DNA from: Pocillopora damicornis | Lineage: Eukaryota | Assembly: GCF_003704095.1 (NCBI RefSeq) | Contig: NW_020843670.1 | Location: forward strand, 124,001 to 188,000 | Direction: 5' to 3' | DNA length: 64,000 nucleotides | Part shown: positions 1-64,000 of the stretch, in pieces | How the letters are laid out: each line of letters starts with the position of its first letter | Numbering within the stretch: position 1 is the stretch's first letter | Position numbers and translations under genes: made by a program | The notes under the pieces: generated by a model | Seen by the model: the letters and a program-made list of their open reading frames with translations, nothing else | Told to the model about the DNA's origin: nothing | Database searches by the model: none

Positions 1-56
1 TATCATTAAACTGCTATTTTTAAAATCAACATTACTGCATCATCATTATTTCAAAG

Positions 57-3000
57 GCCTGCATTGAAAAGAGGAGGCAGCACAGCCATTATAAATGAAA
101 TTATTAGGTGAGTATCATACCGACTCGTATAATGTGATATGTGTTCGATGTTTGCACTTAGTCTAGAAAATTACTGAATAATGTCTGTATTGAACTCTAC
201 GCTTACATTGATATTATTTTTTAGTGTTGCCAGTTAAGTAGTGCGAGGTTTTTTGCCTTTTTGTGTTGCATTTCAAGTAGAAAAGTAAAAATTGATATAA
301 AGGCATTGTATTTTGACCCTTTAACTCTCAAGATCTGATTGTGAGGTCTTCCCTCAAGCTGATGCACATTTCTATGTTAAATAGTCATGAGAATTTGGTA
401 TTAGATCAAGATAGCAACCTTTACCTGAGTATTCTTATTTTCTGTTTGCTGGATAAAATAAGGCTGTCATGGGAAGAAATTACATTTTAATTACTTTGGA
501 TAGTTAAGGTGCTACTATGACAAAAAATTTTGCTTTTCTTTTTGTCATCTTTGAACAACGATTTGGTAAAAATGTTTAGACTTCTACAAAACCCTAGTTT
601 TAAGGTCGATGAACGCAAAATAAGCCTTGAAATAGATGGCCAATTTTTGCTTCTTATAAATGGCATAGAAAATGTTGGTTTGTTGAGATGCACGTGTGAT
701 ATCATTATGGAAAAGCTTGAATTAGTGCCAACTCTTTTTACTGTACACAGCTATTCTTGAATTGAGTAATGACAGGCGACCAACATAAAAAAACATGGTT
801 TAAATAATTGAACTTCCCGTGCAAATATTGGATTAAAACTTGGCATGGTAAGTGTTTCTTACTTCTAGTCTCCAGGAGTGAAAAAAAAACAAAATAAAGG
901 AAAATGTGAAACTTCAATCATAGTAGCACTTTAAGGGGTTAAAGCCAAACACATTTAAATCCACTAGATCATGATGTTGAATTTCTTCTTCAACCATTCC
1001 CCATTTAGTTATATTCATGAGAGAAAATACATCTTTATCTTGTTAAGAAGTCTTCCACATAATTATTTTGAAATATTAGAAGACATGATGTCATGTACCT
1101 AATGTTATGGGTAATTGTTGTTGCTTTTAGAAATCTCCAGACTGCTGAGTCATGCTGACTTGCATACCATAGAACTTTCCAGAACATTTCATCGGGTCAC
1201 ACATTTATTATGTAAAACTACCAAAATAGTTCTTATGTAAGCTTCTGGAGTGTTCCAGAACTTTGTGAATATATGTAAAGACTCACTTATGTAGTAGTAA
1301 GAGCAGTTGTTGTTGGAGCGACGACTGTTTCGAAAGCTATACTGAGAGAGAGTTACTGCAGCAGAAGATTGCTCACTTCGAGGAACTTTGGAGACAGCAG
1401 TGAGATTGTGTCAATGGTGAACTAGGATATAGACTGTGGTGGGCTTAATTAATTGTATTAATGATAAGTATTGTACTGCTTTGAGGAGTTGCTCCTTGTA
1501 AAGAACATTACTACCTGTTTAATAAAGTAGTTGAGTTTGTGGGATTGTAGTGTTTTTCTGTTAGTTAGATCATACTGTAACACTAACACAAGCAATATTT
1601 CAAATTTCTTCAATTTTGTGTCTTTTGCGATTGCAAAATAATCCTGAAATTAAAGACCAGCAAATAGAAACCCTTACAAAATTTACTCCCCTATGGAATA
1701 TTCAAATCACAGAAAAAAAGATCAACATGTAACAACAACAACATATACAGGATATATAGACAAATACACAAATTGTTTACTGGTTGTACTTGTAAGTTCT
1801 GTTTTGTATTCTCTTTTGAGAAATGAAGTCAATTTGCAAAGATTTCTTATATGAGTAGAGTATCTAGTTACAGCTGTATCATTTTTGTTTGAATTGCCAG
1901 ACTCAAACAAATTCTCTTGATCTTTCATGCAGTTGTCCAAAGTTAAGACATTTTTAAGAATAAAATGAAGTTTAGAACTAAAGAAAATGCCCTTCTTTCA
2001 TATTTGCCTATTGAAATTGTCAAAATGAAACCATCACTAGATACTTTCATGCCAAAACTAAGTACTTGCGAAATTAAATACCAAGAAGGGTCAAGTCAAG
2101 TCCACCCATAATGAAGAAACATTTCAAGAAACCTTCCTCTGTAAAAAACAGCATTTTCCCTTTTCAGGGTACTTGAACCACTTCAGTTTGAACAACTGTG
2201 CACTAAATCAAGGAGAGCCTCAGAACAAAATGAGAAAGATATAGTAAAGCATCTGAGATCAGGCCTTCTCTTGGGCCTCTCGAATGTTATAAAAGCTTTG
2301 GAAAGAGGAACTGTCAGATTAGTGTTGGTAAGACAAAAAACATTTCTATTACCATTTTTCATTACCATTGTGTGACTATGAATGAGAAAGTTTTTGGAAC
2401 AGGCTTTTCTAAATGGCATTTATATTGTCTTGCTCTCCAATGCTGGTGGCCTAGAGTTATAAAATTATATTTTGAAGTTAATATGTTGGCTGTCAGAATA
2501 TGAAGATTGTATGGGTATAAGTGCATGATAGGTTTATTTACTACTGACTGCACATTATCCCTTCAATTATTTCCAAATAGTGTAACCTGTCACCGCATGA
2601 CTGATCAAATATATTGCCCAACCTTCAGCTTCAACAAATACGTAATTTATCTGCTTGCCACTGGTAGATCAACATTTCTTGATTGTCCCCAATTACCTTT
2701 TCTTTGCAAATAACCAAAAAAGGCTAGTTGAAACTGAAATCTTTTCTGTGTAATTGATTGTTGTTTCTGTGTAAATGTTTATGAGGTTGGTTTAGCCTTC
2801 CTGTAAGAAGTGGAAACTGGATACTTTTATGGACTAGGTTCTCCTTAATTTCAAGGTTGATCACCATATTGAGCCACCTGCTCTTCTTCAGCATATTCTC
2901 CTCCTGTGTACAACAAGGAAGGTTCCTGCTGGTGCCATATTTGGTATGAGTAACTCAAGAGTTCCACATGTGCTTGGGGTGCGCAAGTTGGCAGCTTTTG

Positions 3001-4011
3001 CTTTTAAGGTTGGTTAGCTAGGAAGTCAATTGTGAGCTTAGCATGGCCCCCTTCATTTGATTTTCCATGATTTGTCCTCCAAGAGTTTGCAAGTGTCAGG
3101 TGCAATTAAAAGAAAAGGTCTACTTCAAAATTCTGGATTGGTTTTCTAACTTTCATTTTGATTTATACTTTGCTAATTGTGCAGTTTAATTTACACCCAA
3201 TGTATGCTATCTTTTGTCCTTGGCAAAAGAAAGGTTAAATCTGACTCAATGTCCACAGGTAATTTCATCATTTATATCTCTGCATGATGAAGCCAAATTT
3301 TTTACTTGATAATTTATTTGATTTGTAGTTCATCCTGTAATAATTTTGTGCAAGGATTCTTTGATATCTCTTTCTCCTTTTAAGAACACTGAAGTTCCAA
3401 CAATATATGATGGTTTGGTTGACTATATCACAACTAAAATTCTGCCTCTTGATGTACCTTGGCTTCTCTCAAGTGGAGAGCAAAGAGAAACTCCTACTGC
3501 CATATACACTGCTGAGGGAGCGGATTCTGACAAAAAACAATTTCCAGGTATCCAGGATATGGAGTTTGAAATGGGAGAATATGATGATGGCAAAAATGGA
3601 AATTTGCCCACAGGTGAAAGCAAATCAACAATTTTGCAAGGTGCTGGAGATTCCAGTGGTAATATCTCAAGCAATGATGAGGCCAACAGAATTTTACCTG
3701 GGACAAGTGCTTCCTTTGTAAGTTTGCAAGATGCTAATGTTAACATATCACTCGCTGATGGAAGCCCAGCATGTAGTGACAGTACGGTTCTCAACTCATC
3801 AGATGTCTGTACAGACAGTAATTCCAAATTGCATCGTAGTGGCAATTGTATTAGCAATTCACAAGGTAATCCTGATGATACACAATGTAGCAGTGATGCC
3901 AAATCAAATAGAGATAGCAGCAAAGGAAGAAGATATGGACAGTCAAGTTTAGTTTATTTAAGACCTTTTGTAAAGAGCTATACGGTAGAGAAGGACAAAC
4001 TCTCCAAATAG
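57..4011 (+). CDS. RPP38: RNase P/MRP subunit p38-like protein (L7Ae family), 5'-partial; exons 57-107, 2168-2327, 2856-3008, 3385-4011
   Basis: GT-AG exons join in phase to give PALKRGGSTAIINEIIR-VLEPLQFEQ...LLLGLSNVIKALERGTVRLVL-VDHHIEPPALLQHILLLCTTRKVPAGAIFGMSNSRVPHVLGVRKLAAFAFK-NTEVPTIYDGLVDYITTKILPLDVPWL. This has the L7Ae pattern GxxxVxKALExG..LVLV plus the 'A(F/L)AFK' and 'VPWL' motifs I recall from RPP38. Stop at 4009-4011, AATAAA near 4074. The first exon(s) lie upstream of the window. Confidence 0.82.
313..510. mobile_element. Short MITE-like repeat with (TTAA)CCCTTT...AAAGGG(TTAA) ends, decayed copy
   Basis: Begins ttgaCCCTTTAACTCTCAAGATC; internal sequence resembles the copies at 4332-4541 and 19730-19934. 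The right end is degenerate. Confidence 0.5.
1103..1582 (+). mobile_element. Solo LTR (Ty3/Gypsy-like), 480 bp
   Basis: Termini TGTTA...TAACA (5-bp inverted, TG..CA), flanked by the exact 4-bp target-site duplication CTAA (1099-1102, 1583-1586), with internal AATAAA at 1521. Lies in an RPP38 intron. Confidence 0.8.
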
Positions 4012-4045
4012 TTTATCAGTGTTTTGACTATTGCTCCTATCGCTG

Positions 4046-4070
4046 ATTGTTGTTGTTGTTGTTGTTGTTG
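4046..4070. repeat. (TTG)n microsatellite in the RPP38 3' UTR
   Basis: About 8 TTG units immediately before the AATAAA. Confidence 0.85.
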
Positions 4071-4331
4071 GAAAATAAATTGAATTGTAGCTGACCTGCA
4101 AGTATCATTTTTTTAGTTAATTATTATCTGCAAGTCAAAATGTGATTTATTTCATTTGATTTTGATCAGATTCCTTTATGAAGAAGGAACAAAGAACTTA
4201 CTAAAATTTGGCTCCCTCATAAGTTGTGGTTCACTAGTTCATTTGGCCAAGAACCTAACTAGTATCTGAGAGGCACAGGCTCGAAACCCACGAAACCTGA
4301 ATTTGTCAAGCCTCTTCTTTTCTGTAATCTC

Positions 4332-4541
4332 TAAACCCTTTACACCCTAATATTAGAATGCATGTTCTCCGTACTGTTCCCTGTGTATTTGCTAAAGTGC
4401 TGATGGAGAATTAGTTATCAATCAAGAACTCCTTCAGTTGGTGATCGTTTCCTTTATTCTTGTGACCTGAATGTTTTATTCAGGGGTGATTTTTTTAAGG
4501 AGAAGTTGGATGCCAATCACCCTTAGGAGTTAAAGGGTTAA
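4332..4541. mobile_element. piggyBac-like MITE (CCCTTTA...TAAAGGG, TTAA-type flanks)
   Basis: taaaCCCTTTACACCCTAA ... TTAGGAGTTAAAGGGttaa imperfect terminal inverted repeats; about 200 bp; related copies at 313 and 19730. Confidence 0.6.
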
Positions 4542-5029
4542 ATTGCAGTTCACCTGCAAGGATCACTTCTTTTACTTGGATAAAAATATCTAAACTTGTG
4601 GTAATGCCAATTTATCAGGATTAGGGGTGGGAGAGTCCAGCTAACATCATCTGCTAAAGCAACAGAGCCGTTTCCTTGACAACTGCAAACGATGGTTCAA
4701 CTCGACCCACATATCCGCATATAAATCAAATTGGGCCATAGAGCGCTTTTCGATTGAGTGCTGCAAAACTAAATCCAAACTTAGTTACCAAGCAGAATAA
4801 ATGATGCTATCACAAGGGGCTGATGAGGAACCCAAGTGAAAACAAGTTAGCAGCCTGAGGGGCGAGAAATCAGGGCCGCACTTCAGAACAAGACGTGTCA
4901 AGTTTCAAGCGCTGAATGCGTGAGCCGCCAGGGGGGTCTGGGGGCATGCATGGTCCTGTAGTTCTCTACTGTGAATTAATTCTTGATTGGCTTGCTATTT
5001 ATTCTGGATAGGCAGTAACTCACTGACGC

Positions 5030-5164
5030 CATTAGTTTTCGCTCTGACGAATTAGTTTTCGCACTGTCGAAGGGCTAATACTCGAAGCGTTGGCTTTGCA
5101 ATTCTTGCGGTGTTCAATTTACGTTATCAACTAGTTGATAATACCAAATTACCCTGTTATACTA

Positions 5165-5196
<32 letters not shown>

Positions 5197-5210
5197 CACT
5201 TACTCCCTTG
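5030..5210 (+). repeat. Dispersed repeat with a decayed hammerhead-like core (Penelope-type terminal repeat?)
   Basis: CTGACGA (5044) duplicated as CTGTCGA-AGGGCTAATACTC-GAAGCGTT, resembling the minimal hammerhead layout CTGANGA-stemII-GAAA but with core substitutions. Confidence 0.35.
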
Positions 5211-6074
5211 ACACCATTAGCCAACTTGCCGTATTTTGCGTGCTTCGCCTATTACAATTCTTAGTCCGTAATAATGTACTCAATGTGGGTAGTTGGACAG
5301 GTGGTCAGGAATGATGACTTCGCGTAAGGTCGCAAGGGCAAATTATGTTTGTGGTGTGGTGGCTTTTGACAGACTGCTGATTTTCATTCAAAGAAGAACG
5401 AGTACTCTTCTCATCGCATTGTGAACATTTCTCTGCATGGATAAAGAACGGGAACGTTAGGAGAGAAGAGATTGAGACGAAACGCGGACGAGACAGAGTG
5501 TGTCTGTCTCTGTAGTGAAGCTCGACCCAGCCTCTTCTAGTGATACTTCATTACGTTACTTTCAAATGCCCAATTCAGTTTATAATTCGTAAAATGGTTG
5601 ACGGAAGGAATTTCTTTCCCATCCACGTTCCTTACTTTATCTATTCTTGGAAGTTCTACCTTACCTTAGCTTCCATTTAGGGAGATGTAGAAGAAACGGA
5701 TCGAAAGAGTTGATAGTCAAACAGCTAATCATGATCACCTGTTCACTCACAGATCAAAGCCCTGGTCTCGAAATTTTAATGTAAACGTGGTCTCAACCTC
5801 AACTTTCAAAACTGCGTAACAAAATACCGGTAACATGAATTTTATTTCGCAACAGTTGAGAACTATCCAACGAAGTGGTGGTGGATAGTGGTGGTTTCAC
5901 CGACCGAAGAATGGAAAACAATCTTTTGACGCGCAATTTTGTTTCAACCGGCTGCTAGGAGGTGATTAGTAAGAGCTATTCACTTCCCAACTAGCCAATT
6001 TTCTGTTCGTGACCAATAAAATGCGACACTCTCGTTCTCGTTAACTTTGATTCCGGTATGTTTGCAGATTCATT

Positions 6075-6285
6075 TAGTCAAACACTGGTGTCTAAATTCG
6101 GACCAGTTTAGAGCCGAAATCGGGTCCTACTGTCAAAAATCGGACACCAGTGTTAAAAACCGGACACCACTGTCTAAAATCGGGCAGTAGAGTCCATGAT
6201 CGGACACTAATATATAGTGTCAAACGTCGAACACTTGTGTTCTACTTAAACGCTAGTGTCCAAATGCGGAAAATCGAACACTAGA
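6075..6285. repeat. Degenerate ~21-bp minisatellite (AAATCGGACACYAGTGTC-like)
   Basis: Repeated cggacacc/ggacacta/gaacact...agtgt cores at roughly 21-nt spacing upstream of cortactin. Confidence 0.65.
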
Positions 6286-6293
6286 CTGCCGCT

Positions 6294-6427
6294 AGCGATC
6301 AGCGGTTTCACAAAATATCACGTGACTTGAAGGGTTGTTAGCAAGGCAGTTTGCTGTCTAAGCGATCAGCGGTGTCACAAAACATCACGTGACTTGAAGG
6401 GGAGTGAGCAAGGAAGTTTCCTGTCCA
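6294..6427 (+). promoter_or_regulatory. Cortactin proximal promoter: 67-bp tandem duplication, each copy with a TCACGTGAC E-box
   Basis: AGCGATCAGCGG...TCACGTGACTTGAAGGG...GCAAGG.AGTTT.CTGTC occurs at 6294 and 6361; palindromic TCACGTGA at 6318-6325 and 6385-6392, 100-175 bp before the ATG. Confidence 0.6.
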
Positions 6428-6492
6428 TATCAAGCTCGTTACGTTCAGCATTCTTTCACATAGATAAGTCCCTAGATTTATCGGCCAGAATA

Positions 6493-9400
6493 ATGTGGAG
6501 AGCAGGGGTTGACACCAAGATGAATTTAGGTAGTGCTGGAGATGATGATGACTGGGAAACAGATCCTGACTTTGTGGTGGGTGCCGAACCGAGAGTGACT
6601 TCCTCTTCGTGTTTGAATTATTTCAATATTTAATCACTTTTATACACGACTTTCAGTTGACTATGGCAAGGTACCTTTCAACTTAAGCTTCCAGTTACAA
6701 TTTGATTCATATAAAGTGATCTATTAGTATCTTCAGCATAACGAGTCGATTTACTCTTTCAGCTCCGTAAGAGCTTAATTTTAGAATCACTAATCTCCAC
6801 AAAACAATCACTTGCTCACTTTCTGACATGTTCAGTTTCCAGGGATATTTATTTACGTCATACGAGATTAAAAGAAGAAATATTTCAGCAGATCAAATCT
6901 TTTAATGTTGTTTAATCTCGTTTATGATTGCACATATGTCCCCTTTAGATACAACAACGATTGCTTCATTAATTGGTTTAACAGAAAATCCCAAATAAAT
7001 AAACATTACTCCAGCCAAGTAGTGATGGCTTCAGGGAAGATGTCCAATTTTGTCAGGATATTTTTATTTATATCATTTCCTATTTGGTCTTTTGCAACAG
7101 ATGGTAGAATTAAGTTCTAGATGCAATGCAGGTATTAATGAACAGCTTTTAATGAAGACCTTTCATTAAGTCATGGCATGCTTGCTATCCAGAAGTAAGT
7201 TTCTTATGGCAGCATGATTTATTTTGGTAGAATGATGTTTCTGAACAAGAACAAAGATGGGGAGCCAAGACAATTGAAGGATCTGGACATCAGGAGTCTC
7301 TGAAGTAAGTATATAATAATTAATTTAATTGTGGATATACAGTGTAGTTGAAAAAGTGTGAGGCAATTCAGTTGAACCTTGATTATTCAGACTTGTGGAG
7401 AATACTGTATTCCAGATAATTAAGAGTCCTAAAAATCATAATATGAATATTAATGAGTCAAAAATAAAATTGAATGCTTGTCATTTAATCAATATTATGC
7501 AAGAATTAAAGGACATTCTCAAATCATTGTGCACCATAGTCAAAATCTGCTCAAGTATTGACATAGATAATTTACTACCTGGATTGCTGATGTAAATCAG
7601 TTTGTTTCAAGCTGCTACAGCATGTGCATGCTGCTTATTTCATCATTCTCTGAAGCTGCATCTAGGAAAAGCATAAATTTTGAATGTGATTAATTACTAT
7701 TTGTGAAAAAATTGGACCATAAGGGCAAGTCCAAATAATTGAGCTTCAACTGTATATAAGATCACTTGAGTTACTTTCTACTCATTGACTGAGTAAGGGC
7801 CAGATGTGAAAATGTTGACAGCACAACACACGGTGTTAGTAGAGTGAGGTCTATACATGATAACCAAGGTCCAAGCATGTCTATTTTAGTGTCCAGCTCT
7901 ACCTAACTAAGTAGATTAGCACAAGTCATTTTATTGCTGTTATTTCTCTTTCTTCCTTTCTTTTTGCACATCACAAGGCCTTCTATATTGCCACACTTGC
8001 CCAAGTCATCTTAAACCTTCCTCATACTGGGATTTTTTTGTGTTTCTATGAAAGCGCACTTAGAGTCATACAGGTCACATGTTAAACTGTTACTATTAAT
8101 TCAGCCAGCCAGCTGGCAAGCAAGAAGTGATCTTTATCCCCAATCTATGTTGATTGATGTAATTTTTATAGAAATACTTTGTTCAACTTGTTAGTACTTA
8201 ATATTTATACTCCTTGGATGAGAGAAGAACAGGGGGTGGAAGAGGAGAGAAAGAGAGAAGTGTCTCGCTTAATTATTCAACAAATTTTTCCAAGCCAGGG
8301 CTTAATTTTGGACCCTTAAAGTGGGGTCTTGTACACTACCAATTGGGATACCACGTTTTGTACATCCTTGGCTTAGACCAAGGGAGCAGGCATTGGATAT
8401 TTAAAAGGATGCTGGTGCTAATTTAGAAGTAAAAGTTAAACTTGGTTTCGATTGATAATGTGAAATGCAAATATTGGTACTGGCTTTTTATTTTACTGTA
8501 AGGAAAAGTAGAAGGAAATTAACTTTCAATCATAAAAATGTCTGTGAATATATGAAAGTCATATAATTATGTGAACTGCGCATAAAGACGTGCATATGAA
8601 AGTCATATAATTATGTGAACTGCGCATAAAGACGTGCATATGAAAGTTATTTTCGGGGGCAATTACAGGGTTCAGGGCATTACAGGCCTGAATTTTTTCC
8701 AGGCCTTATTTCACCACTGCCTAAGTAGTGTTCATTACTGCAAAGATTGCTTTCATATTCAATTATAAAACTGTCAATTAAAACTGCAAAACCAAACAAA
8801 ATAATTTACACTTACCTAGAGTCAGCTTAATCATGTTTCCAACAAGCTAGAAAAATATTAAAGACTAGAATAACAAATTATAAAGTATATATTAGAGTGT
8901 AATATGATCTACATGTAGGAGATGATATGGAAATGGCTTAAATGATATCAAACTGTATTTGACGTAAAACCCACGCCATTCTTGATTGGAGGTTTGGTGC
9001 ATGGAAATAAGGGTACTGGTGTCCAATTACATGTAAGGTGCATGCAGGAGCAAGCAATACTTAAAGACGTCAATGATGCTAGTTCAGTTGAGTGTAACAT
9101 AACCTGAATATAATATGCATCTACCTTCTTGTTAGTATAAAGGATCTTCGAAAAGGTGTAGCACAGGACCATGCAAAGATTAAACAAGGTGAGGAACTTG
9201 TTACTAGGTAATTGTTGTGGTGATGGTCATGTTCGCCTTGCTCTTTCAAAACCAAGTGACCTTTCCAAAGAGGATGCGTTGGCTCTAACTATACATTTTG
9301 AGGTGCAACATGTCTCACATCAGTAGAGTTCTCAGTGTTTCTGTATTGTGATTGATTAAGAGAGCTTGTCTGCAGTAAAACATCTATTTACTTGTAATGT

Positions 9401-12400
9401 TTTATTTACTAAGAGTCTTCTTAAGAGAATACCATAATCAGTAAGCTTCTCATTAAAGTCTGCCTCCATTTCTTTTTTCCTTTTACAGATGAAAGTGAGA
9501 GAGGGTATCCTTTTGATAACAGTTTTAATTCACAGATCTGTGCAAAACTGGCAATGAAACAACTGTAAGTTATACATCCATTATTAACAATAGTTTGTAC
9601 TGTACATGATTGAATAACTGAGGACAAGCAAACAAGAGGACAGCTTTGTTTATGTTTATTTTAGGGAGCTACATGTAGCAAGAGTGGGATGCAGGGGCTT
9701 AATGTTTGGTGTGCTGACCTCTGGGTCAAGAGGTCTAGTTTCAAGCCCTGGCCAGGCTATTCTGTTGTGTTCTTGGGCTAAACATTCTACATTCACAATG
9801 CTTCTCTCCACCCAGGAGTATAAATGGACACCAGCAAATTTTCAGGGAAGCCTGTTCAAATGCTGTGGGTAACCTTGTGATGCACTGGCATCCCATCTAG
9901 TGGGGAGTAATAATACTCCTAGTCGTTTCATGCTAAGGAAACTGGGATAAGTTCCTGTTGTGTTGGTTCCCAGTGTGCATGCATGACATACATGATGACA
10001 ATTAGCTCCTTTGGAAAAGTCTCAGATGTATATTCAATATCTTTGTATTACATGTATTACATTATATGTCTGTACAAGCATGATAAACGATTGGGCAGAA
10101 AATTCTTTCCTTGACTAATGGAATAGTCCTAAAGCTTCCTATGGTTATGGTGGGAAGTTTGGAGTGCAAAAAGACAGAATGGATCAGGTATGGGTCAGAA
10201 GGTTTTTGCTGTGAGAGTCATGTTTTGCTTCTTAGTATTTCTATTGAATATTGCTTTTGGTGATTTCTTGTGGTGAATTTTTCAAAGCAGTTAAAACTTT
10301 CAGCTTTATTAGTCTCATTATAATCCATGCAATTAGGAGTGTGAAGACTGTATATCTGAAAACATGCAATACATGTTCAGCAAACATTGTTTGCATGTAA
10401 AAATAATTGCACATTTAAGTACTCTTCTGTGATCCGTGTTACTTTTCCTTCTAGTTGCTAACTATGTATATCATAGATTTGAGGATATATGATAACTTAT
10501 TCTTTTTGTAGTCTGTCGTTGGATTTGACTATGAGGGGAAGGTGGAAAAGCATGTATCACAAACTGGTAAGTGTGTTTAAAGTGATATCCTCCTTGGTCA
10601 ATGGGGAGTTAAAATCCAGACTTTTGAGTCTCCATTCACATCCAACCCTCAGTTAGAATGAAGTAAGATCCATTGTAATAACCATAACTGTGTGAAATTC
10701 AGGCAACACCTTCAGGTTGCTGGTTGATACCTACCAGTAGTGGGTATCAATTTGATCTTTTGGTTCTATTAAAAGGTTTGAAAGTATAGAGGGTTTTTAT
10801 TTTCATACAGCAGTAAATTAAACTTAGTAAATTAATTTACTGCAAAATTCACATGTTTGTCACCTTCAGATAACTGTTAATTTTTAACATGACTTGCATT
10901 CATAATTAATCACATACAGCACTGTAAAGTGAATGGGCTTTTTAAAGGGTATCCAGTCAAGTCGCCGACGGTTCAACTCGCCAACGCCAACTCACTGACG
11001 TGTAAAATCGAGTAGAGACGTTGGCAAGTTGGTCTTCAATCCAGTACAACTTATTAGAAGACAGACATATAGAAAAGTGAAAGATATTTAGGGAAAAAGC
11101 AATTTTGTTTGCTTCCAACAAAGTTTTAAGGATTTCATGGGGAATAAAGCAAGGTAAACATCACCAATGAATATAAAAGCTTTAGGCACTAACGAGTTGT
11201 GTGACAATACTGTAAAGACTCATCATGTCAGTCGATCAGATTATTTTAAGAAAACTTGGCTTTCTAGACAAGATCTTTCGTAGAAAACACAATTCTTTTT
11301 ATTTCCAAAAAAGTTTATAAGGATCTCAAGGCGAAGAAAGTAAGGTAAACATCGGCAATGATCGAAAAAGCTTTAGACGCGAACAAGTTATTGTGTGACA
11401 ACCCCAACTACCAGGCGGAATGATATGTTTTTTTAACTTTAAAGAATGATTTATTCATAATCGAGAACGTTTGATTTACAATAAGATTTAATGTATTATA
11501 AAGATCAAGTGAACATGTGAAAGCTATGCATATCATGTGATTATTCTGCTCTTGAAGGTCCGTTTAATCTCGACATTGATTTCAATAATTGGGCTGCTGT
11601 CTTTTCACCATTCTCATATTTCACACAACAACTCATTCGCGTCTAAAGCTTTCTTGGTTATTGGCGATGTTCCCCTTGCTTTATTCGCCTTGAGATCCTT
11701 ATAAACTTTGTTGGAAATAAAAAGAATTGTTTTTTTACTAAAGATCATGTCTAGAGAGCCAAGTTTTTTTAAAAAAATCTGACTGATTGACATGAAGAGT
11801 CTCCACAGTGTTGTTGTCACACAATAACTCGTCTGCTTCTGAAGCTTATACATTCATTGGCGACGTTTACCTTGCTTTATTCGCCATGAGATCCTTATAA
11901 ACTTTGTTGGAAGAAAACAAAACTGTTTTTTTTTACTAATTATCTTTTACTTTTCTGTATGTTTAACTTTTAACTTTTAATAAGTTGTACTGGATTGAAG
12001 ACCAACTCGCCGACGTCTCTACTCGATTTTATACGTCGGCGAGTTGGCGTTGGCGAGTTGAACCGTCGGCAACTTGACCGTAATTCTTTTAAAGAAACCA
12101 ATTTGTTAAACATACTCATGACAACAGACACAGTTGTTAAAAAAGCAAGAAGTGTTCTTGCAGCTATAGTAATCAATGTTACACTCACAAACAAAGTTTT
12201 TCTAAAAGGGCTGAATCACTCTTGAGCAAACTCCTTTGGGAGTCCTTCCTTTCAAGGGATCACTTCTAGGATTTGTAATGGTACATGTATCTACAAAAGA
12301 ACCATGAAATTGTCTTAGTGGCTTCTATTGTTTATCTTGATAGACTATTCTACTGGATTTGGTGGCAAATATGGTGTTCAGAAGGACAGAGTTGACCAGG

Positions 12401-15400
12401 TTGATGCTTTAAGTTCATTCTTTCAGATTTGTATTTACAACAATGTAATACTATCTAGCATTATCATGTGCCTTTTTTAAAAAAGTGTACACACAAGTGC
12501 TGTACTAAGCTTTTCCAGAACTTCAATACTGTCTATGGCTGTAAGGCAGGTGTGCACTGACATTCATCCCAGTATTAATTACAGATAACTATGTTTCACT
12601 GACTGACTGACTTTAATTGTCTTTTATTAGCAAATAAATGTATTTTTAAATTTAATTTTAGTGATTTATTTTATTAATCAATATATTATAGTTACTTAAT
12701 ATATATTTTAATTTATTATTGGTTCTACATCATTTTGTACTCCCATTTTAGGCTGCTGTTGGATTTGAATATGAAGGCAAAACTGAGAAGCATGCTTCAC
12801 AACAGGGTGTGTATTCTTTAGTAAAATAAACCCTTCAGGGTGTTAGTATGTCAGCCAATAATGTCCGCAGTGAAAGATTGACTGAAAAATGAATATTTTG
12901 TATATGACATAAAGCAGCCAATAAAATTCCATAAATAGGTAGGTGATGAATAGGGATTTTAACTTTCAACAGATTGATTTGTCAGTCCAGCCTGCAATCC
13001 TATGCTTCATTGTCTGTTTCTAATAAATGATGTATTGAGGGGTGTTCACAAAGCTTACATCACATTAGGATTCATGTACCAGTATAATTCTCATCTTTGA
13101 CTGTATCACTGCTTATTTAGATTACTCTAAAGGATTTGGTGGTAAATATGGTGTTCAAAAGGACAGAGTTGACCAGGTACTTGACAGTGTTATTTTCATC
13201 TGGTAACTGTGCATGAAGTTACTGAATACTCCTTGAAGGAATGGAACAGTAGAAAGAAAGTTACTGAACAATACAAATAAACTCAGTAGATCTGCATATA
13301 ATATAGATTTCACTTCCTGGATAGATTCTAAGTTATGTAGTAAAAACAATAGAAGACCAGTCAATTTGTCTGTGAATACATGGACAGTTGTTGTGTACTG
13401 TATAATTATACACTCAGCAATTCTGGTGGTAACCTTCCCTGTGTTCTGTTCTACACTTTAAAACTCACAAAACCACAAACACTTCAACATTTTTCTTTAT
13501 TTTTATTTATTTATTTCTAACCACAAACACTTAAACATCTTTCTTTATTTCTTTACCAAGCTCAAAACTTACCATCTCTCCTATTTTCATCTATAAACAT
13601 TACGCTATCAACATTGCTGATCCTAACCGTATGCAGGATGCATGTCATATGAACTTGTTAATAGACCTCGCTCACTGCGGAGTCTGTGGCCTAGTGGTAG
13701 AGCATCGGAGTGTGGAATCTGAAGGTCTGAGGTTTCTCATGGGGATTCCTCATGGAGACTCAGAATTTTTTCTTTGTCCCATGCTTGTGAAATGACAAAA
13801 AACATCTTTCTTTACTTGAAATACATGTTGGGAACTGATCATGCTGAATATAAGGATACACAAGAAAACATTAACTTCCAAAAATTGTTTCAAAATGTAG
13901 CAGTAATTGAGATGCAACCTCTGAGTCTCTTTTATTTAAAATGAATGGTGTACTCTTCTTAATATTTCAACTTCTACTTTCTGATTAGTACTGGTTTCTC
14001 ATGTGCGTGCATTTAATTTCCTTATTAAGTTTTAAAATTAACAGCAATTTAATGTAAGTTCATATATTCTTATGAGAGTTTATTTCTTCACCCTGCTCAC
14101 ATGGCAGGCAGCAGTTGGCTATGACTATGAAGGCAAAACTGCAGCACATGTTTCCACAAAAGGTTTGTCACATCATTTTTGTTAAAAAAAATGTTTTATG
14201 TCATTAGGAGAAAGACGTTGTCTATGTTTTGCAAGGGTTTAATAATGAATGAGACAGTATAAATTTATAATTTTAAAGTTTCCTTTGTTTCATGGTTATG
14301 AACAAAATGTATTGTAAATTTTCATTTTTTCCTTCATGTAGATCACTCCAAAGGATTTGGTGGCAAGTATGGAGTCCAAAAAGACAGAGTTGATAAGGTG
14401 AGCAAAACTGCAAATGAATGTACACATACATGGCCGACAGTCTGCGACCTGTTGGCAACCTTTCGGTAACCTGGTGGTGGGTTGTAAACTGAAATGATCC
14501 TAAACATTTACCTATCGACTGCTTCTAAAACTACATGGAAAAGGGGAAAAGTCGTTTCAAAAAGATACCTTGCTTTGTACTCTCAAATTAGCTACTGCGG
14601 CTTTTGCCCACTTTTTTGCATTGGTTAGTGAAACTTTCCCAAACTGGTTCAATTTCATTTATCCACCATATTGAAAAGTTTTTCTAGTTCCCAATCCCTA
14701 AATGCACTGCCTCTGAAACCCTTTTAAGAAAGTCTTTATTTGGTTAGAACTATTTGACCTGTTAGTTCATTCACTTGCAAAATGTAGAAAAGGAGCCATT
14801 TTGTGTACATACCAGGATATAAGAAATAGGTGTTTTGGTACTTACAGTTGGGAGATGGGTTAAACAAGGTTATTTTACCATTTAAATAGAATCAAGCAGA
14901 TAGGTACAAACTATGCGATTGACATGTGTTTCTATTTACTGTTTTTGACTGGAAAAGTTTGAACTCTGTTTTCAGTTAATTTTTGGTCTACTTAACACTG
15001 TCGGCTGACTGTCGGTAATGTGTTGATATTGCATTGGTAACCTGTCAGCCAACAGTTGACCGACAGGTTACCAACAGTCGAAAATGGGAACCATTGTTCA
15101 CTATAACTGACAATAAACCATGAGAACTGTTTCCTTCTTCAGGCAGCTGTTGGTTTTGATTATGAAGGGAAAACAGAAGCACATGCTTCACAGAAAGGTA
15201 CCTCATTCTACATAGTATAATTATTTTCAACCAAACTTGAAAATATTCTACCTTGTACTGTACACTATAAATAAGAAAAAAATATTGTTTCTAGTTTTCT
15301 TGTTTTTGAAGAACTTTTTGTGCATTAATTTTGTAAAAATAAATTTCTCACCAACAGTAGATGAAGCCATATTTTAAGCCTCAATTGGTGGTGATGCCTG

Positions 15401-18400
15401 TGAGATGTCATGTTTTGTTTGGTTTTTTTTTTTTGTTATTTTTTCTCATTAGATCATTCCAAAGGGTTTGGTGGAAAGTATGGAGTCCAGAAGGACAGAG
15501 TAGACAAGGTACAGTGTTTATCAAAATTATGATAACTGTTAAGCAATTCTAAGTGCATATATGATGACTAGACAGGAATGAGGCCTTTTCCAGAAAGGCA
15601 GAGGTGTAGTTTAAAGCAATTGTTGGCTCAAAGGAGGGGAAATCTTTTTTCTCCATGGGGTTGCTTCATAAATTATAATTGATTTTATAATAATTTATTA
15701 TTAATAGTATGTCCAGCATTCTTAATAGTAAGTTAATTCAGCTTTCTTAATCTTAAGTGAATTTACAGATACTTGACACTTTGAAAATTCTATTCTATGG
15801 GGGTATTTTGTTAGTAATGGTGGGTGTGGAGGAAACTACTACAAAACATTAGTCTGTATGTACCTCTGCCCATGAATTGCCACATGTTATAGTGAACCTA
15901 CTCTGCATTGTGAGGCAGAACCCAAAATTGCAACCACCTTAAGGCTAAATAACACAATTGAAAACTTTGTGTAATGCAAACAGGGTATTTAAGGTTTACC
16001 TAATCTTTGGACACCAGCTGCAGCAGTTGATGTAAACTATATAAAAATGAATGTTCTAATTAAAGAATAAGAATTTTGAACTTAAAAAAGGAGTTTTTAC
16101 CTTTTAGAGAATCTAGTTTTGAGAAAAAAAATGGATACTAAGATATCCAGAAGCATATATAGTCATGAGTATGTTCATGGGTTTATTGGACACCTGGGTG
16201 CATATCAGCAAGTTTGGTTCACCATCCACTACTTTGAAAGTCAAGAGCCAGGAGCCAAGCAAGCAGAACACCAGATTCATACCAGATCAGAGAGGAGTTG
16301 AGCATCGTCAGTTTGTGTTTCATTGACTATCCATTTCAAAATCAAGTGAAACAAGCATGTCCTATTAAAATGGGGTGATAATATGGAAGCAAGTTTTTAA
16401 ACTTTGAAGAAGCTGAAGGAATTTTTAAGCCAAATTCTGTTGGGAGACAAGTCAATCCTTGACAAGTTTGAAACTTTGTCTGCATCTTGTGTAAGTGAAA
16501 CAGAGCAATTTCTGTTTACAAATGTCAATATTTGTCTGGTGGTGTTGAAGTTTGAGCCAGTGGCCAACAGATAGAGAGATAAAAGTTTGGAGGAAGGGCA
16601 GGCAGTTGCTGAAACTCTTAGTAATGTTGAGGCAGTCAGGTTTGCTGTTTTTTTTTAGGTCAGTAATTGGTTTGTAGAGGAATGTTTTTAGCCTCTGACA
16701 GTGCTGTACATGTACAGTACATGTTTGCTCCATGGAAGTCAACTTTGAAGTGAAAAGGAACTTCCATGAGCATCTAACTAAAATGAATGCTGCCAGGAAA
16801 GAGAGGAATGAGATCCTTTTTGAATTAAGGAATTAAAAGGAATGGGTTGTGATATGCAGCATGTTCCATTGTATACTCAGTATTTCTAGTAAGAATACTG
16901 TTGCATCTAGGCTTGATTTCCATCGCTCTTTTGTGTATGGTATCTGTTCCTTCCTGAGGGTTCAAGGGTAGGAGGGTAGGCTCATATTCCTGAACAGTGG
17001 CTGGTAATCGAGCCTATGTTGTGTCCATAACCTTGGAGGAAACTCAGCAATAGATAAGCCAGCCCAATGAAATGGAATTTAGAGTAGTTAGAAGCCATGT
17101 AGTATGGTTGATTTAAAGTGCAAATGACATCATTTAGTCAACTGTATGTTGATGACACTCACTGTGGTTAAGCAGTTGAAATACTGATAGTGTGTTGTAG
17201 TAGACCTCATTCAAAGACAATCATTTCAGATTCTTCTACATCAAGGACATAGCAATCCCCCCTCTCTCTCTGTTTTCATCAACATGATATTATTAATAAG
17301 AGGTTATCTAAAACCATGTCTTTGTTGAGAAGAGCAAAGTGCAATATACAGTGATGGATGAAATTGCCAAGTGACTCTATCATACCCAGTGACCTAAAAT
17401 TATGGCTATAGTTAGCAATTAACAATGTTTGTCCTGGAAAAAGTATATTCACCATGTTACATTTACATGTGAATGGCAGTGAACTACAAAATAGGAAGGA
17501 GTTGACTTTGAAACAACAATAAAGTAGTGTGGAGGGCATACATTTAACATAAAGAGATGAACCACGAAGCAAGTTGCACAGGGACAAGACCAAGAGTTGT
17601 ACAGGGCAACCTGAAGAAAAAGTTACCTTAAAGTTATTTTAAATCTACATCGTAATTCTTAATCAACCAGATACATTGCACGTTTCATCCAGCTTTAACC
17701 TAACCTGCTGTTTGCATCAAGTTTTGTTATACTTAGAGAACAACAACCAATAAAAGATAAAATAAAATATCACAAGTTCACCATCTACTCAAAAAAACAA
17801 ATAATTTCTGTTGCATTTCCTTAAAATATTGAAAAATGGAATAATGATACCATAGATAGATAAATAGGAAAACAGACTTAGAAATAGGTTGTTACACTTT
17901 AGTTAGTTAGACAAACATACTTAGGTACATGTTGGTATATAACTAAGTACTTTAAATTTAGAGTTTTATTGATATAAAATTTGTTTTATCCCCAAACAGC
18001 CTGAAGCTGAATGAACCAGCTGGAGGAGCAAGGAACAGCCTCTGAGTTTTTTCTCTTCACACCTTCCAATCAAATCATATTTTCTTTTAGTTTTTAGATG
18101 TGATTGTAACTTGTACAGGAATTGATATTGCCTATTAAAACTGATTTAACAAAATGACTTCATGAAGTGGAAGTTCATTCTAATTGTCATTGTGTTTGTA
18201 ATCTTTTGATTGTCACGAAATCAAATGTAGCTTGATAAAAAAGGAAAACATGTTTCTAAAAGTGTTTTTGTTTCCATTTAATTATAAGTGATTTAATTTA
18301 TATTTTAACTGGCAATTGCCTTGATCATGTTAAAATTGCGCCCATTTTTCTTGTGTTTCTAATTGTTTAGCTTTGAGAAAGTAAGTGGTATAAAATTTTG

Positions 18401-21400
18401 TATGGCTTCATACCAACTTTTGCAACAAGACGAAAAAGGACTCTTAAATATCTTGATTTAGTCTTTGTGAGACGACATATGCATCATTTTCCCTAGCATT
18501 CCCTAACAATATTCTAAGCCTTCATTGGTATAGTAAGATTGTCAAAAAATCAAGAGCACAAATTTGATAATTTTAGACATTGCCTTATTGTCTGATTTAA
18601 CACTGTTAAAACTAATGTAGAATGGTCACTTGATAAACCTAATGAATATGGTGTAATTGAAGATATTTTTTCTTCTCAAATGATCTGACACCTGTGTCCC
18701 TATGACTCAGATAACTTCTGTTTATTTAGTACTTTTAGATTTGAGTTCTTCATGGACTTTTAGGTGCTATTTGAAACTTAAGCATGATGCAAAAAATTAA
18801 TATAACATTTTTTATGATGACAATTTTTTGTTCTTTTAATCTCTCCTCAGGCAGCTGTTGGCTTTGAATACCAAGGAAAGACAGAAGAACATGCTTCACA
18901 AAAAGGTGTGTTTTAATTTTTTTTAAAATCTCACCTTTAAGGGCTTTCACCTTATCAAAGGTATTTTCTCTTGACAGAGGTGAATTCTTCTTTGTTGCAA
19001 AACAATTCTCAACATACACATGTACACATGTACCTTTAAAAATGGCTCTTAATCAGTGATGCAACTTTGATGGCAATTTGTGACTAGCTTGTAGGAAGCA
19101 GTGTGTCTAATCACTATTTTTTTTTTTTTCAGATCATTCAAAAGGCTTTGGAGGAAAATATGGAGTACAAACAGACAGAGTTGACAAGGTCAATTTACTA
19201 AACATTTTTCTTTTAGAATGAAAATCCACTTTAATTTACACCAGATTTAGTACCTTACATGTTTATTTTATTTCCTCAGTCTGCTATGGGCTTTGAATAC
19301 CAAGGCAAAACTGAGGAACATGCCTCTCAGAAAGGTTAGTCATAGTCTTGCTTCTGCCTTTATGAGGCATTACGTACATGTAGAAGTGTTTTCAAGTCAA
19401 GAATAAATAGAGCAATTTTCAATAAAGTATCTTCGCTCTTCGCTCTGTGATCAGTCTAGAAACCCCATGCTACTCTCTTAACCAATCAGATGTAAAACTA
19501 AAACCAATCACGACTTGGTCGGCCGCACTTTCCCACGCTTTAGGTTGTTTGGTTGTTCTTACTTTGAGCTCGCATTGCCTCTTAAAGATATTTTACTCTC
19601 TTCTGACTGGCCATTGTGATTACTTTGAGTATGGTTTTACGACACTCTGTCATAAAGTGCTCTAATAAGCAAATCATATGAGCAGACTATTTAGGTCGAA
19701 GTTCGGCACAACAACTACGTGTTGCTTAATAACCCCTTGACACTCAAGATCTAAATATTTACTTCCCATCTTGTCTGCCATGCATGTCGTGTTACTCTAG
19801 ACCTGAGAATTTGGTGTGAAATTAAATGTTGTTCCCAGTGGTTATTTTAGTACTCTTCGTCACCTTTCTGCTTGAAAATCTACCGATTGTTTGGAGGAAT
19901 TACTTTTAGTCACCCCGGGGATTGAAAAGGTGAATGCATTTGTACCTTAGTGCCGCTACACGTGAAGTTCTCCCCCATGGGTCACCTGAGACTTTGTCTT
20001 TACACTAACTAAAACAATCCTCCCTGGTATTAAAACTTCTTTAGATGGTCACCTCTTTGCAACAGCTTTGTATTTGTATGCCCACAAGTGGTGAACGAAG
20101 GGAAGTTTAACTACTTTGTTTTCCATGAACACAGCTAATTTCCCTTCCACTGTACTTCAGATCACTCTAAAGGTTTCGGTGGTAAATTTGGTGTCCAGAC
20201 TGATAGACAAGATGCAGTAAGTGTGATCAATGAATACTGATACGTTCGTTTTCCTTGAATATTTCCAACATCCTAGCTCAGCTTTACTGTTTGAAACTGT
20301 CTCGCTCCATCCCTAAACACAGAAGTTAGTTTGAAGTTTTTCAGAGGAGTAACGCGATCTTACAGATAAGCAAAACTTTTTGCAAGTGACCTGTGCTAAT
20401 TTATATCTTTACTCTTCAGTCTGCTGGAGGTTTTGATGAAATGCAAGAAGTAAAATCAACTTACCAGACAGCAAAACCACGTGCAGGTTGATTCTGTTTA
20501 CAAGGCTTTGTCTTAGAAACTTTAAACTAGCTAAGCATACTTTGATTTTCAAAAATACGATCAATTCAGGTGTGTGAACTTTAACTCCCTACTCAAGTCC
20601 AAAATAATTCACCCAGGTTTAGTGGCACCCACTTGTCCACAGAGTAAAGCCCCTGACAAGGTCCCCTTACATTATGGGAAATACATTAGCCATATAAGAA
20701 CCGCCCCTCTTCTTTTTGGGGAATGGAGACATGAACTAAAAACACGAAGAATTTTTGCTGTATCGTTGTTTATCCAAACATTTATTTATTTTTTTTTTTT
20801 GGGGGGGGGAGGGGAAGGGAACAGCCATGGCAAAAAATATGTTTTAGTGGTTTTTACTCTTCCCCCTTTCAAGAATAATCATGGCGATGGTTGACTCTTA
20901 AAGCTTTCAGATTATCCAATTTTATTTCTTTGTGAAAGCCAAAGCCAGAGAGAATTCTTCCGTCCTACTGAAAAAGTATTCGTTCAAATAAACTCCATCC
21001 TGTTCAGAAAATATATGAATGGGGAAAACCGCAATCGCGATAAAGCTGGAGCAGAAAAGATATGACCACTGTCCCAATTATGGGCCCGTTTGTTTTTTTT
21101 GTTTGTTTTTGTTTCGATATATGATTCAATATTTGCATTCGACAGGGTCTGGAGCAGCAGGCAACTTGAAATCAAAGTTTGAGAACTTAGCCCGAGAGCA
21201 AGAGGAGGTCTGTTGACGATAACCGTACTAAAGAACTGTTACGTTTTTTTGTCATTTTGAGTTCCTTTGAATTATTTTCCGTTTCCTCAAAATGCCAATA
21301 ATTTTTCTATTACAGGAAAACAAGAGACGAGCAGAAGAAGAGAGAGCTCGGCGACAGGCGAGAGAACAAAGAGAGAAAGAGATCAACGAAAAAAGGCATG

Positions 21401-22808
21401 CAGAGGTAATCAACCAAGCTTTATTTCGACTTTGGGTACATGTGGCAAAGTGGCTAACTATATGAGTCTGACTTTAGATCTGATCGTAGATTTGAAAACC
21501 AACAAAGGGCGAATGTAATCGTAGTCCTCCATTAGGATTCTACAGTAACTCCTCGGAGGTTGTGGCATGTAGCTACCAACTGTGCTAAAGAGAACTGGCC
21601 GTCGAGCAATGCTCTCATGCGGCGAGTGTACAATATTATGATTCGTGTTACATGTATGTTGTCATTTTCAGCAAGAGGCACGCGACAAAGAGGAGGCTGA
21701 GGAAGAAGCCCGTCGTCAGGCAGAGGAGGAAGCCCGTCGTCAGGCAGAGGAGGAAGCCCGTCGTCAGGCGGAGGAGGAAGCCCAACGTCAGGCCGAGGAA
21801 GAAGCTTGGCGAGAGGAAGAAGCGGCCAGGCAACAACAAGAAGCTGAAGCACAGCAAGAGTATGAAGAAACCGAAGCTGAAGCGACCTATGAAGAGACAG
21901 GGGAACCAAGATATGAATCAGAACCTACAGATTTCTACGAAGAAGTTACCCAAGAACAGCAAACAACACAGGGAGAGGTACAAGGAAACATAGATACCAC
22001 AGCTAAAAGTATAGTTTACCCCTACAGTTTGCACTGTTCAGCCAAAGGTGGCTCAATGGAAGAGGAATTGATCACATAGTTGGTGCAAATTTCGGAAAAG
22101 CGCAAAGTTACGAGAACCTGTAGTTTGATAATACCCGAGTGAATGCGGCCGTAAAAGGGACTATTGTTAGTTGCGAGTGTTTTCAGTACTATTACCACCC
22201 AGCCGGTTACAATTAAGGAGTGACAGAACTCGCGTTGTTCCCACATCCACTATTAGCGTAATATTTCTTTTTGTACTCGTTGAAGGTTAGCGAAGGAGGC
22301 GAAGGAAAGAATGCGACAGCTCTGTACGATTATCAAGCAAGTAAGTTTTTCTATCTGAGATATTATTACTTTTTCTCGCCACACAAGGGAGCACTTTGCC
22401 AAGCTCTGAAATGCACAATTCCTAAATCTCAGTGAAATGTTCACCTTTTTCGGCAACTTGTGCAAAGCGAAATTTGAAGCTAATTAGAATTTGGCATGAA
22501 TAGCATTTAAAGTTAGTAGCTGAACTCTTGGTCGTTTAAATGGTTACCTTAGTGCAGTGCTCTTCTGTTCAATGTCTTTCTCCTCACTAAGCTGTCTGCA
22601 ACTTACAAGATTTTCCATTCTGCAAACCGTCTGGACTTAAGACACCGCCATTAACTCCCACAATTCATTTCTAGCTGCTGAGGATGAGATATCATTTGAC
22701 CCTGGTGACGTCATCACTGACATTGAGGAAGTGGATGAAGGATGGTGGATGGGAACATGTAACGGAAGTCGGGGACTGTTTCCGTCCAATTATGTAGAAA
22801 TGAATTAA
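6493..22808 (+). CDS. CTTN: Cortactin (Src substrate; cortactin/HS1 family), ~555 aa; exons 6493-6576, 7231-7304, 9136-9188, 9489-9504, 10127-10187, 10512-10566, 12344-12399, 12752-12806, 13121-13176, 14108-14162, 14342-14397, 15143-15197, 15453-15508, 18851-18905, 19133-19188, 19280-19334, 20161-20216, 20420-20486, 21146-21207, 21316-21405, 21672-21977, 22286-22340, 22675-22808
   Basis: N-terminal acidic domain MWRAG...[31 protein letters not shown] with the DDW Arp2/3-binding motif; about 6.5 37-aa repeats ([36 protein letters not shown]); helical [10 protein letters not shown]...[14 protein letters not shown]; C-terminal SH3 [53 protein letters not shown]. All exon phases are compatible; total 1668 nt. 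Confidence 0.96.
8548..8762. repeat. Fragment of a tRNA-related dispersed repeat with an exact 44-bp internal tandem duplication
   Basis: TATGAAAGTCATATAATTATGTGAACTGCGCATAAAGACGTGCA twice (8551, 8595); the caggcctgaatttttt..agtagtgttcattactgc..agattgctttcatattc segment matches the 26475-26930 element. Confidence 0.7.
9505..10126 (+). other. U12-type (minor spliceosome) GT-AG intron in cortactin
   Basis: Donor GTATCCTTT (consensus RTATCCTTT); branch site TTCCTTGAC at 10107-10115 (consensus TTCCTTRAC) with the A 12 nt before the terminal G; no polypyrimidine tract (TAATGGAATAG); phase 2; splicing restores [12 protein letters not shown]. Confidence 0.88.
9684..9960 (+). mobile_element. tRNA-derived SINE-like element inside the U12 intron
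   Basis: tRNA-like head (B-box-like GTTTCAAGCCC) followed by TTGTGTTCTTGGGCTAAACATTCTAC...CTCTCCACCCAGGAGTATAAATGG, a central block typical of invertebrate SINE cores. Family assignment is from recall. Confidence 0.6.
10948..12086. mobile_element. Non-autonomous foldback DNA transposon, ~1.14 kb, ~450-bp TIRs, 8(-9)-bp TSD
   Basis: Left arm GTCAAGTCGCCGACGGTTCAACTCGCCAACGCCAACTC...CAATCCAGTACAACTTATTA is the reverse complement of the right arm (to 12086); similarity runs over about 10948-11400 vs 11620-12086; TTTTAAAG on both sides (10940-10947, 12087-12094). Long TIRs with an 8-9-bp TSD fit Mutator-like or foldback elements. Confidence 0.85.
13470..13813 (+). repeat. Dispersed repeat with tRNA-like segment and direct terminal repeat (AAACATCTTTCTTTA)
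   Basis: A-box-like TGGCCTAGTGGTAGAGCA at about 13687, degenerate B-box (gattcct); AAACATCTTTCTTTA at both about 13533 and 13800; 5' end locally duplicated (AACCACAAACACTT twice). Confidence 0.55.
14428..15110. repeat. Decayed element with CCGACAG/CTGTCGG/GGTAACC subterminal motifs
   Basis: Clusters of short GC-rich motifs (ccgacagt, ggtaacctg, ctgtcgg, ccaacagt) at both ends of this cortactin intron, typical of MITE subterminal repeats. Ends not defined. Confidence 0.4.
16150..16850 (-). mobile_element. Highly decayed non-LTR retrotransposon (CR1/L2-like RT C-terminus) fragment
   Basis: Minus-strand frames give LPWSKHV..., [36 protein letters not shown] and [17 protein letters not shown], in the order of LINE RT tail motifs (LSWxxH, KAxxxLxxxxRxF, PxxxxxIxxLE, LxxRRxxxDLxxxYK). 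Many stops and frameshifts. Confidence 0.4.
19408..19664. mobile_element. Small MITE with TAGAGC...GCTCTA ends
   Basis: TAGAGCAATTTTCAAT... and ...GACACTCTGTCATAAAGTGCTCTA; a related left end TAGAGCGCTTTTCGATTGAGTG occurs at about 4740. Confidence 0.5.
19730..19934. mobile_element. Third decayed copy of the CCC...GGG ~200-bp MITE
   Basis: taaCCCCTTGACACTCAAGATC...TGAGAATTTGGT...GGGATTGAAAAGGtgaa shares CTCAAGATC and TGAGAATTTGGT with 313-510. Confidence 0.5.
21696..21812 (+). repeat. Coding 24-nt tandem repeat (AEEEARRQ)x4.9 in cortactin
   Basis: GCAGAGGAGGAAGCCCGTCGTCAG-type units at 21696, 21720, 21744, 21768 and a partial unit at 21792. Confidence 0.92.
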
Positions 22809-24860
22809 TGAACTCCGTCGCTCCGAAACACTGATTCTGTACGCAAGAAGAGTAATCCAGAACAGTATAACTTTCATTGGCGGTGATTTTTGCTACGAAA
22901 CTGAATTAGGATTTCTTAAAATAACAAAAATGTGAAAGTTAAAGCGATTACTGGCATACTTTATGGTAGACGGCTACAGATGACTGAATTTTTGAGCTTA
23001 AGTTTTTTAAAGCAGTTCTACAGAATATTGAAGATCCCTTGACTACACCGCAACAAATGTCTGCAGTCATTTTCGTGAATTGTTAATTCACCGGTATTAC
23101 GATGAGCATTTTTTCACTGTCTAATTATTTTTTTATCGCTGAGCAACACGAATCCTAATGTTAAAATAATTACAAAATAATTTTCACTTAGCATATTGTA
23201 CATCTCGTCCATAGATGGGCAATGAAGTAATGATAAAAAAAAAGAAAATCGTCGGTGTTTTAAACCGCGCAAAACGATATCCTCATCATAGCACTATTTT
23301 GACTCCAATTGAAACCTCGTCCGTTACTGGAAGTACCAATTTTCGACATGTTTTTGCGGTGAAGTTGAAATCTTTTGTAATTCCCAAAAGTTTTATTAGT
23401 AAAAGAAAAGATCTTGCTTCACTTGTTGTGGTGTTTCATGCACATGAAGCCGGTCTGCTTATTCATTTCAGTTTTATATCATTTACATTTCTTCACACAA
23501 AGTAGAATCTAGCGTTTTGATGTTGTTTGCTTTTCTTTTGTGGTCTCTATTTTTCTGTGAAATCTATTATCATTCAATTTTCAAACCGTGTGTTGGTAGT
23601 GGTGGTGGTGGTGGAGTTTGGGAGGGGGGGAAGGGGTTACGTTGCTCTTGTGTTACGTCATCTGCGTTCAGAATTGAAATGTTTCAGTGATAAAACGTCC
23701 GGTACTGTTTTATTTCAAGGGGTGCCAGACTGGGAGGGGGGAAAGGGGGTTAGTGTTGGTGGAACTTGTCAGAGAGGGGAGGTTTATCAAAAGCTCATTC
23801 AAGATAAAAGATGTGTCCGTGTTTTTCTTTTGAAGTGTGGCACTGCCTTGATAAATATAGAATTGGATATACATTTCCTAGATAATCATAGTGGATTCGA
23901 ATTCAGGCTTCTCTAAACAGACGGTACATTCGAACGCTATCTGTTGTAGACTAAATAGATATGATGGTGCGGTAAAAGCATTTACATACCACTATGCAGG
24001 AATAATACTAGGAATACGACTTTCTTTCGTTGGAAAGAGCGTAAATTTATTTGCTGGATTTTGAGTTAACATTGCCCTTTTCCTTTTCTTTCAAAAGGCT
24101 TGTCGGTGTTTTTCTCAATAATCTATGTATATCACGCCACACACCCACTTGCTTCTGTTGGATAGATGTCACACGGTATGGCTTTTTGTATTGCTCCGTC
24201 ATACTAGGATTGGTCCGTTACTCGGTGGCTCGGCAATTTCTTTCGACTTGCGGAAACCTGAGCGCAAACATTTTACTATTTTCTTTTCTCCAAGTACTTT
24301 TCTGGGAAAGGTTTCCGTGTAACCCCAATCAATTGAGGTTTTTCTTTTGTTACCCAAGAACTGTTTCCCTTGTTAAGTGTGGGGTCATACGGAAATCCTT
24401 TCGCTTTTTGCTTGAAGCTATAAAAACGTAAAACGATCTTCATGCTGCCAAACCAAATTAAAGCAGAGGCTTCTGACTTTGTGAGATGCAAGGGGCGATG
24501 AATCAAATATGAGTTGAAATGAAAGAAAGAGGGTCGCAATTAAAGACAGTCCTACCTTATTGTGATTCAAAATGGGGGAAATAATTGGTAAGGTGGTGTT
24601 GTTAAACTTCTATCAGGCGGTGATTAGAAAGTTGTTCTTATACTCAGTGCTAGATGATATCATCCTCGAAGTGAGTTCTCAGCGTGTAGCTCTCAAGTAA
24701 TTAAAAACCTCTCGATTGAGCACAAGTTTAGGAAATTGGTTCAAATACAGCTTGTTTTTGTGCTAAAAATCAAAGTTCTTTACAGATAAGTGAAGAAAAC
24801 GTAAGAAGGAAAAAAACAGACGCAAAGCCATACACCGGCTAAACAGAGACGAATGGACTA

Positions 24861-25404
24861 CAGTTGAACCCCGATAACTCGAACCCTCGGTAACTCGAAT
24901 TCCCCGCTAGCTCGAAACAAAACTGATTTCCCCTGGATTTGCCTCGCATATTTACTGTAATTTTAACTCTATAACTTAAAACCCCGCTAACTCGAAGCGA
25001 TCTTTACTCCCCTTCAGGTACTTGTCTCAATAATTTTACCCTCGATTTTCACTTTTGCGAATTAATGAGCCCGCATAATATCAGTTTGCACCGGAAGATC
25101 ACATTTAATCTCATTTATATATTATGACAAATTGACCTTTGTCGACATCACACGTTAAAGTGAGATTTAGCGCTAAACATTCTGAAAAGCAGCTATTTTA
25201 AAGTACTAGTGGTTTTCATGCTTTTTTTGTTTTGTTTTGTTTTGTCGTTTTTATACTTTTACATTGCTAGAAATCTTACACTGAAACATGTAGAAGCATA
25301 AAACCTCTTTAATCAAGTGTTTCTGGTTTTATTGTTTAAACCCCTGTAGCTCGAAACCCCGATATCAATTTTCCTTGACAATTCGAGTTACCGGGGTTCA
25401 ACTG
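24861..25404. mobile_element. Tc1/mariner-pogo-type MITE (544 bp)
   Basis: TIRs CAGTTGAACCCCGATAACTCGAA / TTCGAGTTACCGGGGTTCAACTG (22/23 match); TA on the left, CA on the right (mutated TA TSD); internal repeats of TAACTCGAA. Confidence 0.82.
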
Positions 25405-25689
25405 CAGTTCTTACATTATTGACCACACAACAAATTGTATTTTCTCCGTTACTGATGTGGTATGCTTACCAGTGATCGTTATGATCACATACATTTTTTA
25501 TGCTCAGCAGGTCTTTAGTGAATTCACTTTCACGGACAATTGATCATCACACTTGAAATTGCTAAGCAACAATCCTTGTGTCCAGTATTTGCACAATCGC
25601 AATTGCGCGTCTCACGCTTCGAACACTGTGTATCGTAAGTGCTTGAGGAATGCACTCCGGTGGAAAGCTTGGGTGGTTGAAATGCAACA

Positions 25690-28600
25690 ATGTGGGAAAA
25701 GATTAAGAGATACATTAGCTTCTGGTAAGACTTAAATCTAAAAACTAGATTGTTCGCTCATTATCACGACTTATTGTTAGAAGAACGCTTCAGAGGTGTT
25801 TACATTTTGGATTTATATGTTGAACAATGGAATAAATTGAGCGGCGCTGCATCGGACATGTGAGAGATAACGGGATTTCTATAGGTAGTTTGGTTAAACA
25901 GTTAGAAACGATTTTTATTCGTAGTTCCAAACAGCGAGTACTCTCACTTCAACAGTGTTAGTGATTGCGTACGAAACCGTAATAGTTACCGCTGGTAAGT
26001 TAGATAAGTTACGGGTCTTCAGGCGGTCGACACAAAAAACAATTCACGATCAAAACATTGCTTATATCATGCTCTTCCTACTCAAATAAAATAAGTGAAT
26101 TCTAACAGTTTTTTTCGTTTGTCCAGGAGCTCAGAACTTGAATTTTAGAGTAGTTAAACAAGTAATGATGCGTACGTGTGTAATTTTATCGCACTCACAA
26201 GTTTTAATATACCCTTTGTTGATTTAGATGTGACTACTGAGCAAGTAGTTCACTTAGATTATATGTAAGGAGCAGGCGTCTAGCATTGTCAGTCCTTTCC
26301 TCCTTTTCACCGGTAATTTGAACAATTTATCGTTACTGCAGCAACCAGTAGCAATGAATACACTGAGTGATTACGGAAAAGATATATGATAAAACATAAT
26401 TCATTGGAAAATTCCGCATAGGACCAAATGTGTGTCATGCATGGCTATGCATTAGTGATTCAAACGTGCTGTCGATATATGAAAGTCATATATTTGAACT
26501 GCGGATAAAGACGTGAATGTGAGAGCAATAAGGCCTGTATGGGATTTGAACCCATGACTTCTGTGATAAAAAAAGTTCAGGCCTGTTCGGGATTTGAACC
26601 GTACTGGCCTAAACTTTTTTTCAGGCCTTGTTTTCCCTACTTCTCCAGTAGTGCTCATGACTGCGAAGATCGCTTTCATATTCACGCCTTTATCCGCAAT
26701 TCAAATATGACTTTCATATATTCACAGCCGTTTATTCACCGCCTCACGGATTTATTTGCAACCAACACAATGACCAGCTCCCGGTTGGCATGTTAGATCA
26801 GCTTGTAGAGCGCTGCACCGGTATCGTAGAGGTCATGGGTTCAAATCCCGTACAGGCCTGAACATTTTTTTCAGGCCTAGTACTGCTCAAGTAGTGTTCA
26901 TTATTGCGAAGATCGCTTTCATACTCACGTGTTGTATTCTACTGTCAGTATGTGTGCAGAAGCAAACCACGGTTAATTTCCACGTCAATTCAAAGCTTTG
27001 AAGATACCGAACTCAAAAAGAAATTTAATTAGTTTTTAAACAATAACTTGGACTGTTCTCTTGCCAAAAAAAAATTGAGCTTGGCAAAAAACTGTAGGGG
27101 CAAGAGAATGATTTGCAGAAAAATAGACTGTCATTGGGGTTTGATTTTGAGACATGAATATACAGTTGTTCTTTATGATGATTATTCATGAAAGTTAAAC
27201 CATCACTTCCTAATCCTATCTAGTGGTCATTTTGGATAAGTCAAGGAGTTCTTGCCTAACGTAAGAAGTGCTCCACATGGGTGCAGCTTGCTCAAGTTCG
27301 CTGAAACAAATCAAGCATAAAAATGCATCTCCCTCTTCAACAAGGTAAATAAACTCATAGTCTGAAGCAAGACATTTACACCAATTAAACAGCCTATCCA
27401 TGATAAGGAAAGGCCCTTTTTATGGTTGATTTTTTTAGAATCCTTGATAAAAGAGGCTTCTGAAGGAGATCTGGACCACCTCTGCATATATCCAAACCTT
27501 CCATCCTTACTAGCAATTTTGATGCACGTATTTCTGCCAGAATGGACAAATAAGAAGGACCGTAGCATTAGGAGAAGGGAGACTCGATCTGGGAAATGAT
27601 ATTCTCCTCAGCGAGCAAATGTTTTTTGGAATGTCACGCAATGCTGCCGGAGAATGTTGCGTGCCAACCCACAAAAACGTTTGCAAAAGAAACCAGAGGG
27701 AGGACGGTAGGCAGAGTCCGAAATTCAGTGAGCAAGTTACTGTTTAAGAACGTTTCTTGATCATAAATTAAATTTGATTATGCAGGGCATCAAATGATTC
27801 TGGCAGAAAAACGAATGCAATGTCGATCTTGTCACCTGGCTCTGTCATATTTGACCCTACATCCTCAGAATCCAGGGCTTCGTCAGCAGCCACAAGGAGT
27901 ACTTTGCACCAGTCTCCTGAGCTTTTGGCACGATATAAAAGAGTCATGAGTGGAGACTTGGAACAAAGTTTGACCGCTAGGGCCAAGATTATCCGCATCT
28001 TTACCAGTTCTACATTTACAGGTTATTACTATTGTCATTAAAGTAAAATATTTCATCATCGTATTCGTTACCATTGCCATTGCTATTATATTTTCGTGAT
28101 CAACTAATTGAATGGTATCATTACCACTATTGATACTGTCGTTGTCGCTGTTTTTTTGCAGTGTGATACGACCTCTTTTTGGCTCTTAGCAGTTATAAGC
28201 ATTTCAACTAAACCACGAGGATCGTATAGATTTTTTCTTTAACCAATTAGTGAAATTATGGTAGTTTGCATTAAAAAATGTTGATGGGTTGGCGCAGTAG
28301 AGAGATTAGACGTGCTTTAGGGCTCAGATCAACCGTTCCAGGCTCAAACCCTATCCTAACGGAAATAATGTGAGAGACCTGTGGTATACGAACTTCCCAT
28401 ATCCTTATGAGGACGAGTTATAATGGTTATACGAAGAGTTTCCCTGATATATTTAGCACAATTTTTTCCAATGCTTCTGTCTTTGATTAGACATGGCGGC
28501 TGAAAGGAACGCCCTGATGGAGAGAATCTATCCAAAATTAAAGGAGTTTGCTCAGGAGAAGGGTTACGAGTTTCAGGTTTGTCAAATTTAAGCGCTCGAC

Positions 28601-31600
28601 CAAGAGCCATTAGAATCTAGGAGGAGACAGCTACTGCTTCTATACTCAGTCTTCAACAAATGCTAATAATAACCTCTATTGTTTTCAGGTCGTTGATATG
28701 CGTTGGGGTGTCCGTGACGAGTCCACTGATGATCACTCCACACTGGAACTGTGCTTAAAGGAACTTAAGGCCTGTCAGGACCTTTCAACTGGACCTAATT
28801 TTATGGTAAATATAACTACAATCCATTATGTGCTTATACGTGAAGTCTCCAGTGTTGTTTCGGAACACTGAGACGGCGCCATGCTGAGCGAAATGGTTCT
28901 ATCGTGATTGTATAGAAATTGGCATGGCACGCACCAAACGCTCGGTCTGTGCCTATGTGCTAACGACTACATCTTACAACAGAATCTTACCAACAAATCG
29001 TACTGAACTGACTGACAAACTCCTTGCTAATTTCCCGTTTTCTTAACATTAGGCATTTCTAGGCCAAAAGTACGGTTTCCGCCCGATTCCATCCAAAATA
29101 CCTTTAAAAGAATTTGAAGAGCTCCTCAGTCAAATGAAAGACAAAGAGGAGAAAGCACTGCTGGAAAAGTGGTTTAAATGTGACATGAACGCAGTACCAC
29201 CGATGTACGTTCTGCAGCCAATCAGCTATCACATTCCTAATAGCCTCTGTCACGATGCTGATCAGAGGAAAGTCGCTTTGCAGAATTGGAGTCAGGTTTT
29301 TTCTCAGATTCAGGACATTCTCAGACGAGAAGCAAAAAAGTTGCATGGAGCTGCAAGTATTGGCGAATTGCACAAGTATTTCATGTCGGGTAAGAAACCT
29401 TTATGGTCAAGTGGACGATAAACGGAGATTATCCGCAAATTCGACATTTTTAAAGGGAATACTTCAAATTGAAAAGGGTTTGAAGGAGCTGAAGTCATGA
29501 TTTTTGTTTAGGTAATTTAGATAAGAAATAATGACGCGGTGGAAATGTGGGACTAGAGGAGAGGAATGTGTGTTTCTTCAATGTGGAAATGGCAAAATTT
29601 AATAAGTTTCACCCGAGGCTCTATCAATTAAAAATTAAATGTTAAAAAAATTAAAATTCTGTCTTTTCGGAAGTGAGCTTGTTATTGGCCCTTTTTTGAT
29701 TACTTTCTCTGCGATGGCAACCTTTTAAAAGAATAGTTTCGTTCGAGCCACTCCGAGATTGATCTCATTTAAGGCTATTTAACTATTTTTAACGTCCCTT
29801 CATTTCACAAAATTCCTGACTGCTTTACGTGGAATGAAGGCTCCGGATTTGTTTACAGTTAAAACGGCTTTTCGCATTGGCCATAAGATGAAGAATTTGC
29901 ATCTCAGTTAAGAGGATTATACACAAAGGAATCACGAATGAGGATCATATCTCGATGGTAAGGAGTGTGTCTTACTTAAAGCCCCCATTTTATTTGTAGT
30001 GACCGAAAGCGAGATTCGCAGTGGTGTTCTATGCGGGCCAAACCCGGATGAAAATTGCTTGTGGATAAATAGAAATATCCAGGACCTCGAGTATAACTTG
30101 CAGAGTGAAAATGCCCATTACTTCATTGACATCAAGTATGATACAAAGGAGATCGACACTGATGCACAGGAAATGTTACAGGTAAACAGTTTGCGCATCG
30201 GCTGACCTTTTAAGAGCCTTTTTATAACAACAGAGTAGAGAAGACCCAAAATTGATCATTTATATCTCTTTCCCCAAAGTGATGAAATTGTTCCTTCTGC
30301 TTTTAACGTTAACATATGCAAGCAAAGAGGTGACGAGAGTACTGGAGCATGTTATTCCAATTTATACTAGATTCTATTAACTATCGTGGAAGGGAAACAT
30401 GACACCAAGAGGGGAGCATCAAGGAAAAGTCCTGTAACATCCCTCAAAAAATTGATCTTAAAGGAAAACGGCCGCAGTTACACACATTGCGTTTTATACG
30501 AGTTTGATAGCTTGTATATCATGGACCTGTTTTGTCGAAAAGGCTTGACGCCATCCTTTGAATTCGTTTGCAGCATCTTAAGGACGTCGTGACATTGGCC
30601 GTACCTGCCTTAAACATCAGGAGATTTGAAGTTGACTGGAACTCTGAAGGGATTTCTCCCTCCACGATACCCGAGCACGAAGAATATATAAATAACTTGT
30701 GTAGAGAAGTGGAATATTTGATGAAAGAAAAGATCATTCACTCCATAAACAAGAGAATCAGAGAGGATGTTAGTGATCCGCTGTACGAGGAAGTTGTGCA
30801 ACATTTAAAGTTTTGCCAGACCAAGTGCGAGACGTTTTACGGACGGAAAGAAATCCTAGATCGATGCAAAGCTTATCTCCAGGTAAACATTTTACATAAT
30901 TGCATTGGCGCTACATTACATCTAATCCTTTCACTGTATTCAACAATAATTTTGTGGAAACAAAAGTACAAAGAAATTCAACAATCAGCATTCTTGAAAT
31001 TGCGTATCAGGTCTTTAGAATATATTTTTTTTTAGGATGATAGATGTGACCCGCTCGTGATTCACGGTCAGTCAGGGTGTGGCAAGACCTCAGTGGTTTC
31101 TATGGCAGCCAAAGAAGTCTGGAATTGTTTCAGCCAATCGAACATTGTCATTCGATATATTGGAACAACACCAAATTCTTCTCAAGTTCGTCTTCTGCTT
31201 TACAGTGTCTGCCAACAAATCTGCTTTATCTACGGCCGAGACCCTACCAAAATCAGACAGGTGTGTATATTTAATTTGGAAAGGCGCGCTTTTTTTGGAT
31301 TGACGTGTTTCAAATTTGATTGTGCCCCATATTGCTTATCAAGACCTTTTCGTTAATTCTTCTGAGTCTTGACTGGCGTGCGAAAACATCATTATACTCA
31401 AACAAGATAATATAATCTCGTGACTCAAAAGATTGATTGCAAAGATGTCAAGATTGCAGTTAAAAGATGGATATACGGATAACGATTCACTGCGATATGG
31501 ATTATGGAATTAAATTTCTTTCTCATCTTTTTCACAGGACATGAAAGAGCTGCAGGAAGATTTCATAACCTGCCTTAGCTTTGCCAACTCGGACGAACCG

Positions 31601-34600
31601 CTTTTCGTTTTGCTTGATTCTCTGGATCAGTTTGGACCAGAAGATAACGCAAGACAACTGAATTGGTTACCTACAGTTCTCCCAGGCCACGTTAAACTCG
31701 TTGTGTCTACTTTACCTGACGGCCAATACGAGTGCTTTCCAATTTTAGAGGTTTGTCATTTCCAATTAATCATGTGAAACGAACGGTATCACGAACATTC
31801 TTACTTCAGTGGTTTCTACGATCAATTCGGCCCAAAGTGAAGTCTTCAAAGTTAAGCTCTACTTAATTGCTACTATATGTAAAGCAATGAGAAGCACGCT
31901 CAAAATACTGTTCTTCATCTAGTACTTGAATGGTTGTATATAATGCTTTTGCATCACACAAGATATTAATAGAAGTACTTTAGCAGTAACCTACATCATA
32001 GAGGTGTTTTAAAAGGAATGCGTCAGTTGAGGGTAAGAAGGCCAAACACTTGCAAATTAATTATGAGCTGTACTCCGGGCATCGAGCGCAGTTGTTTCCC
32101 ATAAGGATCTCCCGCTCGGTATATAACATATATGCTACCTCGTTTCATTTCTAGTCTTTACTCAAAGAAGAGAACTTTATAGAGGTCCCAAAGCTACCAG
32201 AAGAAGACGCATTCCAGATTCTCAGCAATTGGCTTAATGGTGGTGGCAGAATTCTCTCTTCCAACCAGGAAGTCATTGTTAAAGAATCTCTTCAAAAGTG
32301 TTCTCTCCCAATCTTTATCAGAGTCGCGTTTGATGAAGCCCTGAGATGGAAGTCCTACTCTTCGCCCAGCGAGACTGTACTTCAAGATACAGTCAGAGGT
32401 AAACAAATGTTAGTTATGTTACTGTGTTTGGAACTGAGCCTACTTCAATCTCGGTAGAGACACGACAAACCCACGTGTATCAATGGACTTCATAACAACT
32501 TAACTGTTAGACGAAACCTAATTTTGGTATCAATTAAAGGCCACAATCTACATTACTTAAATAATGTTTCGGTGAGTTAACACGTACTCAGTGCAAGTCA
32601 TGATTTCTCTATTATATTGGCCGAAATAGGCGCTGTAAATGCTTTGTTTGAGAGGATTGAGCTTCAGCACGGAAGAGTATTGGTGCGGCAAGCCCTCGCT
32701 TACATTACTGCTGCAAAGAGCGGATTGACTGTAACTGAAATAGAGGACTTACTATCCTGCGATGATCGCGTTTTGGATGACGTTTATCAGTACTGGACAC
32801 CACCTATCAGACGTATCCCTCCGTTGCTTTGGGTTCGTATACGGAGTGATTTGGCAGGTTACCTTGTGGACAGAGGTGCAGACGGTGCAAGTGTTATCAC
32901 TTGGTATCACAGACAATTTATCGAGGCCGCAAGAGCTAGATACTTGTCTGAAGAAGAGGAATGGACATTTACTCATCAGGCTTTAGGTGAATATTTCTTG
33001 GGTGTGTGGGCAAACGGAAAAAGGAAGCCGTACCAGACGAGTAAAGGGCAAGTCCTTGAAGCTGACCGTTTTGTTTCTCATCAGCCGTGGACATTTGAGG
33101 GAAACAAAGAGTCAAAGAATTTCAATTTTCGCAAGATAAACGAGCTCCCCTATCATTTGGTGTTGTGCAACAACGTCGAAGCATTAAAACGAGAAGTACT
33201 TTGTAACTTCACATTCCTTCTTACCTGTTTAGAATCAAGTTCCCTCCGGGACCTTATGGATGATTTTGATTTTGCCCTTGAGAAAATTGTCGACGACGAC
33301 ATCCAACTTGTGAAGGAAACCTTACAACTTTCCACTTTTGCTCTACTACAACATCCAGCGCAGCTAGCCACACAGCTACTCGGACGCATTAAAACATCAG
33401 AATCGAATTATGTAAAAGCTTTACTGGACCAGGCACGACACCCATGGCAACCCTGTCTTTTACCCACTTCTGTGTGCTTAACATCACCTGGTGGACCATT
33501 AGTTCATTCGATGCCCGGGCAACTAAAGCCATCATCTGCTATCAATGCAAGTGCGGATGGAAAGCTTATAGCGAGTGCTTCTGTTGATACAACTTGTTCG
33601 GTCTGGGATATTAAGTCAGGAAGATTGATTCGGACGTTGGAAGGAGTAGGTAAGGTCTCAATATTCCCTTTTTGACTTGAGTTAGATTGATATGACAAAT
33701 ATAACAAATGACAAACATTAGCCTGCAGTGCAGGCGTCTTATGAGAGCGAGTAAGCGGTAAGAAGCTCCCGATCGTTTATCTAACCCCCCATGTCTGTTT
33801 GAAGATAGAGGCGGTGGGGGGAAGGGGGGCGGGGAAGGCGAAAAGATGCCTGCCCGAGGAGGCTGCTGAAAAGCAAAACACCCTCTGATGAGTTGCGCGT
33901 CACTGCATTCCGGAAAGTAGCAGGTAACCAAACAAAATGAGTTAAATAAAAAAACCGGAAGCACAGTCTTCTGATAAAAACAAACACACGTAGAGCCGAT
34001 GATTGAACAGGTGCGGCAGTTGTTTCAGCCGGGAAAGAAATGGCATCGACAAAACCTCCTCCGCAGTCACAAATATGAGCTGATATTTGCTGTAATCTAT
34101 ATTTTCGAAACGACAATCCTTGATTGTAGCTGCCGTTTATCCGTTTGACGATTTTTCTTCCATTTGGTCGTATAAGATGCTTCGAAGTAGACAAACAACA
34201 ACATTTTCTCCGTCATAATTTTTTTCATACGAACCAACACCTGAAACATAGGCTTTCCCTAAAGCTAGCTGGCAACACGGCCAGTAGATCCTCTCCAGAA
34301 ACCAGTGTAGAAATTGCTTCTTTTTGTTCCGATTTTAATGTGCGAGAAATACCAAATTCCGAAAGACACAATTAGGTGCTTCATCAAAAACGGAATCGAA
34401 ACTAACAACTTTTTCATCGACAGAGTTCGCAATCTTTCTCTTTTTCCTCCAAGAGCAAAATATCCAAATAACACATTTGGCTTGTGATTGACGGCTGGAG
34501 TTTAACCGCACTAATCAGAAACTCCATTCGTGGGCGAACGCAGTTTTGCAAAAATATCAATGACCTCGGGCAGGCGTAAACTTCATCCCCCTACCCCTAC

Positions 34601-37600
34601 CCCTCTCTTTATTTCTGACTGTCGACCACCCCCTTGGTACAAAATTCTTTCTCTCCCCAACCTTCCGCTCTCATTAAGATAACAGATGGCGGCCGTAATT
34701 TTCGCCAAGAAAATACTGCGCACTTACTCGCCAAAATTAGGCCTGCTCTGCAGGCTAGACAAACATTTACCATTGCATTTCCTTGCCACCGCAACAAAGT
34801 GATTCTATGTTGATGACCAAGGTCCTAGAACTCATACTTGAGGACGGGGTAAGAGTTTGTCTTAATAACTTCATCCAGATTCATTTACCCTTTCTTCATC
34901 AACTGGAAATATATTTCAACCGAAAATTTAAATCAAAATTGCAGAAACTGAAGTTATTTTGGATTGGGTCTACAATAATTTAAAGACATTTCCGGTTTTT
35001 CGAAGAAATGATGATACAAAGGCAGCAGCGTTGTAGTTTTTCTAATCCGCAACGCCTTTCGACAAGGATCACTAGCTTGTCATTATCACATTTTATAGTT
35101 CATTCAAGTCGTTCCTCTTTTTATTCCTGTGGCCTTTTAGGTGATGATGTCTGGTTTGTGACGATAACCCCTGATAATTCAACAGTTGTGACCTCAAAGC
35201 CCGGTTCCATATCTGCTTGGAGGCTTTCTACCGGCCAAAGGGTGTTTCTCTTAGAGAAGCTTACAGTTGTGACGCCAATTTGTGTTTTTAAAGGCTATAA
35301 TACAGTTGTGTTGGTGACAATTTTTAACCAACACATCAAGCTATTTGACTTGCATACAGGCAATCAGATTAAAGAAATTTATGACGATATGCTACCAAAG
35401 GAAAGTGCAATGTCATTACCGGTTATTTTGTGTTCTCTTGATGATCACAATGTTCTCTACACGAGCAGGGGCACATTATCCGGAGTTGCTTCCTCAAGAA
35501 GTTGGATCAGTGCTGCTAATTTGGACACCGGTAAAGTAGAGGTGAAGATGCAGATCGGTCCTGGCTTTACGGTACAATTTATTGGTGTCACAGCCTTTGA
35601 CACGTTACTTTTAGTGATGTGTGAAGGAGAACCAGATTCGAGGAAGGGATCCGCCGTTAAGACCAAATTTTTCATTTTGGAACTTTGGAATGTTTCGAAG
35701 AAGGTTTTAATTCGTAAGCTTGTAGACCTGTCAGAGAAAGTACGATGCTATGCATTATCGTCCGACAAATCAAAAGCTTTGACATTGGGAAACTCAAGGT
35801 TTTTACCAAATGCTAACGTTTTCCGGGCTGAATTAAAAGTGTTTGACTTGGAATCTGGCGACATTACCGCACAGATGTTGACTTACCCAAGCACTATTCA
35901 CCTAGTGGAGTTTGTTGATTTTAATCACGTCATTACGGCATCTCGGGACAAGATCGTTCGACTGTGGGATTTAGAAAGGAACGTTTCATCACCGGAAGAC
36001 GAGAATGATGAGGAGGGCGAAGTAGAAGTCGTCAGTGTCTTTGGGTACCAAGCGATCTGTTGGGAGAAAAATGGAGTACGTCTGATAGACTTTCAAGAAG
36101 GAAATTTTATCCAGTTTATAAACGGAATACAACCTCAAGTGGTTTGTGTTAGCGACAGTGAAGTCATTCTGGTGTCATCTGGAAAGATTTACTTATTTGA
36201 CATGAACGAGAGACAATTTATCCATCAATTTGATGGGGATACCTGTCAAGGAGGACTACCAAACAGCTGTTTTGTTTACAAACAGACTCAGGTGATTGCC
36301 ATATCTGGCGATCAGCGGTCTCTATGCGTGTTCGACATCAGTGATGGCAAGAGAATAGATCAGCTGGAATGTGAACATATTAGAAGGTCAGTGGAAACAA
36401 TAACTTAGGATTATTTCTTGCTCTTTTACAGCGTTAAATTTTTTTACCTTTACCAAGGTACCCAGTCACCTCACCACCAGGAAGACTCGTCACCAGCGAG
36501 CTCGCCACAAAGTATAATCGATCTCGTCGCCATCGACCTCGTAACCATCGTTTTATCGACCTCGCCAACAAGGCATGTTACCTCGCCACCAAGTGTTATG
36601 GAGTTAAAAGTTATCAGGATCGCCTTTTGAGTTTTCAAACACTCTTTTTGTCGGCAAAAAATGCATGCGATCGATGACAGTTCTTTTCGATCGTGTCATT
36701 CGTTCGTTCGATTAAAAAGTTGCAGTAACTTTCGTTGAATTTCTTTTGATGAACGTTCCAAATATTTACAGGTTAGACTTCGTTCGATATTCCGTTTGAT
36801 ATCTTCTTTGATCAGATCAAATTGGTGGCTTTCGATCATTGTGCGCATTTGACGCCTTCCCCCATCTTGAGAAAACTATTAGGCCTTCAGCATGGCTCTA
36901 CAGTATTGCCCAAGGCATTGTTATGGCGATGCTCGCGAGACTCAAGCTCAAACTTAGGAGTCGCCAAAAGCTTTGGATTTAGACCAAATTAGCTAACGAC
37001 CTTGGTGGCGAGTTTACTGGTGGCGACTAGATGGTGGTGACCCAGCTGTTAGCGAGTCTTCGTGGTGGCGAGTTGACTGTAAACCGATACAAATATGAAA
37101 CAGATTCCTCGTGAATCGACCGGTCTCTTGACATTTCATTTTTTAGTACCGAATGACAGCCTTAAATATAATATTAAAATATATGAATCTTAAAAATTTA
37201 TTGTTGTCTTTATGTTAAGACTTGTCCATTCCCAAGATGGCGAAATCTGTGTTTCTGGGCACAGCGTCGTAAATGATGATGAGGCTAGGTCGTGGTATAG
37301 CTACTCTGTGTGGGATATGAATGAGAAGACGTGTATCCAAATAATTACCCTGGAAGAATCACAGGCAGATTTCAGTGGTGAGTCTGAATGATTTCAAGTG
37401 TCAAATAGTCAACCAATGATGGCCTGGGTGATTTCAATTATTTCTGTTTTGTCCTTAAACGCTCCTTAAAAGACTGATAATAAAAACACGGGTAACGAAT
37501 AAGTATTAGAACAAGGCGATACTAAATTCAAGCAAGCATTAACCAAGCGTTTATGTACGTGTACATAGGACTAAGAAAATCTCCACAATTAGTCAATGAG

Positions 37601-38456
37601 TTCAATGGCCTAAAAGGTTGCGTTCAATGGGTACATATTACATGAAAACATCGGTGTCTTCCCCCAAATGTTATACTCCACGTAAGATTGGTCATTCCAA
37701 GTTTTTAAGCTCATCGCGACTAAATTAGATCTCTATATGAGTAATGGCACGTTCAGAGGGAGTAGTGATCAATTGCAGTACCCTGCGAACACTATTGATT
37801 TCAACAAGTAATTGATAATATCGTGCCCTTTACTGCTCATATGGACAACATTTTAATGATTTCCTTCTTTTGTAGAAATGCAACTGGCTGCAGATGGGAA
37901 TCTCCTTTCAGATATAGTCTACAATCTTGCTACCCAGCTCTACAGTGCAGTTGTGTATGAAGTGCATACAGGAAGGCTCTTGTTTAAATCAAAAACGGAG
38001 CACCATGTTCATTCAGTTGCCATAATCGCGGAAACCAGAACCTTGATTTTGGGTTTGTTTGATGGTACAATGGAGCTCTATGACGTAGGAAAAGGAACGT
38101 GTGTTCAAAGGCTTAAGCATGCGCACCTCGGTGCTATTCATCGGATTTACACAACCAACGATGGCTCTGTTGCGATGACAACTGCAGGAGGATTAGATTC
38201 GAAAGATCGGTCGATTCGTTTTTGGAGACTGTGCAAAAGTAAACTCACGCTGTTTACTGTGTTCACACCAGATGCAAAAGTATCATCAATGAACCTTTCT
38301 GGCGATGGCCAGCTTGTAGCTTTAGAAGTAACCGAAGTAGTTCCTTTTGTTCTTGTCAGAGGAACACAGCGAGAAGTAAATCGATTCAGCGACCTTGACC
38401 GATTCACTTGTAATTATATTGTAGATTTAGCGGACTTGAAGGTCCTTCATACATAA
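25690..38456 (+). CDS. NACHT- and WD40-domain protein (NWD1/NWD2-like; DUF4062-like N-terminus, STAND NTPase, WD40 propellers), ~1660 aa; exons 25690-25724 (tentative), 27786-28021, 28491-28576, 28689-28805, 29053-29389, 30000-30181, 30574-30882, 31036-31260, 31538-31750, 32155-32398, 32630-33649, 35141-36386, 37220-37377, 37876-38456
   Basis: RIFTSSTFTD-MAAERNALMERIYPKLK...VVDMRWGV...ELCLKELKACQ..STGPNFMAFLGQKYG (DUF4062-like); Walker A GQSGCGKT; Walker B LFVLLDSLDQ; winged-helix region GLTVTEIEDLLSCDDRVLDDVYQYWTPPIRRIPPLLWVRIRSDL...WYHRQF; WD repeats ASASVDTTCSVWD, ITASRDKIVRLWD, DRSIRFW. All phases are compatible; AATAAA near 38632. If the first exon is wrong, the start is the ATG at 27820. 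NWD1 vs NWD2 cannot be resolved by eye. Confidence 0.92.
26475..26930 (+). repeat. tRNA-related dispersed repeat with internal inverted and direct duplications
   Basis: tRNA-like segment TAGATCAGCTTGTAGAGCG...GGTTCAAATCCC (about 26793-26850); its inverted copy GGGATTTGAACCCATGAC at about 26541; direct repeat ttcaggcct..agtagtg..tgcgaagatcgctttcata twice. Related fragments at about 4225-4330 and 8548-8762. Confidence 0.7.
33719..34757. mobile_element. Non-autonomous DNA transposon with TAG...CTA termini and 9-bp TSD (Academ-like)
   Basis: TIR TAGCCTGCAGTGCAGGC / GCCTGCTCTGCAGGCTA (16/17), extended by GCGAGTAAG / CTTACTCGC; perfect 9-bp duplication GACAAACAT (33710-33718, 34758-34766). In an NWD intron. 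Confidence 0.88.
36457..37085. mobile_element. MITE with CTCGCCAC subterminal repeats; termini related to the 10948-12086 element
   Basis: Left GGTACCCAGTCACCTCACCACCAGGAAGACTCG vs right CGAGTCTTCGTGGTGGCGAGTTGACTGTAAACC; many CTCG(C/T)CAC / GTGGCGAG motifs. No clean TSD. Confidence 0.7.
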
Positions 38457-41026
38457 TTTAGCACCTGTTCGTTAGGCCTTGTGCAAAATATTCATTTGAA
38501 TTTGATAGAAAGTGCATGCTTATTAAAAATATGAAGACTCTAAGCATTATTCAAAGATGTTTTATTGATGATTTGTAGACGTGAAAAGTTAGTGAGCCAT
38601 ACCCTTCCGCATTAAAGTGACGAAAAGCATGAATAAAAATTATTTGTGTCTCAGGTCTTCAAAGGGTCTGCAGACATTTACTCTGAATTATTTAGTGGGG
38701 AACTAATAAATCAAGAAAATTAAGCAGAGAGAGCGGTTGTCTATTCCTATATAATCAAAGCGATTTCCAAAAAAAGATAAAAAACAAATAAATTACAAAG
38801 AAAAAATCGTAAGAATCACGATCTATCTAAACTGTATATTTTTAAACAAAAATTAAAGGTCAAGTTTATATTACCAACGAAGATTTTAGCCGTTCTTTTA
38901 ATCTCCTACTTCTCAAAATTTTAGGTTTTCAATTTTAATTCATACATCGACTCTAAAAAGTAAATAAACGTTGAAAGATTAACTTCAAAGAACGATGCGG
39001 TGATAAGTATGAAACGTGAACGGCTTATATATGCCCTAAAATGATGTCACGTCATGCAGACAGCGAGTTATATAAAAATGCGGATAAGACAAAACAGCGA
39101 TTAATCGCTTGGTATACAAAGTCACGTTTACGTCTGACTCTTTGGATTATCGTTTGACGAATTAGCCTGATAAATTAGAGAGTTTTTCTTACAAAATGGC
39201 TGGATTTATCGAAAATAGGACTTCTTTAAAATATTTCTTACAGAAAGACTTTTCCTATGTTTAAACCCTGAGGCGTAAATGAGATAAAAATACTTATCGT
39301 TGGAATATCTTTATAACCTCGAAAAGTAGCGCTTAGATGGATTCCGTTTTGAGCATTTCCATTCTGATGATTTTCAAGGTGAGGGTCAGGGAAGATATCG
39401 AGAAAATATTTACATATACATGTGATTTGATAGCAAAAGAGATAATAGAAATACTATAAATCTAACTCACAAAAGCACAGAACTTTTGCAATTAAGTGGC
39501 TGGAAGCAGATTGAAATAAAATGAAACTTGCGAGGTTCCGTAGGACAGTCGACAAAGATAATTTGATTTGATGTTTTTTTTTTTTTTTTATCATTATTAT
39601 TTTTAACTAAAGGCAGCAAAGGGAGCTGCCGTCTTTTTCTAAAGTCAATACGATTTCAAACACCAACAATGTTAACCACAAAAAAAAAAAAAAACCACTT
39701 GCATCTCCATGACTTTTGTTATCCAGGTGAAATTGAACAGTTCGAAATTTTCAGCTAAGGGAGTGACAGCAACAAAGAAACAAAGCTTAGCATCCATTGT
39801 TGAAATCTCAACGAGTGATGAGAATTTGTTCAACTGAACATTAGAGATTCTCTGCTGAGGTGAACGGAAATTTGCATCTTTCTTTATGCGCAAGTCTCAT
39901 AAGATGATAAACGACAGTTAGCGAGTGTTTATTCAGTAAATTCGTCACAACAAGAAAACATTTAAAGCAGGTGAATCCACACAATAACCAGTTATTCTTT
40001 TTCAGGGAAAATTCGCAAGAGAAAAAAAATGTATTCTTTGTCACACAACTAATGAGTCACTAGCTCTAGAAGAAAAGGGCCGGGGTTACCTCTGCACCCG
40101 CTGAAGAGCATATGCTTAAATCTCTCTGCTTCATAACTGTTTGGCCATTGTCAGTGCGGTTACTGACAATCACAAGCACTCTCTAGTGTTCTTCCATTTA
40201 GCGCTGCTAAACTGAATTGAAAATTTCTCCATGTGATGGTTAATTTGTGTGAATAATAAATGAGTTACAATCATGAAAAACAAACAGACGTTAATAATTT
40301 CGCATGCAAAAACGTGGGCAACCTGAGTGTCTTAGAGTAGCTGACTCTCTTTCTCTCTGTACCACGATTCATGCTCCCGAAGCTTGCAGTCAATACATTC
40401 AAAAGAAATGATCAACACTGCGTAAATCGCCATTTACACAGTCCTTAAGAAGCTAATTTATTTCTGATACTCGGTTAGCAAGCATTAGACAAAGACGGCA
40501 AGAAAGTGAGTTCCAAACAATAGAAATCGCTAGCCAATAACACTGTCTCTTCAAGCAGATGTTTGACTAATGACTCGATTCGACTTTCCTTGTTGTGTTT
40601 CAAACAGGTACCATATGTTTCGCGGTTACTCTTTCTCATGGAAGTCAACGATAACAACGTGCTAGCTATGCCCGATACGACACACGCGAACGGATTTGTA
40701 GAAGAGAAACAACGAACTACGCCACAGTTCTGGGTTGAGCGATCCGTCAGAGGAAATTCCCGGGGAACTCGACCGCAAGTCAAGAACTGGTGACTTCGTA
40801 CCTTTTTTAAGTGTTGATCTTGTCGCCCAGTCGTAAACATTTGGCCTTGAATGTTTTGTGGCCTAACTTTAGAACTTATTTTGTAAAGCACGTTTTGTAA
40901 AGAGCGGCGAAAGGGAACTGTGCGATAACCGTATCAGATCAAGCAAAAAGATTAGAACACTTCTCCAAAGTACTCATTTTGAGTTTTTTGCTGATAACCG
41001 GAAATTTAAAGCACAACTTGGATCGC

Positions 41027-41524
41027 ATGGCTCTTCGATTTGGAAACACTACAAGACTTCATCACATTGACTTCCCCAAACCTTGTACAGAAAGTGGGGC
41101 ACAGACTTGGGAGCAAACAATGCCAGAGACGCAACATGAGTTGAAACAATCTCCGCAAGGAAATCCCAGTCATAAAACATCAAAAGTTAATGTTAAGATC
41201 CGCAGAAAACATGAAAAAGAGAACACTAAAAAATCTCGACAAGATGGAATTGCGCAACCTACAGAACTAAAAAGCGAAATCTTACAAAACAGTGGCAATT
41301 GTGGGTACAGTCTGGAGGCCGTTTCAAACCGATCACCATTAGGCAGTTTGATGACTCAACAGTCCATAGCGACTTGCCATATGAACTTAACCGTTGAGTG
41401 GGACGTTTTAGACTCGTTCTCGGAGTTTGCGACGTTTTTGGAATTACAAAATCCTATCTGCCCCGCTCATCTTATTGACACGCCAGAGAAGCTTCTTAGT
41501 GTTTTGTCCTACGAGTTTTACTGA
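41027..41524 (+). CDS. Hypothetical protein, 165 aa, single coding exon
   Basis: ATG in ..cgcATGG context; hydrophilic N-terminal part and a more ordered C-terminus (VEWDVLDSFSEFATFLELQNPICPAHLIDTPEKLLSVLSYEFY). No recognised domain. Confidence 0.45.
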   Translation: MALRFGNTTRLHHIDFPKPCTESGAQTWEQTMPETQHELKQSPQGNPSHKTSKVNVKIRRKHEKENTKKSRQDGIAQPTELKSEILQNSGNCGYSLEAVSNRSPLGSLMTQQSIATCHMNLTVEWDVLDSFSEFATFLELQNPICPAHLIDTPEKLLSVLSYEFY

Positions 41525-44500
41525 AAACGCGGTGTGACATGAATATTCACAAAGCTTACTGTGGTTAATTTCAGGGCATTTAGCAACGCTCATCGTAGAA
41601 CAAGAATTGAGACGATTCGGCGAAAAACTTGCCAAGGGTCAACTAGATTGGGTTAGGATAAAAACACACAACATTGGAAAAAAGTAAATTTACCTTGAAA
41701 TCTGTTTATTTTATTTCCTTGTCATTGGTAAACGCGAACGAAATTTTTTTTTCTTTTGTTGTTTTTCTTTAAGTCGACTGACCCCCTTAAGTTTTAAATA
41801 TCACACCGAATTTCTAAAATCATTTGACTTTAAAAATCTTGTCATTGTAATTTTGCTTGTACCACCTTGTCCTTGCATATTTCAAGCGTTTAGTAATTAA
41901 GTATACAAACTACGCGACTTAAGCTGACTTCTAAGCGAGCAAAAAAGGCATATTGAATGTACAATTTAGTCTTTCGCGCATCCCGTTTACCTTTTCGACG
42001 CGCGCCGTTGTTTTGCGATACGAGTGTCGCGTGTTGCTTAAATCTTTTAAATCGTACGCCATTACCCTTTAACGCGCGCGACGATAAAGATCTATTTTAA
42101 GATACCACTTTCCTGTAAAGTCATTAATATTCCTCTATGATTGCCACCTGTATAAGTGATATTCACGCGCTGTATTTAAGGGATGCACTGAAGGAGAGCA
42201 GGGAAGAGATGTGCTGAAGTTTTAAACTTTAGTTAAAGAACTTGGTGAAATTAAATTTTGACTTTTACCACAATGATATCAAACATGTTCTAGCCAGTGT
42301 TCCACTTGGTTTGTGAAAGAGTATTTTTAGTTAAAGCACCTTCTTGTTTTGCTTTAACTTCCCAAAAAAGCGCATTCAATGTTTTCGCTCGGTTGACCTG
42401 AGATACTACCAATTGTGTCCTGAAACTTGTACTATTTCTCAATTAAGAGAGAATGAACTGATTCCTTTTCTGTTGTGAGTTTTCTTATCCAATTTTTTAT
42501 TTCAAACCTTGACAAATTTAAACTGTAATGAACGTATGATAATAACCTTTCTCGGTAAACACTCCTCAACACCTTTCCTCTATCGCCTGAAAAAAAATCC
42601 AAATAAACGGTTTCGTTTCGAGTTTAAAGACCTGATTCATTTCTACTTTTTATTAAATTTCAATTTCTAAACTTCAATTTGAATTTTTTTTTTTGTGGGC
42701 GGTTTCTTTACATATTGAAAGCAACTATGCTAAGCCGTTGATTTTTTATTATCATTTTTTTTTTTGTTACGGCTGGAGGAAATGAAAATAATGAAAGGGC
42801 CAGTTTTTCCATGCGGTTTATTGTTATTTTATCTGTTATTTCTTGGCTGATGGTAAGAATACGTCACAGCCCTAAAAAGTGTCGTAAATAGAAATAACAT
42901 AAGTTTACTCATAGCGATAATTTTCTCTCAGTGTGCTATAGCTCAAGAAAGCAGAGAGAATTGTCTATTGCAACCGTTTGAAATAAGACGGAGACTTCTC
43001 TGCCAAGATTTGAGAACTTTACTCAAAAATGTTTTTTTCGTTATTGTTATAAGGAACGGCGAAGGACGTCCGCTTAAGGCTTGAATTTTGATCGCAAAAT
43101 TTCTTGGCCTGCACGTATGACTCAAGACAATGGCCAGCTGATTCTTCAATTGATGTTTGTCCAGCTTCTCTTTGATGACACAAAGGCGACCTCATGATCA
43201 TAAATTCATGCTAATGGCTCCCCTAAATAGAGGTTTTTGTTTTCGGTCTTTTAAAAGTCGTGATTACCATATTATTAAACCGAAGTTAGATCTCTCAACT
43301 AAGATCACATTCAAGAAACTTTTGTGTTCGAGAAACAAAGCAGTATTCATGTACCTGCATGTGTGTTGATAATCGTCTCTCCTGATATCGGCGCACTTTG
43401 AGGAGAGCAAACGAGAATATAAACCGATAACCTACGGTTACTTGCCACCGGCTAGAATGTTGATAGCAAAGTCTTAATTAACGTGTCTTGAATTATTTTA
43501 TTCTCTTTTGGGAAAAGAATATGAAACATAAAAGAAACGTGAACGGTCAAGTTAATTTATCGGCTCAGTAAAAGGAAAAGAAAACAGCGACAGATGATCA
43601 AAAAATGTGTTTTTAATTGTTTTGGTTCGCGATTGGTTTGATGGTATATTGCAAATAAATTTAGGGACAAACGGCACCAGTTCTAAAGCTGTTTGTTATT
43701 TTAAGACGAGAACAATGTTGGTCATAGTTTACAATAATCTAGCTCGGCGGTCTCCTTAGTAAAAGGAAAGTATACTTTTGAGAGAGGTTAGCTTCTTTGA
43801 CACAGTCAACTTCTAACATAAGTTTTTGCTTCAATAAATGTAGTTGTGCCAGATATTTTACTCGTGAATATCATACTTCATGTTTTGAGCTCTTTTCCTC
43901 AAGATATTCGTTGGAAACCTTGTATTGGAGAGTAGAGGATAAAGCTTAAACAAAAAATTTTCTTGAACGTTTTCGCGCGGCCAAAGTCGTCAATCCTTTT
44001 TACACAAGATATGTAATGAACAAGTAATAAAAAGTTCAAATGTTTATTTGACATCACTTGAAAAATAATTTTTAAAACTGCTTTAAATTTTTTTTTTCAA
44101 TTCTGATTGAATTTTATTTCCGTATAATTCATTCAGACGGCTCCTTTCTATTTAAACGTTTTGTCGGCAAACATTCTGACCGTTTCTCTCGCTGGTTGTT
44201 TTCATCATTAAGAACAACTATCGTCATTTAATTGCAATAGTAAAACAGTTAATATTCCAATCCTGCTGGCCTTCTCGTTATTTACTTTGGAACCTGAAAT
44301 AACCAAAATGTCCATTGATTTTTCTTTCCTCTTCGATAAACTGACGTCCAAATATTTCCTAGTTTTTTTTTAAATATAATTATCATCAACTATCCTTTTG
44401 CTAGGAGGTGTTGGTTTCACTCGTGTCCTTTAAACTTTTAGTACATTTTTGCATTGTATGTCTTCATCGAACAAAATTTAGAGAGATTTTTTTACTAAAA

Positions 44501-46886
44501 GCTTTATCTCTCTGGCCCACGAAAGCGTATTGTTATTGTTTGTCAAGTACAATAACAATAAAAATACAATAAAAATTTTATGTAATACTTTTGACGCACT
44601 CAAATTAAATCTTTGATGCAGTTTTAATGCGTGTAGATGAACTACTTTCTGTATACTAAACCAATATATAAGTAAATTTTGATGATTATGTTTATCAGTA
44701 GCAGGCCGTATTTCACTGTACGGCCCACCAAACTTAAAAGTTAAAGTAATCGAAATCTCCCCCCTCTATCCGGAATCCAATCAAGAACTTTACTAACTTT
44801 CATCTTAGAAAAAAATTAGCTTAAAGTTTAGTTATTTTCCGCCTTGCCTTTAATGATATAATATTTTATCCAATTACTAACTGTCTTTTATAAAGGCTAT
44901 ACAGCGCATTCAGATTGCCGCAGCCAATTTTGTCTGCTGACACTGTGTAAACAGTATTGACACTATTCTCAAATTAGGCTGGTTGCCTATGAAAGAACGT
45001 AGGCAATGGCCTCTGACACTTTCCAGGATAGCGCGTCAGCCCTTTTCAACTCTTTGTCAGCAAATTTTAGACCTTGTAGTAATTTTAAGTCTCTTAACAG
45101 GCAAACGTTAGCTATTCCTAGGGAGCGCTACCGGACCGGCGCGCAATAATCTTTTTAGTCTTTAATTCGTATTAATACATATTATATTCCTTTGTATAGA
45201 ATTATGTAATTATGGCCCATGAGCTCTACACCTGGGCCATAAATATGAGCAGAAAAAACGGTTAGTAAGAGGAATTTGATAAAAAATTTTCAAGCGAGAA
45301 GAGCTACAATACAATGAAGTGGCTAACAAGGCAAGACAGAGTAAAAGAGGAGGGGGAGGGGTGTACGGAAGTGAGTGAGTATTTACGTACCGACCTAAAG
45401 CAGAATTCCCGTTCCCGTGTCGCGTCTTAAGATATGGTTACAGGGAAATAGAAGAAGCCAAGGTTTTAGAGAGCCATGACAGTTAACAGCTCAAGTTGAG
45501 ACTTGAGCCCATACAATACATGTATTTGGTATCAGTTGAAACAAGAGGTAATCATTAGATTCAGAATGCGGCATTTTCACTGTATCCTCTCTAAGGTTTC
45601 GTTTTAATAAGAGGCATGGAAACAACTTTTACTGAAGCAGTCGAGCTAAAACGGGCCTCGACAGAAACCGTTAGAATATACATTCCTCAGATAAGCTCAA
45701 AGCCTAAAAAACCTTTTGTTAATTAAATTCTACAAACTTTGTTTGGGGCTGTTTATGAACAGGATCTCATGAGGAACCGTGCCACTAGAAAGAAGTAAAC
45801 GTATCTTCTTTCTGCGGCTGTCAGATAGTTTACGGTCAAATTGCCAAACCTCTACTATCCAGGATAGTTGGTGCACAGAGGCATTTTATGTTTGTTATGC
45901 CAAATCAACGAGGCCTAACGTGGCCTATACGTTGCTGCTTTCTCGATGCCGGCTATCTCGCCTTCCTTCGCGAGTCAAGGCCTAATGTCACTACCATTGG
46001 CTCCCTGATGTCCATTCAGGGGCTTTCACCTATCATCATTTTGTCATCAGAACATTATCTCACAAGGGTACCACGATATCCACAGCCTCTTCTTCCGGCT
46101 AAACGATAGACCTGGGCCCAATGGACCCAAGATCTATCATTTCTATCGGTCTATCGTCTATCTGAGCGAGTGCATGCTCTGCAATCCCTACCCCACGCCT
46201 TGTCTCAGGCCCCCAACTGATGAATTTATCAACAGGGCCCTACCCTTATTCGAATCTCACATCGCGTTCAGTTAGTTAGAAGTGAAGAGGAATAGAGGCT
46301 GTGAATAACCTAATTGAAATGAGATCACGTTCATTGTGCTGGCGAAGGAGAAGAGGATCTCTTTCCAATTGTTTGAGGTGTTGGGTTGCTTAAAATGAGC
46401 AACTTTGATGTGATGGTACCAGCTCACAGTTAGATCTATCCTAAGTGACAAAATCACGTTACAGATGCAATCATAACTTCACGAAACACATTCTTAATTG
46501 GTTGCTTACCATTTGTTATTTTGCGGAACAGTTATGCATAAATCATCGATTATTAGGAACCAGTGTCACAATATTTTCAGTCATTCTTTGCAACGTTCAG
46601 AGCCACCTATACCCTCCAACATGATGGCCGAGACCACTAAAATATCAGTTCAGTAAGATAGGAATATAACAGAAGAAATCATTCACCGAGAAGGAACAAG
46701 GATGGCTTAGTTTGGAGAGAATTACTAAGGATTGCAAATGGCTGACTCGAACTTGATTGTTCCTTTAACAAAAACCCCCTAATTCCAATTTGATGAACTG
46801 GTGACCGTCTCGAACTGCTCTTTAAATCATTGAAAACCTTAACCACCCAAATGATTGGAGCAGCTGTTTCATTGACTGTAATTAAG

Positions 46887-47825
46887 TTAGCTTCTTGCGT
46901 TATCTTTCCATTTTTTTGCTTTTTCTGTCTTGTCTTTCAGTTGCTTGATTTGTTTCTCCCTTGCTTCAATTTTTCTCATCAGTTCAGTGTTGTCTTTTAA
47001 CTGTTTTTGATAAAGACTCTCAGCCTGTGTCCTCTCTGCTTCAATATCTTCAAGATTTTTGTCTTTGAGCGCCAGTGCCTCAGTCATTCGTTTTTGTATC
47101 GTTTTGTATTCTAAGAGCTTTTCGTCCTTTTCCCTTTTTAAAGTTTCAACAACATGAGCGATGTCTCCTTCTTTCTTGTTCCTCTCTCTGATGAATTTAT
47201 TTCTCTTTTCAATCTTGGCTTTGAGATCTCCTATCATGTCGTGTGCTTCCTGTAAAGTTCTTCTCGATGCCGTGTTATCATACTCCAGTTTTCTCACTTC
47301 TCTACCTTGACGATACATTAAACTCAGGTTCTTACGAAACACATCGCCTTCTACGAAGTCAACTCCTTCATTCAAAGAAGACAACAGATAAGGTTCAGTC
47401 AGGGCCCTTTGTCGTTTTGATTGAACTGGGATGGATGGAAGCTCGAATTCACTGTTCCTTGACAAATTACCTGAATCTCGACAAGGAGTTTTTAAAGACA
47501 TACGGTTTGGTACTCCAGATCTGTTCATATTCTGTTGCCGAAGTTGAGCGTGTTCTGTACTCAGATGTTTATCTTCACCCCGCCTGGTTTTGCCGGTCTG
47601 TGTTGATGTACTTGGAACTTTGACTTTGCGGTGTGGACTAACACTCTTCGCTCTTACAATCTCTGGTTCAAGGAACTCTTGGTGTACTGCAACTTCCCAG
47701 ATCAGACTTTGGTCAAAGCAAGTCTTACTTTCAGTTTGCTCGTCTACAGGCGAGAATTCGCTACCATCGAAATCATTGTCAGGATCAATTGAGGGCAGCG
47801 AAGCGACTAAACCATCCGCTGCCAT
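46887..47825 (-). CDS. Hypothetical coiled-coil protein A, 312 aa (disordered N-terminus, C-terminal coiled coil)
   Basis: 939-nt open frame from ATG (MAADGLVAS...); E/K/R/L-rich heptad pattern over the last ~130 aa; aligns with the 49394 ORF. Confidence 0.78.
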   Translation of the reverse strand: MAADGLVASLPSIDPDNDFDGSEFSPVDEQTESKTCFDQSLIWEVAVHQEFLEPEIVRAKSVSPHRKVKVPSTSTQTGKTRRGEDKHLSTEHAQLRQQNMNRSGVPNRMSLKTPCRDSGNLSRNSEFELPSIPVQSKRQRALTEPYLLSSLNEGVDFVEGDVFRKNLSLMYRQGREVRKLEYDNTASRRTLQEAHDMIGDLKAKIEKRNKFIRERNKKEGDIAHVVETLKREKDEKLLEYKTIQKRMTEALALKDKNLEDIEAERTQAESLYQKQLKDNTELMRKIEAREKQIKQLKDKTEKAKKWKDNARS

Positions 47826-48943
47826 ATTTAATCTTTTCAAGTTTACGGCTTTTCAAAAGTTGTCTGTCCTGGCTGAAGAGTCGAAAGTCGCCTTCAAGTC
47901 AGTACATGTATCGTGATGTTCAATCCTATGACTCAGCACACCGTTATTGTTCGACCCTTTTCGTGACAGGGGCAGGAAATCAAATTAAATTTAGTTCTGC
48001 TTAACCAACGCCAGAGAAAAAATAATGTTTACTTGTTACCACGACGTCGCATATAATTAACGCAGACGTCAAGTGTCATAACAAAGGCGTCAATTTCACT
48101 TCATGTAAGTACCTTAGACGGATGCTAACGAGATAGCTCAGATGATATGATGATATGTAATGAACACTGAGTGTTACTGAGGAAATCGGCGAGACTCAAA
48201 AGTCACCCAACTCAAAATCATGCGTCACCGGGTTGTAGAGTTAACAAAACGCATGTCACGTTTGACTTAATTACTATCACTGCTTTATTAAGGGCAAGGC
48301 ACAAATGTCAGTAATTAGCATTTATGGACGAATGTCTTGTTTAACAGGTCTACTGCTCCAGCGTCTTTAGAGCGGAAGTCTAACATGTCACTGCACTTCA
48401 GTTTGGTTGGGGTCAATAATGTGCTTAACTTCTGGTGATATCGACAAGGCCTGCAAAACGACCCAATGAACATATCAACAGTGGACAGACTGATAACATA
48501 ATTGCAAATAAGTCGTCATGCTTAGACGGATACTCATGGACTACCACTAAACAGTAAACGATTATTTATTAAGATGACGATATCACCACAGCAGAGTAGA
48601 TACTGGCTAAACGAGCTACTATCCATTCGTCGAACAAAAGTTATAAAGTAGTTTGTCCTACAGTCAATTTTGTACAATTATAGTCTGCCATGTACAAAAA
48701 CTTAAAAGCTCGTCACCATCTTCTCAAACAATGATTCCCTCAGCAATTGTTATTCGCGTGTATTAAGCTAAAACTTCAACCAAATGTTAATTGACTTCCA
48801 ATAACTGACGCTTTTGTTTTCCAATGCTGAGAGACAAACGAAAAACAAAAGAAATCTACGCGGGCAAACATTATTAACATTAACAATAATGGTAAGCTAT
48901 ATTTGCAAGAGCGGATAACATTTTTATTGCACCGGGGCTAAAG

Positions 48944-48951
48944 TATATAAG
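48944..48951 (+). promoter_or_regulatory. Candidate TATA box (TATATAAG) for coiled-coil gene B
   Basis: TATATAAG about 450 bp upstream of the ATG at 49394, in the divergent spacer. Confidence 0.35.
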
Positions 48952-49393
48952 GCTGCACATATTGATTCGAACATCTTTCTGCACAGCCAGAGAAGGCAAA
49001 CTCAGCAAACACATCAACTATATTGTTTCTTCAACTTTCTGGTGCTGTTTGACGTAACAAAATTACAATGGCGTCTTAGAGCTACTGAAAGACAAAAACA
49101 AGAACTTTCCTCTGGGGAATAAGCACTACGCAAATTTTCTTTCAGCGAATGATCAATGCCATTAGGAAGATTTTGGTACTTGATTGTTAACAAGTAATTG
49201 CAGCTGCAACCCAGTGGCGGGAGCGAATTTTTATAATCAGTCGTTCGAGATCTACGAAATTACAACGTCGAGGCACAATATATTGATAAAGAAGAAGAAG
49301 ACGAACGTTTCGAAAGTATTTCGAAGGAAATATATCAAGTCCTTTTCTCCAATCAGGAAAAATAGTATTGCGCTCTGTCGTCTCTTTATAATC

Positions 49394-49879
49394 ATGAGAA
49401 GGGCAACAATTTGTCATCAAGAGAGAACAATTCAAGTTAATAATGACGCACTGCTCTCGCTCGAGAGGAGTAAAATTGACATTATGAACGAAGTTGCGAG
49501 GGCGTATCACGAAATTGAGGAATTGAAAGCAAAGCTCGCCAAGAAAAACAGTCAAATAAAGAACTCTCACGACTTTCAGGACACTCTATTACTTCAGGCA
49601 GAGAAACTAAGGTACGAAAAAGAGCAGATAAGTCAAAGATGCGACAGTGTTATGCAGGAAATGATGGATCGCCTTCGGGTCAAGCAGGACATCATCTCAC
49701 AAGTCAGGGAGGAGATAGAGAAATATGTTAAGCTGAAACTTGAGGTCCAAAACAGGAACCAAGTCCTAAGAGAGCGGCTTGAGAAGCGAGACAAGATAAT
49801 CGCTGGACTGAAAACTAAATTGACAATGATGAGTAGCTGGACTGTACGTTCCACAAGCAGCGCACAAATTGTGAGTTGA
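49394..49879 (+). CDS. Hypothetical coiled-coil protein B, 161 aa
   Basis: ATG MRRATICHQ...; nearly continuous heptad pattern; gapless similarity to the C-terminal half of protein A. Confidence 0.72.
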   Translation: MRRATICHQERTIQVNNDALLSLERSKIDIMNEVARAYHEIEELKAKLAKKNSQIKNSHDFQDTLLLQAEKLRYEKEQISQRCDSVMQEMMDRLRVKQDIISQVREEIEKYVKLKLEVQNRNQVLRERLEKRDKIIAGLKTKLTMMSSWTVRSTSSAQIVS

Positions 49880-52800
49880 AGTTGGAGATAAGTGATAATA
49901 ATACGCCTACTATCGACTAAAAGGTATCGGGCTTTAATCCAAAGCGGTCCATGCCGACATATGAGAAGGGGCTTCGACAGTTTCCAGCGGATCTGCCAGA
50001 TCGAAGCGAAATTCAATATTTGTTAGTCTTAAAACTTTGACGTACATGTTTATAGGCGGAAAAAATGGCTATATACGCAATGATCACAGAAGAGTAGTTG
50101 GAGGCGTGAGAATCAATTCCGTTCAGATGGAGAGTGATACAATCTCAAGTACTTAGAAATATTCATGTGCGCACATTATCGTTGTGGTTGGAGGGGACAT
50201 AGTTTCATCTCATTAATAGAGGAAAGTAACGGAGGATCAAATGCTAACGAATCCAACCTCATACCTGGTTCAGTTGTGTATACTACAGTTGAAGTACCAT
50301 TCCCCTTCTTAAATTGCTAAGTCATCACTATAGTGACAAAGCAAAAGGAATCCGGCTTCAAATGGCAGAGTTGAGAGCGTATCAATAGATTAATACTAAA
50401 GGAAACTTAAGAGATGGAATTACTGCTTCGCAAACAGCGCCACGAACGTGATTAAACGCATGATATGTCGTTAAAAATGGTGTCAACTTTTGAAACAGAA
50501 ACGTTTTCAAACACACGTACTTTCAATCGTGCTGATTCTTTGTAAACGTGGAGATGTTATTTGTTGATTTTATTACGTTATTTGCTCATATTTCACGCTT
50601 CGATGCCATCGTTGGTTGCCTTTTTGACACATAAATGACGTCTAGGGCCAAAAGCTTTTGTGAAAAAAATAATGCTCACATTGTTAAGACTGGGATAGAA
50701 CCATTCCGCGTTTGACATTTTTACGCATTGTAGAAAAAGATGTATTGACAGGCTTCCCGATCAATTAAATTCCATAGCAACCATGAACAGGCATCAAACA
50801 AACGGAAGGAAGTCATATAACTGTCAAGTTATATCGTAGTTCAATTCAACTACGCTATATTAATGCAAAATGAAACAGTGCGTTACTTAATAGCAATCAC
50901 CGTATCTTAGCTATTACGTAAATAAAGACAATTCAATTATATGCGATATTGGTGTTGCAGGTCGGTGTCAATTACATGCTCTTTTCTCTTCCTAAACCGC
51001 TGTCTAGGAATACTGACTCCAAACGCCCATTTCTGCCCTTCAGGTTTGATCATATCTCATAATGTTTTCAAACACTTCATCTAATTAAATTTAGTAGAAC
51101 TTTACCCAGGAATAAGGTTGATGTAAAGAAATACAACTGGCTAATCCTAAAACTTAAAAAAAAACCCGAAGCATAAGTTTGTTATAAACTTCGAGGAGAG
51201 TTCTGCCCTCAAAACGATCAAAAGCTCTGACATTTCTCAAAATCATTTGTTTAATCTCGAAATATCGATCGTTGCCAAGGTCAAGGATGAGTCAAGAATG
51301 AGCATCTTTCTCAAAATAGTTTCATTAACTGTCTACCTTGAAGCAATGTACTAAAATTAGAATTTTGGTCTCCCTCCATCGGTCTAATAAGTGCAAATTT
51401 ATTTCGATTTGCAACCTCAGGTGGTCAGCACTGACGGTAAACACATTTAAAACACCTTGTTTTTCAAGAATGATCTTTCAAAAAGCTTCTCTGGCTGGTA
51501 CCACCAAAGACTTAGATAGATGTCGGTATTAAGACAAAGCGATGTAATTGTTTTGAAGAGAGCAGCGTAGGATATTACCTCCGTAGGGGGGCGGGCAGGG
51601 ACGCAGGGTGCCATTTTGCAAGATTACCCTCTCAAGAACAATTTTCCCACTGATTAAGTTCGAGAAAAAGATCATCCCTTCCTGGCTTGAGACACCAGGA
51701 CATTGAATTTCTCAACGGCATTTGTGGATGGAAAATGTTTAAATTTCCTAAACAAATTTTGTAAACTATTTTGTTATCCTTCGCTTCTTCGCATTTTTAG
51801 AGATCCTGAAATAATAGAAAGAGTCGAGTACAATATCCAAAAAAACTAAGAGAGACCGGGAAGCATTGCTGCTAATATTGACAATATCATTAATTTATCG
51901 AGATAATACTGCGACAGACGTTTTGTTTATAATAGTAGTGCGCTATTATTTTCTGATTTTTCTATTTCTGATTGTGATTTATATAGGTATCCCTGTCTTA
52001 TTGTATTTCAAGACTCTTCCACTCCGCTAGATTGGCTCTGGTTATATATGGGGTTGCTCAAAAGTGCGTTACTTTACAGTATAGTGATGTAAGGCACTAA
52101 CTGTACGGTAAGGACAGCTGTCTAGCTTTATAACGAGGATAGCGTAGTGATCATTAAACGAATTCTGTTTCGAAACAGAAGTAAAAAGACCACGCCCCAT
52201 CCCTACCCCTGTTGAATCAGTGAACCTCAACCAGTCGAAATTGCTATCTTTAAATATGGAGGGAAATATAAGCGCGTGCCAACTGCGAGAAAAAAATCTT
52301 CGAGAAAAGTAAGTTGGTTTGCTCTTCCAATGTTAGAACTTAATGCTGTGACACTATTTTGCAGTCCAATAACAAAGAGGAAGGAAATGTCAGCCTGAAT
52401 TATTTTGTTTGTTCTTGGCAAACTGGAGAAGCTTGCGAATAGCTTATTACAAGATAAAATAACGAATAATTAGGAACTCAACAAACGAAAATAAATCAAA
52501 TTAATCTCTTTGCAATTCTGCTGAAAGTCGTAGTAATGTCTGTTCACAATCGTTAGCCTTGGATAGATGTTATTGATAATTGATTTTTTTAATTAGCCCG
52601 AACGGCTGGTCGTTTTGAATCCAGGGAAAGGGAAACAAAATTAGTTCTGCTGTAAGCTTGAGCTATGAAAAGCACGAGGGTGCCAGGACTTTTTTGAAGG
52701 AGAAATCTTCAATTTAAAGGATAAGGAGGTTATTTATGAAAAGTGTAAATATGTGAAATATGGGCCATCTTATAAGAGATGTTCTCTTCCCATTTTTTCC

Positions 52801-55586
52801 ATACTTGATTTCATTATTTTTGAGTGTGGAAATTAATAAGACACTCACACCTGACCTTACTTTCAATATGTGGCATCAAAACACAGCTTTTTTAGCATAG
52901 CAACGGTATCTATATGGCCACAGATGAGCAGATCTCGTCGAAGCTTTTAATTTTTTTCAAGCTTTTTCATTCGATCATTTCCAATCATTACTGATGTTCC
53001 TGGAAAATTATCTTATCACTCAGTCTCTCTGCTAGTGAAATGCGGAGCTAAATCGCCCAGAAAGTTTAACTGTATATCAGGCAAGTCTGAATTGAATCTG
53101 TTCCCGCCGCCAACAATCTATTATTTCAAGATAAAAAATTGTCGGTTCACTATTAATTAAAGTATATTTCACACGTCAGAAGAGTGCCAAGTCTTTCTAT
53201 CTCAGTGTCGTCGCGAGTCGCTTCCAAACATTGGAAGAGATGAATGGGTTTTATAGACTTGCTTTCACTGTTCTTTCCGTAAGCTAAGTAGTCTCTTTCA
53301 AAATAATGAGGGGTCCGTCTGAAAAACATAATGTTGTCGCCAGAAAAGGAACAAGCTCTTCTCTAGTTGTCGCAGAGAAGTTCAAACTAATGCCTCGGGT
53401 AAATTGGACTATCTTACAGATTTTGATTTTGTTTAGAATACATAACAAATTATCTTTCTGTTTAACTTCAGTTTTATCACAATAGCATCTTTAAGCAAGG
53501 GAAGCGTGTTCGCGTGAACGTTTATAGGCTATCGTGATAATACTAACACTAAACTTGAGAGTTTCTAACAACGCATTGATGTTTCTGTGAGCAGTATTCT
53601 GAATGCATGCCTGGATACTGCCGAAGTACCGGGCATCGATAGGGTGCCACCTTTTTCTCCCACGTCGTGAAAATAAAGAGCAATATTAAACTGATCTGCG
53701 TAAATGGGTGGTTTGTATCGAAGTTTCTTTCCTCGGGATCTTAGATCCTACCTACTGTGTAAGAGAATGAAATGTACCAAAGAGTCAAAGGCTTTCGTCA
53801 TTATTTACGCTGACTACCTTGCAAACGTCATTGTGGTTTTTCAAAATATTTGAACATCTCGTGAAAATATAGGCTGAGAATGGTAATGACGATAGTCGAG
53901 CTAGAGTATAAAAGGCTTTCGTGACTTGGTACAGATTCCAAGAACACTCGTTCCACCTCATTTAAACACCACAGTTTGTCTAGATAGAAGATTTTTGATT
54001 TATGAAGGTGAAAATATGTAGAATGCAGAATGGACAAAGGAACACTTATCCATCTTTTTCAACTTGAAGTCGCTATTACCGAATTCTCTTTTGTTCAAAG
54101 ACGATAGAGAATTTTAATTGCACTTTCTAGGAATTGCAATTACATAATTTTTCTTTGATAGAAGCATAACTCTATACCTTAACTTAAAAGCAAAAGACGT
54201 TCATACGAAATCTTGCGCGCGCTGATTTTCTCCGAAATCTCCTCGTATAACCTGTTGATGTGAGCTTGTGGGGGATTCCAATTAGAATCTATCCTAACAA
54301 TAACTTAAGGAAAACAATATTAACCTGTTTTTAAAGACTATAAGGAAATTGACGAAGAGAACTTTTACTGGAGATGAAATTACAACGAGAATTGAGGAAG
54401 GAAAGGGTTGACGGTTTATAACGATCATTTTAAGTAGTTTTTTAAGGTGCTGCAAAATTCGTGTTCGAAGACTAGTTTTTGTGGTGCCCTTTAACCTGCT
54501 CCACTCCAAAAGCAAATTTAATTGCATTTTTCCCAAAAGCGAAGTTAAAGTGTTTTATCACATTCAAACAAACAAAAAGATGGCTAAGACAATGATGGTG
54601 ATCAGGACATTAAGTGGCTATAATCTTTTGTGCATTTACTAAACCTACTTGTCCACACCCTGTTGAACCGCACCAGTTTGTCTGATGTGTTCGAGCCAGT
54701 CGCCGCCATTTCCGCAATCCGTGTGCCGAGATGGCAAAGATTTCACACTAAGCAAACAATCCTTCAAATCTCTCCCGAAGACAATCATTATATTACGCAA
54801 TCAGCTGGATAAGCCTGTTTTCCTGAAAGATGATCAGAAGCTAGGATTCTCAGGGGATGTGTGATTGTCTTGTAGGAGCCACAAATAACAAAGAAAATCA
54901 CTTTTGCCTAACCACACAAGTTTTGTGAAATCACAGTTGTTAGGGAAATAAGTAATGGCGATTACCGCATTTTTTCGAAATTTCCCTGTCATATTTGCTT
55001 CGTGAGAAAAAAAGTCGGCCTAGATAAAAATACGTAATTTTAAGTCATGCTTCGGCAAACTCACGTTCTTAGCTTTATTAACCCTTTGTAAACATCACAC
55101 ATCACAACATTGTTCATTGGCGATTACTTAGAGATTTATGATCCCTTTAACAAGGTGTTGACAATATTTCACAAAAATGCAATCAGAAAATTTACCAAAA
55201 TTAAACGGGTGTTTGAACTAAGAGTTGAACTGAGAACAACATTAGAATAAACGCTGCAAATAGTGTTGTTTGCCTCAAGGCTCTCAAATATATTATACTT
55301 TCAGACTCTTCACAGCATACCTGGAATTCCTCGGTAATTTCACTTATGACGCTACAATGCCTCGGTTCCCACTGCATACATCAGTCCAAACAGGCTATCG
55401 TAGCACTGTAGCGAACGTTCCCAGCGGTCAACAAACACTCTTACCACTTGCTGCAATATTCTTAATAGCCACCCATTAAGACGAAATCACAGCTTAAATC
55501 ACAAAGCAAAGAAGTGGTTGGGCACTTGCCTCTATTCAACAGCGCGCTTGAAGACAGTGCCTGAAGTAATTCGTGTGGTCCACGCA

Positions 55587-56397
55587 ATGAAGACGTTCAC
55601 GCTTCTTGTCATCCTCACGACACTCACACTGATATTGCTCTCGTTTCCAGAGGAAAGTCACGGGGTTGTTTTTGTTCTTACAAATGGCAGAGTAAGGAAG
55701 GTTCAAAAGAGGGAACAAGAACGAAAGAAGAAACGACGAAAAGCACGCCTAAGAAACAAAAATCGGAGGAAAAGAAAGAGACAAGAAAATAAACGAAAAC
55801 TCAAGGAAATGAGGCGCTGGCTGACACGATTCTCCAAGAAGGTAAGTAGCGAGTCTGGTTTGTAGACACAAGACTTATGATATAATAACGAAATAATTAA
55901 TTCAGTGCTACAAGGCTAATACAAGTAAGTGAGTGTTCCGTCTTTAAGCATTGTCAATGAAATGCTTAATGCGTTTGGGGTTGGAGCAGAAGTATCAACC
56001 TCGTTTGATTTGGCGATTTTGTAACCGGTCGACGCGGATGTTTTGAAAACGAAAACGTGAGTGTAAACGTGAGTGTAATCCACTGTAATCTCTACGCATT
56101 CGAAATTATGGAAATTTTGTAGATACTTCTACACGCGTTAAATAATGACAACATTTGAAACCAAATCGACTTGATTATCCTAAGAATGTGGGAATAGTGG
56201 AGTCTGAGACAAACACTTAGCACTTTCGTCGTGAATGAGGTGAAATTTATTGATAGAGAGAAAAAAGCAAATTAGTAGTAAACATCGTCATTAGCAAACA
56301 CACGCCATGCAGTAAATAAAAAAAGCGTATCTTGTACATCTCTCGGTCGTTGTAGAAGAAGCACTTGAGTCTGAAACAATCAAAGCATTATCAGTGA
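55587..56397 (+). CDS. Small secreted cationic peptide 1 (~98 aa); exons 55587-55841 and (tentative) 56356-56397
   Basis: Signal peptide MKTFTLLVILTTLTLILLSFPEESHG, then VVFVLTNGRVRKVQKREQERKKKRRKARLRNKNRRKRKRQENKRKLKEMRRWLTRFSKK; consensus donor AAG|GTAAGT at 55842 (phase 0); candidate exon 2 KKHLSLKQSKHYQ* followed by AATAAA near 56526. Confidence 0.72.
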
Positions 56398-57789
56398 AAA
56401 GCTTAATCCATCACAAGCAGTCGCTGGAAAGATTCAGTCATGATAAAGGAAAAGTAAGGCACGTTTTAAAATTGACTTTTCTCTTTGCGGTTCGCTGACT
56501 GAGAAGAACAAACAAAAAGTTTAAAAATAAATCACGGAGGTGAATGCACTGCGTGTAATCTTGGAAACCTGATGGTACAACGCGGTGGCCTATACACATA
56601 GTCTAAATTTAAAAATGTCGTTGTTTTGTAGAGCAAAAGTTTCGATGTTGGAGATCGGGGCGTAAGAAAGAAGCCCATTTGGTGATCCACGAATGACACT
56701 GCAGGAAAAGCATGGAAAACATGCGCCATGTTGTTGAGACACAACGTTGGATTGTAAACTTCCTTCCACCTTCAACGAACATAAGACTAAGATCCAACAC
56801 AAGATTGGTGCGAACTAAGTTAAAAGTCATATTTATAAATGATGCATTCTTCGAACAGGGTAAATTCACACACTCGAAAAGACTGAAATAAATTGCCAAG
56901 ACTTAATTATATCAGCCTCATTAACTTTGTCCAGCATTAAATGTTGAAATAATGACGAGCAATGAAAATGCTTGCTCGTTGGTACATTTGTGAAAATGAT
57001 GCAAATCGGCTGTTGAGATTTCAACTTCTATTTATTTATTCCTTTTTATGTAATTTCATTAGAAACTTTAGGTACCAGTTAAGCGCTTAAAATAACATAT
57101 TTGTGGAAAATAACTGATTTTTTTTTTTAGGTTTGTATGCTCGTTTTAAATTATAGCGTGCGCAAATTGATTAATGTCGACATTTGGGCTCCACCTCGAG
57201 CTGGACCTAATCATAAATAAAACTACTGCAGATTGAAACATGTTCGAGTGTCTCAAGTTTGACTCTCAGCTACGATTCATAAGTACACAGTGACAGGCTT
57301 CTGTAAACAGTACATTCGATGGAAACTATTTTTAGTTAGGAATATACTTCGCGACTTCCTCTCGACCTCCTTGTGTAATTTACAACATCTATGAGAGGAT
57401 AAAGGATTTGTTACTCAGAGATGTGACAGTAGAGAAATTCGAGCTCGTTATGTCATTTCCTAAGAATTTGGTCAAATAAAAGGAAACATTTTTACTTACA
57501 AGACAAGTTTAGTCACAGGCATAATTACTGAATGATGTAATACATCATAAAGTGGGTTTTGGCAGTGGCAAGTTTATTGTTTTACGTGGCTCTTGGTCGT
57601 CTTTTGTGGTCGAATTGTGATTTTGAGTGTGATTTAACGTACGAGAAAAACCGGAAAACTCAGAAAAACCTTTGGAGCGAGGAAGCAAACTCACAACAAC
57701 AAACTCATTAGCTTGTATAGCTGGTGGTATTTTGGATTCTCGAACCTCTCGTGGCTTCGCCGCTCGATTTGCAGCTCCGGCACTCAACG

Positions 57790-57945
57790 CTTCATAGCGC
57801 ACACAAAACCGCTAACTATACGTGGGCTGCATCATGAGACAAGGTTCAAACTGTGGCTACAAGATCCCTTCAAAGCGCACACAAAACTGCTGACAATACG
57901 TAGGCTACATCATGAGGCAAGGTTCAAACCTTGGTTTCAAAGATG
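57790..57945. repeat. 78-bp tandem duplication next to a TAGC-type transposon end fragment
   Basis: CTTCA.AGCGCACACAAAAC.GCT.AC.ATACGT.GGCT.CATCATGAG.CAAGGTTCAAAC at 57790 and 57868. Confidence 0.75.
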
Positions 57946-60715
57946 GGGGTCGGAACGCTCCCTGCTGGCTGCTGCTATCCAATAAATCACAACTTGCACC
58001 CTGGATCGAATGGTACAGCTGCCATGCTTTGTTTCTCACACTAGTTTCCCTTCCACCGAGCAATGGTTGGGCAAAAAAACACAATTTTAGTTGAACATAG
58101 AATGATATCAATAGTCAAAAATTTATTATCTCAATAGAGCAGTGGTAAAAAGTTTCTTAGAGATTGGGCGAATTAGGTTCCCAAATATGCATGTAAATCG
58201 CTTCTTAACCCTCTTTCTTGGCCGAACGTGGCATTACTTCATGCATAAAAAAAGCCTTTTCCTAGAATAGTGTTTTCTAAGGCGCGAATCATTTCCTTAG
58301 GCTGCGTTAAAGTTTGCGTTACTTGTCTTACAAATCGATGTCAACGATATGCTGGGGCATAATAGAAATCTGCCAAAAATGTGGAAACTGCCACATTGAG
58401 CCCCGACAATCTTTGAAAATTGTGGCAGAAAATTCGTAAAAATAAAGCGAATTTTGAATAACGACCTTCAAAAATAAGTCCTCGACACCCCTATTCTCCC
58501 TTTCAAAATCAGATATTGCTCAAATTTGCAAATTGTTCATTCAATTTTGCAAAGATACAGAGAGAGACAAAAGTCATAAATGACTGAAACATTTTCCAAT
58601 CCTACGTAGTGATCAAGGTTGTGGCTTTTCACCAAGGAATTCTTGACTGAACAGAAAAGCGTTAAAATCTGTAGTTGAAGTCCGCACCCTGAGTCAGAAT
58701 CGCCGTGAATGCTACATGGAACCTATACCGCTTTCTCTTGGACAGCAGTTATTATTACTCCTTATCATGTCGGTCTATCATGGGCTATCTTCGCTCTTAC
58801 GTCTTCCTACGTTTTCCTGGCAAGTTTTTGGTGTCCCTTACATGATCCTGGTTATAGAGAGGCACACGCACTGCGAGAGTTAAGAGGCCCACGAGTCTCA
58901 CACAAAGATTACAAACAGGACAAAATTGACGATATCTCGAACGCGCAAACTTTAGGACTATGCTTACCTATTGACCAGATATAGACATGCATAGAAACTT
59001 CAAGTATTCTATCAGCTAAATTGGGACTAAAGCTATTACACGCTGACAATGTTTAAGAAGGCTAATATAGAGTTGTGAAAGAAATTTCCCGGTTTTCTAG
59101 AATCGATTTTTATGGATTTAGAATGTTATTTGGAAAACGTGGTTTTTACATCATTGCAAAAAATATCTCGGTAATTTCTTCGAGATTTTACCGAGGTATC
59201 TGTTTGGATAAAACCCTCTTTATGTTGATAATCTAAATGTATTGATAAAATATGAGCTTCCGAGTAGATAGAAAATCATTAAAAAACAAGTTATTTAGAA
59301 ATATTTTAACCTAAATTACTTAAAGTGATAGTTGTTTTTCAGCTCGCAGTTCTTCAGAGCATGAAATTATAATATCAGTTTGTGCCTTTTGTTCGCTTAA
59401 CGCACCAAAGTCCTTCTATACCGGAAACCGAACATTTTAAAAATGCGTAAGAAAGTTTCCGTTGGATTCTGGATTTTTTGCCGATAGATACCTTGAAATT
59501 AAAATTAAAGAGGAAAACTGTCATATCGTCATTGCTCCTGGTAAATAGAGGAACTTACGACAAAGTGTTCGTGTTGTAATTTAACTTTCTGTTAAATACC
59601 TAAAATTCCTCTTGTCTAGTTCATTGAAATCTCGACAATTCGGTTTGGCCAAAGGAAGAGACACTGTGGGAACATTAAACCATAAAAAAACGTCAGCATC
59701 ATTTGTTTTATAAATAGTGGAGTAGGGTATTGTTGCACAGAATTCGCGAGAATAATAACAAAACCTCTCAAACATAACAATAGTGGATCCTTGGTAGATG
59801 ACTCTCATTTCAAAGTTAATGTTTTAGGCAATTTTGAAAGTCTTATTACACTTTTGTGACCAACAAAGACCTTGCATCACGACATCAAAATACCGTTGAA
59901 AATTCTTCAATACAATAGATAAAACAGTAACTTAGTTCAAAAAGAAGCCCAATGAAAGAAGTTTCCCCGTAAAATCGCATTATCATGTTCAGCCAACGTA
60001 GCCAACCCTGAATTACCAAGATCATTTGACTATCCATGATATGACTTCAAACGCTATGAATGAATCTCGGCTATGTGGTTGCAGCACAGTATGCCATCGG
60101 CGTAAAAACGACAGCCATGGGTTACCGCCATGATAAAAGGCTTCCAAATTGCATTTTTCGAATTTTCCATTCATCATTCTTATAAACGGTTTATGTCTAG
60201 TTGTGATCCGAAGAGTGTCCTTTTAAGAGTTAATGTGCAAATGCAAGTGCCCTTCAGCAGGCGGGATGTGTAATTAAGATAGAATTGCTATTTTGTTCAG
60301 TAGCCTCTCGACTTAGTGGCTATCATTCCGCTTGTCAAAACGCTCGAACTGTTCGTTATGGGTCATTAAATATTCCTTAACAACCACTCCATTATTTGTC
60401 TGCATTTTCTTACTGAGCTGAGCGCCACGGGGTGTAACAAGACTGAAAGAAACATCACTGTAGGCCCAAGTTTTTAGGACAACTGTTTGTTTATGTTACA
60501 ATCGAGGTTGTTTGGCTATTCGAGGCGAGAAGTTTATAGGAGTTTCCAGGCGCCCTGAGGCGTTGTTGTCCAAGAACAGCTTGGATTCAAATGAATGGAT
60601 ACTTCAAGCTTGCCATGTCATTGGATCATTCTATTTCGAGGAATGGGGGCGTGATCATTCCAATCCATATTTGAGTCATTAACTAAGTATTTGATTTATC
60701 TTATAAGTGAGTAGG

Positions 60716-60723
60716 TATAAAAG
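60716..60723 (+). promoter_or_regulatory. TATA box (TATAAAAG) of secreted peptide 2
   Basis: Canonical TATAAAAG 61 nt upstream of the ATG at 60777, implying a TSS near 60746 and a ~30-nt 5' UTR. Confidence 0.65.
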
Positions 60724-60776
60724 ACCGCTGCAAGAAGCATCGTGAGACACATTTGCATAGACACGCTGAGAGAAAG

Positions 60777-61591
60777 ATGAAAACATCAACAGTGCTGACG
60801 ATTTCTTTTGTATTATTCCTCGTCCTGGCTACCCTCTGCAGAAACAGTGAGGGGTTTGCTTTATCACTTACTGCAAGAAGAGATGAACTTAAGAGGGACA
60901 AAAAAAAGCAAGCATCGGATGGCGTCAGGCTGAGAAGAAAGCTTAAGAGACTGAAGAACAAAGAACTGGAGCTGGAAAGAAAAGTATCAGAGTTATCGAA
61001 GTGGGTTCAAAAATACAAAACAACGCACAGATCTAAGGTAAGAATCTTTACACCTTGATCTTCTTTTACTGTGCTCAGAGCGTTATCTCTTTACATTATG
61101 CCAATGCTGGCAACGCAAACTCTAGTAGGCTCACAAATTTGTTACAGTAAATTTAGCATGACCAGTAGCAAGAACTTAAATTTGTTATATACAGGTTTTG
61201 AAAGCTTAAGAATTAACTTACTCAGCACGAAGTGGGAAACTTTAGCACCCTTGTACTGCACAATTTGTGTAAAACCGAAATTTTAAACATGGGAAAACAA
61301 CATGTTTGCAAAATTGAAGTGACGAGGGCAAAGCACATTCCTGACACTTCCTGTTGCTTGTTTCTGGTTCAACAACTGCAACCGCAATTAAGATAAAACA
61401 ATTAAAGTTATTGGCTGGGTTTCCTTATGAAGCAGTTTGATAAATTGGCAGTTGTTACACGTACATTTCGGCTCTCCGACGGTGAAGAAATCACATGCAG
61501 AAGATCGAAACTATTTGCTCTTATCTAACACGGATTTTTTATGCTTTTACAGTCGAAACAAGGCAGATTTTCTGGAGCAGATTCTTGGTGA
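60777..61591 (+). CDS. Small secreted cationic peptide 2 (99 aa); exons 60777-61037 and 61553-61591
   Basis: Signal peptide MKTSTVLTISFVLFLVLATLCRNSEG, then FALSLTARRDELKRDKKKQASDGVRLRRKLKRLKNKELELERKVSELSKWVQKYKTTHRSK; donor AAG|GTAAGA (phase 0); acceptor ttttatgcttttacAG preceded by CTAAC; exon 2 SKQGRFSGADSW*; TATA box upstream and AATAAA near 61788. Confidence 0.8.
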
Positions 61592-64000
61592 AATTTATGA
61601 ACTCAGAGGATGACAATGTTTACTCTTGCGAGGAACTGAAAAATAGAGTGCCAGCTCAAGAAAGATCTGGATAAAATGTTATTTATTAGTGGGACGCTTT
61701 TCGAAAAAAGGAAGAGTCTTGCATCATCAGAATGTTATTTATTTGTACACGGAAAAAGTGAAGTTATACAATAATTATCTATTTATAATAAATACATCTT
61801 TTGATATTCGTTCAAGGACGTTGTTTTTGCTACCTCATGCCAGTTGTGAGCCTTATTTGACTCGAAGATGTAATTGACTGTAATGGATTATTTATCTCTT
61901 AAAATACACCTTGAGAAAAATAGCCATTACGTGTTTTATTTCATCATAAAAAGGAAGCTATTTATGAAGGAAACGACTGTTGTATGACGACAGAATGACA
62001 TTGTAATTGGGATGATATCAGACCATTTCAGCTTCGTCTTAGAACAAACACTTATCAAAACAACTTAGGTACAAAGTAGTTTAAGCACATTAAACAAAAT
62101 CAAAGCACCTTTTTGCCTACTTGACATCGTTGCTAAAACGGGGTAGCCGGTAAATTAAACGTCTTTGGATGCCATCTTGGAGAGATCCGTTCCTCAACGA
62201 TTAAGGAATGCATTAGAGCTATTCAATATAATTGCTTGATGATGAGGTGCAATGATTGACTTTAGCAAATTAGTGGAAGGAAATAAATCAGAAAAATACC
62301 AATTCACTTTACTCCGATTAATTGCGAAAGTCGCTCATAAAATGATTATCCACTGAATCGTTGCTCTGTCGTGTTAATGCGATACCTTCATATATTTCAC
62401 TTGAACTCGTGCTTCTGGCGGCTGTTCATTTTCAGAAATATACGGATAGTTGTTTGCCTTATGATCTGATTGATCATCATTTATATTTTTAAGTATTATA
62501 CGTCCGGTCTTTAAATGTGTTCTACGTGTGATGATGCACAAGCTGATGACGGAAGAAAATAAACACGGGTAAAATAGTCGTCATAGAACACGAGACATGA
62601 TCACATGGCCGCTATCGATTATGTTCTGTGCATTCCAGATAGCAGAAAGCGAGAAAGACGTTTGAAACAAAAATGGATCACTCCATATCTTTCTCACTTT
62701 CCCTCTCAACGCGAAACTCCAACAGAAAAGATGTGGCCTCTTTGCCTTCATTCCCTTGGTCACTGATTGCTTTGTGGGTAAAACCGCAAGAGAAATAAAC
62801 TTTCAGTTGCCATAAAAGACACCCTCTGAGCTGTCCATATCTCGGCAACGACAAACACTTGAAATGTGTGAAATTGTGAGGGATCGGGCGAGAAGTATTT
62901 TTTTGAATGTATTTCTGGTACATAAAATGTGACAATAAATTCCTGATACGTAAATGTTGCAACTTTTGTTCGTGAATTAAAATAATTCCGAAAATTCCAC
63001 TTATCCGGATTGGTAATAATGCAATTAACTAATTCACAATTCCCTATTTCTTGACCGTGGGGCAGATGATAGGAAGATGAAATACTGCAAAGAATTTTAA
63101 ATAATCTTCTCTGCAAACACATTCTAGTGCCTGATAATATAATAATTCAGACACTTGGTTTAATTTCCCCAAAGATGCGAGCTGAGTGTTTGTTGTGTAA
63201 CTGACTTTGACTGCTTCATCCGGAAGATAATAACAACATGCGCTACTATACGAAAGTTTTTTTTATTTCCAGACGGAAACTACTGAGTGTCGATTTGTAA
63301 ACCACATCCTGAACCTTAACGCTGGACTCATGAAATCTTAAAAGCCAAAATCTGGCCCTACAGTATGCCCAAATTTGGTATTATTGTGACAAGCGGACTG
63401 TATTATTCAACTGTTGGAGAGCTACAGGGAGCGCATACTTTCCTCTATCTCAAAGGCGCAAAAAATCTCTGATATGCATCTACTGTAATAGAGCATGCTT
63501 TTTGTCCGAGTTTGCAGTTTATGAGTTCTTTAGAACAGACCGACACTGATAGCTTGAATTTCACTTTGAAGACAATTTCTGGAGGGAACGTATTTGCCTG
63601 AGTCGCCTGATATCTCCGCAGAGGTGTTATGCTCCGTGCTAAGGAGAGGCGTGATAAGAAGATTTGACTGACCTGTATGTTATACTAACCTACACTGCTG
63701 ATCTCTGTTTATCTTGGTCATAACATGTACTCAAACAACACGTTTGCGTAATTCTATTTTAATAGCCCTGTCTGCTAGCTCTGGCATTTTGCCGTCTTTC
63801 GGCTGATGACATATTAAATGGCCATGGCGACTGTTAGTGATTATTTCTTTTACAGGCCCACATCTGTTTTAGTTTAATTCACTCTCTGCAGTTCTTCTTT
63901 TTCATCTCAACTGTAAAGATGTCAAACAAATAAATCAACAAGAGCAATGCGGTTCAGATAACTTTCGGACTCTTTCCGGTCGTACAGTATCAGAACGCCC

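What the first reader, a model, noticed from the sequence alone, without database searches (positions are those of the whole stretch)
9489..10126. U12-type intron directly after a 16-nt micro-exon in cortactin
Seen in sequence: the frame between exon 9136-9188 (ends phase 1) and exon 10127-10187 (starts phase 2) is restored only by the 16-nt exon ATGAAAGTGAGAGAGG (D-E-S-E-R-G). Its upstream intron is ordinary U2 type with a long T tract; its downstream intron has GTATCCTTT, a TTCCTTGAC branch site 12 nt from the end and no pyrimidine tract. Established: these are the U11/U12 signatures, and minor introns are rare and often rate-limiting. Inference: major and minor spliceosomes must assemble 16 nt apart, and skipping or retention would frameshift before the actin-binding repeats, giving a possible expression switch. 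I do not recall a minor intron described for cortactin; automated annotation would probably miss the exon.
Basis: partly seen in the sequence, partly recalled or inferred. Interest (0 to 1): 0.7.

Follow-up and report, generated by a model that had tools for sequence, protein, structure and literature searches.

The report
Coral cortactin's minor intron after micro-exon
In a coral's cortactin gene a 16-base exon is followed by an intron that carries the signals of the rare minor spliceosome; RNA shows the tiny exon is used, other coral-like genes keep the arrangement while a mollusc-like and a fish-like gene lack it, and it is likely an ordinary, slowly removed minor intron rather than a regulated switch.

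Summary
Exon 9489-9504 restores the frame and exact spacing to solved cortactin, and its letters join the flanking exons in RNA contigs of 4 of 5 runs laid. Intron 9505-10126 has a U12 donor, a branch site pairing with the genome's own U12, and no pyrimidine tract; it is the only such intron of 22. U11, U12, U6atac and a borderline U4atac are in the genome. Of 14 orthologous loci, 10 (two independent lineages) keep the branch site at the same distance, 9 of them with the 16-nt exon; a mollusc-like and a fish-like gene have one uninterrupted exon. Intron-retaining contigs seem to have the upstream major intron already removed, so splicing is likely sequential, not simultaneous. No skipping was seen and regulation is unshown, so the 'switch' is unsupported. 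Minor introns are common in corals; whether this one was gained in corals or lost in bilaterians is open. No paper or earlier scan note on it was found. New member of a known kind.

The parts
6493..22808 (+). Cortactin coding region, 23 exons, 555 aa (acidic DDW N-terminus, HS1/cortactin repeats, helical region, SH3)
   Evidence: Open frame from exons picked by coordinates; Pfam HS1_rep; PDB cortactin 8tah_H, 8p94_I; GT..AG joints listed in RNA contigs up to 13120; later exons are frame-based only
9136..9188 (+). Coding exon 3, 53 nt, ends in phase 1
   Evidence: Joint 7304-9136 in 4 of 4 RNA runs
9189..9488 (+). Upstream major (U2-type) intron, 300 nt, long pyrimidine tract
   Evidence: Donor GTGAGG, 93% pyrimidines at -17..-3; skipped in RNA contigs that run from exon 3 into the micro-exon letters
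9489..9504 (+). 16-nt micro-exon (D-E-S-E-R-G), frame-shifting if skipped
   Evidence: Letters between joint sides in X15 and loose ends in X16, X17, X20; 16-nt exon at the same place in 9 orthologous loci
9505..10126 (+). GT-AG U12-type intron, 622 nt, phase 2
   Evidence: Spliced out in RNA contigs and also spanned whole by retained-intron contigs; motif tests
9505..9514 (+). U12 5' splice site
   Evidence: Positions +4..+10 pair with the genome's U11 5' end (6 Watson-Crick, 1 G-U); +6 and +7 cannot pair with its CC-variant U6atac
9565..9571 (+). In-frame cryptic U2-type donor (GTAAGTT) inside the minor intron; would add 20 aa
   Evidence: no GTRAG in the first 200 nt of the 9 orthologous introns; no joint listed
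10106..10116 (+). U12 branch site, predicted branch A at 10114
   Evidence: 10 pairs (9 Watson-Crick, 1 G-U) with U12 nt 17-26 when A10114 is bulged; same motif at the same distance in 10 orthologous loci
10127..10187 (+). Coding exon 5, 61 nt (PKASYGYGG...), start of the repeat domain
   Evidence: Matches 8p94_I residues 78-97; joint 10185-10510 in RNA

Best explanation
Intron 9505-10126 is a spliced GT-AG intron with U12-type donor and branch signals that follows a used 16-nt exon in coral cortactin; it is likely removed by the minor spliceosome after the upstream major intron has gone, likely as the slower step, with the micro-exon likely included constitutively. Inferred mechanism: the strong pyrimidine tract lets the major spliceosome remove the 300-nt upstream intron (possibly helped by U11/U12 sitting on the donor 16 nt away); the 53+16-nt spliced exon then looks like an ordinary exon and the minor spliceosome removes the second intron. 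A small pool that still holds the intron has a stop after 96 codons and would be degraded. Any effect on cortactin level would be the generic rate-limiting effect of minor introns, not a dedicated switch.
For: Shown: frame and motifs; exact D31-to-P78 spacing with 8p94_I and the modal 34-residue spacing of 185 of 246 measurable homologues among 341 fetched; micro-exon letters joining both neighbours in 4 of 5 RNA runs from 3 studies; U12, U11, U6atac over Rfam cut-off and U4atac at 52.2 vs 53 bits; pairing registers; branch motif and 11-nt spacing kept in 10 of 14 loci while intron bodies between lineages do not align (best local score 21-26 vs 190 within a lineage). Inferred order: contigs that run from the micro-exon into the minor intron in X16, X17 and X20 begin with 12 letters that do not match genomic intron 3; 12+2+16 = 30 equals the overlap of 31-letter unitigs and the 30-letter start of the spliced contig. 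Established: minor introns are slower and more often retained, and U11-59K bridges to U2AF across exons (PMC8329584, PMC8034651, passages).
Against: No PWM/intronIC score and no knockdown: use of the minor spliceosome is inferred from sequence. The 12 unmatched letters were not printed and fall short of the tool's 31-letter bridging rule, so the order is a geometric inference. X15's retained contig starts inside the micro-exon (uninformative) and X19 laid nothing on this intron. In two orthologous part-spliced contigs (L013, L019) both introns beside the micro-exon are still present while a downstream intron is gone, which fits a joint bottleneck rather than a strict order; L019 also keeps a later intron and such contigs may be mosaics. 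Four of 9 orthologous donors read GTATCTTT, one step from consensus. Free-energy duplex scores did not single out this intron.
Confidence: 0.78

Rival explanations
1. Regulated switch: minor-spliceosome activity controls retention or skipping at this cassette and so tunes cortactin with tissue, stage or stress, perhaps also yielding a short Arp2/3-binding N-terminal peptide.
For: Retained-intron contigs exist in 4 of 5 RNA runs; both outcomes truncate the protein; the architecture is kept in three lineages; L013 and L019 keep both flanking introns.
Against: No skipped joint listed in any of 5 RNA runs (one search showed all 5 joints for X16, X20, X19 and the DNA-like X12; one search hid 26); contigs give no levels or conditions; conservation is expected of any minor intron.
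Confidence: 0.15
2. The intron is, or is becoming, a major-spliceosome intron (minor-like or hybrid), or is spliced by both machines.
For: GT-AG ends; C+6>T in 4 of 9 orthologous donors; an in-frame U2-type donor at 9565.
Against: No pyrimidine tract; perfect branch site at a fixed distance in all 10 orthologues; the +6 change still pairs with U11 as G-U; the cryptic donor is absent from the orthologues and has no listed joint.
Confidence: 0.06
3. The exon path is different or the micro-exon is an artefact of the assembly or of reading.
For: 146 other frame-restoring candidates exist in principle.
Against: RNA contigs carry exactly these 16 letters; a DNA-like run matches 9060-10600 in two contigs with 0 and 1 differences.
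Confidence: 0.01

Closest known systems
[quoted passage not shown]
   Same: Donor, branch site and spacing, no pyrimidine tract, non-zero phase, single minor intron among major ones, retained form seen in RNA.
Major-minor exon bridging (U11-59K/PDCD7 with U2AF; PMC8034651 and PMC8329584, passages)
   Same: A major 3' splice site faces a minor 5' splice site across one exon.
   Different: The exon is 16 nt; none of the passages read treats so short an exon, and the evidence here points to sequential removal.
Vertebrate cortactin/HS1 gene structure (PMC554100, section 5 and passages; supplements unreadable)
   Same: Same protein and, in L012 and L020, the same two outer intron positions and phases around this segment.
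   Different: Human exons are 55-178 nt apart from the last, so no 16-nt exon; L012 (130 nt) and L020 (124 nt) have one exon where the coral has 53+16+61 = 130 nt.
Neural micro-exons of bilaterians (PMC13149111, passages)
   Same: Very short, charged residues, conserved length.
   Different: Not a multiple of three, encodes a core segment present in nearly all homologues, no skipping seen, downstream intron is U12-type.
CC-variant U6atac of cnidarians, Trichoplax, a sponge and others (PMC2396436, section 16)
   Same: This genome's only U6atac match has GCCGA in place of AAGGA and cannot pair donor +6/+7.
   Different: Nothing different; this intron is one concrete substrate, with orthologues varying at +6.

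Membership tests
U12-type intron | 5' splice site RTATCCTTT | tested here: met
   Exact at 9505-9513, only match in the window; only 1 of 22 donors in the gene
U12-type intron | Branch site TTCCTTRAY close to the 3' end, complementary to U12 | tested here: met
   0 mismatches vs 2-4 for the best site in the other 21 introns; 10 pairs with own U12, A10114 bulged
U12-type intron | No polypyrimidine tract | tested here: met
   47% pyrimidines at -17..-3 vs 60-93%
U12-type intron | Is excised at these boundaries | tested here: met
   Junction letters in 4 of 5 RNA runs
U12-type intron | Organism encodes U11, U12, U4atac, U6atac | tested here: met
   92.7, 100 and 104.6 bits over cut-off; U4atac 52.2 vs cut-off 53, E 4.7e-6, and predicted to pair with U6atac
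U12-type intron | Signals conserved at the orthologous position | tested here: met
   10 of 14 loci, two independent lineages
U12-type intron | PWM/intronIC classification | not testable with these tools
   No such tool or training set; consensus matching used instead
U12-type intron | Splicing depends on the minor spliceosome | not testable with these tools
   Needs knockdown or lariat mapping
U12-type intron | Retained more than neighbouring major introns | tested here: inconclusive
   Retained contigs present in 4 of 5 runs, but contig depth cannot rank parts of a gene
Regulated (neural-type) micro-exon | Length of about 3-27 nt | tested here: met
   16 nt
Regulated (neural-type) micro-exon | Frame-preserving length | tested here: not met
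   16 nt; skipping shifts the frame
Regulated (neural-type) micro-exon | Alternatively included | tested here: inconclusive
   No skipped joint listed; contigs drop rare forms
Competing U2/U12 donors (twintron-like; family recalled and from PMC8329584 passages) | Conserved, used major splice site inside the minor intron | tested here: not met
   Donor at 9565 absent from 9 of 9 orthologous introns; no joint
USSE (U11-binding enhancer without splicing; PMC8329584 passages) | Minor donor motif that is not used as a splice site | tested here: not met
   The donor is the exon boundary in RNA and has a matching branch site
Cortactin/HS1 | Acidic DDW region, HS1 repeats, C-terminal SH3 | tested here: met
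   single locus in the genome, 7 of 7 matches within this gene

The most novel reading that the evidence does not exclude
Both introns were gained in the cnidarian or coral line, cutting an ancestral 130-nt exon into 53+16+61 nt: a datable de novo minor-intron gain that created a micro-exon bridged by U11/U12 and U2AF across only 16 nt, placed cortactin under minor-spliceosome control, and is read by a U6atac that cannot pair donor positions +6/+7, which is why +6 drifts among corals.
Probability: 0.15. Interest if true: 0.7.

Novelty: new member of a known kind. Interest (0 to 1): 0.4.

Why it matters
It adds cortactin to the genes with a minor intron in corals and gives an unusually compact natural case, a major acceptor and a minor donor 16 nt apart, for asking whether the two spliceosomes bridge so short an exon or act in turn. 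It is also a small, well-bounded case for two open questions: whether minor introns are gained singly in animals, and how the CC-variant U6atac of early-branching animals recognises its donors. As it stands it does not show new chemistry or regulation.

Tried and rejected
Duplex free energies with the genome's U11 and U12 did not discriminate: another donor scored -12.1 vs -10.1 here, and four other 3' ends scored -9.5 to -11.4 vs -9.4; dropped in favour of motif and register tests. Contig depth as retention level: intron vs spliced contigs give about 2.3% (X15), 2.3% (X16), 15.5% (X17) and 4.4-6.1% (X20); the minor-intron contig is deeper than most other listed intronic pieces in X16, X17 and X20 but mid-range in X15 and absent in X19. 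The tool states that such depths cannot rank parts of a gene, so they are not used as evidence. Likewise the lack of cover over 9216-9475 in three RNA runs, where the DNA-like run X12 is covered, is only a hint. A recurring micro-exon+U12 architecture in this genome: 37 pattern matches vs 38 in the control; of 30 fetched, only the cortactin site has a branch site within 1450 nt downstream (1 of 60 control halves had one); the pattern was narrow. The other four TTCCTTRAC matches in the window were inspected and not tied to a U12 donor. The idea that the odd U6atac is a pseudogene or new: single match by family, pattern and DNA search and already described as the CC variant. Outgroups outside Bilateria: pattern scans of genome contigs and viral contigs found 0; a protein scan gave 2 irrelevant bacterial loci because the query was a fused model. 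No protein with this coral segment was found among the 341 fetched, so the annotation question stayed open. The exon tables of PMC554100 are .doc files that could not be read, so the human exon length at this segment was not seen.

Full report
Sequence check. The gene is cortactin: the downstream exon hits Pfam HS1_rep, and the two flanking segments match solved cortactin at residues 31-52 and 78-97; counting through the micro-exon puts the proline of PKAS at exactly 78. The spacing from the GSG motif to the first GYGG motif is 34 residues, the modal value in 185 of 246 homologues that could be measured among 341 fetched. A 23-exon model gives 555 aa, and the gene is single in the genome.

Intron class. 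Among the gene's 22 introns only 9505-10126 has the U12 donor, a zero-mismatch branch motif (others 2-4 mismatches) and a weak pyrimidine tract (47% against 60-93%). Neither motif alone is rare in 64 kb, and the acceptor-gap-donor pattern is at chance in the genome; the joint placement at both ends of one intron has a composition-based chance near 3e-8. The genome holds U12, U11 and U6atac above Rfam cut-offs and a U4atac just under it. Donor +4..+10 pairs with this U11, and the branch region pairs with U12 nt 17-26 with A10114 bulged. Duplex energies were not discriminating. That the minor spliceosome does the work is inferred, not shown.

RNA. Six RNA runs held the stretch, three labelled coral metagenome with larger or small shares and two marine metagenome among them; five were laid. 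X15 shows a joint across 9192-10126 with the micro-exon's remaining letters between; X16, X17 and X20 show the same letters as loose ends; X19 laid nothing on these exons. No joint that skips the micro-exon was listed, but hid 26 joints and contigs drop rare forms. Contigs also run along the minor intron in X15, X16, X17 and X20. In X16, X17 and X20 such a contig starts with 12 letters that do not match genomic intron 3, so it is not genomic DNA; 12 letters plus the shared AG plus the 16-nt exon make 30, the same 30 letters with which the spliced contig begins. I infer that these molecules had lost the upstream major intron while still holding the minor one. The 12 letters were not printed and the overlap is below the tool's 31-letter bridging rule. 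Depth ratios suggest a few percent retention but cannot be trusted as levels. Retention stops the frame after 96 aa, skipping after 236 aa.

Other animals. One scan with a pattern from the downstream exon, blind to intron type, gave 14 loci. Ten have an intron at the same phase-2 position with TTCCTTAAT 11 nt before the end, the same distance as here; nine show a 16-nt exon before a GTATC donor, and L011 is too short upstream. These ten are not independent: eight share an identical 60-nt exon and two another, so with the window there are three lineages, differing at 4-10 of 60 exon positions, nearly all third codon positions where compared with the window. Between lineages the intron bodies do not align while the branch motif and AG stay fixed. 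Five donors read GTATCCTTT and four GTATCTTTT. Their taxa were not determined; I call them coral-like from similarity. Two genomic loci have a single exon over the same segment with the same outer boundaries: L012 (130 nt, best hit an oyster cortactin, 77%) and L020 (124 nt, closest to a teleost HS1-like protein). L014 and L021 are intron-free and uninformative. Human cortactin has no exon under 55 nt (PMC554100, section 5). Against a strict order, L013 and L019 are part-spliced contigs that keep both introns beside the micro-exon.

Gain or loss. With no outgroup outside Bilateria the direction is open. Loss in bilaterians is the simpler reading: the coral also splits every repeat into 55+56-nt exons where human has five 111-nt exons and L020 has an unsplit first repeat, and large minor-intron gain is described as extremely rare (PMC10639083, passages), though occasional gain by conversion from major introns is reported (PMC11347168, passages).

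The U6atac variant. The genome's single U6atac has GCCGA where the Rfam consensus has AAGGA. This is the CC variant reported for cnidarians and others and left unexplained (PMC2396436, section 16); a search for the term found only that paper. With it, donor +6 and +7 are unpaired, and the C+6>T seen in four orthologues still pairs with U11 as G-U. With two lineages this is a lead only.

Literature. Searches for cortactin or CTTN with minor or U12-type intron gave two papers each, seen as listings only and not about this intron by their titles. Searches for micro-exons or short exons beside U12 introns gave reviews; the passages read in PMC8329584, PMC8034651 and PMC13149111 describe slow minor splicing, cross-exon bridging and neural micro-exons, not this arrangement. 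The supplements held for PMC11347168 and PMC10639083 do not name cortactin, but the latter's species list includes stony corals, so intron-level catalogues that I could not open may hold this intron. The scan's earlier notes hold nothing on it.

Verdict. A real, used micro-exon followed by a well-supported U12-type intron, conserved in three coral-like lineages and absent from the bilaterian genes seen. The steric and switch arguments are not borne out: order appears sequential and regulation is unshown. New member of a known kind, interest 0.4; worth more if outgroups show a gain.

Noticed in passing
L004:1501-1625 (-), G000:C1986: The only U6atac found is the CC variant (GCCGA), unable to pair minor donor +6/+7; known from PMC2396436 but unexplained. 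Four of 9 orthologous donors of this intron vary at +6.
   Followed up: partly
window 10512-20216: Each cortactin repeat is split into alternating 55- and 56-nt exons, whereas human has five 111-nt exons (PMC554100) and L020 an unsplit first repeat; the coral gene may keep an older intron-rich layout.
   Followed up: partly
window 9565-9571: In-frame U2-type donor inside the minor intron, not conserved; X20 contigs break at 9546 and 9565, cause unresolved (allele, error bubble or cryptic use).
   Followed up: partly
window 10127-14397: The shifted frame produced by skipping the micro-exon stays open to residue 236, across several repeat exons; likely a by-product of repeat codon patterns.
   Followed up: no
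L009:784 and the same site in L015: A perfect GTATCCTTT lies inside the intron between coding exons 2 and 3, not at a known exon end, while the used donor there is GTATCTTTT; chance or decoy.
   Followed up: no
L013 and L019: Part-spliced contigs that keep both introns beside the micro-exon while a neighbouring intron is gone; possible intermediates or assembly mosaics.
   Followed up: partly
window 8540-8760, 9790-9950 and 10950-12100: Intronic stretches that draw many contigs from elsewhere and give opposite-strand joints: dispersed repeats, the last apparently with inverted arms.
   Followed up: no
L002 (G000:C280:116032-116196): A second, weak U12-like match (41.4 bits, under cut-off), possibly a decayed copy.
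   Followed up: no
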